From: Trichosphaerium sp. ATCC 40318
Taxonomy: Eukaryota > Protista > Tubulinea
DNA length: 64,000 bases
Direction of reading: 5' to 3'
NCBI GenBank assembly: GCA_038496445.1
Contig: JALMLS010000330.1
Location: 90,274-154,273 of the forward strand
How positions within the stretch are numbered: the stretch's first letter is position 1; every line of letters begins with the position of its first letter. A program made the translations under genes and the position numbers. The notes beneath the pieces are model-generated. The model saw only the letters and a list, made by a program, of their open reading frames with translations, did no database searches and had not been told where the DNA came from. This document shows positions 1 to 64,000 of the stretch, in pieces.

Positions 1-2741
1 CTGAAAACAAAGGGCGTACTTGATAGTATTGTTCCTTACTGACTGGGTCCGTTACTACCTTCACCACAATAATAACTGTTATATAATTGGATTTTACAGT
101 ATCAGGTTGATACGGTTCAGCACCTAACGCAAACGTATAAGAAAATGATTGATATAAACAAAAGGAACAAGCACAAATATTTAAACTAGTAATTGAAGAG
201 TCACTTACCTTCTTCTTGAAATACGAGCAACACAATGTCATTACCAATGTGACGCTTTTTGAATACCTAAGGATAACTTCACGTTAAAATAGTTTCCTAA
301 CACAAATACACATGCCTGTTGCTCATTCTTTTGTTGTTGAGGAAGAAGCGTTGATACATGCCACATTATTTCGTGACCTTTAAATGAGGAGTATACTGAT
401 TGCACACCAGTCGTATCCTCTAAACAAACATAAACATTGTAACAAATAAAGGTAAACCATAAAAAACTCTAAAACAATGTGTTCACAACAAGTATTCGAT
501 TAAAACTTTCCAAAAATGGTTTTAAACATACCCTTAGCATCTAATCCTCCAGTAAAACCCTCGAATCCTTTCAATTGAACGACATCGCCAATAAGTTTTA
601 AAAAACCGTCGTACAAAGCACTACCAGACGCTACATAAATTAGCATACACATATAGTGGTTTTTATTTATGTATCAAGCAAAATACTACGTACTGTTTTG
701 GAACATATCCTCCTCACGTGTTTGTCCTGGCTTGCAAAGCAGTATAGCAAACTTAAATTTATTTGTGACCTGCAGACGAACATTAGATGTTGTTACGTTA
801 AATCAATATTTAGCTAAAAATTACGTACCCTCATACCCTTATCCTTATCATCATATGCCATAAGCGTCTTGAAGACATCCAAGTTATTTTCACAAAGCTC
901 GAAACGTTTTTCTTTATGTTCTGGAACCAAAGCCTTTAGCAGTGTCAAACCCTGCAACGGTTCTTTCCAGTTTTCTAGAGTAACTCCCGATTCTAAACCA
1001 CCATCAACAAAACACTAATAATTCCGAACAAAAATAATATCTAACCTGCTAATTGGGACAGAGGTTTAAAATACTTGTTATTACCCTACAAATTCATTAG
1101 AATAATTTAACACAAGTTATAAACGTACATCCTTAGTGCGCACAATGGCACGAACCATTGGAGAGAACTCGTCCCGGCAAACCATAATTGACGCTACAAC
1201 AGGGTCTTTGGTGCCTGCACCAGCAAGATATGTGATATGGGCTAAAAAATGGTCGTTAGTCCCATTCAAAAAAAAAAAGATACTCAACGCACTGTCTTTA
1301 ATAAAATAGTTCTTAAACCACATTTTGTTCTCATGCCAGAAGTCTGTAGCATCGCTCTAAATTAAATAAATGAGCAAACTTTCGTTTTACAAAAAAATTC
1401 CAAAAAAAACGAACTTCTGAAGTGACATATTTGAACCCTTTATGCTCAGCAATAATTGGAGAAACAAGAGCCGAAAGATGCTCAGGTAAACTCTGTACTG
1501 TGCGCAATTTATCTTGAATAGTGCCTTTAAGCATTGACGGCTTCATTGTAGCATAATGACGCCTTCCAGGAGACATGGAGCTAGATCTACGCTTTTTACG
1601 TGTAATAGACGCTAAACATTATTAATAACTGTAAATAAACTGGCTGGCGCAATGCGATTGGCGTACTTGGAGGAGAAGCAGGGAAATTTCTTTGTCGTTG
1701 AGATTCATGAATTTCTGTTGACGCAGAGCCCTCTCCTCTTGGTAGTTTACCACGTAAGCTCATAGTATTACCGCGTAAGCTCATGGTATTACCGCGTGAG
1801 CTCGCGCCATTACCACGTAACATGTTACCACGCAAGCTCATATGCGATGCAGAGCGTTGATGTGGTTTTGGAGGAGGCCGAGGCTTTGGGGGTGGTAACG
1901 GTTTATTGTGACGCGTAGGTCGGTCTGAAGACGCGCGTTTGCGTGGTACTGGAGGTTTATATCCCTAAAACAATTTAAACACTAAACATACAATGGAAAT
2001 GACAAAAAGACCAAAAATGGAAAACAGCATTTAAAATCAACTTCTTTTTACGTACCAGTAGCCCAGGGTTACCTTTATCAAGCTTTCCTACACTGCTCGG
2101 TCCTCTATTACTAGTGACTCTGGCACTGTTTGGAGCATCGACAGCATTTCTTCTGAAGCGTCAATTGAAAAAATAGCGTAAAGTGCGCGTACGATCTGTT
2201 AGGAGAAGCTTGTCGATTACGTGCAGCTGAAGCTGGAAGTGGTGGAGTTTTGCTTGTTTGTGCTGGTTGTTGTCGTACTTGTGGGTGTACGGGTTGTTGT
2301 TTATACACTGACTGGCTTGGTGTTGGTGGGATTGGTGCCCTTTTTGTCGGCCGCTTTATGACGCGCACAAACCCTGCTGGAAACCATCCCTGAGCGTATT
2401 ATGAGAGGGATAACACTTGCACACGCGTTTTCGTACCTTTGTTCCATCTTGAAACACGCCGTGGTACCAGCCACCATCTTCTTTAGTCACTACAACAGTT
2501 TGGCCCTCAGCAATTGAGACTTCTCCTTCGCCTTCAGCACTAAAATCCTCGATGCAACGAACTGTGAACGGGAACTGTACATTGCCTACATAAGGAAGTA
2601 AGATTGATGTCCAGTTAAAGAATAGATATGCTAATACGCGCTCCTACAGTAATTGTAGTTTTGCACTAAATTGGGCTGTTTATTTTAGCTTGTTGTTGCA
2701 GTAGTGACATGAAAGCGAAAGAATAACGTACTGTGGTCCAT
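1..2741 (-). CDS. SH3 + proline-rich + Rap/Ran-GAP domain protein (multi-exon; 3' end runs off the window)
   Basis: Spliced start MDHSNVQFPFTVRCIEDFSAEGEGEVSIAEGQTVVVTKEDGGWYHGVFQDGTK-GWFPAGFV (SH3). Pro-rich middle. RapGAP motifs LKGFEGFTGGLD, EIMWHVSTLLP and FKKRHIGNDIVLLVFQE at about 215-620. Confidence 0.88.
1745..1841 (-). repeat. Imperfect 21-nt coding tandem repeat (MSLRGNT-like heptads)
   Basis: About 5 copies of ttacc(a/g)cgtaagctcat-like units inside the SH3-RapGAP gene. Confidence 0.7.
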
Positions 2742-3160
2742 GACGATCACTAATTCAATAACAAAGCGCAACCTTTAGGACGTGAGGTTTCTCTTTATCT
2801 TCAACAATATTAGTTTATCGAAAAGCGCTGGAGCATTTATGAAGTTGCGCAATTGGTTTTGGAAATAGTTGTAGCAATTGAACGTTTTTCAAAAAAACTA
2901 GCCGTGAAATTGTGAAAAAAAACGCGTCCTACGCAAGGGTATTGTTTTGGGCGAAGTAGCGGCTCTAATATTTTCATTCAAAACACGCTGCAAAGATCCA
3001 ATAAAAATAGTGCTGCACCAACCGTACCGATACTATGGTGTTGATATCGAGTGAGGCGTCATCACACTACTGGTGCGGTTACCGCTGGAGCGTATGGTCA
3101 GAATTGTTCAGCGCTAAGTCACCAATAAGCCGTAACTTGTTCTAAACCCAGCCTCACTCA

Positions 3161-3454
3161 ATGTTACGTACTCTCTGCTCTGCTGGCAGAGTCCAGGTGG
3201 CACGACAACGCTGTTCGACCACTACTGTAAGTCAGCGCGGATTTCATCAGTCCACATTGGTGCTAGCTGTGCCTAAAAGGAAAATTACAAAATCAAGGAG
3301 AAGAAAGCGCTATGCTATGCCTGAATACGCAGTAAAGAAAAAAGTTAATGTTTCTGCTTGCTCCTCATGCGGCGCAACGCGTTTCATTGGTAATATATGC
3401 ACAAATTGCGGCATGTACCACGGTAAGAAGAAACTCACTTACTACGACGCTTAA
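3161..3454 (+). CDS. MRPL32: Mitochondrial ribosomal protein bL32m
   Basis: Arg/Ser/Thr-rich presequence, then AVPKRKITKSRRRKR and a zinc ribbon CSSCG...CTNCG; intronless. Confidence 0.92.
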   Translation: MLRTLCSAGRVQVARQRCSTTTVSQRGFHQSTLVLAVPKRKITKSRRRKRYAMPEYAVKKKVNVSACSSCGATRFIGNICTNCGMYHGKKKLTYYDA

Positions 3455-4429
3455 ACCGATTGTTCTTGTACGATATCGCTAACGAATGTTAGGTGTGCAA
3501 GCTCTAGCACCATCAAGGCGCTTTGAAAAACAACAAATCGCACAGCGTCTCAAGGATGAATCGCTTCTACCACAGCCAGAGGCAAACACAGAATCAAAAG
3601 AAGTATCAGCAAACAAATAGGCTCCTTAACCTTATCAAAATAATTTCTAATTCACCCTTTGCGACGTATATTGGGTACTTGGCGTACAACCAATACATTT
3701 TGCTGATTTGTGATGTTTTTGAGGCTTCACAAGAAAATATATGTACAAACTTCATCTGTATACGCTTGAAATAAACAAGCAAATGCATACTTACAATAAA
3801 ATGCATGAAAACCTACAACACGTGCACTAAATTGTAAACAACAAACCCGAGAAAATAAGAAAAAGAATCAATTTTGTTTTCGTGTCACCTGGATCTAACA
3901 TTCTTGAGTACTGCTGTATTTCATTTTGCATCCCTTTTCCGCCAGGAGAAGGAGTTACTAATTTCTCAAATCAATTCGTGGCATTTAAAAAAACATACTA
4001 AAAAATGCTTTCATGTGCAAGTAGTTCTCACCTCTATAGCTGAACACTTGTTTGCAGCTGTACACCAACATAATACTCGGTATTCTCTAAAGGAAGGCTT
4101 GACAATTACTCTACGCCTACAAAACCCACTGCTGAAACGGACTCATGTACCATTCCATGCAAGTGATATCTCTTTGTTTGTTTTTTGCTATTTCCATTCC
4201 AACTTTAACGGAAAGTGAGATGGAATAAAATACCAGTTCGAACCATGTACTATATGTCATGCAAGTATCATCCAGTCAATTCTATCCAAGTAAACAAAAC
4301 CCGCTAAACAGATACTATGTTTATACAATGTATTCTAAGATACTCTTGGTAATATTGTGGTAGCGATGAATAAACTTGGACAAGTTTTTGTTCAGCGACA
4401 AAGGAATATTGAATGATTGAAAACTAGTA

Positions 4430-6686
4430 ATTCATTGCAAACATTTCTACTCATTCAAAGCACGAGATAATCGAAAGCGATCCCAATCATGAAATCAATC
4501 AGATGTGGCCAATTTTTGCAAGTTTACAGCCACTAAAACACGATACAACGAGGATCTAGTCAAGCTTGGCATGTGGAAATCTTATTACGATGATGGAAAA
4601 CTGAAGAGTAGTAAGACATAGAGAACTTTTTGCTAAGTAGTTGAAAACCAAAAAAAAATTCGTTGTGGTTCACAAATGTTCGCTAGCAACTTCATATTAC
4701 GGCTACAATTAGACACAGTGCTGTTAAATGTACTACAAATGTACTAGTAACCAAAAACTATCACATGGCTGTAAATTCGTAAAAAACTGAAAAACGTGCT
4801 TTTGTTGATAATTTTCATTCGAATGGTAAACAGTTTCTGAAAGCCAAAGTCACTTTTCAATGGCGTCTTACTATACACACAGTATCTTACATTGTGTCAC
4901 GAAACTCCTGGGTTCAACTACAGATTACAACATAAAATATGGCAGACCGCAACCGCCTGTTTCTAAGGCAACGGAAATACATTTCCCTATATCCAGAAAG
5001 GGTGGTACCAAAGTTTCAAAACAGGCCTTGCTGGTCTACCCAATCTTTACACGAAACAAAATAAAAACGTTTTTGGTAAGATACAAATACGCACCAAACT
5101 TTAGGACATGCGATTCTATGCGTAGAAAAGAACAATAAGAAGAACTTACCTCGTTTATTCCAATTAGTCGTATCCACAGTACTCAAATATGTATATTAAA
5201 TCCACTACAACCTATTTAGTACTATAGTGACCTGCAAGAGTAAACAAGTGGTAGTGGTTCACGAAAAGTACGTTTTACAGTTTTTTAGCGCAAAAATGTG
5301 TCAACAAAGTTCTTGAATTAATTTCGCAGTTAGGTGCAATTATTGTACACTCTAATTTCGCTCAATGTGTTCTAAACGTATTATACATGCAGGCTATGCT
5401 TATCAACTACTTAGCAAAAAGTTCTCTAATAACGGAGAGTTACACGGGATTAGTAAGTCTTGGTATGAAAACACCAAGTTAAAATCACATATTCAGTATG
5501 TAAAAGGGAAAAGAGACGGGCAATTCAACCATTGGTACGAAAATGGCCAACAGCACATACAATGCCATTTTGTAAACGATATAAAAAGAAGGCGAGAACA
5601 AACACTGGAGCTCTAACGGACAGCTGTTGCGTCTCTTTCACTACAAGAACAATAAAAGAGCGGGAGAGTACAAAGAGTGGCGAGAAAGCGGACAATTGGA
5701 AAAGATATTCCACTATGTGAAGGTTGGAATGTGCACGTGGTTTAATGAAAATGGCCAAATGCAAAGTTGTTGCCCCTACATCAATGGCAAGAAGGAAGGG
5801 ACAAGAGTAGAATACTATAATAACGGTCAAGTAGAAGCACGTACAACCTACATCAATGGCGTAATGCACGGTGAGTTTAAGAATTGGTTTGAAAATGGTC
5901 AAGTGGTATCTCAAGGTAGTTATATCAATGACAAACGCAACGGAGAGATTAAGCGGTGGTTTCAAAGTGGGCAATTGCGTGACACATGGAACTATGTAGA
6001 AGGCAAACTCGAAGGCGAGAGTAAAAGATGGCACAATAACGGTCAACTAGCTGAACTTTCAAACTATGAGAATAATAAGCAGGAAGGAGTATATAAAAGG
6101 TGGTGCGCTAGTGGTAATTTAGGTATGTCGTAGTGAAGTCTTTTCCTCTAATAGTAAAGTAGAGCAGCATGGTCATTTCGCCAATGATAAGCCTCTATAC
6201 ACCATTATGTGGAATGACAAAGGCCAACTGAAGAGGTACCGTAATTACCGTACTGGCGAGAGGAAGATATGGCATGATAACGGCCAATTGGCAATACAAT
6301 TATTTATGATTAGCGGTAAGTTCGAAGGGAAGCACTTGTCATGGCACAAGAATGGTAAAATAAAGAGAATTACCACTTTTGTCAATGGCAAACAAGAAGG
6401 AGAGTTCACAATTTGGTATGAAAATGGCGAAAAGGAGGAACAAGGCCATCATATACGAAATGAGCTCAATGGTGAGATGAGGAGATGGTATGTAGATGGA
6501 AAATTGTATCAAGTTTATAACTACAGAGACGGTAAACTTGATGGAGAGTTCCAAGAATGGCAACAGAATGGTGTTTTGCGCAAAATTTGCAATTATGTCA
6601 ACAACAAGTGTGAAAGAGAGGATCTACGGCAAGAATCTAGCTCCTTTGAACCAGAAGTAATATGCAAGAACGATAAACAGATTTGA
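4430..6686 (+). pseudogene. F-box-like + MORN-variant (MORN2/YwqK-like) repeat gene, frameshifted
   Basis: Exon 1 reads KHEIIESDPNHEINQMWPI/CKFTATKTRYNEDLVKLGMWK with a -1 shift in a T run near 4515. A phase-1 intron (4611-5392) joins it to WYENG-type repeats. A +1 shift sits in an A run near 5585, and there is an intron at about 6123-6161. No clean in-frame start; homopolymer sequencing error is not excluded. Confidence 0.65.
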
Positions 6687-7070
6687 TAGCACAAAGGAAA
6701 AACGTATCTATTTGCAGAAGGTTGTATCGTTGAGATATTACAATAAACAATAAACTATACTAGATTATAGTTATATGCTGACTCTTGTTTCATTGTACAA
6801 TAGAACTATTTTGAGTTAGCTAGCCTGATTTTTCTGGATGGTCTGCAAGCTGTCCAATAGTGCATCCTTATGGATGACTTTACGCGAGCATAAGAGAAAG
6901 TCACGTGCGCTACAAATCGGGTGTAGCCTTCTAAAAAGTAGGCTTAACGTTAAAACAAAATAGCGTTATTTCAGGTCAATCCGTTTAAAATCTTGTGTCC
7001 GAACGTCAATTGCAGACCTTAATTGTAGCAGACTTAACATTTTTACTAGTAAGCTTGAAACGCTTCAAAA

Positions 7071-8627
7071 ATGGACTGCTTGGGCACTTCAATTGAGCAG
7101 GCACTCATATACTATTGTGAGAACCACAAAGATGAATACAGTAGAATTACTGCAGAACAACGCAAACCATTCCTAAAACAGCTTGAAAGTATCTTAAACA
7201 ATGCAAACAAGAGACTGATGTTACAACTTGACCAATATCTACTCCAAAACACTTGTACGACTAAACAGCGAGCAGAAAAGGTTGCCAAGGATATACATTC
7301 ACAACGTCATCGTGATACAAACACTGAAGAGCTAGCATTGCCTCAACATAAGCTAACAAGACAGTGCGCTATTCCTTATTGTTTATATCACTAACAGCTG
7401 CAAAAAAGTAGAACACAGACGACTATACAACACTCCACCATTCTCGATTTCCCCCCAGAGGTTATTTCAACTATCCTACATCAGGTAGATGCAAAATCAA
7501 GATTTATTGTTGTGCAAACTTGTCATATGATGGCTGATATTATTCATCATGTTGTTGGTTATGAAAAGATATTCATATATGACATTCCAGATATTCTAAA
7601 GGTTAGACAATACCAAGGTGTTATGAACAACACAATCGTTGTTTTGAATGTTGAAAACAATACTTTATTCTCATTGCTGTCAGGGTGTAAAAACGTTTCT
7701 GCTGAGTTCACAAGAAGTTCTGTAGCATTAATTGAGAAGAGTAGTGTTATAAATGACACTGACCTCAAAGCACTTGCAGGAGTTCATTACATTTATCTAA
7801 ATCGTTGTAAGCATATTACAGATGAAGGTATACGAGCATTGAGCGGTGTACATACCATAGTTCTTTCTATGACGTCAGTCACAGATGAAGGTATTAAAGC
7901 ACTTAAAGGTGTTCATAATATTTGCCTTTGTAGTTGTAAAAACGTGACGGATGAAGGCATCAAATCGCTTGCAGGAGTGCACACGATTGATGTAATGTTA
8001 TGTCCAAATGTGACGGATGAAGGCATCAAATGCTTAGCTGGTGTTCACCACATTGATCTTTCACGTACCTCAGTGACAGATAGGGGTGTAAAGTTCCTAG
8101 CTGGAGTTCACACAATCTACCTTTCTCGTACTTCAGTAACTGATGAGGGAATCAAATCACTCAAAGGAGTACACTCCATCTATCTTCAAGATGTACCTGT
8201 TTCAGATGAGGGTGTTAAAGCACTTGCAGGCGTTCATACTATTCATCTTGGAGATACATCAGTGACAGATGAAGGTATAAAATCACTCAAAGGAGTTTAT
8301 GCTATTGACCTTTCTCGCACATCAGTGACTGATGAAGGTGTCAAAGCATTGAAAGGAGTTCATGCAATTAATCTTGATGGCACATCAGTTACAGACGAAG
8401 GCATAAAAGCTCTAATAGGAGTCCATACTATTGGACTTCTAAATTGTGATCAAGTGACAAATGAAGGTATTAAAGTACTTGCAAGTGTACCAAGCCTGCA
8501 TGCTATTGAAAAGCCTTGGAGCTATAAACGTGACCCTGGACGCCCTAAGCATATTCAAATAGTTGTCTATCATCATTTGTTTATACAACGTGCTTTGAAA
8601 CTGTATTATAAAGGTCTGCCCTGTTAG
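7071..8627 (+). CDS. Helical N-terminal domain + F-box + LRR protein
   Basis: One intron (about 7364-7411, CTAAC branch) links the 7071 ORF to F-box ILDFPPEVISTILHQVDAKSRFIVVQTCHMM and about 12 repeats of LAGVHTIDLSRTSVTDEGIKA type. Confidence 0.85.
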
Positions 8628-8963
8628 TACATACACTAAAACACGAACCAATAAATAAACAGTTGTCCCTACTTAATTTGCAAACGACTGAAGCTGCAAA
8701 CTGAAGACGCGACAAATAGAAAAACCAGAATACAATAGGACTGTTTCTTTGCACCACTAGGTAAAGTTGAGCCAAACAGAAATGTCAAAGTTTTTGCCAG
8801 ATAATGTTCGTGCAGCTGTTAATTTTTGACTGCACTAGCCTTTTCGCAAAGGTGTTTAATGATTAGTTAGCTAGTGTGTTGGATGTTTTTTCTAATGTTT
8901 TTTGGTTCAGAGAAATTTGCTCCTTTGTTGTTTGTTTGTTTTTTATTTTGTTTACTATACATT

Positions 8964-10272
8964 TCAATTATTGTGCCCGTCAAGCTCTTCTAGTCTATTA
9001 TTTTTATGTTGTAACCCAATAATACGTTCTACTTTTGCATTTCTTTTACGTCTTTCCATTACTTCGCTTTCTGCTTCTTTTCTATGAGACTCTTTGCCGT
9101 GGTGTAAATCACGATTTGTTTGTCTGTATGTATTTCTAACCATGGTTCCTTCTGGATCCAGTGGAGTTGGTTGTGATACAACTACAAAGAGCGTCAAAAA
9201 GAGGAACAATCGATACATTTTTTAGTTTTTTCAAAAAACCCTGCGCTTCTCACCTTGTTGTACTTCAATTTCCATTGGATCCAATACACCGTCATTATGA
9301 GCAAATCTATAACCTATTTGAATACAAGTGTTAGAGGAAAAGCAATACATGTATGAGTGAGAACACTAACAACAATAAAAAATGAGAGAAAAAAAATGAT
9401 TAAAATGTTTACCAGTTGTCTCATTTCCGTTTCGCGAATCAGCTTTAGACACCTCCACGAATTTATCCATCAAACGCTTAAGAGATGTTTCAACTCTATC
9501 ACGATCACTTTTGGATGATGCAGACTCCGTAGAAGTCTTTGTTTTGATAGGAGCCTAATTTAAAATTTAATTTTTTTATAATCCGAATATATCGTTACAT
9601 GTGACGTTTTAAGCGCCTACTATACGTACTGGTGTATTACCATATGTCCATCGTTCGGGAAAAGGTAATAAGAATTGTGGAATATGTTTTTGAGGCGTTT
9701 TATCTACATCTTCTTCCTTAAGTGTTGGTTTGTCCACGTTTTCGTCACGAAGTGGGAATTTAGGCACAGCTATTACACAGGTTGGTTAATAACGCTTTGG
9801 AATATTGATATAAAGTATTACGCATTGGAAATGCCAGCTTGGCGCCTTGTTCATGCCATTTGGCAAGTTCAACTGTATCTACCCTCATGTCTTGAAATGC
9901 TTGCCTGTGAGAGTAATTTAGCGCGGTTTATTGAAGATTGTTTTAAAAGTTTGTAATAACGTTAACAATAATGATTTAACACAATGACTTGGCGATTTAA
10001 TGGCTGCAGAGCTGCGTACAGTACATCATTGAAGTTTGCTTCATTTCTGCCCGCCAGTTCCGCGTAACTGTGCGCTGCACGGCCTAGTTCTTCAATATCT
10101 ACTCTAGATGAGCGTACTGTAATTAATACACGCAATGTAAATACGCACAGCGTTCGCTTACATCTACCAACGTTTCAAAGGCGGATTTCTCTGTAGAGGC
10201 GAAATCAAAACTTGTACAAATCTGAGAGACAGCAATACGAAGCAGCGCTCGCGGAAACGCCTTGTCTGTCAT
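8964..10272 (-). CDS. TAF8: TFIID subunit 8 (BTP histone fold + TAF8_C)
   Basis: MTDKAFPRALLRIAVSQICTSFDFASTEKSAFETLVDVSERYIEELGRAAHSYAELAGRNEANFNDV (BTP domain) and KHIPQFLLPFPERWTY (TAF8 C motif); last exon ends at 8964. Confidence 0.8.
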
Positions 10273-10335
10273 CTGTGCATCGCCTGGTGAGTGATAAAGT
10301 CAACAAAGAACCCAGTTTGACCAAAGTGGTTATTA

Positions 10336-11244
10336 ATGTCTCACATTAGCAAAGCGAGGAAGAAAAAGCACTTGGTGGACAAAGAAGATCTAACAGTACG
10401 TTTTGTAGAAGAGAAAGATGTAGCAGAAATAAAAATCCTCCAGGTACACCATTTTTCATTAGGTCGCTCTAATAATGTTCCTATAGGATGGGTTGTTCCC
10501 TGTAAAATATGATGAGCGTTTCTACAAGAAACTGACAACAAAAAGTGTCATTTCCCGCACAATGCTATACGACGGCAAAGTAATTGGCGTTGCCACAGCG
10601 AAAATTCCAACAGCAAAAATTTTTGAAACGTATGACGTAGACAAATACCCCAACCACTTACTATCTCACTATTAATCACTTGGTTAGGATACTAAGTATT
10701 TTAACGTGTCATTGTGAAACAGGCAAAAAAGGCTACATAATGACGTTTGGAATTGATATAACATACCGCAGGCAAGGTTTGGGGCGAATCCTACTTGAGG
10801 TAAATTCGTACACGCTAGTAGAAGGGTGATATTCGCTAATTATGTAAAAAAAAGAGCATCATTTCCCAGCTTGAAGAATTGGGATGCTCAAAAGTATTCT
10901 TGCACGTCAAGAGTGATAATACACCAGCTATAAAGTTCTATAAGAGTACGCCACATACTCTACTTTAATTTAAAGTGTCATTTCAAACAAAATGAAGCGT
11001 TGTTGATGCTTACAGACTGTTTGAAATTATAGATGTCGGATTTCATTTAGCAACAAAGTTGAAGAACTACTATGAGATTGAGAAGGAACATTATGACGCT
11101 TACTCTATGGTTCTTGATCTACGTAGTGATACAAAAGGTGCTGCACCTGTTGCAGATTTTTCAGATGAGATGAGGCCTCTATGGGTTGTTTTGTTTATAA
11201 TTGTTGTTATTGTACTTCTTTGTGTTAGAATAATGATTACGTGA
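10336..11244 (+). CDS. GNAT N-terminal acetyltransferase, NAA60/NAA50-like, with C-terminal hydrophobic tail
   Basis: LFPVKYDERFY, GYIMTFGIDITYRRQGLG (acetyl-CoA motif), LHVKSDNTPAIKFY, NYYEIEKEHYDAY; tail LWVVLFIIVVIVLLCV. Confidence 0.82.
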
Positions 11245-11323
11245 CAGGAAGAAATAAAAAATGAACAGATTTTTTGAGTTGACTTATTTGACGCTTCCTT
11301 GACAACAATAAACGTTAATACTC

Positions 11324-13125
11324 ATGCTTGGAGCAAGGCTTGTGTGTCGTGCTCATAGAGCCAGTAGAACAGCTTCTAATACGCACTCTAGTAGACAATA
11401 CGCTAGATGGTCAGTTAAGAAAACACCAGGTGCACCAGAGCTTTCTACAAAGTGTACGACACGATATTGAGTATGCTTTATGATTTCTAACGACATAAGT
11501 CTCTTCCGATGCGCCAAATACCGTATTGGTTGATGGATCCGCCATTGTACGCCAAAGTTTGATTCTTTCAGTAATAATGTTTTGTATAGCTTCAAAAAGC
11601 GTTTTATTCTATCCCACTGATGTCAGCAGACGGCACACCTGTACACGCTATGTTCGGTTACCTAAAAAGCGTTCTCAACTTTATGAAAGAAGAACCAGAC
11701 TACCTAGTTGTATGTTTTGATAGGTATGTAACACAAGACAACGTACTATGGTACTGAACGTTAAATAAGTTATGGCAAGTCCTGGAGACATGACATACAC
11801 GAAGAGTATAAAGGAAATAGCCCTCTAGAAGGCACAAAGCTGGTATGTTTGCATGCTAGGTATTTTGAAGGAGCTGATCGTTCACGTTAAGGCTAAACTG
11901 AAAGACCAACTGCCAATGATAAAACAAGCTAGTATCTCGTTCGATATTAATATTGTAGGCGTAGAAAAGTACGTACAAGCGGTTAAAACCCAAAAAGAAG
12001 CGATTTTTTTAGTGTTTTTGTTTTGACCTAAAAACTTCGATTGCCTGCTGGGTACTGTCAGCTGCTTTTGTGTTGTTTGTATTTTGTGGTGAAGGAGTTA
12101 CGTGTATATTATTGAAATAACTGATTTCTTTTTTTTCAAAATTAGTTATGAAGCTGATGATTTGATTGCATCGTATAAACGTCTTGCAACTGATTTGGGA
12201 CATAATACAATCATTGCATCAAGTAATAAGGACTTGATGCAACTTGTAGATGATAAAGTATGCATGTACAACCCATATCCAACTGTCAAAACACCAAAAT
12301 GGATACGTACGTGGTTGTAGACTGAAAAACAAAAAAAAAGTTGGAGCTAATTTTCTTTGAATGCAATTAGATCCTTCAGAAGTTGAAGAGATTCATGGTG
12401 TACCTCCTCATCTTGTACCTGATATTCAAGCTCTCGTTGGAGAAAAGAAAAGTAGGATACCAAAAGTTGAAGGGCTTGGTCCTGGTACCGCAGCTGAGTT
12501 GCTTAAGAAATATGGTAAGCAAAACGTTTTGCTTTTTCTTTTTCTGCCTTTTTTTACTGAGTTTACTCCATCGTAAATTTCTGTACCATATTTCTCTTTA
12601 ATATATATTTTAGGAAGCGTGGAAGCGTTAGTAGCAAATGCAGGTGGATTTAGAGAACGTATAGCGTCAGAGTAAGCTTGTGGCTATTTTTTTTTCGAAT
12701 ACTTTTTTTGTGAACAGAAATAAGAATAATATTTGTTTTAGGCTTGCAGCAAATGGTATGGATATTATCCGGTATAAATCATTGTTTACCCTACATGATG
12801 CTGTACCTGTACCAGCTCTTGAGAAACAGGAATATCGCGCTCCTTCACAAGACAAAGCGATGGAGTTTATTAAAGAATACAAACTAGAAAGTGTTAGAAA
12901 AACAATGGAGAAGCACTTTGGCTTTAAAGATACTGAACCTGTCCGAAATAGTACGTTAAATATATTTCCTTTATTGTTTGCTTCCTTGAAGTCCTTGAGT
13001 TTGGCATTTTCGATCTAAAGTGTCAAGCCCACGTGCACTTTTTTTGGACGCAAAACTTTTTTGAATCGTTTTTTTATTCTATCATTCTGGCTCACCTCTT
13101 TACAGCCTCTAAACCTGGTGAATGA
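11324..13125 (+). CDS. Stand-alone PolI-type 5'-3' exonuclease/flap endonuclease, probably mitochondrial
   Basis: Presequence-like MLGARLVCRAHRASRTAS; ILVDGS, YEADDLIASY, IIASSNKDLMQLV; H3TH region HGVPPHLVPDIQALVGEKKSRIPKVEGLGPGTAAELLKKYGSVE. Confidence 0.85.
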
Positions 13126-13297
13126 TCTTAGTGGCAGTAATATTGTATAAATAAACAACAAGAAAAACATCAACAATAAAAATATTGTAGGTGATAACGT
13201 TCCAGCTCACTCCGATAGCGAGAAGCGTTGAATGTTAAAAAAACACAATAGAATATGTTGTTTAAAATGTCGCCAAATTTTTCTGTGTTATAACCAA

Positions 13298-14104
13298 CTA
13301 ACAATAGTATGTAGCTCCTAACGCCTTCAAACATTCATCTGTTACATGTGTAAATGGTACATCAATAGTATGCACGCCTGCCAACGCCTTGATACCCTCA
13401 TCTGTAATCAATAAACAAGCACCTAGCCTAATAGTGTATACACCTGCCAAAGCCTGTATACCTTCATCTGATACCTTTGTACTTGTTAAATCTATAGTAT
13501 GTACACCTGCCAACTCTTTGATTCCCTCGTCTGTTATTGATTCACAACCACTTAACGAGATAGTGTGTACACCTGCCAATACCTTCAACCCCTTGTCTGT
13601 GACATTTGTAAATGATAAATCAATCTTGTATACACCTGCTAACGCCTTGATACCATCATCTGTAATCAATTCACAATTACTTAACCTAATGGTGTGTACA
13701 CCTGCTAAAGCTTTGATTCCTTCATCAGTCACCATTGTAAATGATAAATCAATCTCATGTACACCTGCTAACGCCTTGACGCCATTGTCTGTTACCTTTG
13801 TAAATGGTAGCATAATAGTATGTACACCTGCTAATGCTTTGATTCCTTCACAAGTAAAATCAAAATCAAAAGAAATAATTGTATTGTGGAGTAATGGGCT
13901 GCCAGAAAGGATCTTAATGCCATCTTCACTAGTTATTTTAATATAATTGTATCCAATGTGGTCATGAACAATAGATCGCAAAAAGCGGCATGTTTGGGCT
14001 GATTGGAGAGTATAATTCCCTTGTTTGAGAATATGCACTATAACTTCAATTGGTAGCGCAATAAGGTCAAATATGTATTCGTTTGTATTTTCGTTTTGTT
14101 CCAT
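13298..14104 (-). CDS. F-box + LRR protein (intronless)
   Basis: LIALPIEVIVHILKQGNYTLQSAQTCRFLR, then about 8 LAGVHTIxL...TDEGIKA repeats. Confidence 0.88.
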   Translation of the reverse strand: MEQNENTNEYIFDLIALPIEVIVHILKQGNYTLQSAQTCRFLRSIVHDHIGYNYIKITSEDGIKILSGSPLLHNTIISFDFDFTCEGIKALAGVHTIMLPFTKVTDNGVKALAGVHEIDLSFTMVTDEGIKALAGVHTIRLSNCELITDDGIKALAGVYKIDLSFTNVTDKGLKVLAGVHTISLSGCESITDEGIKELAGVHTIDLTSTKVSDEGIQALAGVYTIRLGACLLITDEGIKALAGVHTIDVPFTHVTDECLKALGATYYC

Positions 14105-14505
14105 TTACAAAGCACTATTAATCAAAACACTGAATCCTCTCGTACAAATAGACACCGAAGTTTCTACTTTATTTATTCGCGGTAGGAAAGATCACGTGAC
14201 TTTTAAAACCGCTTTATTGTAGTTAATGCGTTGTGTAACCTAGCCATGCTTGAAAGGCGCTGAAAGCTCACGTATTTACAAGGTTAAGTACGTTTTCTCG
14301 GACTTTTCCCGACTGATCACGTGCCTTTTAATAATATTCACAGCGTTTCCCCAAGGTCAGAAACAGGAAAAAGTACAACGGTTTAGTTAGTAAGTGATTT
14401 AATTCAAATGGTCAGTGGAACAAAAACAACGAGAGATTCATGTTTGATGTTTTATAAACAGTTTTATGACAGAAAACACGTTAATTGGTAAACAAGATTG
14501 CGATC

Positions 14506-14897
14506 TTAGCAGCTTCCACAAGCAGCTTCGCTCCAGCAACACCATTTGTCACTTCTGATGCGAAAGCATAATGGAGATCCAGGGTAGCAGTATGCAGTTG
14601 AACCTATCGTATGTAAGTATTTAAGAATTACCAACCTTTGATTTTTCACGTACATTGACCATTCTTTTCACGACCACGTTTACGCCATCCTGGAGGGCAC
14701 CATCCATTTGTATCACATGTTTCACCACACAACAGTGGTCCTTGCTATACAAACGAAAGTTAGAAAAGGAAATGTAAAAGGAGATGTTGACTTACTTCAG
14801 TTGCTCGTTTAGCTCTTTCACTGAGCTCATTAGATTGGACCGCCAAGGCGAAAGTTAAAGCCGCAAGTACAAAGACAATAAGAGTAGTAGTTTTCAT
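14506..14897 (-). CDS. Secreted Cys-rich prepropeptide, copy A (3 exons)
   Basis: MKTTTLIVFVLAALTFALAVQSNELSERAKR-ATE|QGPLLCGETCDTNGWCPPGWRKRGREKNGQ|CSTAYCYPGSPLCFRIRSDKWCCWSEAACGSC*; two GT-AG introns. Confidence 0.85.
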
Positions 14898-15247
14898 CGG
14901 GGGTTATGTTCAATTCGTGAGGTGTTGTTATGGTTTGAATTTTATGGCTGGAAGGTCAAGATGATTTAAGTCTCACTTCATGTGCAGTTATGGTAACTTC
15001 TTTATCTTATCGGAACTTTGCAATTTTTAGATCACCATACTTTTAGCCCCAAATAGAACAGCGGTAATGATAATAAGAAACCATAGAAAACAAGCATTGG
15101 ATTTAGCGAAAAAGAAATGTGGTAAACACTTTATGATACTTTTGTTCAGTGAATATGAAGACTTAAATCGATGTCTAAGTACATTCAAACAAAACCAAAT
15201 TACAAAACCTCAACCAACAACAAAGCTCATCTTCTAACAAACAACAA

Positions 15248-15657
15248 ATGAACACAACAATATTATTTGTATTGGTGACTTTGGCATTGATACCAATTGC
15301 CTTGACGACCCAATCTAAAGACTCTGAAGAAATGCCAGACATGCATGAAAAGAGATCAACTGAGGTATGTCGACACTTGGTACTTTTACATTGTATTGTT
15401 AATTAACACCTCATCTAGCAAGGACCACTGTTGTGTGGCGAAACATGTGATACAAATGGATGGTGCCCTCCTGGATGGCGTAAACGTGGTCGTGAAAAGA
15501 ATGGTCAATGTATGTGAAAAATCAAAGGTTGGTAATTCTTAAATACTTACATACGATAGGTTCAACTGCATACTGCTACCCTGGATCTCCATTGTGCTTT
15601 CGCATCAGAAGTGATAAATGGTGTTGCTGGAGCGAAGCTGCTTGTGGAAGCTGCTAA
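15248..15657 (+). CDS. Secreted Cys-rich prepropeptide, copy B (3 exons)
   Basis: MNTTILFVLVTLALIPIALTTQSKDSEEMPDMHEKR-STE, then the same 10-Cys mature sequence and the same intron positions. Confidence 0.85.
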
Positions 15658-16391
15658 GATCCTGCACTCCAATATGAATGTAAAACTAAATAAAGTACCC
15701 AAGTTTTACTATTATTCGTTTTCATAGTTAGGCTGCATTGTCAGCTCCAAGTTCAACAAGAAACACATGTTGTGAGTCAATTGAATACACAGTGTATGTG
15801 GCAACGTGTGTGCCTGTAAAAACCAATGAGCATAGGCACTACATTATTTTAGCAGAAACTGGTTTATTAAACGTGAAACACACTTGTTCAATCGCTAAAA
15901 TAATGTTCAACGTAGCGCTAAAATATAGCAATGCAGACTTGCATTCACTTTTCAAGCAAGTGATACCGCATACAGGCAGGGCATGGCATCCAAATGTTAC
16001 AGTTACTACAACATATGGTGTTAGAGCGAATGGTATAGCCATGTTTAATTAGCAAAACAGCACTAAACCAGGATAGAACCAAAGGCAATGTAAACCTTTT
16101 TGACTTTGTCCTTATGCCATTGAGTACAATCAAATTAGCTCAGTGAGTGAACTATGAGCATAAGAAGTAACTCAACTATTTTTTGCTGGCAAGTATTGAG
16201 CCGACCCATTTTTTTGTAGTGATTGCTGGAGAATGTAATAGTTCATTGGCCGAAGAATTGTGACTGAAATTTATGTTTCATTTTGATACAACGAGCAGTT
16301 TAGTTAGTAAACTGTAGTCTGATTCTACTTGTTGGCACTTTTATTGATTTCTTACAATGATATATGGCACAACAAGTATGGCTTTGCAATC

Positions 16392-16799
16392 TTAGCAACT
16401 TCCACAAGCAGCTTCACTCCAGCAACACCATTTGTCACTTCTGATGCGAAAGCATAATGGAGATCCAGGGTAGCAGTATGCAGTTGAACCTAATAAAGGT
16501 AAGTATTAAAGAATTACCATCCTTGATTTTCACGTACATTGACCATTCTTTTCTCGACCACGTTTACGCCATCCAGGAGGACACCATCCATTTGTATCAC
16601 ATGTTTCACCACACAACAGTGGTCCTTGCTAAATTGCATGTTAATTAACAATACAATGTAAAAGTACCAAGTGTCGACATACCTCAGTTGATCTCTTTTC
16701 ATGCATGTCTGGCATTTCTTCAGAGTCTTTAGATTGGGTCGTCAAGGCAATTGGTATCAATGCCAAAGTCACCAATACAAATAATATTGTTGTGTTCAT
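16392..16799 (-). CDS. Secreted Cys-rich prepropeptide, copy C (3 exons)
   Basis: Leader identical to copy B; mature region differs only by synonymous changes. Confidence 0.85.
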
Positions 16800-17150
16800 T
16801 TGTTGTTTGTTAGAAGATGAGCTTTGTTGTTGGTTGAGGTTTTGTAATTTGGTTTTGTTTGAATGTACTTAGACATCGATTTAAGTCTTCATATTCACTG
16901 AACAAAAGTATCATAAAATGTTTACCACATTTCTTTTTCGCTAAATCCAACGCTTGTAATCCATGATTGTTAGTCATCAATATACTGACACAAATAATGC
17001 TATTCTATCTGGGTTTTGCAAAGTAGACTTACGATATTGTGAAACAAATATAATTTACCGTAACATTTCACGTGAATGGAGACTTAAACCATAATGACCT
17101 TCAAGTCATAAATACAAACCATAACAAGAACAACTACACCTTATAGAACA

Positions 17151-17544
17151 ATGCAAACAACAACACTTTTCGCTTTTGTACTCATGGCATTGACTGTTGC
17201 CTTGGCGGTCCAATCTAATGAGCTCAGTGAAAGAGCTAAACGAGCAACTGAAGTAAGTAAAGATCTCATTACTTTTCCATCGCATTCTAATATCGATTTA
17301 GCAAGGACCACTGTTGTGTGGTGAAACATGTGATACAAATGGATGGTGTCCTCCAGGATGGCGTAAACGAGGTCGAGAAAAGAACGGTCAATGTACGTGA
17401 AGATCAAAAGAAGGGTAACAGACTTCTTTGTACTTACCTTTATTAGGTTCAACTGCATACTGCTACCCTGGATCTCCATTATGCTTTCGCATAAGAAGTG
17501 ACAAATGGTGTTGCTGGAGCGAAGCTGCATGTGGAAGCTGTTAG
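17151..17544 (+). CDS. Secreted Cys-rich prepropeptide, copy D (3 exons)
   Basis: MQTTTLFAFVLMALTVALAVQSNELSERAKR-ATE, then the same mature sequence; TAG stop. Confidence 0.85.
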
Positions 17545-17857
17545 TCACTAACTGCTTTACTGTGCTTTAATCAAATAAAGACAACTTAGTTAAAGTACAC
17601 AATGGCGTTTATTTGTTAAACCCTTTCTTTTGCTCGTATCTGTTTAAGTAGCATTGATACACTCTTGCGATTTTCCTTTTTACTCTTCTGAGCTTGTTTC
17701 GGATCCATCGAACTTATCCGTGACTCGCATGATCGTTCAGTATATTACAATCACAATTGTACTATATGCGTGGCAGTACGCAAGAACCCAAGCTGAGATT
17801 ATCATCATTTGATCTTTTTTTTCTTTTGTTCAAAAAGACTCTCTGGTCTTGTTCTCT

Positions 17858-19692
17858 ATACTAGCAAAGTTCTTGTGCTATTTACCAATAACCTGTGTTT
17901 TTTCCATCAGTAACATATTATAAATAAGGGAAAAAAAAGAAACAAGGGAGTTGAGTTATCGAAGGAAGTTGATTACTTCTTTTTTTTTTGTTGACTTTTT
18001 TTTATGCGAACCGTTGCTTTGATCTCTTCTCTCTAACACTTGTCACATTACTAAATCTGCTCCATTCCCAGTTGATTTTTGGATGTAATTTTGATAATAT
18101 CTGCGGAAATAGGTTTATAGCAATAAAAGAACCTCCAGTATTCCTTAATGATTTTGTACAAACACGATACCTAAATAACCTATTAATAACGAATAACAAA
18201 TCATATTTTGGCCAATAAGTAAACATAATCACAAGTGTGGCAACAGCGGTTTGAAAAGTAAGAAAAAGTGCCAAACACACTAAAGGCGGAAAAAAACAAG
18301 AAAAACTTAAAACAGGTTTTTTTTGAAGTGTTTTTGGGTTTTGTGATTTGTATTTTATCTTATGATGTTGTCGTACCAAGATTCCGGTTTCTCAATATTT
18401 TGCTGAACTTCTAATCTCTTTAAAAAGTTCATAACATTTTCTTGTTTATGCCAAAAACCAGCAGCTTGTCTAAAACCTGAGCGGTTTAAAAACTGTTTAT
18501 GGTCCCAATTATAGTCTTTGTAGATAGACTCTAGGCAATCTATAAGTCTTCCTTTATATCTAAATAATATCAGAACAAGAAATAAGGGTATCAAAATCAA
18601 AGAATAGCGAAGCTCACGAACCGACAAGTTGACATATTGTAAAAAAAATTTCTTCAAAGTACCTATTTGCGAGTATTCCTGAGCCCTTTTCTTGTACTAT
18701 GGCTTTACTTTGAACACTGTACCAACTATCCATTGTCTTTAGTTTAAGAGTACGGCCAATATCATCGAATTTTTCTCTTTGGTTATCCAAACAATCCCAG
18801 TGGTTATGAGGAACATTTCTTTTCAAAAAAGTGAGAAAAAAAGAACGAAAAAAGTATTTTTTGATTGCTCGTGACAAGTTGTTTCATGAAAGTAAATAAT
18901 AAACAGGTAATGATAGATAAAGTATTGTGGTAGTAATTATGAAAGTATTAATGATTTATCTGGGACGTAAAAGGAGGATTGAAACGATAAGAGATGGAAA
19001 AAAAAATTGTTCTTTTGTAAAACAACACGCACATGAACTGTTGTTTATCCCATTTTTTATCAGGATAGAGATTTTGTAGGCAGTTCACAAGTGAGCCATC
19101 ATGTCTATTTATTGTATAAGTCTAAAAAAAACTGTGACAGGCAAGTACTTTAGGAGCGTTGTTCTACATCCTGCGTCGGCCATGTCGTCAAAGGAAATCT
19201 CATACCAATCATCGAGAACAAATACACCAATTTTTTTAGCAGTTTTCTCTAATAAATCTTTATGATTGCTATCTAAGTTCCAGTAGTGATGTGGCACCCA
19301 TCTGTTAGGTGTCAGTTATATTTTTTTTGGGCAGTTCGGTTTCAAACTGTGTTTGGCACGTCATACCTGAACCTGGATGTTACCCAGTCGTATTCTCTGT
19401 ATAAATCTGCCAATGCGTGAGATAATGAAGAGTTATAGCTCGAAACTGAGTTAGAAGCGCTTCAGACGCGTAATTATGGTACAGGATACCTATTTAAGCA
19501 AACTTTACTCGCACTCAATACATCATTAACGCGAATGTCATACCAGTCATCGTAGCAATATACCATTAGTCTAGGTGAGACAATGGCATCAAATATACGT
19601 CTAACATCATTTCTCGGTTGTTTGGCTCATTAATATAAGCAAACGCTACAAATACCATATTTACCTTGTAATTTAAACTGTAAAGTTCTCAT
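17858..19692 (-). CDS. Uncharacterised Trp-repeat protein (W..N.R..FD...L....DWY repeats), multi-exon
   Basis: Four similar units: RRIFDAI..YDDWYDI, HYWNLDSNHKDLL..LDDWYEI, NHWDCLDNQREKFDDI..MDSWYSV, GFWHKQENVMNFL..PESWY. Gene ends are approximate. Confidence 0.65.
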
Positions 19693-19811
19693 GCGTAACA
19701 ACAAAAGCCAAACGAATCTAAAAAGCGCTTATTACGATCAGTTAAGTCAAAGCAAAAATAGCGTTATTTCCTCACAACTACGCGTTACTAAACGGATGTT
19801 TATTATGGTTT

Positions 19812-22074
19812 TTAGTATGATCCACGACGTCTCATTGCTGCCAGCCTTTCCCTCTCTTTTCTCCTTCTCTCCTCTTCTTCAAGGTACTTCTTTCGTTCAT
19901 CCAACACTTTTTCGAATTCTCGTATGAGTAGAATACTGTTCCATGTCCTACACACTTGTCTTGCTCTTCCAATTGTTTTAGAATTGAAATTAGCAAATAC
20001 AAGAACTACTGCGTCTACTGGCATAAAAAGAGGTGAAGCAAAGTCTGGCATGCCAAGTTTTGGCCAGAATTTAGCCCAACTGTTTGCAAAATTTGTACTT
20101 GGTTGATAGCCAGGAATAACGTTATCAGTAGGTGCTATCTTATCAAGTATAAAGAGGCGGTAGTGAGAGAATATCATTTCTCTGAACTCTGCATACATTT
20201 CTCCAACTTGAATGGCATAATGATCTCTTACTGGTTGTACAATAATTGAATGAATATTGTCAAGCCTAAAAACAATTACATATCGGAACACATTGATCAA
20301 TTTTCTTTGTTCAATACACTCCAAATAAATGAATGCCCGAGCAGTGCAACAATGAAAAAACAAAAAGAAAAACAAGGATTAAGTTTTTCAGTTGCAACAA
20401 AGCAATAATAATCACAGTTGTCGTACGCTTTTCTGGCTTGTGCCTTACTAGAACCAAATTGTGGTGTCTTCGTTTTTTTAATAATGTTAGCTAACCTTCT
20501 ATCGTCTTCTTCGATAATAGCCTTTAAAAGATTGGAAAAAGGACCTGACCACATTCCTGTTTGTTTCTGAAAAAAAGAGGTCAGATTTTACCGTTTTTTC
20601 AAATGACCAATTATTCGCTGCTACATACCTTCCATCTTGAGCATACGAGGTATAATGGGTGGGCTTTATTTGAAGGCATCATTATTATTGCCCATATCCG
20701 TTCGAAGGCTTCCTTTTTCATGTCGGGAACAGAAATCTTATTTTCTTTGATTTCTTGTTGAATATCCATTGGAATATGTGCTATTTTGTCAAGTTTATCA
20801 TCGACACCGAGAAACTCTCTAAAAGGCCTTGTGTCTTTTGCAAATGCTGCTTCAAGGTAGGTTTTGTGTTTATCGAATTGAGCTTTGAGTGCGTTGTATA
20901 TAGCATTGAATTCCGCCAAGTGAATTTCGTTTTTTATTTTCTTCTTGAACGAGCTAACTTGTTTCATACGCATCAATTGCCAGACATATAGTGGGTATAT
21001 CTGCATAGCTAACTCGTGTCCATCAAGCCAAGACTCTCTTATATACTTTAAGCGTAACCCAGTATCAACAACGCGAACAACGTATCCTTAATAAAAAAGT
21101 TAAAATGAGAAGATTTCTAAAGTGCTTGCCTTCGGATCCTGTAGCTCGCCTGAGTTTTATTTTATCGTTCAATTTCTTCAAGCTTTGTACTTTTATAGGT
21201 TTGATAGATTTAACGCCAAGAGTATTTGCAATATCAATAACATCAGGTAAAGTGAGTTCGTATCCTTTATCGTCATAAACAGCCAAAAGAATCGGTTCTT
21301 GATGCAAAATGTTAAGTTAGCTTTTTTTCGTTTTAAGTACTGGTATTAACATGACGTACCCTCGAAGTCATATTCAACAACTACAGTGTTTTCTTTATAA
21401 ATGATTTCAAAGATATATGTCCAAGACTCTTTCATTTTCTCAAGTGCACCATGTTCCGTCAACCAAGCCTAAAATTGTTTGTTGTCAACAATTATTTTTG
21501 TTACATTTTTCTTTTAGTTTTACGTACAGCAGCCCATTTAGCCTGTGAGGAGTTCATGCGAGATTTCGTTGTGACACAAATCTTCCCTTTCCAAATGAAA
21601 GCAACGCCCATTGAGCCTAAAATAACGTTGACGGTAAGCACTTGATACCCTTTTTTCGTTTTTTGTATTAGTTCAATGATTTGGTCTTACCATCATATTT
21701 TTCTGTTACTTCTATTTTAGCGTCTTTAGCCATCGCAGATGTGAGGTTTTCTTCGATTTCGTTGTACCTAAAGAATTTTGGGAAGCCATGAGCTATCACT
21801 TTCCCTTCTTTGTGGTCTATGGTACGTAAGTTATTTGTTGCATGTATAATTAGGCTAAATATAAGTACATACCTACAACAAGACCTCTGCAGAGGCAACC
21901 AACTTGAAAGTCATTTGATGGTGTTATTGAGTCAAAAGCGTAGCGATATACAGATAAACCGCAGCCATCGTCGTACTTTACAATCTTTTTTTGCTCTAGT
22001 CCCTGTTTTAAAGCCTTTTCTAGATCCTCCCAAGGCATAGCACGCACAGGATGCTGCTTTAGATCCTTTGCCAT
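19812..22074 (-). CDS. T4 Rnl1 (RnlA)-family ATP-dependent RNA ligase with F-box-like motifs
   Basis: CRGLVV..VIAHGFPKFFRYNE; motif I VTEKYDG|SMG; TYIFEIIYKENTVVVEY; LLAVYD; motif IV E|GYVV; RLK. All joined by in-phase introns. C-terminal FMPVDAVVLVFANFNSKTIGRARQVCRTWNSIL is F-box-like. Confidence 0.82.
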
Positions 22075-22342
22075 TTTAGTACAACCAATCTGGTTTTGAG
22101 TTGACTTTTGGCATTTTAGCCGAAATTCGAGTGAACTTTGCAAAACGTTTTATCTTGTTCTTACCAGTGTCACGTGGCTTTTGTTATTGCGTCTTTTACG
22201 AAGGCCATGTGGTAGTCCACAAGCCAAACACTAAAGAATGTGTAGTGTTCAATGAACGTCAAACGGTTGAAAACGTGAAACATGGTTTTTGGCGATATAA
22301 CGTATTAAAGAACGTCGTGCTTGATATTAATGCTTGTTGGCA

Positions 22343-23464
22343 ATGTCTAAAGACAATTGGCGGGTAGTTCACTTTAAATGGTATAAGAATGCCAAAGACA
22401 TCACCGAAGTGCGTCTGTGCGGCTCTTGGGATAACTGGAAAGTAAATCAGCTGATAATGACAAAAGTTGTAAAATATTCAAAATCTGGTGATCTAGTCTC
22501 TTGTGTGTTTGGAGCAGGTTTAAACTTAGCACATGGCACGTACGAATACAAATTTGTTGTAGATGGCGTATGGCAGCATGATGACACCGCACCCACGCGG
22601 GTCGACGCCTCAGGTAACATAAACAACGTAATAACGATCCTAAAAGACTTTCAACATAAATATTATTTAAACAATCCTAAAACAACTCAAAATGATCCTT
22701 GTCGCACTTGTACAGATACAATAGGAACAATGGACGTAGTTATAAACTATTTAAAAGACGAGAATAAGTATGCCATTGAAGGCGCGATACCGCCTCTATT
22801 AAACCTACCACTTGAACTACAACATATGATTATAGACACTTCCAAAGAAGTTTATGTCAAATGGCCTGTACTGTGCTATGGTACAGCAGTAACTTCTCGA
22901 TTCAATAATAAACTTGAACGACATGGCACATGGAAAACAAGCGCACATGTTTGGTTTTATGAAGATGGAAAGGCGTGCAGAAAACATCAAATTTTCAAAA
23001 ATGGAGTTATTTTTTCATCATGCGATTATAACCTTGGTATGAGACATGGCGCTTATCGAAGATGGTACAAGTATACTCCTAAAATACTAGTATCTAATTG
23101 TTGCTATAGGTATGATAATGGGCAGCCTTGGCAGCAGTTGGAGTATAAAAATGGTAAAAAACATGGAAAGTCACAACATTGGTACAAAAATGGACAAATG
23201 ATGAAATTGAGGTTTTACAATAACGGTAAAATCATTGATAATACTTTATATTGGTATACTACTGGTGTGCTTAAAAGCTCAAGATGGTATATGAACGGGA
23301 AACAGCATGGAGAGGAGAAAAAGTGGTACACTAATGGATCTCTTGCTTTTTTAGCTTTGTATCATCATGGAACGGTTACTGCTACTCCACAGTGTTGGAC
23401 ACGTGCTGGAAGACCTACAGCACGAGTTTTCCTTGTACGTAGGCGTATAAGGAGGAGAAGATGA
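22343..23464 (+). CDS. CBM48 (AMPK-beta-type glycogen-binding) + F-box-like + MORN2 repeat protein (intronless)
   Basis: FKW..EVRLCGSWDNWK..GTYEYKFVVDGVWQHD..DASGNINNVI; LLNLPLELQHMII..KWPVLC; HGKSQHWYKNGQ-type repeats. Confidence 0.85.
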   Translation: MSKDNWRVVHFKWYKNAKDITEVRLCGSWDNWKVNQLIMTKVVKYSKSGDLVSCVFGAGLNLAHGTYEYKFVVDGVWQHDDTAPTRVDASGNINNVITILKDFQHKYYLNNPKTTQNDPCRTCTDTIGTMDVVINYLKDENKYAIEGAIPPLLNLPLELQHMIIDTSKEVYVKWPVLCYGTAVTSRFNNKLERHGTWKTSAHVWFYEDGKACRKHQIFKNGVIFSSCDYNLGMRHGAYRRWYKYTPKILVSNCCYRYDNGQPWQQLEYKNGKKHGKSQHWYKNGQMMKLRFYNNGKIIDNTLYWYTTGVLKSSRWYMNGKQHGEEKKWYTNGSLAFLALYHHGTVTATPQCWTRAGRPTARVFLVRRRIRRRR

Positions 23465-23686
23465 CCTAAACTTATACATGTATAAACCTTGAAAAAAAAA
23501 CTGTAAAAAAAGCCAAAACTCAAATAAACCTGATTGACTCTGTACCAAGTTCACGTGGTCTTTGTAGAAAAATTAGTCCGTGATGGAGAATAAAATTGTT
23601 CTGGTTGGAATGATATCATAGTAAGTCTCAAGACGATATTTGATAAAACGTTTTTTCTTTAATTTTTTCGTTTCATTACAAATACA

Positions 23687-25702
23687 CTAGCACTTTTTAA
23701 TCTGAGGAGTAATCATTTGCTGTAATAGATTGTGCTTCTTTTTCCATTCGTTGACGCTCCATATCAAGCCTTTTACTCTTGCCACGATAGAATAAATTCA
23801 ATGCAACTGACAAAGCGAGTACAGCAAACACTACAAAGAAAAAAAACCGTTAAGGTTTTGAAGAGAACTCACCGTGTAATCTGCGTACTTAAATACATTC
23901 CATGTTTAAAGTCATGTGGTGGTTTACTTTCTTTAAGAGCTGTCATAGCAAATATTAAAGCAATAGCAATCACATTACCCATTGCGTTCAGTAGTCCTTA
24001 AACCATTAGTAAGATGCTGGTTAACAATAATCGTTCTAGCTGTACCTGTGCTCGTTGATTCAGGGATAGGATATGTCACTTCTACGGCACTATCTAATGC
24101 TACTGGAGTGAGTGAAAGAGAAGCGAAACCAAAGCATATATGACATATAACAACAGCAACATAAACATGAGGACGTAGAACCAACCCTAACCAGATAGCG
24201 CACAATACAACTCTACATGGAAAAGTATGTACAAAAAAACCAAAATACACTTTTGAGACGTACAGAATGGCACCGATTCTTAGCATGAGTATATACCGTC
24301 GGAATATATCAATAAGAACACCAGATACTATAATACCTATTAAACCAGAGACAATAAAACTTGCTCCAAGAAGTCCAATGTAAACCTAGTTTTGTTGCTT
24401 AGTTTTTGGTTGCCTTTGTAATTATTGATTTAGTTCGTACGTCACTAACACCAAATGGTTTCCATACACTATTTATTACTGTCAAATACCCTATTAGTGA
24501 TCCATAGGCTAAACTATAACCAAAAAGAAGAATGACATAATTAATTTCTTTAAGACAACCCCACACATCCTGAAAAAAGCTATTTCCCTCAAGCTGTTGT
24601 GGCTGAGATGCTGCATAACTTGGTGGAGTAGGTGGTTTGCTCTGTACTGCACATAAACATAATATACCCGAAAAAGTACCAAGCAAAGCTTCAATGAGAA
24701 GAACCAAAGGAATATCAAAGCCTTCGGAGAGTCAGAAAATTATTACTAAGAAAAATCTAAATACAAATCTACTAAAAAAGATTGCCTGTTTTGACGATCA
24801 ATGGGACCAATCCAGAACCAGCGGCATTGCCTAGAATATTGGATACTACACCTAATGCTAGTGCTATACCACGTTCCTTTTCTCCGAACCAATTAAAAGC
24901 CAATAGAGAGATAGTATTCATGCCAATAAACGGCTGTACAATGCCGGCTATACTTTGACCTTCAAAAAAACGGATTTAATATTTTCCGAAGATGCACGCG
25001 ACATACCGACAAAAGAAATCCAAAATTTTCCTCTCATAGACACAGGAATAAAATCCGGCAAGTAGCGAATCCAACCACTTACAATAAGAGCAATACCACC
25101 AATGCGTACCTAAAACAAAAATCATTTAAATAACATTGCAGTTCAAATCGTTCAATTCTTCACTTTTTTTCGAACTGTGTCACGTGATTGACGAACAGTT
25201 GAGTTTGGATTTTTTATGTTTGCGATCAAATTAGTGCACATACTATTGTTTTAAACCCGTAAAACTTGAGTAGATATGATACAAGCAAAGTTGCAGGGAA
25301 AAAGATGATCATCAAGGCTTGATCTATAAAATGTCAAAGGTGTTATCGCGTGTCATTTACAAGACAACTTAGTGGCCTCGTGTCCATACGTACTCATCAA
25401 ATTAACCTCAAATATGCTTATTCTAAGATATTTAGATTTAGAAGTTTACTCAAATAAAATAGGCGTACTTGTAGTAGTCTTGTACTATATCTGCGATTGG
25501 CGCGTATGTCATTTGGTACATCGACGGGAGAAATGTAGCTAAGGCGAATATGGCTAACATCACCCAACGACGCTTGTATCGTTTATATTTAGGCGATGGT
25601 GTACCTATCAGAGGCATTTGCGCCTCAACATTCTCTTCCTATCTTAATTTAGCAAATGCGTAGCCAATGAAAATTTCCTATTGGTACTTGTATTGATGTC
25701 AT
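23687..25702 (-). CDS. MFS transporter, SLC49/FLVCR-like
   Basis: RYKRRWVMLAIFAL, GQSIAGIVQPF..NWFGEKERGIA, SKPPTPPSYAA, AVEVTYPIPESTSTG; many hydrophobic exons. Confidence 0.85.
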
Positions 25703-25815
25703 TTATGTGCCGTTTAGGTTGTACCGGCAGTTTAAAATTAAGTTAAAAGACTAGAGTTGACTAACAATATTCAGAACGCATAAGATCAACCAAACGCGAT
25801 CGCTATGTAGTAGAG

Positions 25816-28800
25816 ATGAGTATTGTCACTATCTTAGCGTGTATATGCCTATTTTTAATATACTCTGAGTGTGTTGTAATACATAGACTTCAAATAGCAC
25901 CAAGAGAGGGTAGTGATGACTTTAACTATAACGTACGTCAACTCTCCGTGCTTCAATTTACGACAAACCTTTGTACTTCTTTTTAATAGCGTAATACGCC
26001 ATATGCCATTAACGCGGCGCCTCTAATACATTGTATTAGTTTAATGACGGCGAAACGGGAACACTTGTGTGTTCAGAAAGGAGCATATCACTAGCCGATC
26101 CAATCAATACTACAGTAGCGTAAATCTCTGGCTTTTTTTGTAATTCTTACCTAATAAAGGTTTTTCCGGTTCGATACGCTTGCTTTATCAGCGAGTGCTA
26201 TGGTGACTAGTGCACGCATACGTTTCACATCAACAAAATACGACAGCAATCCTATTAAGCTCTTTCTTCATGTTAGCGCTGTAGGTACGTTCTAATACCA
26301 TTATTTACGCGTAAGCAAGTATTCATTAATCAATATAGGAAAGATATTTCCAAAATCGCTGTTTCAATGCGCTGAGTTGCCAACCCAAGCCGATCCAAAG
26401 TCTCATATCCTTGAGCAGCTTTACGAGTACGTAATCACACGTGGTGAAAAAGTAAGTTGTTACTTTTGAATAGAAATGCGGTTGTGTGGTCTATAGACCA
26501 GCCATGGCAACAAAACGGTAAATATGATAGCGTTGACTTGTCAATGCGTATAAATGAAGTGATTGGTACTAGTCAAATAAGTTTTTGTATTTTTGTTCTT
26601 TGTGATCGTGATGACTTTCTTTTATCCTGTGCTTCCTACTCGTAAAAGTATGCTAAATATATTAGGAGATATACAAGGCAGCACAGGATTAGATATAGGC
26701 GTGATAATGGAGGAATCTTCAAGTACCACTTTATTATATTGAAGTTTTCTCGTTTTTTTCTTATGTATTTTTATAGGTGGTTCACGAACAGTTTTTTCGT
26801 ATGAAGCGTCTGAAGATAATAAAGGAAATACGCCTGTACAATTATTTATAGGTTAGCCAACATAACTTACTTACAAACATCACTAACGTATAAAACTTTT
26901 CTCTTACTTTGTTTAATCAAGATTACTACACTCAAAACGATGTAACAGAACCTCCTACGACGGCCTCTCCTCCTGATTTTCCAAGACCAGTACCTACAGT
27001 TCCTGAAATACCTTTGAGTGGCGGTAACAGTTGTTTGCTTAAAATATTACGTGTATAACTAAACTCTTTGCTAGGCAAAACAGGAAAACTAACAACATTC
27101 CTTGATAGCAGTCTTTCACAGTCTTCTACAAAATTTAAAATTGGGCAAACCGTGTATGCCCAGCTAGTCGATACGTCAGTACAGGAATTGAGGGTAGTAG
27201 GAGTACGTTTTGTTCATTTCAATCGCTGGCTAAACTTGCCTGTAAGGTTATCGTTGATGGAAGCTTTTTGTCTGATATGTCTGTTACAATTAACAGGATT
27301 TTCAACACCATTGCTTCTCTACAATTTCCATTAGAAGTTACTGACGTTACGAAACGTCAACTGAGACAACAATGTGATAACATAGTTGTCTCTGTAATCT
27401 ATAATGATGCTTCGACTTCAAATAAAAACTTGATGGCTTCAACAAACCTTACAGATGGTACAAAACCTCACTCACAAGATTAATGAAACTGAAGAAAGTA
27501 CTAATATTATTGTAGAAGCGTGTAGTGAGCTACCATCGATAATAGTTGCAACTCCCAGTGGAAGATCTAGCAATTGTGCGATACTGGCTTATTTCGGTTT
27601 TTCTTATTTCTTTTCCCAGTTATGGTAGTGATTATTGGAGCTGTTGCTGGTTTTGTGGTTTTGATACTTGTTATTGGGTCAATCGTTGGTGGTGTCGTTT
27701 TGTATAAAAGACGTAGAAATAAATATGAGAGTGCTCCAGTAATAGACAATGGTACTCTATTGGAGCCTCTTTCCGGAACTCTTTTGTTTCAATTAGAGCA
27801 GGTACTTCCTTAATAACATTCTCAATGTTTAATCAAAACCTTTGGCTAACCACTAAGGCCATGAAAGGACGCATTGTTCTTTTTTGTTTTCTACTATCTG
27901 ATCGTTTTTTCGCTTGTTCTAATTTTGCTTGTAGATCATCGTTGAGAACTCTGACTTTGTTGAACGTTTGAGCACTTGCGTTAATAGTAAACTGAACGAG
28001 ACGTTTGCTAAAGCAATTGTCATAATACATGAACATAATCGGTTAACATTTGATATGATTCGTCCTCATATAATAAAGGAAGTATATACTTGTAGTACGC
28101 TTTGCTCTCTTATAGCTACCTCATTTGCTTATAACCTACTACACTAGCTCAAATTACAACGTTCATGCGGGGAAACACCTTTCTAACGAAAGTAATGCAA
28201 GCTTTTGCTGCCATTAGTGGTCATAGCTTTGTAAAGGAGCACTTTGGTCCTCTTATGTGTGAAATATTCGACGAAAACGCTTGCTATGAAGTACGTGTTT
28301 TATCACGTGATTAGAAACTAACTGTTATCTAATAGGTAGACCCTGAAAGGCTTCGAAAAGGAGAAAATCTTGAAGATAATAAACGTCGTTTACGACGGCG
28401 TACAAATCAGTTTATTGAAATTATCATAAAGTCAGTAGATGAGATACCGGAGTAAGTAGTAACATACAGCTACTTTCTTCCGGAATAGCGGAGAAGATTA
28501 CGACGAAAAACTTTTTTTTCAGAATATAACTCATTTTCTCTTTTTCTATCGTGGAACTTAAGAAAGATTTAAGAAACTAATTAAGTGCCACTATGCGTTA
28601 CATTGTTAATATTTTTTGATAATCATGTTTATTTTAAGGTCTATCCGTCGAATGTGTTATATGCTTGTACAGGAAGTATCTACAAAATTCCCTAAAGAAA
28701 GTATACAACCTACACTAGCAGGATTTATATTTTTAAGATGGATTCTTCCTGTGCTATCTAGACCTCATGTTATATTATTTGATGTGGCCCCTGAGTCTAT

Positions 28801-29676
28801 ATCATATCACCAAGGTACTAAACTACAAATGTAAACGTTGGTAGTGCCAGAAAAGCATAAAGACAAAATTATTTACTGGGTTTTTTTTTAGAGGAGTCAA
28901 CTCCAAACGCTGATCGTGCATGTTTGCTTATTGCAAAGATAATGCAAAATATGGCTACAGGGCGTAAGTTTCTAGAACCTTACATGATTACTTTCAATGA
29001 TATGATTGATAATCAAGCTCAAAGGTTAACGACGTTCTTCAAGTTGTTACCATTATCAGTAAGTTCTTGTTTGTGTCAGTTCTTGTTTTACTGACTTTGG
29101 TTTTCAAGGGCCCAAGGGCGTCTTTCATGACTATAGATAAACACGTTGTCATTGCTTGTACAGAGATTATACATCACGTCACTAATGAAGTCTGCTATGA
29201 CGTATGTTTGAATTTTTGTGATTTTTTGAAAAAAGTTGTGTTTATCCTTACTGAGTACAACCCTATAAACACGTTTATGGCACTAATACTTTTAAAAAAC
29301 ATTATTGCCAAGCAGGTCTATATATTTAACTTATAATATGCCGCCCTTTACTTCATAGCGTAGTTTCGTTGGCTAAAAGTTATTGTTTTTCTGAATCTTT
29401 TTTTTGTTGAAATATCTTCATCTGAACGCTAATTCTCTTCTTTCTTAGGCGAAACTTGACGAACAAACTTACTGGAGGGATTTAAGAAATATACTTGCTC
29501 AGCTTGGACCACCAAAATGTAGCTTTGACAAGCTTGCTAAGATATCAAAAATGAATATTGTCTCAGAAGAAGCAAAGGAAATATTGAGATTGACAAAAAA
29601 AAAAGAATTTAGGAATTTGACCTACAGTAAGCCTCAATACTCAACTCCACCCGGTTCATTGTATGTATTGAACTAA
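25816..29676 (+). CDS. Type I membrane protein with cytoplasmic RasGAP domain
   Basis: Signal peptide MSIVTILACICLFLIYSEC; beta-rich ectodomain; P/T linker; TM VIIGAVAGFVVLILVIGSIVGGVVLY-KRRR; RasGAP motifs TFMRGNT, YEVDPERL, GFIFLRWILP, LIAKIMQNMA. Confidence 0.82.
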
Positions 29677-30416
29677 TGAGTAAAGAAATGTACAACGTAA
29701 AAAGACTTCCACTTGAAAACATAAGAAGAATTACCTCATAAAGTGTAAACTAAAAAAAAATGTATCAAACAAACAATTGACTCTTTTCTCACTTTACTTC
29801 AAACTGCATTCTTTACATTGAGGCGACATAATCTTACATAAGAGAGTTATTTTAATATTTCAGCCAAAACAGACTAGTCGGATACATGCCAGGAAGCTCT
29901 ACTAGTCAAAACTGTAAGGCCACATATCTATTTTTGAGCCCTGTTGTTTAGTGTACTACACATACATTTACCATGGATTTCGTAGTGTTATTCAGGGATC
30001 CGTGAAAAGAACATGCAGAGGGATTACGTTTTTTAGAGATAACACGTGAATGATGGTTCACAGAAATTCCGCAAACGCATTTTCTCCCGAAGACAAATCA
30101 GAAACGCCACGTATGTTAATTCTTTACTCTAACGTGTTAGGCTACCGTTGAGTTTGAAGTACTTCCACAAGTACTCCTCTTCCCTATCAGTGTGAGTGCC
30201 ATCTGGATACATGGCTGAAATTAGCACATCGTGTACTGAATACAACATTTTAACTACAAAATAGACTCGCAGTAGGGTTAAAGTAATACGCCTAGCCTCT
30301 TTGAAAATAAGTATTACATCCCCCATGGTGCTTTTGGTATTACTCTAATAGCTCCGTGGATTTGGGAGAATCGTAGTACTTGTGAACAATGAACATTCAG
30401 CTCAAACCATTAAACC

Positions 30417-31661
30417 ATGAAGCAGCTCTTCTCCGTCTTTGTAATTCTGTTTGTTTCCTTCTTTACGACTTTCTCAAGCTACACCACACGCGATACAGAA
30501 GTACTTGAATGCTCTCGTGTTCCTTTCCCTTATAATCCTTCCGGAGTTAAACATATAGCCGCATCACCAAATGGCACGTGGGCTATAGCAAACGACAATA
30601 CAATACACTTGTTAAAAGACGATGGAACTTGGATGATTGTTTACGGAGGCCTGCAAAACATTAATGTGTCGCCTTTTGGAAATGACATATATGTTATTGG
30701 CATCAACAAATTCAGTCATATCTGGCAAAGACATGGTGTTACGGTACGCTACATTTTTATTTGTGACTATTGTTTGTTTTCTCACTTTCTTCTCTTAGCC
30801 ACAACTACCTCAGGGTTCGTCTTGGTCGAAAATTGAAGGAGGACTTCGTTCATTATCTCTGAGGAACGATGGCAAATTTTGGGGTGTAAATCCATCCGAT
30901 ATTGTGTATTTTCATGATGGTACTCGCTGGATTCAGGTATGTCTTTGTAGAAACTGTTCTTACTTACTTGAACCTAGCACCCCGAACGTAACATGCTTGA
31001 GGTTACTGTAGATAAAAGCAATGAAGTTTATGGCCTTACAAGGAATGGAGACTTATATCGTCGTCAGGATTACGTTGGAAGTTGGGATCTTGTTAAATCA
31101 CAGCTAGAAGCTCGAGGTATACGAATTTGTAACGATGTTATTTGGGGTGTAGGAAATACCGGAGCTCTTTCTAGAATTAACACAAGCCAAGACCCTCAGC
31201 ACATAACATCGTTTTCATTTACAACGAAAGGTGTAAGCGGAGCACCAAGCACTGTTATTTCTCAGGTCAGCTGTAACCAAGCAGAAGAATTTCCTTGGTT
31301 CGTTTCTGGAGGCGTAATTTATAATCAATGTACAGTAGTACCACAACCAACGGTATCGCCAACGCTACCACCGACAACTACAGCACCAACACCTTCGCCT
31401 ACAACAACTCCGACAGCAAGTAGCCCAATATCGTTGCCAGTAGTCAAACCGGTGACACCAAAGAATCCACCTTCATATAAAGCAGTGAAGCCAGTGCATC
31501 CACAAATTCCTCCTTCATACAAAGCAGTGAAACCAGTACACCCAATACTTCCACCTTCGTATAAAGCAGTGAAGCCAGTGCATCCTCAAATTCCTCCTTC
31601 ATACAAAGCAGTGAAACCAGTGCACCCGCCACCATCAAAACTGGTTTACCCAAGGCCATAA
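30417..31661 (+). CDS. Secreted tectonin-like beta-propeller lectin with T/P linker and Pro-Tyr-Lys repeats
   Basis: Signal peptide; WMIVYGGLQNINVS..VIGIN and WSKIEGGLRSLSLRNDGKFWGVN blades; two introns; C-terminal repeats. Confidence 0.75.
31467..31634 (+). repeat. 42-nt x4 coding tandem repeat (PPSYKAVKPVHPQI)
   Basis: Seen directly; synonymous patterns alternate (unit 1 like 3, unit 2 like 4), implying duplication of an 84-nt dimer. Confidence 0.92.
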
Positions 31662-32100
31662 TTGTCCAAAATAAAACTCAATTAGATAAGACACCAAGTT
31701 AAACTTTTGCCTTTTACTGATACTGTTTTTCGTCTGATGCAGTCAATTTGATCTCAAACAGCAGGAAATTTTCCAGTCTGTACGCATGTTGATTCAACCT
31801 AAACAGTGCTTTGGAATACCTTGAAATCATTGCTGTGCAATTATATTGGTGGGAAATAAAAGGTACTAATTGTGAAATAAAAACAACAAACAGGTACAAT
31901 TTAAGTAGTAGGTAAACAACTGTCACTTTTTATGCCTAATTCAACTTCACTATTGTTGTAGCCAGTATTGAGACTGCCGACTAAAGTAATTTGTTTTACG
32001 TACGCATGTAGTCATAGTTTAATAGTACAGAAATAGTGTGCTTTGAAGTAGTATTTAATTACTTGGCACGTGCTAATTAGCTTAGTGTACAGTAACAATT

Positions 32101-34349
32101 CTACGCTTTTACATAAGACTGAAATTCGCTACCAGCTTCCTCGTATACTATGTTATCTATTTTCCCAGAGAAACTTACGTTATCGCCAACAACTTGTCCA
32201 TGTACCTCCAATGCTTTTGGTAAATGAAATCCCAAATCTCCAAAAATACCTTCAACCTCAGAACAAAGCTCCTCTATTTTACTGATCGTATCAACTGTTT
32301 TCTTTTGTGTTTGTTCACCCTCATTATCGGCTAAGTCCTCCTTTTGGTTTTCTGTCAAAGGAGTATATTTCAAAGCCCTCATAGTCGTGTGTTTCTTGTC
32401 ATTTTTTCTAAGTTCCATTGCAACCTTTTTACCGAATGCTATTGAATCATGAACAATAGAATCAGTTACCTTAACATAGTAGGATTAGTAACACAGCTAC
32501 TTGTTTGATGCACGTACTCTTAGCACTGGAATAAGGTCACCTCCGACCATCTTTCTGTTTGATTTTCTTTCTAAAGATAAAACGTGCTTCATCATATCTT
32601 CGTTTGTTGAAAAAAGCATCTGTCTTCCAGCTGAAGAATACATAAAGCCAATGTAAAATACACCAGCCTGCTTAAAATCAAAAGTGTACATATCCACAAA
32701 ACCTAATTGTGAAACAAAATTAGTACTCAATCATAATCTTTTTTAAGTTCCTGCCTCACTCACGTGATAAAATTGATTGATCATCTTCTTGAATAAGCTT
32801 TCGGGTAATTGAAGCTCCCATTTTACCAACGTAGTTAGCTAACCGCGCAATATTTAATGCTCCTTTCGCTAAAGCGGCATGCTTTAAATTAACAGTTACT
32901 ATAGCTGGGATACCCTATGAAGAAGGTAAGTTAAATGATATGTTCAATTCAAAGTAAAGCTACAAGAAAAGAGCCATTTAAATTGCAAAAGCATTGTACC
33001 TTCAACGCTGCAATCCCAAATTTGTTGTCAGAAAACTGCGGGCTCATAAAATCAAATAAGTTTAGTAACCGTCTCTCTTTTTCTTTACTCATCCCACAAT
33101 CACCATATACTCCAACTGTTGCATGGCTACCAATACCAAGAAGACTCAATAACATCTGAGCCTTGAACCATCTTGAAATATGCCAAAAAGGCTTATCCTT
33201 AAAAGAGGACTTAAGAACTGCGTTTAATCCATCATACACTAAGAACCACGGTAGCGTCAAGAACAATGACGAACCATAGAATATCTAAACAAGGTTAGTA
33301 GCTATAAAGAGTTGTAAAAGGAGTATAAGACAACGAACCTTGTCAGGTACTTTCATATTAATTTGTGTACACTTAAACTGCACGTTTAAGTCTCCTTCAA
33401 AATCTGTTTTACCATTGTACCTAAGAGACCCATTTGCTTTCACAGGTCCTTCGACATTGAAAGAAAATAAATCTACACTGTCTAAAGATTTTGTCGCTCT
33501 TGACTTTGTTTCTGTAGTGTCCAACTCTTCAGCTGGAATTTTCTCTGAGTGTGGGATTCGAAGTCTAACAAAAGTAAGAACACGTGTTTTTCGAGGTTGA
33601 CGCACAATATCTTGCCGTTTTCTGTTGCGATTTTACTCTTTACTGCATTCTCTATTATCTCCCATCTCTTTTTATCCCCTTCAGATGGACCACCTTGAGG
33701 ATGTTGCCATATTGTCGTGTAACTTTTTGCAGGCTTTTTTTGAAAATACGCAAATACACCTGTTTCACCACGTGACATTATAGAGAGTGTATTGTCCACC
33801 CATTCCTGCACTATATTTATACCTGTTGAAACATCTTTTTCTCTCTTTTCTACAAGTTCTTTTTGTTTCTCTGTTGATTCTTCTTTGTTCCAACCAAAAT
33901 CTACAACAGAAGAAAATTCAGTGTTTTTTGCAAATATTTGAAGAAAAAAAATGAAGTTCGCTGGCTCTTACAGTCCTCCAAAGCACTGATATTAATAATA
34001 AACGCTTTAACACGCTTCCAAAACTCATTTTTTGACAGTGCAAGTTGTAAATAGCCTGTACATCGTGGATGCGGTCCATTTACAGCTATTTTTAAGTGGT
34101 TACCGAAATCTTTACCAACAGCGTTCCTACGTTGATTATTACTCGTGTTTTCTTCCAAATCGTACCTTTTTTTAATGTCTTCCACTGTCAGTTGTGTTGC
34201 ATATTGTTTGTACCGTCTTCGGGCAACTGTAGTAGTTTTGCGTCGGTTCTATGGTTTTGATTAGTGTTTTCGTTAATTAGCGTAAAATAACACTAAATAG
34301 CTATATTTACGCGTACAGCGAACGTTTTTAGGCCTCTTGACCTTATCAT
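32101..34349 (-). CDS. Hypothetical protein with mitochondrial-presequence-like N-terminus (multi-exon)
   Basis: MIRSRGLKTFA|NRRKTTTVARRRYKQYA...; consecutive minus-strand ORFs joined by short introns; no family recognised. Confidence 0.55.
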
Positions 34350-34653
34350 TGTTTATTACTACTTTTGTATTAAACTGAGTTTATCTTGGCCTGACTTAAC
34401 CTAGTTTTACGTGAAGGCATGAGTTCACGTGTAAATTAGAACTCGGTTTTACTCAGTGTAAAATAGAATTATATAGGAGAGTAATTCTTTTTGGAAGGTT
34501 TCGTTATTGTGTTAACAGAAGCAGAGAACAACTTCAAATACAAAGTTGGTAAGTTTGTACACATTGTGCTTGTTGACCACATACTCTAACTTTGTTTATT
34601 GCTGATAGTAAGTATTACTTTGCAGCAAATGGACTGTCTTAGTTATTATTGTT

Positions 34654-35336
34654 TCAAAGTTTCCTATCGTTGATATAAATTCCCTCATCGAGTAATGTAC
34701 CATCACTGCTCCATTCCTTGTAAACACCCTCTCGCTTATCGTTGATATAATGGCACTGCTCCTTCATATTGCCGTTTTGATGCCAAGACCTGTGTTCTCC
34801 TTCTATTTTATCTTTGAGATAATAATACTTCTCAAACAACACACCGTGTTGGTACCAGTACCTAGCTTCGCCCTCTTTCTTACCATTGACATAAAAGAAA
34901 TGCTTCCATATTTGATCCGTGTTGTAATACCATTGCTTGAACTCTCCTTCTCGCTTACCCCTTACATAGTGACAGTGCTCAAGCAAATAGCCGTTTTTAT
35001 TCCACTGTTTTCGCTCTCCTTCAAGCTTACCTTTTGAATAATAGCTCTTCAGCCAAAGAACACCATTTTTGTGATAACTCTTTCGCTCTCCATCAAGTTT
35101 ACCATCAATAGACATTGCTGCTGAAGTTTACCAAACTTGTGTTTAACCCATTTTCCTCGTTTGTCAAGCTTAGAATCATATCTTGTGTTGGTTGCTGCGT
35201 ATTTAGATACAAGTGGTAGTTTTAATTGCGCTTCAAAGTCCAAATCAATTAATTCAAAGAGAAGCTCAACTGGAAGGTGTAGAAGAAGACAGTCATCTAC
35301 TGTTACGGTATCACTCTGTTTTTCATCCTTGTTCAT
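34654..35336 (-). pseudogene. F-box-like + MORN2 repeat gene with frameshift
   Basis: LLHLPVELLFELIDLDFEAQLKLPLVSKYAATNTRYDSKLDKRGKW in one frame and MORN repeats in another. The switch near 35110 is not in a homopolymer and has no plausible intron. Confidence 0.7.
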
Positions 35337-35794
35337 TGTATGTTAAAACCAAGGCTTTTGTCTATTGAAGAGTAGTTTTACAATGGTTTTGGAAAGTTAT
35401 TTGACCGTCTGATTGTTTGTGACTTATTTGTCACGTGTTCACGGAACTTAAAGTAATCAATCTCTTGCCTTTTTACTGGGCGCCTATTCTCTCTGTGTTC
35501 TACATCAAAAGTAGTGTTAACTCAGTCACTACTGTCACGTACGTATGTTTAATCTTTTGTTCCGTGATAGCCGTTAAACGCCACTGGACCTTGCATAGAT
35601 AGCCTACAGCTGCTCTTTTACCAAGTTGTTATATCTCCCTAAGTATGATGTTTCCATTGGAGCACAGAGTGCTGTGAAGAATATATAAATAGCATTATTG
35701 TCTTTCTTTAAAAGACGACTGGATCGTTTGTGTTTAAGTGGGTTTGCTGTAAACTTAATCCAATTTATCGTCTCTCACTCATACGCAATAAATC

Positions 35795-37478
35795 ATGAAT
35801 TTACCTGGCGTTTCTGTACAGCAGGCACTCACATACTATAGTGAGTACCACGATGAAGTATTTCGTGAAATAATAGGAGAAAAACGCGAGATGTTCATAG
35901 AACGCCTTAAAAACACGTTAACTATTGCAAATGGATCCCTTATTAAACAACTTGATGATATTTTATTAAACCAAATGCCTAAAGTCTCAAGATGCATTGA
36001 AGACGCACCTGCGCCAAAAGATAGGCAGATAAAAAGGTACTTAGTGCTTGCATAAGAAAACAAAGTAACTTTGGTGACTAACAAATTTACTAAGGGCCCT
36101 ACCGACAAAGTACAAACCACTTAATATTTGTGAGTTCCCTCCAGAGGTTCTTTCGCACATCTTTTGTTATACAAGAGGACAAGATAGATTTTCTGTTGCT
36201 CAGTGTTGTCATTTGATGGCTGATATCATTCATCATGTTGTTGGATATGAAACTATTAGTATCTCTACTTTTTCAGACATGTTAAAGATTAGAGGATGCA
36301 AGGGTATAATGGAAAATACTGTCATAGGACTGTGTGAAAAGCTTAAGGAAGAATGTATATTTTCACTTTTGAGTGGGTGTCATAAAATCAAAAGAAATGG
36401 ACTTAATTTAACAAATCAAAGTCTTGGAGTACTTGCTGGTGTTAATTATATAGATCTTCATGGACACTATCAAATATCAGATGAAGGGCTAAAACTGCTT
36501 TCTGGTGTTAATGCGATTAACCCTTTTGGTACTGGTATTCATACAATTGACCTTAGTGAATGTGAAGGTTTTACTGACATAGGGATCAAATATCTTTCTG
36601 GTGTTCAAGAAATTAACCTTTCTTGTACTTCTGTAACAGATGAGGGTGTCAAGTCATTAGCGGGTGTGCACACCATAACCCTACAATATTGCAACTCAAT
36701 AACAGATGAAGGTGTTATAGCATTGTCTGGTGTTCATACCATAGATCTTGGTTACTGTCAAATAACGGACAGAGGGATTAAAGCACTCGCTGGCGTTCAC
36801 AAGATTAACCTTGAATTCTGTGACAGTATAACAGATGAAGGGATCAAATCACTTTCTGGTGTTCATACAATTGATCTAAGTGGTTGTGACACTATAACGA
36901 ATCAAGGTGTGAAGGCATTAGCAGGTGTTCATAAAATCCGCTTAAATGGTTGTCAAGTTACAGATGAAGGTGTAAAAGCACTCAAGGGTGTTTTTCATAT
37001 TAACCTTCTTCGCTGCAAGCACATAACAGATGAAGGTATAAAGGCACTGAATGGAGTTCATACTATCAATCTTACTGAGTGTGTACAAATAACTGATGAA
37101 GGAATCAAAGCGCTCTCTGGTGTTCATGAAATTCACCTAAACAAATGTATCCATGTGACAGATGAAGGGGTTAAATCACTTGCTGGTGTTCATACAATTT
37201 CTCTTTCTTGCTGTAAACACGTGACTGATGAAGGAATCAAAGCAATTGAAGGCGCTCATGAAATAGACATAAGCTATACTTCTGTAACAGTTAAAGGTAC
37301 CATAGCACTCAAAGGTCTTCATATCCTTACCATTGAGCCTCTAAAACACAATTGGAAATTGTTGTATGCTTCGTTTCACAAACAAAAAGCATACTATCAA
37401 GGTACAGGCCCTTCAAAATGGTACAAAAACAAAAAAAGAAGTGATAAAGCGAATATAGAAACATCATATCAATACTAG
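35795..37478 (+). CDS. Helical N-terminal domain + F-box + LRR protein (paralog of 7071-8627)
   Basis: MNLPGVSVQQALTYYSEYHDE.. matches MDCLGTSIEQALIYYCENHKDE; intron near 36038; F-box ICEFPPEVLSHIF..AQCCHLMADIIHHVVGYE; about 14 LRRs. Confidence 0.85.
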
Positions 37479-37818
37479 TTGATCAACTTTATGTCAAACA
37501 TTTATAACCACATTGTTGTGCTTGGAGTTTGGAAGAGCTTGGCAAAATATATTAAGTGGGTGCTCACTGTCAGCAGCAGGCTTAACGTACATTAAAAACA
37601 ATTCCAGAATATTTTTCTTATGTTGACTTTGCTTCCTTTTTTGTAAGTTTATATCTGCAACCAGGCCATGATCACACTCTAGTAGATGTTGGTAAATAGA
37701 AAGTGAAAAAATACTCGCTACTTAGTGAAAGTCGATGGATAATTGCAAAGTTTGAAACGTTGCTGTAGTATGGCTTAAGTGGGTAAGTCATCATTGTTTA
37801 AACAACCACACCACTACC

Positions 37819-38673
37819 ATGGAAGCTTTATCACCTTATAGGTGAGTATTCTTGCGCTTATTTTAGCTACACTCGAAAAACTTTATCAATAAGCGTACCG
37901 ACGCGCGGAATTGTAAAACTACGCGTCACAGCGCCATTGGCGTTGTTTTTAGCCATTTCTATAATAGCCGACGCACTAACCTTTTTTTTTCAAGTGGAGG
38001 CATCTTAGACTTACCCATAGAGCTACAGTACGTTATTATACACCTTGATGAAGAAATACTTGCAAAATGGCCAATGTTATGCTACCAAACAGCAGTAACA
38101 TCTCGTTATGATAGTAAACTACGTAAATGTGGGCGATTTAAGACATGGCGTTTCGGATTCATTGTGACAGATCGTTCTTACGAAAAAGACAAACTTTGCG
38201 GTAAGGTAACAAAATGGCGTGTAAATGGTAGATTAGAGTTTACTGGTACAGTAAAAGACGGTAAATACATACAATACAAGAAATACAATGCAAACAATTC
38301 TGTTATTGAAAGTAGCCACATGACAAGCGATGGGGAGACTGTAGAGATTATAAAGTGGTACGAGAAGAGTAAGAGAGTTAAGAAATATCATTTCTATGAG
38401 AGAGATGGGAAGAAAACGGGAAAATACAGAAGTTGGCATAAAAACAGAGAACCAAGCGTATTCTCAAATTACGTTGATGGTAAGAGACACGGGTCGTTTG
38501 AGGCTTGGTATAAGACAAGTAGACCTAGAATAAAATGCTCCTACAAGAATGGTGAACTTGATGGAGAGTATAAAGAGTGGAATGGTGCAGGTGTACTATT
38601 AGAACATTGTCATTATGTTTCAGGTAGAAAACGAAAGAATGAAGGGTTTAGATACGAGAATATCAAGAAATAA
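37819..38673 (+). CDS. F-box-like + MORN2 repeat protein
   Basis: MEALSPY|SGGILDLPIELQYVIIHLDEEILAKWPMLCYQTAVTSRYDSKL, then degenerate MORN2 repeats. Confidence 0.78.
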
Positions 38674-38731
38674 AAACTTTCAAAAGCAAAAAACTTGTTT
38701 GTGGTCTTATTCGGTCTAGTACACGTGGAAC

Positions 38732-41149
38732 ATGACAAACATCGTAACGATTGTTTTACTGTGTTTGTTAGGATTCGTCCTAGCGGCAAAGAAGCCAAAC
38801 TTTGTTTTTTTCTTTCCAGATGAGACTAGAGCAGAGTCTCTTGGTACTTACGGTCACCCATTGACGAAAACACCAAACTATGATCGGTTAGCCGCTATGG
38901 GGACTGTTTTCGAAAACGCCCACGTGCAGCATACCCAAGTACGTTAAAATAGAATCCCACCAGAGCACTGACACCGTATCGCTGTTGTTGGTTTAACTTA
39001 CTGTTTATTAACGTTTTTTAACAGTGCGCTCCAAGTCGCTGTGCCCTCACTACAGGACGATACATGCATGTACGTTATTAAGTGGGAAACCATTTGGAAC
39101 ATTTCAACTACTTTTTCTTGGACCATATAGCAAACCACGTGATTTACTTTATTGGTTTTTTTTAGGTTCTTGGTCATAGGTAAAAATCATTTGGCTTGGT
39201 TGTAGTTTAGTAGCAGGCTTGTCTTAACTTGATTTTAGAACTCAGACGCATCTTGTTCAAGTTTATGAAAGAAATCTATTCAAGTATTTGAAGGAAGATG
39301 GTTATACTGTTGTATGGCTTGGAAAGAACGATATGTTCAGTCAAAAAGCGTTCCCAGCATCCGTTACATATTGGGAAGACGATATTGGTGTTCAGAGAGG
39401 AGGTAACATGTTCAATTTTGGTGAAGCAGGGTAAGCAACTTAGTAGTGTTAACGATGCTAATCTGAAGTATTTTTTCGCTTTAATTTTTTGTCGCATGCT
39501 CAAGTGTTACTAGATATTATTCTTTCCTCGACAAACCTGACAAAGACACCTACAACTCAACAAAGAACAGGTGAGTATTTAAAGTTATGAAAAGGGAAAC
39601 CAAATATGTATGCATACTCATTCCATGTCAAAAGGGATTACTATGCGGTTACACGTGCGATTCAGTTTTTGGAAAAAAAACCTCAAGAACCTTGGATGAT
39701 ATTCTTACCTGGTATTGGTGCTCATCCACCTTATGGTGCACCGAATCCATACTACAGTATGTACAGTCCAGATGAAATAAAGGTACCTTCAATAATAATC
39801 CTCAAAAGAACCTAAAAGAAAAATAGAAAGTAGCACCTCTGAGACCACCAAACATCCCAAGTACGTGTTCTCAAGCCTTTTCGTATTTCTAACATATCCT
39901 GTAGAAAAACCAAAATACCATTCGCCTACTGAGGGCATCCAATACTATAGAAATTTGACTAGCTTCGATGATGACTTTTTCTATCGAATAAATTCAATTT
40001 ACTTAGGACTAGTTTCATACTCGGGTTAGTGCACAATTAGTTTCTCGTTCCTGGTTCTCACGCTTTTATGTTAGATTGGGTATTTGGTCAAATGCTTGAT
40101 TATCTCGAAAAGAGTTCTTATTGGGATAATACAGCAGTTATAGTTTCATCTGATCATGGAGACTTTTCGGTAAGAATAAAATAAGAATGCTTGATTGCTT
40201 AAAGTTACAAAAAGGGTGACTTCCATCTTGTTGAAAAATGGCCTGGTGGTATGGATGATATCTTAACACATGTTCCATTGATGATGCGCATACCAGATGG
40301 TTCAAAAGGTCACCGTGTAAAGTGCGTAACATTGAGGAAACAAAAGTTCAATCTAATGCTTATTTCTTTTGTAATTAGAACACCAGTAGCTCAATTTGAT
40401 ATTATGTCTACGATCCTCGATCTTGCTGGAATCAACGACACACGTGTACACTTTTCAAAATCTCTTGTACCTGAACTAAAGGGAAGTACTGGCGACGTGG
40501 ATCGTGCTGTATTCAGCGAAGGAGGCTACTACTATCATTACGTAATCAAAACGTCTCTTCCACATTTACTCTTTCTAATTACCTTCTTTCTTGCAGGAGA
40601 TTGAACCGTATGATCCAGAACAAGTTAAAACATACGCAGATAAGAACAATTTATATTATCCAAGAGGAGAAGAAGAAAAACAACCTAACGGTATACCACG
40701 TTGTGTTATGATTAGAAAGATGGACTACAAGGTTCGAACGACTACATCAGTTTTTCCGTTTACCTTGTTTCCTAATTTGTTATCTTTTTCTAACTTTGTA
40801 CCCATTGCAAAATTCTATCCCAGCAATTTTTTGATCGTGCTTTGTATTTTACTGGACGTCAAAAGGAGTACTAATGTTAATCTAGATGGTTTATAGGCCT
40901 CTCGGTGTAAACGAGCTTTATGATATCAAAAAAGATCCAAGAGAACTCAACAACGTCTATAATGATCCAACGTACGTTTTTCTTCCTCAACAAAATTGTT
41001 CGAAATGATTTTTTTTAAGGTACATTACTCAACGTGCAGAACTTCTTGAGGAGCTCTTAGAATGGTATCTACTTACTGGAGATGTAACTCCACTCGACGA
41101 AGATCCTAGAGGCTTACCAGCGAAGGAACCTGTACCGTTCAGAAAGTAA
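38732..41149 (+). CDS. Secreted formylglycine-dependent sulfatase
   Basis: Signal peptide; PNFVFFFPDETR, TPNYDRLA, CAPSRCALTTGRY (CxPSR), GKND, SSDHGD, ELYDIKKDPRELNN; many introns. Confidence 0.92.
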
Positions 41150-41308
41150 CAGAACTGAAATAAACAACGCCTAAAACTTGGCTAGTTTTCTGTGAAATCT
41201 CGTTTAAGTTTTATCCTTTTTTCTTAGTTGTACCATTATCATTCTTAACGCGTAACACAACAGTTGAACTGCACCTTTTGTACAAAATTTAGTAAAATAA
41301 AAGAGAAA

Positions 41309-41871
41309 ATGGTACAACAGCTACACGTGTAGAGTCAAACTTTAACTGGTTTTTTTTAAAAGAGCAAATTAGTAGAGGTACTATCTCAACGCATTGGTTT
41401 AAGCAACCTGGGTAGATCCACTAGTACGTTCTCGTTTTAACACTGGCACCAGATATTTTTATCTGTAAACTGACTACGAAACAGGCTACAACGACGGCCT
41501 TATTCCTAAAAAACGCTACGAGTTTGTTGCCAATTTAAAGGCTGCTAAGAAAGTGCATCATAACACAGAGATAACAGGTCCAGAAATGACCAAAGAAGAA
41601 GCATTTGATATTGTGGGTATAACAGAACCTGATTTAAACATAGATAAGCTCGCAGAGGTACACACAAAACAAAACAAAAACACGTGACTAAAAACTGATT
41701 TAGAGGTATGAAAGATTGATGGAATTAAATAAAGAAGCGCATGCTGTCTATCTTCAATCTAAAATTGTAACGGCTTGTACGATATGTTTATTTTGGAAAC
41801 AAATGGTAAGGTTCAACTTCTAAGCAATAATACAATTAGGCGACAAACTGTATCAAGAACTAAATAAGTGA
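41309..41871 (+). CDS. PAM16: Mitochondrial import motor subunit Pam16/Tim16-like
   Basis: MTKEEAFDIVGI..KLAE|RYERLMELN..VYLQSKIVTA matches the Pam16 J-like domain signature; 5' exons approximate. Confidence 0.7.
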
Positions 41872-42353
41872 CAAAAAAAATTGTGAGATGTGTAACACGT
41901 CCTATTGCACGTTTTCGGATGAGTTATTGCATGTTCATTATTACGAATCTCTAGGTACAAACTATGTACACAATTGAGTGGTGACGCACCTCCATTATCC
42001 ACTAAAGACGAACGAAAAAAAAAATAAAAAGGAGTTTTAAAAAAAAAAAAAAGAGTTGCATTAATAAATCGTGGCGTGGGCTTCAGCGCCATTTGCTATT
42101 ACTACGCTCACAGCACATACATAAACAAGCAAAAAAATAGTGTGTCAAAGTTAAGAATGTTTTGATTGAGGTACCAGGCCATGAAAGTAAGGGAATTTTC
42201 AAAACAACTTTTCGGAAAAACTTTAATTGCCCAATCCAAGTGACACAATTATTGTAAATTTAATATTACACTATTTCTATGGTTTGCTAAGGGTGTTGTG
42301 ATGTATCTACTATAAAATAAGGCCATTTAATACGTGTAATAACGCGAACGAAC

Positions 42354-43146
42354 CTAATTTTTTGAGAAAACTCCAACCTGCCATAGAACAATAAGAATTA
42401 TTGCTATTACTATGATTACGCATACGGTAGAGATGATACAAATGAGTTTCCTATATGCAAGCGTTACATTTCCTTATTTCCGTTCAAAAAACGTACATAG
42501 CTCTCTTAGATAACCTATTAGCGACGATCAACTCCTCTTTAGCTGCTACGACGCTAATATTGATAAGTTTAACGAAATTTTTTCTGTTTCTGACGTACTT
42601 TACGTCTGTCTTTTCTACCTGCTTTTCTGCAACTTCTAGATCCTCTCCTTGCGCTATAACATGTTTGTACAGAAAATTGTTGTACACAAACCATACCACC
42701 AACCATAGCTTCCAAATCCCCTGTGATTTCCTGCAAATCGCGTAGATCACGCGCTGGGTTACGTTAGTTCAAGTTTTAAGCAAAAAAAAGACGTTACATG
42801 CCTATTTGATCAATATCTTGGTTTCTCTCATCTACTAACGCTTGGTCATTGTCTACAAGCAAGTAGGTGCTTTCTGTTTGTTGTTGTGTCATGACACCTA
42901 AAACATAAACCAAAATAAAAGAAAGTCAAGAATTCTCGTCACAGTTTTTTAATGTAAACCATTTTATATTCAACGAAGTTTAATTAGTATTGAAAGTACT
43001 GTTGTCATGTCCTTGACTTGGCTTGTTGTCGGTAACATCAATGTGTTGGAACACGTGTTTCTTTTGAGCATAGCTCAAATACGCTTTTTGTGCTTTTTTT
43101 CTCACAGTTATTAATTGCGTGGATCGGTTGTAAATGTGCTTAGAGC
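42354..43146 (-). CDS. Tail-anchored Q-SNARE (syntaxin-like); 5' end unresolved
   Basis: ERNQDIDQIARDLRDLQEITGDLEAMVGAQGEDLEVAEKQVEKTDV..AKEELIVA, then TM LICIISTVCVIIVIAIILIVLW. Confidence 0.78.
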
Positions 43147-43195
43147 CTGCCGTTTAAAAAAAGAATGAAAAGTTTTTTGTAACAATAACACATTA

Positions 43196-44392
43196 TTATT
43201 TTACAGACGTTACATCAACATTGTTGGTGTTTTTTTGTTTTGTCTTTTTTGTTTGTTTCTTCCTTTTTATTCTTTTCATTCTTTTACCATTTGGATTCCA
43301 TACTTTAATATCACCTTGCATCTTACCATTTAAACAAGTATAATACTTCCATAACTTACCATCATTATAAAACTGTTTACATTCACCATTTTTTTTACCT
43401 TTGATGAAATTGAAATGTAACTTTAATTGACCACTCTCATAGAACATTTTATAATCACCTTCCTTTTCTCCATTATCATAAAAACAATGCTCTAATAATT
43501 GTCCATTACTATACCACTCCTTATACTCTCCTTCAATCTTTTCTTCTTTGTAAAAACATTCTTGTTTTAAAACACCATTATCGTGCCACATGCTTGTCTT
43601 TCCATGGTATAGTCCATCAACTAATGTAGATTGTTCTAATAATTGTCCATTCGGATAGTACTGCATCCATTCTCCCTGTTGAACATCACGAACCCAACGA
43701 GAGTAATCAGAAAGTTGTCCATTATCATGCCAAGTCATACAAGTACCATGAAGTTCTCCTTCATCCCATATACTTACTTGTTGTAGTGTGCCGTTTCTAT
43801 GCCATGCTGTATACTTTCCTGTCATGAAGTCATCCTCACATTTAAATACGGCAGCGAGTTGACCATTGTCATGCCACTCGAAGCATTCACCTGTTGCTTT
43901 ATCATCTTTATATTGTTTTTGTGTGCATATTCTTCCATTCTCGTGCCATACTATTTCTGGACCTGTTTGCGCTCCGATTTCATTCGTATATGATACTTCT
44001 TCCATGCGACCGTTATCATGCCACATAATATCTCGTTCTAGCACTTATACAAAGCTGTGAGATTGAGATTTACTAAAAGAAAAAAAGAGAATGAAACGTG
44101 GCAACAAGGGCTTTTTTAACACTTTTGGAGCCTTTACTCGCGTAGCTCCTTTTATGTTTTTTTCATAAATTGCTCAAGTGTCAAACGTTGGAATGTATTC
44201 TCTGCATCGTACCTTCTACAGGACGGACGACATTGGGATTAATGGATTCTGGGCATTCTACGGGACTTTCACTCAAATATCCCGGCTACCTCGACGGTAA
44301 GTACAACTACTACTTTGATAGTATTCTCCTACGCACAGGGGTTTCTTCATACCATTCGGGGGTTAAATCTGAGCGCACACCAAGATTTCGCC
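43196..44392 (-). CDS. MORN2 repeat protein (long repeat exon plus small upstream exons; start uncertain)
   Basis: About 11 W(H/Y)DNGQL-type repeats in 43196-44044; a phase-1 intron links them to an upstream exon PGYLSESPVECPESINPNVVRPVE. Confidence 0.75.
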
Positions 44393-45231
44393 TTTGTATG
44401 AACGAAAACGTCAGTGGCGCGTGTGTGATTCTAATTAAACGCTTTCTAGAAGACAGAGAGCGGTCTGTGAATTTATGTAAGCAAAAACGTTCGCACAGCC
44501 TCAAAAATGTATAATACTGTACGCATGTAGCGTATATTTACGTACTAGTGAATACGGTGTACTGTCTTATTCTACAAATTGTACTGGGTCTTAATTTACT
44601 TTGTTTACGAGTATACAACGGTTTATAGCGTCTAGATACTGAAGTGGTACTTGTGATTGCCCTGGTACCTACTTTCGATTAGCAACTATTACAAGCGTTT
44701 ACTACGTTCTAAAAACGTTCAATTATTGTGTTAAATGACATACCTAGCATTATACCATTGTGGTTGGAACTGGATCTGACTTAGCTGTTTTTTTTTTGAA
44801 TTGATGCGAAATTTCACGACACGTGGATTATTGCGTCAAGAACTGCCTTGGCTGTGTGCAATAGCAGTGACATAAAGAAAAGATATTCTGTTTTAGCTCT
44901 CATCCAGCCCTTAACGGTGGTATCGAAAACATTAGCGGGCTTCTAAAATAAGCTGTATCAATAAGGATCACAAGGAGTACCCCAATACGTATATTTCAAT
45001 TGTAAGCTTACATACGCATAACCAATGGTCTTCAATTTGATTGTGATTAACACCCGAATACTTGTTTATGTACAGGTGTAGAAATTACTAATAGGCCACG
45101 TTGAAGATTATCTATTCTACAATTCCTACAATGCCAATTACTACTCTCTTTTTTATTGAAGACATTATACTAGGTGTAGTACTAAACCTTACAATAAATT
45201 AGGTTTGAAACCTTTTTATTTTCAAGTGCCC

Positions 45232-45737
45232 TCAGCATGTACCGGACTGACGATTGCAAACATTGCATTGGTTGAGACAAAGTTTGTTACAAGTAGCACC
45301 ATACAATCCTTGTTCACAGCTTGCACAAACACCAGTGCTCCTATTACAACCTGTACTAGTGCAGCCGTAAGAGCAAGCTTTGTTACAAGTAGCGCCATAC
45401 AGTCCTTGTTCACAACTTGCACAAACACCAGTGCTCCTATTACAACCTACATTAGTGCAGCCGTCAGAGCAAGCTTTGTTACAAGTAGCGCCATACAATC
45501 CTTGTTCACAGCTTACACAAACACCAGTGATCCTATCACAACCTGCATTAGTGCAGCCACCAGAGCAAGCTTTGTTACATGTGGGACCATACAAGCCCGT
45601 TACACAATTGTTACATAGTCCATTGTGTTGAGTGCAATTATTTAGGCAACCTTTGGCACAAATCTTGTCGCACTGCGGTCCATAATAACCATCAAGGCAA
45701 CCTGAGCAAATACCATGTGTACAACCACTACGGCAAA
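45232..45737 (-). pseudogene. Orphan exon of laminin/EGF-like Cys-rich repeats (MEGF/SCARF-like)
   Basis: 32-aa (96-nt) repeats CEQGLYGATCNKACSxGCTxxGCNRSTGVCAS. It starts at a splice acceptor, has no visible signal-peptide exon and stops mid-repeat. Confidence 0.55.
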
Positions 45738-45971
45738 CTAAAACGGAAGTTAGAAGTGCTCGATTACATTTCATAAAAAAAGTGCAAAAAACTCCGTGGT
45801 GAGTCTATTTTGTGACTTTAGTCACCATTCTCTAAACGGCTTCCCTTCGGGAAGGGAACTAACAAGTTCATTGTGTTTTGTTTTTATACGCTGTAGTATA
45901 CGTACAAAGAGAGCAATTGCTTTTTACTCTAGCGAGTACGTGAAAGCGGGAAACCCAATTATGTAGAACTT

Positions 45972-46167
45972 TGTTAAAAAAAAGTCGAAAATTCGGCACA
46001 CTAATTATCCTATATTATGCCATAGGAACTATTTAGAAAGCCCCCCCTTTCAGGGGGGGTTTGGGGGGGCAGAGCCTAGCGGCGACTGAGCGCCATAACC
46101 CAGTTGTCTCCCTTTGTGGCGAACAGTTCAACATTACTTTGACATTTTTTCGACTTTTTTTTCGACA
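45972..46167. mobile_element. MITE-like element with GC-rich internal hairpin
   Basis: 16-nt inverted repeats aaaaaaaagtcgaaaa / ttttcgactttttttt flank a C7-tttca-G7-ttt-G7 core. Confidence 0.4.
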
Positions 46168-46410
46168 TTTTAGTACACACCGTGAAAGCTAGATATACAA
46201 GCAAAGAGTAATGCGAGAGCTAAGAGTTTCATAACGACGCGCTTCGTTGTTTGATTTGTGCAATACAAAAGTTTGTAGTTATTATGTCCAATCTGTTTTC
46301 AGCGTACAGTCCACAATAGTCAAGAAGTTGTTTTTCTGAACTAATCAGTAAGCCTTGCAGCAAGTTTATAGGGAGTGTAGACGCATTACAGTATACGTGT
46401 TTAAGCTCCT

Positions 46411-49400
46411 ATGAACGTTTTAGAGTCAATTGAAGCGTCATGGAAAATACACGTTGTATTATTGCCTGTTGGGCCTGTTTCTAAGGAAAAAGTGCTTCAA
46501 TACAGGTCGTGGCTAAAACCACACACGAGAATACCATTAAGAGAGCAAGCTGTTGACAAAAAATCACAAAAGAGTACGAGAGTTCCGCGTACACGCCGTA
46601 AATAACTGAAATACTCCAGGTCTGTTATCACACCGTAATTTTGCTGAAGATCGTATAATATTGGATCTAGTCACAACAGAAGACGCATACAATGACTGGG
46701 AGAACATTCATAGCCATAGAAAAATATTTGGGGTAACGTAAAAATACTTGAGTCAAAATACAATAATAGCATAATGACACCCATTAAAACCATAAAACCA
46801 CGCGTCAAGGTAACGTTTTTTAGGTTATTGGTCTTGTAGAGTGTAAACATTTTCCAGACCTTGAAAACGCCGTTAAACAATTCGATAAAGCTGTAGGACC
46901 TAAATCAAGCTATGCTGTGCGTTAAAACAATTATCTGATAATATTAAACTAAAAATGTTGAAAGGACGTCGCTTCATCACAATGTTTCGCTCTTGAACCG
47001 CTTGCAAACCAAAAAGACCCTGCTAAGGACCACTTTTATTTGATACCAGATCAAGATCCAGCCCATCTTGCCTTTTACTTTGAGCATTTACTATCAGAGT
47101 TTGCGCAACGTATTTTAATGCAGCTGGAGGGGTGGGTACGCTAAAAAGATTGAACGAAAAAGCAGGATTGGGCTTTTATTTTTTGAAACAAAACAGCTTG
47201 CTTAGATTATGCTTTTCCTCTTTGTGATGTTACGTTAACTTGTTTTTTGTAGGCATGCTCAAAAAGTCCTCCTTACAGGCTAACAACTATTCTCGATGAT
47301 CCTGGAGAGGAAAGGAAAAAAGTGATTGCCGCACGTTGGACAAAGTGTCAAGGTAATTTTTTTTGACATTGCCCAGATAGAAAACACTTTTTACTTGGAT
47401 CTAATTAACTTTGTATTGTATTTTGTAACCTGATTATATATAGGCGACATTTGTTTACTTGCTGGTTCTCCGAAGGATGCTCTTATTTATTTTGATAGTG
47501 CTATTGATGGTAAAGTTTTAATTGTTTGCTTCTTTTTTTTGGTGATATAATTTTGACAATTGTTTAGCTTGTAAATCTAATTCGGATTTTGTTTGGTCTG
47601 CGGCTGCACAAGAAGGATACGCAGCAGCTATGTTACGTGTACAGGTATGTATTATTCCAGTCAAAGATTGTGTTTAATGGCACTCTACAGGAAATGGAAG
47701 ACAACAGCGAGTTTGCAAGCAACAAAATTGTAGTTTTACTTCAAGATGCTATTCTGGTACGAAATTGGTTTTATACTATAATTTAACGCTCTTAAAGCTG
47801 TACGAACGTAGTGGAGCAGTCATTCTTCACATAGAGGCTTCATTAAAGCTTGCTCGATATTACATTTCACTAGGTACAGCCATAGTAGTTTTTCCAAAAA
47901 ATCCAAACTTCTTTGTTAACATCACCTCTGAACAACTTAATAAAGACTTACATATGTGACTATAGGAATGCATTTGGAAGCATCTGATATTATACTACAG
48001 ACAACAGGCATAATAGAGTCTCTAGGCGCTCAAGAACAGGTTCTAAAAGATAATTTTGAGACATTCTTAGCTTATCTTTTATTAGATACTTCTAAGTAGT
48101 GCTATTGCATTACTTTATTCAAAAATGGGTTATAAAAGAAAGTATGCTTATTTTATGTTACAAACAGCAGTAAAGTGCAAAGGATTGATGCTTCCGACTA
48201 AGACTGTACGCAATGATTCATGTTTTCTTGTATTCTTCTTGGAAACTTATTGATCCATTAGGAATACTTACTGCGCGCTATTGCGCCACATTATGACCTT
48301 GATATAGATGGTACTATGAAGAAACCTTCCGTAGACGATACACCGCAGGATACATCTCTTAGTGGATCACAAATGACTAGAAAACAGCGTTTATTAGAGC
48401 GTGGAAGTGTTTGGCGTCATATTCATGAAGCTTTATTGCAACTATTAATCAAGGTTGCTATAGAAAGAGAAGGTAATATATCTATGCTGTTTAATGTCTT
48501 TAGCCTTTCTTTGGTTATAAGCCCTCGGTTCTTTGTTGACACGGCGTATTTTAGATTTGAAAATGGCTAAACTCTATCGAATGAGATACTTTCAGATTAT
48601 GGGACCAAACTCTTCTCATGATAAACAGGTTTCTATGAGAAGAGAGCTTGTAAAACTTACCAAACCTACTCCTTATGAAACACTTCCTGGTGAAGGTCTT
48701 GTAATCATTTCAAACGTTACAGCTCTTGGGTACGTTGACATCAATGAAGTTTTCTTCGAAGTTTTTTTAATTATATTTTTTGTGATTTATCTGACACGTG
48801 ATTTAATAAATTAGGCCGTCAGTAACACTTGAAGAAAAAGTGACAACTAATGGTGACGAACCAAGCATTTTTTTGTACAGACACAGACGCGCTCAAGCGC
48901 CAAAAGGTTTGTCTTGAAACATTGTACAAACAAGACTTGTTTAGCTAATTTTTTTGAAAATAGAAGAGGGTCCTAGGAAGGCATTGGTTGGTGAAACCAT
49001 CACATATGTTGTTACTGTACAGAATCCTTTTGTTCTTGCTTTTGATTTACATTCTATCGAATTATGTACGCCTTTATTTTTATGGTCTAGTTGATACAAC
49101 ATTTAATCTCATTCCTTTTACAGGTGGCCCTGGGTTATCATGTTTACCTCTTCTTGTTGCTGCTCTCAGAGAGAATGTTGTCACGGTATGCCCGATAGAT
49201 TGCTTTCTTAGTATTTATTTAACTTACACGGACACAGAAGCTTGAGTTCCAAGTAACACCTACAATGGCAGGAATGTTAAGACCTACATGTTTTAAGTTT
49301 AGAGCATTCAATTGTAACTTGATGCAAAGCATTGAAGAGTATTGTGCGTTCACACACTTCCTCTTACTTAACTAATTCGTTTATACCAACAGCCACAAGT

Positions 49401-51322
49401 GCTATCGAAGTCATTAGTGGTGTTCCTATTGTAAAACTTACACGTACACTTTCTGCAAGTCCTATAAGAACTCTTCGTGTTGGTGAAGTAAAATCCAGTG
49501 ATCTTAAGATTGAGAATGTAGGTGATGTATCTATTGATACTCTTGAAGTAGCTTTAGGTAAGCAGAGGTTTTATTGCGGTCATAGCATTTAAAAGTACGC
49601 TAACACTTTTGCTTTCATTAAGGTGAACCTCCAAGCCTTGAGTTTAAGTCATTGATGGCATATATTGAAAGTTGCCTTATTTCTGAAGAAGATACTGTAA
49701 GTTGGGATGAAGAAGCTTTACAAGAGCAATTACCTATAGCTCCTGGAGATAGTATTATATTACCTATAACTTTACGTGGTAATCAAAGAAAGTAAGGGTG
49801 TTAAAGATGAACAAAGCACTAGCGTTTTTTCCATTTTTTTATAACATGTTTTGACCTCCTGTAGTGAGCCTACGGGCTTGACGTTTAAGTTTGGTAATGA
49901 TGATTGTAAACAAATGCTCATTAAAAATGTTGCATATAATATTGGTGTTGATGCATCGCTCTATGTTAAGGTACAGATGCTTTTCGAGCAAAAATTCTTG
50001 TTTCTTCTTTTTTCTGTATTTTTGTTTGTCTAATTTTCGTTTGTAGTCTCTTGAAGTAACCCCTTGTGCGATATCACATCTGAAAACACTAGAAAATTTT
50101 GTTCTTGGAGATAACAAACAAGCAGAGATTGGTGACATAACAAATGATACAGAATGTGATGAATCTTGGTGTACTGTTTCAATGACTATTGTTAATAATT
50201 CAAGAACAACTTACTATGTATCTTGGAAGACTGTTTGTTCTCAGAAAGAGGGTATACCGGACCAAGTAGCAATTGAACCTAGATCTGAAAGACGGTACGT
50301 TGAATTTTGCTTAATCTTTGAACAAACACGTGTACATACACGTGAAGTCGTGGAGGTCTTTTTTTTAAGTCTTTTTGTTTTTAGGATAGCTTTTCCATTG
50401 AAGAGGTTTTCTGTACCTAGAGAAGATGTACCTGAGCTTAAGGTTGCTGATATACGTCAAGCTATATCAACAGATAAGCCTTTAACACCTGAGATATTAT
50501 TTCCTCTTATAGAGATGGCTGCATATAAGCGTGCCTTTTTAAAGGCTGTTAATATTACTTGGTGTTCTGATACGGTACTAACCTGTTTTACGATTTTTGT
50601 TTTACTTGTGTTGGAGTGTTTGACTAACTATGATCTCTTTGTTCTTAGTCTAGGCTGAATTATGGTAAATTACAGCTAAGATACTTGCCATTCACCGAAG
50701 AGATGATTACTTATATGCGTGTACCGAAGTTGAACATTCGTGTTGGTATGAGAGCTGAAAAGTTTCTTTTTCCTTTGGTCTTTCTTTTATTTTTTTTATC
50801 TTATTTGTATTATTAGCTGCTTCGCCATCTGTGAATTTGAATGAGTTTTGGGAGGCAAAAGTTTCTATATTACCGAAAGGTATTAAACCGAAATATGTTG
50901 ATATATTTCCTTTCACTTGTTCAGGTAATGACTTTTTCCTTTTGACACATTGTGACACTTCAGTTTCTTTAATTTTTTTTTTGGTTTGACCTTCTTTCGA
51001 GTTTTGTTTTATGTAGTTTTCTTTGTTACTTTATTATTTTGTTAAATATGCTTAGGTGCATCTATTGAAAGAGTTTCAAAGAGTATGGGTCCTGTGAGTT
51101 GTCTACGAACAACAGATCATGTTGAAGTTTGGGGCGGAGAGGAAATTCCTTTTATATTCTCATTTCACAGAACGGTGCTGAGCGGTTTTTAAAACTAACC
51201 ATTTCTTACTTTTCTGAATTTAGGGAGAATATCAGCTTGCTATAAGATGCGTTGATGAAGACTCTCAAGAATTTTGGAGCTGGTCAAACAAGATTAAGGT
51301 TGTTGTTCCTGTAAAACGATAA
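46411..51322 (+). CDS. TRAPPC9: TRAPP II subunit Trs120/TRAPPC9
   Basis: IHVVLLPVGPV, DWENIHSHRKIFG|VIGL, RWTKCQGDICLLAGSPKDA, DFVWSAAAQEG, MGYKRKYAYF; long multi-exon gene. Confidence 0.88.
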
Positions 51323-51427
51323 ACAAATAATAACGATGGTTTTTGACAACCCAACAGAAAATGTAATGGTTTTACCCAGTAATAAAATGATTAATGTAAG
51401 TTACTGAGTTTATTTGAATTAGACTGC

Positions 51428-52731
51428 TTAGATATAAGTTGACTTGTATTTACCTCTAAGGACAGTTGAAGTTGCAATTGTTTTACCATCAGACAACAGT
51501 TGTTTGATAACATCTCGAGCATCTTTGCTGCTTACATCAAGTATTGTACTTTCTTCCGTTCTAGCAAATACTTGAACGCTATACATATGTGTATCAGGGA
51601 AACCTGGGCACATGCCTTGATATCTGTTTAACGAACAAAATGAGCAATTATTAATAAACCACAAAAACAGTAAAAATGTAAACATCAATTCACGTGCCTG
51701 TTCGTTCCATGTGAATTTTGAAGTTCCTTAGATCCTGAAGGCATGTTGTATTCACTGGCATTTGAAGGTAATCCCGTATCAAAACTTGGAATGTCTACAA
51801 CAAGCCACTGTATTAAATCAAGAAGAGAAGGCTATATAGACAGAAATTAGGAAATTGTTTGAAGATCCATTACAGAAAAGGAGAGCTTAAGGGCCAAAAA
51901 CAAAAGTGATTTTGTGATAAAAATTGGCAAAAAAGACCTTTTTTGGAGTTTTTTTGCGATTTCTAAGAATCTCCATCTTTCTCCACCTTATCACTGCTGC
52001 TGACGCATTTATATCACATGGCGGCCATGTGACAAAAGTATGGGCACCGTAGGATGCCGTAGTAAAATTGTTAAAATTTCAGCAACACTTTTCTGGTTTA
52101 CATGCAGATTTGAACTAACACCCATCCGCATGTAAACCAATAAGTGCGATGTCTGGTGTAAACGATCAACAATTTAAATTTTTTGATTTTTTGCTCAGAG
52201 TGCAACCTTCCCTTAAGATTTTGCACATATTGAATCGTACAATAATAGCATCTGGATCATGGACAAGTAGTACATAGCTCTTTACAGGCTGAAAAAGCTC
52301 TTCCCATTGAACTGGAAACTAAAAGTATAGCGTTAGAAAAGATGTTTAGGTTTGAACTTCAAAGTTGTGATAACTTTTTTTTTCGGAACATTTTGAAAAT
52401 AAGGCACCTTCGTGTAGTTTTGAGAAAAAAAAGTAGATATCTAGGCATCTAGATATTTTCGCGGATAAAAAAAATCCAGATAATCACAACCTAGATTTCT
52501 TTTTTGTATTGCTTTGTTTTTTAACTTACTGATGGCTCTATTGTACTTCTATTGCTATGAAGGCACCCATACATTCTAGGTATTACACCACCTGAAGAAA
52601 ACGCTGGAGAGAAAAGCTTGAAGGACGATTGACCTGAAACAAAGCAAATACAAAATAGAACGATCTGGAGTACAGTAAATAAACGCTACAAGTGATGAAA
52701 AGTAACTTACATATATCGCTGTTGTGTTCAT
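51428..52731 (-). CDS. YbhB/YbcL-type PEBP family protein with signal peptide
   Basis: FKLFSPAFSSGGVIPRMYGC, KSYVLLVHDPDA, IQWLVVDIP, RYQGMCPGFPDTHMYSVQVFA. Confidence 0.82.
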
Positions 52732-52819
52732 GACAGTAAAGTGTATAAAATAGGGCTACAGACTTATGTTGAACACGAATTTCGAGAATTTAGAAAAAGA
52801 GACTTCTCACGTGATTTAA

Positions 52820-52971
52820 TATTGTCCGTTTCAGTCAACTAGTTATTTCGTCATTTATTTCTCGTAAAAAGTGCTCCATCCAATGGATACTACAACACAA
52901 ATAAAGTGCTTCCAGAGCGAAAAATATCTGGCGAAATAACTAGTTGACTAACTTGACTGAAACGGACAATA
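52820..52971. mobile_element. MITE-like element (about 152 bp) with about 31-bp terminal inverted repeats
   Basis: tattgtccgtttcagtcaactagttatttcg recurs inverted at 52932-52971 with a 9-nt internal duplication; both ends are TA. Confidence 0.6.
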
Positions 52972-53513
52972 CAATTTAGTGTCCTTGTACTAGCAAATGC
53001 CCCGCAACAAGCAATAATTCGCCCTACACTTGATATCCCTTTCACACGAATTCGCGAAAGTAGCGCTAGTGTAATTACACTGTGCCATTTTATCTGCTAG
53101 GGTTGTAGCATATTGTTTAACCATTAAAAGTACCAGTACTTATGCTAAGGTGCACATAGCAAAGAGAACGAATGTCAACTTCAGGACGAATTACGTATTC
53201 GCTGGCTTTGGAATCAAACAGCAACCAGCAATAATAGTGAACTAACATACGTCAATCTTTGCCGGTCTTTGCAATGTTTGTGGAGAAAATACAGCTCCGT
53301 AGTATCTTCAATAGTCCATAGAAATGATCTACGCGACAAGAAGTGTGTTACTAATACGACATAGCGATTTCTCACAGACATACATGTCTTTTCTATAGCG
53401 TGGCTTAAGACTTTGAAAGGCACTTAGTAGGTTATGAAATCAGAACAGTACATCGGTACGCTTTATTACATCGATTTTGTTTTTTTTTTTTTTTTTTTTT
53501 TTTTTTCTCTTCA

Positions 53514-56500
53514 TCACGTGTTACATAATATTTGCAAAACTACAAAAGTATACTCAAAGGCTAATTCAAACAAATGCTCATAACGTCCTGCAGCACCCAA
53601 ATGACCTTGATTCATATTCATCTTTAGCAACACAAGGCTTCCCTTATTAACTGATCGAAGCTTTGCTGTGTATTTAGCTGCTTCCCAGTATTGAACACGA
53701 GTGTCATTAATACCTGAAAAAGAATAAGGGCGAGAAACAGAAGAAGAAAAAAGTCAAAACGAAAAAAAAGAAAAAAAGACAGCACATGAATTTCAAAGCA
53801 GATGGCCAAACTCCCATTGGATTTACATGGGATGTTGATCATATTATACGAAACTAGGGGTTGGCGTAAAAACAACACAAAAGTTGTCGTTTTATCAGGT
53901 CGTAGTAGTAATAGAACTCCTTCGGGGTTCAAAGTGAAGAAAAAAAACACATGTTGTTCATGATTTTAAACAAATCAATATAACCAATCACGTGGTTGAT
54001 AGTAATGAATAATAAATGCTTACCGGCAGTAATAAGAATATTAGGATATTTCAACGGACGTATATTATCATATGGAGAATACGTCATAAGGTATGAAAAA
54101 ACTTCGGGGTCATAAGGATTTCCCCATTCTTCGTGTCTTGAAGAAAAAAAAAGTTAACTCCGGAAGCTAAAGGTTTTAAGATCGTTGACAAACAAAGCGT
54201 ACTCGATAACAGTCAGAGGCAATGATTGGTCCAACATGGAATTTACAATATCTACAAATGGTACCTAGTCATAAAGCGTTAGTTGTTGTTGACGTAGGAG
54301 GTTGACAAAGAGTAAATAGACATTTGAAAAAAAAAATCTAAAATAAGGCGTACATCTAGTATCGCTGCTTTATACAAATGCGGTACCGTATTAATAACAG
54401 CACCCACTAAAAGACCACCTGCAGAAGCCCCTTTAATTGCCAAGCGATCTGATCGTGTGTACTTCTAAATAAAAGTCAAAACGTCAGAACGAAAAAGAAA
54501 CCCAATAAAAAAACATTGTTCTCTTTTTTTTTTGATGTTGCGCATGCATCACGTGGAACCAATTACGTAAAATCAATGTTCGTCATGTTTTAAGACGCTA
54601 TTTTACTTTTCAAAAACGTTGTGCGTACCTGAGCAATAAGGAACTCTGTTACAGATATGAAATCTTTAAAAGTGTTTTCCTTTTGCCTATACTTGCCATT
54701 CTCGTACCAAGAACGACCAAGCATACCTCCACCCCGAACATGAGCAATAGCGAACACAATACCTCGATCAAGTAGGGATAAACGTGATGTTGAAAAAGAA
54801 GGATCTATAGTGAGACCATAAGATCCATAACCATACAAATACCTGTAAATGAAAGTCAACACAAAGAGAAGAAAAAAAAACTACAAAACTACTTTGCGTT
54901 GAGGTCAACCGAAACAAATAAAACAGTCCTGCCATAGGCTAGCGATAAAAAATACTAATAATTGGAGGTATTAAAAGAAAAGTGTCAACACAGTCTTGGT
55001 AATCTGTGAATGAAACATTCAATGAAAAAAAAATGCTCTCTAAAATGCATTTTGTTAGTTAGTTCGTACATTGGGTTAGATCCATCAAATTTAAATAGAT
55101 CTTTACGATAAACTAGACTAATAGGTACAGAAACACCATCATGACCATTAGCAAAAACGCGTTCAGATCTATAAAGAGAAGAATCATAGCTAGGAACCTA
55201 TAAAAAAACGTGATGAGTTTTTTGGAGGAAGAAAAGAAAAAAATGAGAATCAAGTTTTTACCTGTTTTTGTTTTCTCAAGATTTTCTTCCTTGTTATAAC
55301 ATCATAATCGTATATAGATGCAGGCGTTGTAAAAGAAGAGTAAGAAAATCGGAAAACATGATTAGCATATTCCTCATTAAGTGCAGTATTCATTGTGTAT
55401 CCAGGCTCATCAAATTGCATGTAATGATCTTCTCCATTTGGACGCCAAACACGTGCTCTTGTTTTACCATTTGTGCGCTCCCATATCTATAAAACAAATC
55501 AGTAAACATATTTGAAGCGTTTTAGTTGATACTAACCACTAGAAAGTCCTTGAAAGTATCAACATGAATTAATTTAACATCAGGTGAATACGGGAAAACA
55601 GCCCTCCAATTTTCTTGTCGTGTTGTATCAGCATTCTAACAACAGATCAGCTTGTGTCAAGATTATAGTAGCAAAACATTCTTTTCTTGTAAACAAACAA
55701 TACAATAAAAATAAAAATAAAAAGGACAAGAGAGGCCCTTCATGAAGACTTAAGTAAACCAAAATAAAAGTTGCTATTTTTGGAACACAAAAAATTCCCT
55801 CAACTAACCTCGTCTACAACCATGAGTTTAAAGTTTTTAGCGCCATCTTGGTTTGTTAATATATAAAAATTTGTATCTTGATGATACACATAGTACTAAA
55901 GAAGAAAACATAAGCATCAACAACAAGCTTTAAAAAAAATGCGATAAAAAACACATTTCATAAATAAATAAAACTAAAACTTACTTCTACGTCTTGTGCA
56001 CGAGGCAAGAATAGCTGTGGACGAGAATTAGGCATATCTGCGCGTATAAAATGTACTTCAGAAGTAACTGCGCTCTCAGAGATAAGAAATAAAAATTTCC
56101 TGTCCATAGACTTTTCTAAATAAACATGGAACTTCTGGTCGAGTTCTAAGAAAGAAAGAAAAAAAAAGTTAGCATCCAAAAAAAAAATCCAAAAAAAATT
56201 TGAAGATTACTCACCATGTATTAATAATTCATCTCTTTTTGTATCCAAAAAGTGTTTATATACTTTATATGGTCTTTGTGATTCATCACGAACTAAAGAA
56301 AAAATAAGGTAAACAAGAGAAACAACACGGAAAAATAATTTAATTTTTCCATATTTTGATGTAAACAATCCGACTTTTTTCTTACTTGTATAAAAGACAG
56401 TCTTATTATCATTCGCCCATTGCAAACTCTCTGTATTTTTTATATAATTCTCTGATAGCTCACCAGTATTTAGGTTTTTAAAATACGTTGTGTATTGTTC

Positions 56501-57404
56501 ATCGCCTGGGCAAGCAAGTAAGTGAATAGCACTTGTGAATAAAAAAAATAATGATGAACAGCACTTGCCTTCAAAATCAACAGAAAATGCCAGCATCGCA
56601 TGACTCGGACTTATTTCATAAATACCAAGTCGACAGTATTCTCGACCTTCAGCCAAGCCATTATAATCAAGTAAAACCTTGAGTGAAGTATCAGTAACAT
56701 GAAAAATCTATCGAAAACTTTTCGTAAGAATGTTAGGGTTTTTTTAATTACTTCTTCAACTGCATTGTTCATATCTTCCTCTTTTTCAGCTCTTTTTCTA
56801 CAATAAATCTTGCATTCTTCTCTATGCTTTCCACGATCTTTAATAAACGACTTGAGACTAAACAAAAAAGCGATAGGTTAGAGAAAACATTTTGGGACAA
56901 AAAAGTGACGAAAAAGTAAAACAAAAGACAACTTTCTCCAACGGTTTAACGTTATCATTTCATCTTTATAATAAAGTCAACGTACTAATAGAAGTATGGT
57001 CCGCATTTATAAGGTAACGACATATCCGTTACTAAACGGCGTTAAGAAATAAAACTAAAATCTTCAAATATTACCTGAAGCCCTACCAAGCATTTCTGAG
57101 TATAGAGTCTTTTGCATTTCTTGCGTTGGCCTCATCTTTTCTATAACAGAAAAGGAAATAAGTTTTTTTGAGGAACGAACTCAACAATAAAGTTTTAAAT
57201 GCGTTTAAAAGCGTTCAAAAGCGTTTATATTTTAAAACAAACAGTTAACGTACCATTTGTGTATGCATTCTCCGCTTCTAAGTAATCCCTAACGCAAGGG
57301 TCGTGCTTTCCACGTAACCAAAAGTAATCATCGTGAAGCCTGTGGTTGTGTATTTCTGTTACATGTAGTGATTTAGCTGCTATTGGCTCCCTCGCTGTGC
57401 GCCC
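53514..57404 (-). CDS. ptrB: Oligopeptidase B (S9A); start codon uncertain
   Basis: [37 protein letters not shown]; catalytic GASAGG, NDTRV and GHLG; EEWGNP, YSPYDNI. Confidence 0.92.
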
Positions 57405-57837
57405 TATTTCGTGTCAGTTTTTCTCGTCGTGTATTCGATCAGAGCATCGAAAAACATTCGATATCGTTATAACGTGACGCATTAAATCATTAGGGCGTAA
57501 TTAAACGTTCTGGTTAACGTTTAGCACTTGCGCTACGCAGAAACGCTGGGTAGCTAGCAGAGGGTTTTACATACCAGCCGTGGGCGCGTAGCGAGATGGA
57601 TTAGAGCTCTTGCGACGAGAAATCTTTTGCGTTGCCAATTATTCCGTTTTATATGTTGTCGCTGTAGCGTTAGAATTTTCCGTTGCTTTGCGGGGCACCT
57701 ACAAGAGAACAAGCATTATAAAGCCGGAGAAAATTAGTACGACTTCGTCAATGCTAAGTCAAACAAACGGGGAATTTGCTAAATTAGTTTTCTTTTAGTT
57801 GTTAGCTATGATCAATACCATAAACTAAACAATAACA

Positions 57838-60800
57838 ATGTCGAGGCGTAGTAGAAGTGCTGTTGATGATTCAGGGTCTAGTGAACAAAGTGGGTGGGAC
57901 GTTTCAAGTAGTATGGATACAGAAATACGAGACGTTGCGTTAGGATCCTTGCAAACAGTTGAATTATTATCTTCGTTGGTATTCTCGCATCAAGTAAGCT
58001 ATATTGCCTAGTAATAACCTCTAACACGCGCCAGAATGATATAGTGAGGCTTACTAAGGAAAATCAACGATTACGTCAGAAACTCGAGCTACAAAGTCGC
58101 AGACTTGATGAGTTATCTGCATTCGTGTACAATGGTAAACAGTTACTAAAAAAGATAGTTTGCATAACTTTCGCCCGTTTTGTACAGAGGGTTTAAAACT
58201 GCAATATGAAATAACACTTTAATAGTACGCAGTCCTAGAGGAAGATCAGCAACAGGAGACGAATCTTCAAGGCAACGAAGCCGCAAGAGTTCTCGTGCGG
58301 GTCCACGCAGAACACTATCTGTAGACTACCAAGCAGACGGGAAGAACTATAAGGCAGTAAACAAGCGATTTTTATCTTTTCTGGAAGAATCGAACCTAAG
58401 AGCGTATATGACACTATTTAAATCATCTGATCCACTATATTTATCATATGCAACAAATGATACAGGTTTATTTAGACAAGTACGTAATATTATTATTTTT
58501 CCAAAACTCTAAAAACGAACACCCATAAAAATGAGTGTTTTGGGTACACAATTTCTCTGTGTATTAGACAACAGCGTAGAAAAGCTATTTCATTCTAAGT
58601 TTTTTATGCGTTGCTCGATTTTTTTTGTACTGACAAGAATTTCATAGTGCTCTCATAAGCAAACTCAAATAGTCCTATCGAAAGCCCCTACAAGGAAGAT
58701 ATTTGACCTACTTATGCTACCAATTGAAGGCACGTACTTGACAATAATTTGAGAAGTTAAAAATGAATGAAGTAAAAAGACATAAACGTAATAATCAATA
58801 GATGAGTTGAGATCAATTTTTGATCAACCTAAATTTGCTCGATGCTTTTTTCTAACGTACCCTGCTTGGGCATGTCATGATGAAGTGTTTGAGGCACTAA
58901 CAGATGGCATATTACACAAAGATTCCAAAAAGTACACTAAACAAAACCACTTTACAGTTTTCTAACTGTTTCTGCTTTAAAGGGACTTAGAAGCTGTTGT
59001 TGGGTCAATGTGTATTTGGTTACAAGTACTGAGAGGCAAAGATTTTAAAATGGATCAAGTCAGGCACAAGTACGTAGCATAACAAATATGACACGAAGTG
59101 TAATTAAATTTTAGAAAGCTCCGAAGCTTTACAAAACGGCTGAAAGCGGCTTCACCTCTTTCAGGTTCACGCCTCATTGAAGCTTACGATCGTCAAAAAT
59201 CAACATACACTGATATTAATATAGTCAAGTCTTACCCAGAGTATGTGATACAGTGGTATAATATTTTTTTTCTGACTTTCGGCCTAGTACAATTGTACCA
59301 AAAGTGGAAGATTTTACATTATTGGATATTGATGTTGTTGAGCTCTCGCGCCAACTTACGATTACAGATTCAGTACTACACGGTAATATAACTCCGTGGG
59401 AGTTCTTGAGCAAGGGTTGGGTTGGTGTAGATGCCAAGGCTGTTTCACCACACCTTACAACCTTTATTGAGTCCAGCAACAAGGTAATGTGTTTTTTGTT
59501 TTAATTGTCTTCGCTACAAACAAATATATTTTCTCTTTTTTTCTCCCTTTTGATACTGGTAATATTTATCGTTGTTCGTACATGACACAGATATTTTCAA
59601 GGGTGAAGAAAACTGAGAAATTTGAAATGAAATTCGAGTATTTTTCAGCTCCAAAATTCGACTAAATGCAAAAGAGAGTTGACATCACTTTTAGATTCAT
59701 AATTGGTTCTGTACTGAAATACTGCGCCAAGAGAACGCTAAGATAAGATCACACTATATAACGAAACTGATTAACTTGGCAAGAGCGTTCCTAAAAATCA
59801 ACAATTACAACGGAATGTGAGTTTCTCCGCTTTTCTTGTTTTTTGTGTGATTTTCTGACCTTCATTTTAGTTACGAAGTAGTTACTTGCTTAGAAAGTAC
59901 TGCTATTCAACGTTTGAAATCGTCGTGGGATGTAAGTATCAGTTTTTAACATAGAAATATGAACGAAGTTTGAAGTAATCTTACGTTTTATGTAGCTTGT
60001 TTCCTTGCATGATAAGAAGGAGTTAGAGTCTCTTCAGGATGTTGTATTTAGACAACAAAGTTATAAAAAGAGGTTACAGAGTATTAACGAGTCTTCTGTG
60101 GCCTGTGTACCTTTGACAAGTGAGTCTTACTTTTGTATTTATTTATTACATTTTTCGTGGTTATTTTTTCTTGTTGTCTAACTTTGGTGTTTAGGTTTCG
60201 TTTGTGCAGCTATGTTTAAAGTAGATGATACTCAAGATTCATCTATTAATAATAATACAATGATAAACTGGGAAAAAATGTCAACTATGGGTGACATACT
60301 ATGGGACTTTCATAAGTTCCACCACTCGTATTATTTTAGATCTGATCCAAACATACAAAAGTTTATTAAACAAGCAGAGGTACTACCGTTAATCGTCCAA
60401 TCTGTATTTTACTTACGCATTATACAATAGATATTTGAAGTAGAAGAAACTAGGTTCGCTATAGCTGAGCTTCGTGAGTTATATGACGAAGACTTTGGAA
60501 GTCATCCACATGCTACCAAGAGAAAGTTAACTTCTCTTTCGCTTTCTCTTAATAGAAAGGGACAAATTAATCAACCAAGCGTTATAGCACAGAATGCCAA
60601 CATGACTAAGAAGGAGTGTTGGCAGTGGTTGTTCCAAGCGAACGGAGTTAGATCGATTAAAAGGAGTACGACAAAACTATTACTAAAACCAAACGTTTCT
60701 TACATTTTTACGCTTTTAGGTCACAGGATAGTACAGAGTGGTGATGACAACGAAAAACTATACTGGATACAGGACGGTACTGTTAATGTATGTAGTGGTA

Positions 60801-62525
60801 ATAATATCGTTGCTACATTGGGTCCTGATGATATCTTTGGTGAAGAATGTTTGATGAGTGGTGTACGTTGTTTAATACATTTAGCAAGTATGTTAATTGG
60901 ACTTTTTTTTTCTTTAGCTGAAGGGCATGTATACATACGTAGCTGCAACAGATGTCACTTGTTGGGTAGAAACTAATACTAATATACTACGTGGATCAGA
61001 ATCAATGCCAAGAGTAGCACAGATACTATTTAAGTTTGTTGCTAAAAGACTTGCAAAGTGTTTGGCTTCTGCAGGTCGTAAAATAACAAGGGAGTTATTG
61101 GTACGCCACTATACGTCTTTATCACCCCACTAACCTATTTATTTAAGATGACAAACGAATCACCAAAATCTACACCTCAGCTTAATGTTATGACCTCACT
61201 TGCAAAGGAACTTCGTATGAATGGCAAGCTACAGCGTACTTTTAATCTACAGGTAATAGCAATTACTATTTATTTCACAAAATCCAAATAATCCTTTTGT
61301 GCTTTATTAATTCGGGAATAGGGTGAAACTGTTCTTAGAGAGCTATCTTGTTCTTTAAAGAAAGGAAGACATTCAACAGGACGTATGTTCATTACAAAGA
61401 ACTACTTATGTTACAGTGGTAAAGCATTTGGATTGCATGTAAAAGTACGCCTCTTTTTTTTTGTATTAACGTTGGTTGCTTATTGTGACTTTAGGAACAC
61501 TTCAAGATAGCAGATATAATCAATATTAATGCTGCTAAGAAGAAAGACGTCGTTAATATTAGTGTCAAGACTGACGCTGATGTCAAACTTGTAAGAACCA
61601 TGCAGAGTTAACCTTGTTATTGTTTGACTAACTTTTCAATAATAGTACACTTTTGGTTTTGAGCAAAAAGATGAAGCTTTAGATATACTTAAAACTACAG
61701 TTGATCTTCACGCTCCAAAGACACGCATACAAGCTATTCAATTACTTGATGATGAAGATGATGATAAAGAGAATATGTTACCTTCAGAGAGTGATTGGAG
61801 TATAATACTTAAAGGAGCACATCAAGTTACTTACAGAAAAAATCAAGTCATTCTTCAAGAAGGTATGACCTCATTTCTCTCTCAGTTTGACAAGAGCCAT
61901 TACTACTTGGAGGAGCTTATGTTTTGTCACTAGGAACTCGTATAATACCACGACTGTTCCAGCTTACTAAAGGTAAGTGTAAGGTGCAAGTTGGTACAAG
62001 AAAGAAGGCACCTAGCGTAAAAGCACCTCATTCTTTGGATGCAGCACATGACTGCATCTTTGGTGAAATTGTACGTTTGATTGCTTTGTAAAAAGCAGTA
62101 TTTCTATTACTCGTATTTTGTTATTGTTTTTGGCTGTTGACTTTTTTCTTACTTTTTTAATAGTCCCTATTGTTGACGAGAAAAAAAGCTTCTGCTTCTG
62201 TTATTGCTGCTTCAAAACTAGTTGAAGTGAATATTGTAGATGGAGCGTTTTTGGATGTTTTGTTCCACTACAAGCCAGATATTGCTGGAAGGTTAGTCTT
62301 CATTCATTACGATTATTTTCTCTTATTTTTTCGAAGAGATTCGGTTTTTTTTCTTCTGCTGTACGTTCCCACTAACTTTTTCAATGAAGGTTTTACTATT
62401 ATTTGGCGTTTACAATGGCAGAGAGATTGAAACATAATTATTATCATAAAGAGACATCAGATAGTTTAGATGCCATGAAGAAAGTATCTTCTTCTGGAAC
62501 TCTTCCATTTATTGGTGACTTGTAA
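57838..62525 (+). CDS. RasGEF-N + RasGEF + cNMP + GRAM + cNMP protein (Dictyostelium GbpD-like)
   Basis: ELSRQLT, NWFCTEIL, INNYNG, IQRLKSSW, MINWEKM (CDC25 domain); LYWIQDGTV..LGPDDIFGE (cNMP); SCSLKKGRHSTGRMFITKNYLCYSGKAFG (GRAM); second cNMP LFQLTKG..IFGEI. Confidence 0.85.
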
Positions 62526-62899
62526 GAAGATCTTGGTCTCTTCTCTATAGATTTCAGAGAAGAAATTAAGTGATAGTGTACAAACCTCAAGTCTTTGTTG
62601 CCTAAGGCGTATGTGTTCTTTGTTGTAATTAAAATAATGCAATAATAAAGTGTAAAGTATTATAATGTTTATTTCTTGTTTTTTTGTTAGCACAGGGGAG
62701 TAACATTAGATGAAATGGGATAGTAGTACATGAGTAGAACGTGTAAATGAGATAATTGAGGCCCTGAATTTATTAAGAACTTAGATACAACAAGGGAAGT
62801 CGACCTTAAAGTCTAGAATCTAGCTGTGTTCATCTTCAGGAGATTGTTGGTCATTGTGTGTATATTTTGTGAGCGTACAGAAAAAGCAGCTCTATTGTT

Positions 62900-63103
62900 T
62901 TAGTTTTTAACATAATCAACTACACATGTGCTTAATTGAAAGGACACTGTGTGATGCCATAATGAGGCATAGCCAAAAACAGAGTAGAGACTACTCACAG
63001 AAGGTATGCAGTCGACAAGAATAAACTTAAGAATTGTAGCCCTTATTTCCGTCGGTATTGTATAAAATACACCTGTACCGCGAGTTACGTTTGTTTCTAT
63101 CAT
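62900..63103 (-). other. Possible degenerate F-box-like fragment
   Basis: FYTIPTEIRATILKFI resembles an F-box start; no downstream domain recognised. Confidence 0.25.
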
Positions 63104-63405
63104 AATATATCTGTTATACGCAAGCCATGGTAATTGATGTTTGATACTGCTACGTCTTGCGTCCGAAAATACCAAATAAGTTCGCTGGGTGTAGTCTTTT
63201 TTAGTCGTTTTGCCTAATACAGTTTTTGGGGAGTGTGAGTGAACTTGTCATTTATTATCAAACCTGCAGATCATACTGTATCGCTCACAGTATTTACAAG
63301 TATGCTGGTAATTGATTCAATCATAATTGTTTTTCTTTAGTAACCTGTGTATCACGTGATAAACCAAAAAAAGTCAAACAATTTAATTAATGACAAAATA
63401 TAAGA

Positions 63406-64000
63406 ATGAACTTTAACTTTAACCCCAGAGATGCAAATATACCTATTTGTCCTCACAGCGCTGTAAAATCTAATTTTAAGTACCCTTCAATAGTTATTGG
63501 CTATGCTATTCTCGCTGTTACTTCTATTGTACTCGCTTTTACTGTGTACGCTAAGTTCAACGTAGTAAAGGTTAAAACAGATATTGTGAGGTACGTTCTT
63601 GACGAAAACGTATTCCTTACTTCAAATAGAAAGATTAGCGGTAAAAACATCTCAAATATAATGTGGGTACTCTATTTCTTGTGTCTTGGCGTTCGGCTTT
63701 GCGAAATTCCAAAATACGTCACCTTACTATTTATAAAGGTCTATTACTGGTTCTATTCAGTATGGTATAGCTCAGGACGATAACACTGTGCCTTTTGGCG
63801 CATTTGAGAAAATAGTTATAGTTGTCGGTCTAGTAATGCAGGTAAACGCACTAGAACGCTAAATAATAGCGTCGATCTATTTTAAACGCAAACTAAACAA
63901 CGGAAAACAAAAATGTCGGCCACAGCTCCTAACTCGCGTGAAAGCGCTCGGAGAATCATTATAAATGATTCTATACACTATTTTGAGATGTCATTGACAC
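63406..64000 (+). CDS. Multi-pass membrane protein (5' part; runs off the window)
   Basis: Hydrophobic segments IVIGYAILAVTSIVLAFTVY and IMWVLYFLCLGV separated by short introns; family not identified. Confidence 0.55.

Follow-up and report, generated by a model that had tools for sequence, protein, structure and literature searches.

What is made from the genes hidden between positions 14506 and 17544 of our window, and why is it encoded so many times? The window, by which we mean the whole stretch of 64,000 nucleotides that was analysed, had been read as protist DNA, and the organism is indeed, in all probability, the marine amoeba Trichosphaerium. The original prediction placed at this site a hidden cluster of four spliced genes for a secreted, disulfide-rich peptide, with a sequence framework that it could not match to a known family. 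Beyond the saposin-like pore formers, hardly any effector peptides are known to be secreted by free-living amoebae. The genome paper on Trichosphaerium makes no mention of cysteine-rich, antimicrobial or secreted peptides.

Four spliced genes and their precursors

Between 14506 and 17544, four three-exon genes are confirmed, arranged as follows:

g1, exons 14897-14796, 14744-14654 and 14603-14506, minus strand: A-type leader (IVFVLAAL subtype), peptide starting with A
14898-15247, no strand: head-to-head spacer of g1 and g2, 350 bp, presumed two-way promoter
g2, exons 15248-15364, 15419-15509 and 15560-15657, plus strand: B-type leader, acidic propiece, peptide starting with S
15658-16391, no strand: tail-to-tail spacer of g2 and g3, 734 bp, holding no supported gene
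g3, exons 16799-16683, 16628-16538 and 16489-16392, minus strand: B-type leader identical to that of g2, peptide starting with S
16800-17150, no strand: head-to-head spacer of g3 and g4, 351 bp, presumed two-way promoter
g4, exons 17151-17252, 17302-17392 and 17447-17544, plus strand: A-type leader (FAFVLMAL subtype), peptide starting with A

All eight introns are bounded by GT..AG and measure 48-54 nt. Intron 1 follows the (A/S)-T-E codons in phase 0, and intron 2, in phase 1, splits the codon of the fourth cysteine; the precursors comprise 96 (g1, g4) or 101 (g2, g3) amino acids. In the tail-to-tail spacer, an AATAAA-like signal is found downstream of the 3' ends of both g2 and g3. The splice junctions, for which an RNA check had been proposed, are both present in the contigs of one small public run (X1), a data set kept as contigs and of uncertain library type, from which no expression level can be read. 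In g2, the contigs join 15364 to an exon-2 start across intron 1 and 15509 to 15560 across intron 2, each time with GT..AG borders, while one contig spanning 14797-14929 (g1) and another ending at 16683 (g3) continue directly into the exon-2 codons QGPLLC.

The gene models agree with the predicted mature peptide of 65 residues, which differs among the four genes only in its first residue, an alanine in g1 and g4 and a serine in g2 and g3, and has the cysteine spacing C-x3-C-x5-C-x14-C-x4-C-x6-C-x8-CC-x5-C-x2-C, with ten cysteines and four tryptophans. Within the 195 nt encoding it, the genes differ pairwise at 6-13 positions, all of them synonymous except in codon 1. The leaders fall into the two divergent types that had been noticed, type A in g1 and g4, with two subtypes, and type B in g2 and g3, where they are mutually identical. 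Following M-K/Q/N-T-T, they carry a hydrophobic stretch of 15-18 residues with, as judged by eye, small residues at -3/-1; we take this stretch for a signal peptide that would be cleaved between ..ALA and V in the A-type and between ..IALT and T in the B-type. The expectation of a short acidic pro-region ending in KR holds in part. KR precedes (A/S)TEQGP in 40 of 40 modelled copies, with the adjacent leader residues varying, and its invariance at the junction bears out the prepropeptide layout; an acidic character is seen only in the B-type propiece (16 residues, charge about -2.5), whereas that of the A-type (12 residues) has a charge of about +0.7. As dibasic sites also lie within the mature peptide, RKR-G in every copy and REKR-G in variants B and C, the final product is not defined by KR alone, and could be a two-chain form.

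A dispersed family under purifying selection

Rather than forming a self-contained cluster, as was first thought, the four genes make up one cluster among many in a dispersed family, whose roughly 50 loci are spread over more than 20 contigs of the 70.3-Mb genome, so that the proposed dosage amplification is much larger than the four genes had suggested. Exon 2 and exon 3 each match 50 places in the genome. About 41 loci look intact and 27 encode exactly the canonical 65-residue peptide, counts in which paralogues and allelic copies are not separated and in which some contigs look redundant (C15/C584, C152/C480, C224/C524). Searches with the leaders match 22 and 30 places; every one of these lies at a locus of the ten-cysteine family, which rules out that a leader type is shared with other peptides.

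Most family genes form head-to-head pairs that combine one A-type with one B-type leader; in 10 pairs, the spacer measures 279-359 bp. Homologous tail-to-tail spacers of 734-948 bp recur in clusters on contigs C40, C99, C518 and C12. Upstream of 15 B-type genes, 94 alignment columns are at least 90% conserved, and in the g1-g2 spacer, the part adjoining g2 contains conserved blocks that are found upstream of every B-type copy. Homology between loci mostly stops some 100-150 bp past the gene pair, and the open reading frames near an exon-3 relic do not look transposase-like by eye; carriage by a transposon is without evidence.

How has the mature peptide been kept the same in so many places? 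Over 34 copies, dS is 0.32 and dN 0.013, giving a dN/dS of 0.04. These 34 copies comprise 33 distinct nucleotide sequences for the 65 residues, and at least 30 synonymous changes are found in 24 copies whose peptide is identical; three further such copies were modelled, which brings their number to 27. The mature coding part is 96-97% identical between copies, against 78-84% for intron 2, 71-74% for intron 1 and about 65% for the 3' flank. Since divergence in the introns and flanks greatly exceeds that in the mature coding part, gene conversion alone does not account for its conservation, and strong purifying selection, as had been postulated, acts on the mature part. The many synonymous differences invoked in its favour are striking across the family but modest in the window, where g1 and g2 agree to 98% in their 3' halves, intron 2 included, which points to recent gene conversion between these two genes. 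In the same region, the g2 and g3 sides form an inverted repeat (15065-15520 and 16527-16982) that is 95% alike.

These observations also bear on the trivial explanation, that a non-functional dispersed repeat merely resembles coding DNA. The family does consist of dispersed units of 1.2-2.5 kb on more than 20 contigs and includes several decayed copies and exon-3-only relics. However, the low dN/dS, the much greater divergence of introns and flanks, the splice sites, intact in nearly all copies, and the spliced contigs of run X1 refute this explanation in practice.

Comparison with known peptides and gene families

No known family matches the framework, as the original prediction had suspected. 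In Pfam, two precursors found no family up to E 10, with one chance match at E 0.16; among PDB sequences, also searched up to E 10, the best match of the mature peptide was an MBD protein at a non-significant E of 0.51, and a match to an aerolysin N-domain over 34 residues (E 1.3) is likewise at chance level. A protein homologue search with the 96-residue precursor returned none, 1.84 billion representative proteins gave no relative, and metagenome and viral contigs gave nothing when searched with a 49-residue open frame containing exon 3. An exhaustive HMMER search with exon 3 yielded three matches, all to tandem-repeat proteins (RCC1 repeats and others), which we reject as spurious because weak stretches of such proteins add up. 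A feature-based search of the ESM Atlas reached a best score of 0.84, to lantibiotic clusters, which is chance level. The suggested comparison of structures was carried through for the exon-3 and exon-2 pieces of the peptide: AlphaFold2 models them mainly as hairpin or coil, each at a pLDDT of 70.5, with a hairpin at 12-22 and a short helix in the exon-3 piece, and neither Foldseek against the PDB nor a shape search of the Atlas gave a meaningful match to these models.

The layout of signal peptide, propiece, dibasic site and cysteine-rich core is that of defensins, conotoxins and fungal and ciliate pheromones. With such precursors processed by Kex2 or furin, the amoeba precursor shares the order of putative signal peptide, short propiece, KR and cysteine-rich core, as well as a leader on its own exon that evolves faster than the core. 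However, this layout is not a family, and a sequence relationship to any of its members was not found. In families of the conotoxin type the leader is kept and the core varied; here, by contrast, the core is frozen and the leaders are of two swappable types.

Individual frameworks come closer in part. Mj-AMP, PAFP-S and Alo-3 are antimicrobial knottins with a C-C-CC-C-C pattern and first two loops of 6 and 8 residues, and the six cysteines of exon 3, C-x6-C-x8-CC-x5-C-x2-C, follow this pattern, in a peptide that is similarly small, basic and rich in aromatic residues. The last two loops, of 5 and 2 residues, differ, as do the four further cysteines in an N-terminal module, and the knottin family yielded no Pfam match up to E 10 and no PDB chain below E 0.5. 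Up to the same E of 10, Pfam gave no match to the hevein-type chitin-binding domain (PF00187), of which only CC-x5-CG appears similar by eye, nor to the TIL-type ten-cysteine protease inhibitors (PF01826). Of the marks of cysteine-stabilised alpha-beta defensins, CxxxC is present (CGETC), CxC is lacking and the C-terminus has CxxC; Pfam and PDB hold no match. Amoebapores and acanthaporin are small cysteine-stabilised proteins that amoebae use against ingested bacteria (PMC5198042). Our peptide resembles the saposin-like amoebapores and acanthaporin as a small, disulfide-stabilised amoeba protein, and a role in killing ingested or nearby microbes is what we propose for it. It differs from them in a far higher copy number and in the predicted structure of its exon pieces, mainly hairpin or coil where they have helical bundles; neither SapB in Pfam nor the acanthaporin chain among PDB sequences (up to E 10) was matched.

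For the arrangement of the genes, the silkmoth high-cysteine chorion genes and the histone genes, which occur in many copies as divergently transcribed pairs, offer a parallel. Common to them and to the amoeba family are divergent pairs with a short shared 5' spacer, two partner types, and concerted evolution with gene conversion. However, the two amoeba partners share one mature product and are distinguished by the leader alone, and the pairs lie scattered across more than 20 contigs instead of forming one array.

Possible roles of the peptide

The number of loci (about 50), the low dN/dS (about 0.04) and the 27 identical products, taken together, argue for a peptide that is needed in bulk and in one exact form. 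Our best guess, to which we give a probability of roughly 40%, is that of a bulk-made defence or feeding effector, secreted or phagosomal. In this scenario the family would produce a single small, disulfide-rich peptide in great quantity for export. A Golgi convertase of the kexin/furin type would cut the precursor after the invariant KR and thereby release a peptide of about 7.2 kDa with five disulfides; four loci are candidates for such a convertase (on C36, C188, C27 and C11), each with P_proprotein and, directly upstream on the same strand, Peptidase_S8. Outside the cell or in the phagosome, the peptide might bind microbial membranes or surface glycans and so serve the grazing marine amoeba as an antimicrobial or lytic agent, its many identical copies providing dose, not diversity. 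Cationic, Trp/Arg-rich, disulfide-stabilised prepropeptides in amplified clusters are typical of host defence, and the mature peptide carries two Arg/Lys-rich patches, WRKRGREK and FRIRSDKW. By calculation it has a mass of about 7.2 kDa, a pI of about 8.1, a net charge of only about +2 and a GRAVY of -0.65; with this charge and hydrophilicity it is a weak candidate for membrane activity. Furthermore, defence-peptide families usually diversify, and a structural or stoichiometric product made in bulk would agree no less well with the 27 identical copies.

Such a product, a building block or cross-linker of an extracellular cover supplied in quantity by the divergent pairs, is the reading in which the 27 copies held identical under a dN/dS of about 0.03, the heterotypic head-to-head pairs, whose partners lie about 350 bp apart and have conserved blocks upstream, the likeness to chorion and histone gene pairs, and a composition rich in cysteine, glycine, proline and aromatic residues (four Trp, two Tyr) would all find their place. 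We still hold it to be doubtful: the even number of cysteines in a fixed pattern within a 65-residue unit suggests a closed intramolecular fold, not a cross-linked matrix, repeats and low-complexity tracts are lacking, and the peptide is basic, unlike the typically acidic matrix proteins associated with minerals. Four tryptophans and two tyrosines in a small disulfide scaffold would also suit a mini-lectin for algal or bacterial polysaccharide, employed in prey capture or against fungi and algae in the manner of hevein-like or knottin-type chitin binders. The fit of the exon-3 cysteines to the general frame of a six-cysteine knot and the likeness, by eye, of CC-x5-CG to the hevein core agree with this, as does, for what a non-significant match is worth, the carbohydrate-binding aerolysin N-domain; with the Pfam chitin-binding and lectin models empty up to E 10 and Foldseek empty for the exon-3 model, we regard a lectin as distinctly unlikely.

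Small secreted proteins with five disulfides are often inhibitors or toxins, and the long C3-C4 loop, Arg/Lys-rich and conserved, could offer WRKRGREK as the reactive or binding site of a protease inhibitor or of a toxin directed at other eukaryotes, be they predators, competitors or prey. This seems improbable, as neither Pfam nor PDB gave a match to an inhibitor or toxin family and toxin families tend to diversify, in contrast to the frozen sequence found here. Ciliates have disulfide-rich prepro-pheromones, and the prepropeptide layout with its dibasic site would equally suit a signalling peptide or pheromone for communication between cells, for which the complicated life cycle reported for Trichosphaerium (PMC10521059) would provide an occasion. 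However, trace amounts suffice for a signal, which is usually encoded at a single locus or a few loci, often polymorphic, while 50 loci, 27 of them with an identical product, point to mass production, making a signal highly improbable.

Within the preferred reading of a defence or feeding effector, a bolder version can be envisaged, which we consider unlikely: a peptide of new fold might be the dominant exported effector of the amoeba, with about 40 copies held identical by selection, and its two leader types, combined in every head-to-head pair, might send it to two destinations, such as the phagosome and the cell exterior, or on two schedules; alternatively, convertase cleavage in the basic loop might yield a two-chain molecule. 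In either case, a peptide system for host defence or feeding would be organised in a way that is new for a protist. At 7.2 kDa, the peptide is small enough for direct synthesis and assay; if active, it would represent a new antimicrobial or glycan-binding scaffold and offer an entry point into the study of how prey and microbes are handled by a grazing marine amoeba. Independently of its role, the heterotypic head-to-head pairs present a clean case for separating concerted evolution from purifying selection.

Gene models and transcription

What can be discerned about the genes hidden in positions 14506-17544 of the window? When the interval 14200-17900 is read together with its ORFs, both halves of the peptide are present four times each, and canonical GT..AG splicing yields four complete genes of three exons apiece, with introns of 48-54 nt:

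g1: 14897..14506, minus strand, spliced gene model, product 96 aa
g2: 15248..15657, plus strand, spliced gene model, product 101 aa
g3: 16799..16392, minus strand, spliced gene model, product 101 aa
g4: 17151..17544, plus strand, spliced gene model, product 96 aa

Intron 1 is in phase 0, directly after the (A/S)-T-E codons, and intron 2 is in phase 1, inside the fourth Cys codon. The C-terminal 65 residues hold 10 Cys and 4 Trp (computed: 7.18 kDa, pI 8.1, net charge about +2) and are the same except at residue 1; pairwise, 6-13 of 195 coding positions differ, all synonymously apart from codon 1. The models thus bear out the original prediction of four spliced prepropeptide genes sharing one mature peptide after residue 1.

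The sole public run found to match part of the window (2015, 9 million letters, stored as contigs, RNA status guessed) speaks to the splice junctions, which had been proposed for checking against RNA. One contig joint, 15509->15560, is exactly g2 intron 2; another connects 15364 with an exon-2 start, and contigs whose window match ends at the final exon 1 base of g1 (14797) or g3 (16683) continue directly into QGPLLC codons. A further contig departs from the window at 15647 and then reads a paralogue's C-terminal GQTC-stop. As cDNA should show just such joins, without introns, at the two predicted junctions, we consider the gene models supported, and with them, subject to the guessed RNA status, transcription of the family.

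An amplified family of paired genes

The window corresponds to C149:90274-154273. In the 70.3 Mb assembly (70.28 Mb, 642 contigs; GC of the window 36.6%), in keeping with the published draft of the marine amoeba Trichosphaerium (70.87 Mb, 710 scaffolds, 37.7% GC; PMC10521059), exon 2 matches 50 places and exon 3 likewise 50, all of which were fetched and modelled. Family members occupy about 50 loci spread over more than 20 contigs, and about 41 of them seem intact; the non-redundant count would be somewhat lower, as three contig pairs appear redundant (C15/C584 99.8% alike, C152/C480 98.5%, C224/C524 97.7%). Both leader-exon searches match only loci of this family, which indicates a near-complete census and leaders that no other peptides share. 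The proposed dosage amplification therefore stands, while the limit to four genes does not.

Variants, decayed copies and relics (C-numbers are assembly contigs)
Variant A: canonical mature peptide
Variant B: one N-to-R change; six solitary copies (no head-to-head pairs), C65 and C15
Variant C: about six changes, GQTC end; C55, C99, C152, C480
Decayed, stop codons: C601, C185
Decayed, frameshift: C480
Decayed, donor site lost: C36
Decayed, without exon 3: C32, C152:15037
Exon-3-only relics: C25, C3, C131

The exact canonical peptide is encoded by 27 copies; a seventh variant-B copy, on C584, duplicates one C15 locus. In two seemingly intact copies (C12:655717-656121 and C12:684995-685395; loci L009/L015 and L027) intron 1 lacks its first nine bases and begins with GC instead of GT. 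Their frame is otherwise intact and their peptide canonical; either the introns are of the rare GC-AG type or the copies were disabled recently. The relics (L046 2497-2589, minus; L047 2533-2625, minus; L048 2555-2650, plus) are 65-71% identical, lack some Cys, have no exon 1 or exon 2 nearby, and are embedded in a separate repeat of ~2 kb that is 90-93% alike among their contigs.

Within the window, g1/g2 and g3/g4 lie head-to-head (spacers 350 and 351 bp), and the 3' ends of g2 and g3 face each other across 734 bp. The family has at least 10 complete head-to-head pairs with spacers of 279-359 bp, each combining one A-type with one B-type signal, the two leader types; in three copies, recombination has joined an A-type signal to a B-type propiece. 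An alignment of the regions preceding 15 B-type copies contains 94 columns with conservation of 90% or more, consistent with shared regulation. Conserved blocks such as TTAGCGAAAAAGAAATG and TTCAGTGAATA, some 60-130 nt before the ATG (window 15065-15247, its mirror 16800-16982 and the equivalent region of the 15 copies) and followed by a C/A-rich 5' leader, are probably a family-specific promoter element.

Selection, gene conversion and processing

Is the identity of the peptide due to selection or to gene conversion? Conversion does operate in the family: intron 2 is shared more between pair partners than between non-partners, and the repeat finder reveals a mosaic in which g2 and g3 are 95% alike across 456 nt, from promoter through exon 2, and g1 and g2 98% alike across the 3' 246 nt including intron 2. 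The latter likeness, despite unrelated leaders, is a sign of recent conversion between partners. However, conversion would homogenize introns too, whereas identity falls from 96-97% in the mature coding sequence to 78-84% in intron 2, 71-74% in intron 1 and about 65% in the first 150 nt past the stop, a contrast that shows purifying selection on the peptide itself. The 34 copies of 65 aa have 33 distinct nucleotide sequences, with 35 of 49 segregating sites at third codon positions, and mean pairwise dS of 0.32 (maximum 0.94), dN of 0.013 and dN/dS of 0.04, confirming the strong purifying selection anticipated. This is the unbiased figure; the at least 30 synonymous changes among the 24 first-modelled copies come from a subset picked for peptide identity. 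Constraint is weaker on the leaders (dN/dS 0.09-0.22).

All 40 modelled leaders end in KR. The expected acidic pro-region holds for the B-type propiece (charge -2.5) but not for the A-type (+0.7). At four intron-rich loci, Peptidase_S8 matches directly adjoin a P_proprotein match:

C36:153211-154893, subtilase plus P-domain
C188:94006-95799, subtilase plus P-domain
C27:38486-40347, subtilase plus P-domain
C11:113930-114710, subtilase plus P-domain

This pairing, the kexin/furin-type signature, makes these loci (L051-L054) candidate proprotein convertases of this amoeba and the predicted cut after the leader KR plausible. As the long Cys 3-Cys 4 loop contains RKR-G in all variants (REKR-G in B and C), the final product could also be nicked or two-chain.

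Relatives and role

We consider it firm that g1-g4 belong to an expressed, selected and heavily amplified family for one disulfide-rich peptide, predicted to be exported. In agreement with the original prediction, its framework matches no characterized family: no Pfam family, no significant PDB chain, no match to the precursor among 5.8 billion clusters (word-indexed search), and no relative in metagenome and viral contigs or among ESM Atlas features. The only three HMMER matches to exon 3, from an exhaustive search of 1.84 billion representatives, were repeat proteins and discarded as spurious. This absence is partly a sampling effect, as few members of the organism's lineage have been sampled and the libraries apparently lack the organism's own proteins. 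Predicted alone, the exon 3 piece forms a hairpin and short helix and the exon 2 piece mostly coil (pLDDT 70.5 each); shape searches with these exon-piece models gave no match. By eye, the six Cys of exon 3 alone fall into a C-C-CC-C-C frame whose first two loops span 6 and 8 residues, similar to the pattern of plant and insect knottin-type antimicrobial peptides, a lead only.

We favor a defense or feeding effector, with a probability of roughly 40%, because the precursor has a prepropeptide layout, the peptide carries Trp/Arg-rich patches, the amoeba lives by grazing, and cysteine-stabilized antibacterial proteins have a precedent in amoebae. A frozen sequence and a paired, chorion- or histone-like gene organization would also suit a structural or coat component, which we think less likely; a glycan binder, an inhibitor or toxin, and a signaling molecule are lesser rivals. 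The peptide is unrelated by sequence (Pfam and PDB searches) to amoebapores and acanthaporin, the known small antibacterial proteins of amoebae (PMC5198042). Literature searches found no amoebozoan or heterolobosean cysteine-rich prepropeptides, and the words 'cysteine', 'antimicrobial' and 'secreted' do not occur in the Trichosphaerium genome paper (PMC10521059). Secreted cysteine-rich prepropeptides are a well-known kind, and this is an unrecognized family within it; its copy number, identity under selection and heterotypic leader pairs are unusual.

Mature residues 55-58, W-C-C-W (g2: window 15622-15633), fit W-x-x-W, the consensus at which animal proteins undergo tryptophan C-mannosylation. 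Two long ORFs flanking the cluster (7512-8627, plus; 13298-14104, minus) consist of repeated 'AGVHTI.LS.T.VTDEGIKAL' leucine-rich-type units, the latter starting with an F-box-like stretch by eye. The ORF 22334-23464 (plus, 376 aa) resembles a carbohydrate-binding module in its N-terminal part, by appearance only, and its C-terminal half consists of successive 'G.HG....WY.NG' units that look MORN-like.

Follow-up and report, generated by a model that had tools for sequence, protein, structure and literature searches.

Does Trichosphaerium sp. ATCC 40318 encode an RNA ligase joined to an F-box in a single protein, and if so, what might such a protein do? The question arises from a locus in a 64,000-nucleotide stretch of contig JALMLS010000330.1, hereafter called the window, to which all positions below refer. 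An earlier note, based on reading the sequence alone, had described there an intron-containing ligase of the Rnl1 type that continues in phase into two F-box-like segments and a charged tail. Ligases of the T4 Rnl1 type are known to serve in the repair or splicing of RNA alongside partners that heal the ends, and F-boxes are plugs into SCF ubiquitin ligases. We know of no F-box protein with an RNA ligase.

Gene structure and the Rnl1-type ligase domain

The gene is located on the minus strand, as are all its parts described below, and runs from an ATG at 22074 to a TAA at 19812. A three-frame reading combined with splice-site bookkeeping yielded eight exons and seven introns, with a coding sequence of 1674 nt (558 codons) followed by the TAA stop codon. 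Six of the introns are of the GT-AG type and one is GC-AG; six are 43-74 nt long and the last one, intron 7, measures 230 nt. A single frame is held through the 558 codons, and the whole-gene model is also colinear with paralogs and with contiguous relatives from other organisms. The gene is real and intact.

Exons 1 to 6 encode an adenylyltransferase of the Rnl1 type (Pfam RNA_lig_T4_1-like). A residue-by-residue alignment with T4 Rnl1 (PDB 2C5U, 5TT6 and 9DO4) covers its N-terminal sub-domain, motifs I, Ia, III and IV and the first lysine of motif V, although sequence identity is very low. Exon 1 (21873-22074) carries the start codon and the N-terminal sub-domain, recognized by alignment with T4 Rnl1 and its relatives and by paralog matches; it contains CRGLVV (21874-21891), which aligns with ECRGIMF of the phage enzyme and holds the counterpart of Arg54. 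Exon 2 (21691-21816) codes for FPKFF (21770-21784), aligned with MEKFFNL and providing the counterparts of Lys75 and Phe77, and for EKYDG of motif I (21692-21703), which includes the nucleophilic lysine. Intron 2 splits this motif (EKYDG|S, aligned with T4 TKEDGS) at the exon 2/3 junction. Exon 3 (21528-21616), assigned to the motif Ia region by the T4 Rnl1 alignment and by a profile of our own, contains TTKS (21561-21572), aligned with SKGS and corresponding to Lys119, and exon 4 (21360-21468) contains motif III as FEII (21400-21411), aligned with FEFV and corresponding to Glu159. Exon 5 (21130-21297), placed by its frame and splice sites, codes for a variable insert of the nucleotidyltransferase domain, and its last residue is the glutamate of motif IV (E|GYVV, aligned with T4 EGYV), which is split by intron 5. 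The remainder of motif IV belongs to exon 6 (20629-21086), together with motif V, RLKYIR (21037-21054), an IYPLYVWQLMR helix (20968-21000) and a helical C-region. The equivalents of Arg54, Lys75, Phe77, Lys99, Gly102, Lys119, Glu159, Glu227, Gly228 and Lys240 of T4 Rnl1 are all present, i.e. 10 of the 11 catalytic positions compared, the exception being the second lysine of motif V.

We searched the 2069 stop-to-stop frames of the window with our own profile, built from T4 Rnl1 and three canonical PF09511 proteins only. Exons 4, 2 and 3 took the top ranks (E = 1.9e-5, 3.7e-5 and 6.7e-4, respectively), followed by exons 1 and 6. All five are colinear on the profile, exon 1 being a weak match at HMM positions 9-62. 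This ranking and the colinearity of five exons argue that the motif matches are not due to chance. Scored against Pfam RNA_lig_T4_1, exon 2 alone reached 18.3-19 bits (E = 0.002); the curated cut-off of PF09511 is 28.3 bits, which no exon can attain when scored singly. Two relatives of the same clade, the proteins P0131 and P0132 described below, do pass it, with 30.6 and 42.2 bits. Of 128 collected proteins, 126 are matched by exon 4 and 72 by exon 2, the latter being almost all canonical RNA_lig_T4_1 ligases, and exon 3 finds its best matches in P0003 and P0004, both of the clade (E about 1e-8). A phmmer search of the PDB sequences with exon 6 returned chance matches only; the best solved ligase match of the relative from Physarum is T4 Rnl1. 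With every cited motif located, the introns placed and the profile matches colinear, the earlier description of an intron-containing Rnl1-type nucleotidyltransferase was upheld.

What sets the ligase families apart is the domain that accompanies the nucleotidyltransferase core (PMC6379707). An AlphaFold model of the exon 6 part of the gene has pLDDT values of 94-97 over residues 1-80. Its top match by VIA-align among 48,161 chains was the C-domain of T4 Rnl1, residues 254-374 (Z 5.0, rmsd 2.9 Å over 77 residues), a marginal score given that the next, unrelated match had a Z of 4.7 and that values below 8 are common for helical models. Foldseek found nothing significant with this model. The predicted helical region appears to weakly resemble the T4 Rnl1 C-domain.

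A C-terminal F-box shared by paralogs and distant relatives

Exon 6 is followed by an inferred mini-exon of 23 codons plus 2 nt (exon 7; 20496-20566), placed by frame and splice consensus only, and by exon 8 (19812-20265). The latter is in phase with the ligase exons and codes for a helical stretch, a clade motif of the form IAP..N.IPGY.PS.NF..W.K.W (20064-20138), an F-box (MPVDAVV...CRTWN; 19926-20024) and a charged helix ending in GSY (19815-19919), before the stop codon. The continuation of the frame into an F-box and a charged tail is supported. The F-box scored 26.0 bits with PF00646 (cut-off 20.5, E = 8e-6) and 24.1 bits with PF12937 (F-box-like), just below the cut-off of 24.3. The tails of all five paralogs exceed the PF00646 cut-off. 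The F-box of the clade relative P0130 is likewise over its Pfam cut-off, and exon 8 matches residues 989-1079 of that protein with E = 1e-8. In a structure model of exon 8, helices were predicted for residues 83-90, 95-104 and 106-112, with pLDDT values of 65-70 in these segments and 59 for the model. Among the Foldseek matches to this model, Skp1/F-box complexes fill the five best rows and the majority of the remaining ones, but every E value lies above 2, and structural support for the F-box is weak.

The first of the two F-box-like segments of the earlier note (ERIWAII...SRWK; 20629-20703, the last 25 codons of exon 6) did not hold up. It has no Pfam match at E ≤ 10, is absent from the paralogs, aligns with an ordinary linker of the Physarum relative and has a pLDDT of about 40 in the model. 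Only the second segment, the one matched by PF00646, stands as an F-box.

Genes coding for Skp1 domains are present in the genome, the best with 99 bits. The genome is also very rich in F-boxes: a first look gave 1809 candidates, and all of the 150 that were scored pass the cut-off. In view of these numbers, the presence of an F-box in this protein may say little about its specific function.

We found five paralogs in the genome with the same pairing of ligase and F-box, in the same order and on the same strand, so that the tail is common to six loci. Intron positions vary among the paralogs; exons 3 and 4 form one contiguous stretch in each of the five. Searching 1.84 billion representative proteins with an exon-6-like profile gave four matches. 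Two of them, P0001 and P0002, are false positives caused by repeats or low complexity, and two are real: P0003, a transcript-derived four-domain protein of Physarum polycephalum, and the metagenomic protein P0004. Together with the metagenomic proteins P0129-P0133 they form the clade relatives of this gene. In the Physarum transcript and the metagenomic proteins, the ligase and the tail are coded in one contiguous open frame. All belong to the same ligase clade, have lost the second lysine of motif V and share with this gene a GY.PS..F.QT..KGW motif, an F-box or F-box-like tail and a Tyr/Gly-rich C-terminal end, but their identity to the exons in the window is only about 25-55%. Most of them also have an N-terminal P-loop kinase and a capping-enzyme-like nucleotidyltransferase (PF01331), both absent here; P0132 apparently resembles the Trichosphaerium gene more closely in having only the ligase-to-tail part. 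In most relatives, the fusion stands behind a kinase and a capping-enzyme-like domain. The kinase and capping halves of P0003 and P0130 have no match in the Trichosphaerium genome.

The comparison group consists of stand-alone bacterial ligases and of ligase-PNKP fusions of bacteria, chytrid fungi and metagenomes (P0005-P0128 and the open reading frame 5983-7152 of L026). These canonical RNA_lig_T4_1 proteins share with the clade the signature EK.DGSLG, FE.IYP.N...DY and EG.V.R and the helix after motif V. They differ from it in being combined with kinase or phosphatase healing domains or with nothing, and a word search with one of them, P0007, gave 3294 matches, with no F-box among the best 120. 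T4 Rnl1 itself lacks three features of the gene described here: the F-box, the GY.PS.NF motif and the introns.

The conservation of the order in five paralogs and the occurrence of both parts in one frame in contiguous relatives lead us to judge the ligase-F-box fusion genuine on the basis of these sequence comparisons. As the pairing is found in five paralogs, in Physarum and in uncultured microbes, it would represent a small, unstudied family rather than a one-off event or a recent transfer. In the literature searched, no paper joins RNA ligase, Rnl1 or PF09511 to an F-box. The earlier statement that no such architecture was known agrees with this search, but the architecture itself is not unique to this locus. 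It appears to be a conserved, selected fusion that is absent from the literature searched. Enzymes with an F-box in the same polypeptide do exist, such as the DNA helicase FBH1 (FBXO18) and the demethylases KDM2A/B (FBXL11/10), and they provide a precedent for an enzyme doubling as an SCF subunit. They belong to other enzyme classes, however, and their F-boxes are not at the extreme C-terminus.

Loss of the second lysine of motif V

The earlier note had pointed out that the second lysine of the K-x-K of motif V is missing, and the alignment agrees: the motif reads R-L-K-Y-I-R, with isoleucine in place of the second lysine. This position is a lysine in all 49 canonical relatives compared, which keep K-x-K, and an isoleucine, valine or threonine in each of the 12 aligned members of the F-box-linked clade. 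The fusion thus coincides exactly with the loss of an otherwise invariant lysine of the family.

Both Lys240 and Lys242 of T4 Rnl1 are essential, a view to which work on Trl1 and Rnl2 also contributes. In Trl1-LIG, the alpha-phosphate of ATP is contacted by both lysines of motif V (PMC6379707). The K227Q variant of T4 Rnl2 has kept step 3 of ligation and lost adenylyl transfer (PMC3149579). The catalytic position altered in that variant is the one lost here; the enzyme belongs to another ligase family, and the replacement was an engineered glutamine as opposed to the natural isoleucine or valine of this clade. The clade-wide loss of the second lysine predicts weaker ATP-dependent self-adenylylation. 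By analogy with K227Q, the sealing of pre-activated ends could survive it. The family may thus be regarded as a natural experiment on the role of this lysine.

The other catalytic residues show a different pattern. In the seven clade members from databases, the Lys, Asp and Gly of motif I, the Glu of motif III, the Glu-Gly of motif IV and the Arg and Lys of motif V are invariant, which argues that these residues are still under selection. The columns of the motif Ia lysine, the motif III glutamate and the motif IV Glu-Gly are invariant in the clade.

Possible functions and origin

The protein comprises, in order, an Rnl1-type adenylyltransferase, a helical region, the GY.PS.NF..W motif, one C-terminal F-box and a charged helix. 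The most likely reading, to which we give a probability of about one half, is an atypical enzyme that would bind or seal RNA ends and dock to Skp1/SCF via its F-box. In this proposal, broken or 5'-activated RNA would be the target of the ligase domain, with or without catalysis of some kind. The F-box would plug the enzyme into Skp1 and, through it, into an SCF ubiquitin ligase, and may thereby bring ubiquitination either to this enzyme or to the proteins that occupy the RNA. Sensing or sealing of damaged RNA by an SCF-bound ligase domain, if it occurs, would represent a new path from RNA damage to protein turnover. A more specific version is that a small eukaryotic clade, comprising Trichosphaerium, Physarum and uncultured relatives, has turned an Rnl1-type ligase into an RNA-break-guided SCF subunit, trading ATP-dependent self-adenylylation for the recognition or sealing of RNA ends, a trade of which the missing second lysine of motif V would be the mark. 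The F-box would then direct ubiquitination to proteins stalled on broken or pre-activated RNA, and an enzyme would thereby connect RNA damage directly with the breakdown of proteins. We regard this version as speculative and rather unlikely in its full form.

Alternatively, the ligase fold might have lost its chemistry altogether and act only in binding the substrates of an SCF F-box protein. Substrate reception is the task of the non-F-box domain in typical F-box proteins, and here a catalytic lysine that is otherwise invariant has been lost clade-wide. In addition, more of the ATP-contacting residues are gone from at least two members of the six-paralog set: C95 and C80 are devoid of equivalents of Arg54, Lys75, Lys119 and Lys240, and they have kept the F-box. 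Their dN/dS ratio is 0.16 over 323 codons, which, together with the retention of the F-box, supports a non-catalytic role of the fold. By this measure, at least two paralogs without these catalytic residues are evolving under purifying selection, and the family thus supplies natural pseudo-ligases that appear to be under selection. However, the nucleophilic lysine and motifs Ia, III and IV are kept in the copy described here, in the paralogs C27 and C109 and in all the database members of the clade, which is hard to explain without some nucleotidyl-transfer step. In C27, an alanine replaces the glycine adjoining the Arg54 equivalent. For the copy described here, a purely non-catalytic receptor is possible but unlikely.

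Also improbable is a normal RNA-repair ligase of full activity, speculatively one directed against ribotoxins as in the earlier note, with an F-box that only tunes its stability or is irrelevant. The 10 of 11 catalytic positions kept would fit such an enzyme, and the missing lysine could be compensated, e.g. by an arginine, as the residue following the substituted position is Arg or Lys in this copy and in C109, C27 and C95. That following residue is nonetheless Ser, Thr, Tyr, Asn or His in the database members of the clade; the basic character is thus not conserved more widely. An expansion of the Rnl1 family is known in free-living protists, Naegleria having seven such ligases (PMC4408790), and in bdelloid rotifers, acquired RNA ligases are up-regulated upon fungal attack (bioRxiv 10.1101/2021.09.04.458992). 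A healing partner did not come to light, however. T4 Rnl1 partners with Pnkp, and a six-frame, exon-wise search of the 70 Mb assembly for the T4-type phosphatase domain HAD_PNKP (PF25109) gave no match at E ≤ 0.01, an absence that is not proof; the idea of a Pnkp partner in this genome found no support. The kinase/capping half of the relatives is unmatched in the genome as well. Finally, nothing in the family tail is better conserved than the F-box and the motif preceding it, which argues that both matter.

Two further possibilities, that the ligase exons are transcribed separately from the F-box exon or that the locus is a copy in decay, seem quite improbable to us. The gene model is least certain where it passes from exon 6 by way of exon 7 into exon 8. 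Exon 7 has no conserved counterpart in the paralogs, intron 7 is three to five times longer than the other introns, and alternative donors and acceptors are present. A stop codon is found six codons beyond the exon 6 donor, so that retention of intron 6 would yield a ligase-only product. Moreover, the 43-nt intron 5 that directly follows exon 5 has a GC donor, and no protein from Trichosphaerium was found among the 1.84 billion representative proteins with a profile of the largest exon. Against both possibilities, none of the eight exons is interrupted by a stop, the five paralogs have the tail after the ligase and on one strand with it, and the contiguous relatives, including the Physarum transcript, have both parts in one frame. 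As for the GC-AG intron, the open frame of C27 reads NTEG and then T, with GT after the split Gly codon, which is consistent with a GT donor at that position.

A recent horizontal acquisition from a phage, a bacterium or a giant virus, in line with the horizontal origin suggested by the earlier note, is very improbable. In its favour, the RNA_lig_T4_1 family consists predominantly of sequences from bacteria, phages and viruses, and viral RNA_lig_T4_1 clusters are neighbours of the Physarum module in a language-model comparison, which is no more than a lead. Against it, the best relatives outside the clade are only about 28-31% identical, a search of the viral contig collection with clade-specific patterns found no relative, the gene has seven introns and belongs to a set of six paralogs with differing intron positions, the GC content is uniform across the window, and Physarum has the module as well. 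An ancient transfer can be neither shown nor excluded. Our search of bacterial and archaeal genomes found one canonical stand-alone ligase, without the tail and with K-I-K in motif V.

The tail is missing from the other RNA_lig_T4_1 loci of the genome that were examined, namely C37, C84, C13, C5 and C35. A separate-looking F-box-LRR frame comes after C37, and a poly(A)-polymerase/TUTase-like frame after C5.

Gene model and ligase half

We read the three minus-strand frames over positions 22200-19700, with the splice bookkeeping checked. The ligase-F-box gene comprises eight exons on the minus strand, with a coding sequence of 1674 nt (558 codons): exon 1 (22074-21873), exon 2 (21816-21691), exon 3 (21616-21528), exon 4 (21468-21360), exon 5 (21297-21130), exon 6 (21086-20629), exon 7 (20566-20496) and exon 8 (20265-19815, followed by TAA). 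This agrees with the earlier note, which had counted about seven introns. Six of them are 43-74 nt long and one is 230 nt. Six of the seven have GT donors; intron 5 (21087-21129, minus strand, 43 nt, gcaagc...aag) has a GC donor, and a GT donor at that position is compatible with the reading frame of the paralog on contig C27. Divergently oriented, 260 nt upstream of the gene start, a single open frame (22334-23464, plus strand) codes for MORN_2 repeats preceded by a glycogen-binding module of the AMPK type (PF16561, 64 bits).

The evidence on this gene was obtained exon by exon, or from natural contiguous relatives. Judged from its sequence, the ligase half is real. Exon 2, scored alone, matches Pfam RNA_lig_T4_1 (18.3 bits, E 0.002); a six-frame genome search also recovered it. 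A profile of canonical ligases, built from T4 Rnl1 (sequence from the T4 record) and three canonical PF09511 proteins, was run against the window's complete set of 2069 stop-to-stop frames. Exons 4 (E 1.9e-5), 2 (E 3.7e-5) and 3 (E 6.7e-4) took the top ranks, followed by exons 1 and 6, all five being colinear with the profile. As single-exon matches, exon 2 hit 72 and exon 4 hit 126 of 128 fetched proteins, nearly all canonical ligases. Fragment alignment with T4 Rnl1 indicated that the equivalents of Arg54, Lys75/Phe77, Lys99/Gly102 (motif I), Lys119, Glu159, Glu227/Gly228 and Lys240 are kept.

Past motif V, exon 6 codes for a helical region. Its model, based on a 62-row alignment, is confident over residues 1-80 (pLDDT 94-97). 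Foldseek found no match to it. In an all-against-all structural search covering 48,161 chains, the best match was the C-domain of T4 Rnl1 (residues 254-374), with a Z of only 5.0 as against 4.7 for the next match. As Rnl families are defined by the domain appended after the NTase core (PMC6379707), 'Rnl1-type adenylyltransferase' is the safe description.

The most informative detail of the earlier note turns out to be the missing second lysine of motif V, which the alignment confirms. All 49 canonical relatives have K there; in the F-box-linked ligase clade, the gene under study included, each of the 12 aligned members has I, V or T. Both Lys240 and Lys242 of T4 Rnl1 are essential. The two motif V lysines of fungal Trl1-LIG each make contact with the alpha-phosphate of ATP (PMC6379707), and replacement of the equivalent residue of T4 Rnl2, Lys227, abolishes adenylyl transfer, with phosphodiester formation on pre-adenylylated donors being kept (PMC3149579).

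The F-box tail in paralogs and relatives

The C-terminal segment (19926-20024) passes the cut-off of the Pfam F-box family (26.0 versus 20.5 bits) and lies just under that of F-box-like (24.1 versus 24.3 bits). It is the one that stands of the two F-box-like segments initially proposed. The other, which closes exon 6 (20629-20703), was rejected: it has no Pfam match, is absent from the paralogs, aligns to plain linker in Physarum and is modelled with a pLDDT of about 40. The model of exon 8 is poor (pLDDT 59), and Skp1/F-box complexes make up most of its top Foldseek rows, every one of which has an E above 2; hence, structure adds little to the F-box call.

Pieces resembling exon 6 and exon 8 recur at five further loci of the 70 Mb assembly (on contigs C109, C27, C95, C80 and C112), with their order kept and both on the same strand, and all five tails score over the Pfam F-box cut-off. 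Intron positions vary among these paralogs; all five have exons 3 and 4 as one contiguous stretch, and C109 has exons 1 and 2 so as well. Searching 1.84 billion representative proteins with an exon-6-like profile yielded only two real relatives and no family member from this organism. The two are P0003, a transcript product of Physarum polycephalum from EukProt, and P0004, encoded on a metagenome contig. P0129-P0133 came in through a word search that started from P0004. The contiguous relatives contain, one after another in one open frame, the ligase, a helical linker, a GY.PS..F.QT..KGW motif and a tail that holds an F-box or F-box-like stretch and is rich in Tyr and Gly at its end. P0130 has an F-box over the Pfam cut-off, and P0131 and P0132 exceed that of RNA_lig_T4_1. 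The papers searched contained nothing joining RNA ligase, Rnl1 or PF09511 with an F-box.

Unlike the gene under study, most of the contiguous relatives have two more domains before the ligase, a P-loop kinase and an NTase resembling capping enzymes; neither was detectable in this genome. In P0003 and P0004, that NTase lacks the second lysine of its own motif V, with KWQP aligned to the KWKP of Candida Cgt1, so that both of their NTase domains carry the same kind of change. Family members share a conserved end, a short Gly/Tyr-rich stretch behind the charged helix (19815-19830 in this gene), which reads GSY here and YYRYYG, RRYG, GYNSYG, GSGSY and GGYSS in paralogs and relatives.

Possible function and alternatives

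Apart from the second motif V lysine, the catalytic residues are invariant across database clade members, which argues that most members, this copy among them, still make use of some nucleotidyl-transfer step. The lost lysine would make ATP-dependent self-adenylylation weak, and the conserved F-box would dock the protein to Skp1, which is present in the genome. Taken together, these features favour an atypical RNA-end-binding or sealing enzyme acting as an SCF subunit, to which we give a probability of about one half. F-box helicases and demethylases follow a comparable logic.

A receptor devoid of chemistry is the next candidate, though a distinctly less probable one. In the paralogs C27 and C109 the catalytic positions are intact, except that the Gly beside the Arg54 equivalent is Ala in C27. 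The residues matching Arg54, Lys75, Lys119 and Lys240 are gone from C95 and C80, which have kept the tail motif and the F-box; from a partial check, C112 looks more degenerate still. The dN/dS of 0.16 between C95 and C80 (323 codons, dS about 1.0) indicates that these putative pseudo-enzymes are both selected proteins. The fold and tail matter even where the chemistry is gone.

Slightly less plausible is an ordinary repair ligase whose F-box is only regulatory. A six-frame search of the genome for the Pnkp partner suggested earlier found no T4-type PNKP phosphatase domain. Separate transcripts or decay appear improbable, the same arrangement lying in one open frame in the contiguous relatives; in this gene, the splicing between exons 6 and 8 and the single transcript are predicted.

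Horizontal acquisition, if meant as a recent event, is very unlikely, given the seven introns, the uniform GC content of the window, the six diverged paralogs and the slime-mould homolog. One canonical query brought up 3294 matches at E<=1e-5 in this very large ligase sub-family; most are ligase-PNKP fusions, chytrid fungi included, or proteins of about 345 residues that stand alone. The F-box clade shares about 28-31% identity with its nearest non-clade relatives. Clade-specific patterns retrieved no relative from the viral contigs searched, and one canonical K-I-K ligase, without the tail, from a verrucomicrobial MAG. Naegleria, a free-living amoeboid protist with seven Rnl1-family ligases, provides a precedent for expansion (PMC4408790).

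Other F-box and ligase loci of the genome

A genome-wide search with PF12937 (F-box-like) gave 1809 candidates at first look, and each of the 150 taken on to scoring exceeds the Pfam cut-off, which for a genome of 70 Mb amounts to a very large F-box expansion. Among the RNA_lig_T4_1 loci, the one with the top Pfam score (L021, G000:C37:50500-54700) has, about 600 nt downstream of the ligase and on the same strand, an F-box and leucine-rich-repeat frame with its own ATG (ORF 624-1652, minus strand), perhaps a gene of its own or a further ligase-F-box arrangement. At L024 (G000:C5:113000-117500), an RNA_lig_T4_1-like gene is followed by a same-strand open frame (ORF 2467-2802, plus strand) resembling a poly(A)-polymerase/terminal-uridylyltransferase core, which could be a neighbouring gene or part of a ligase-nucleotidyltransferase fusion.
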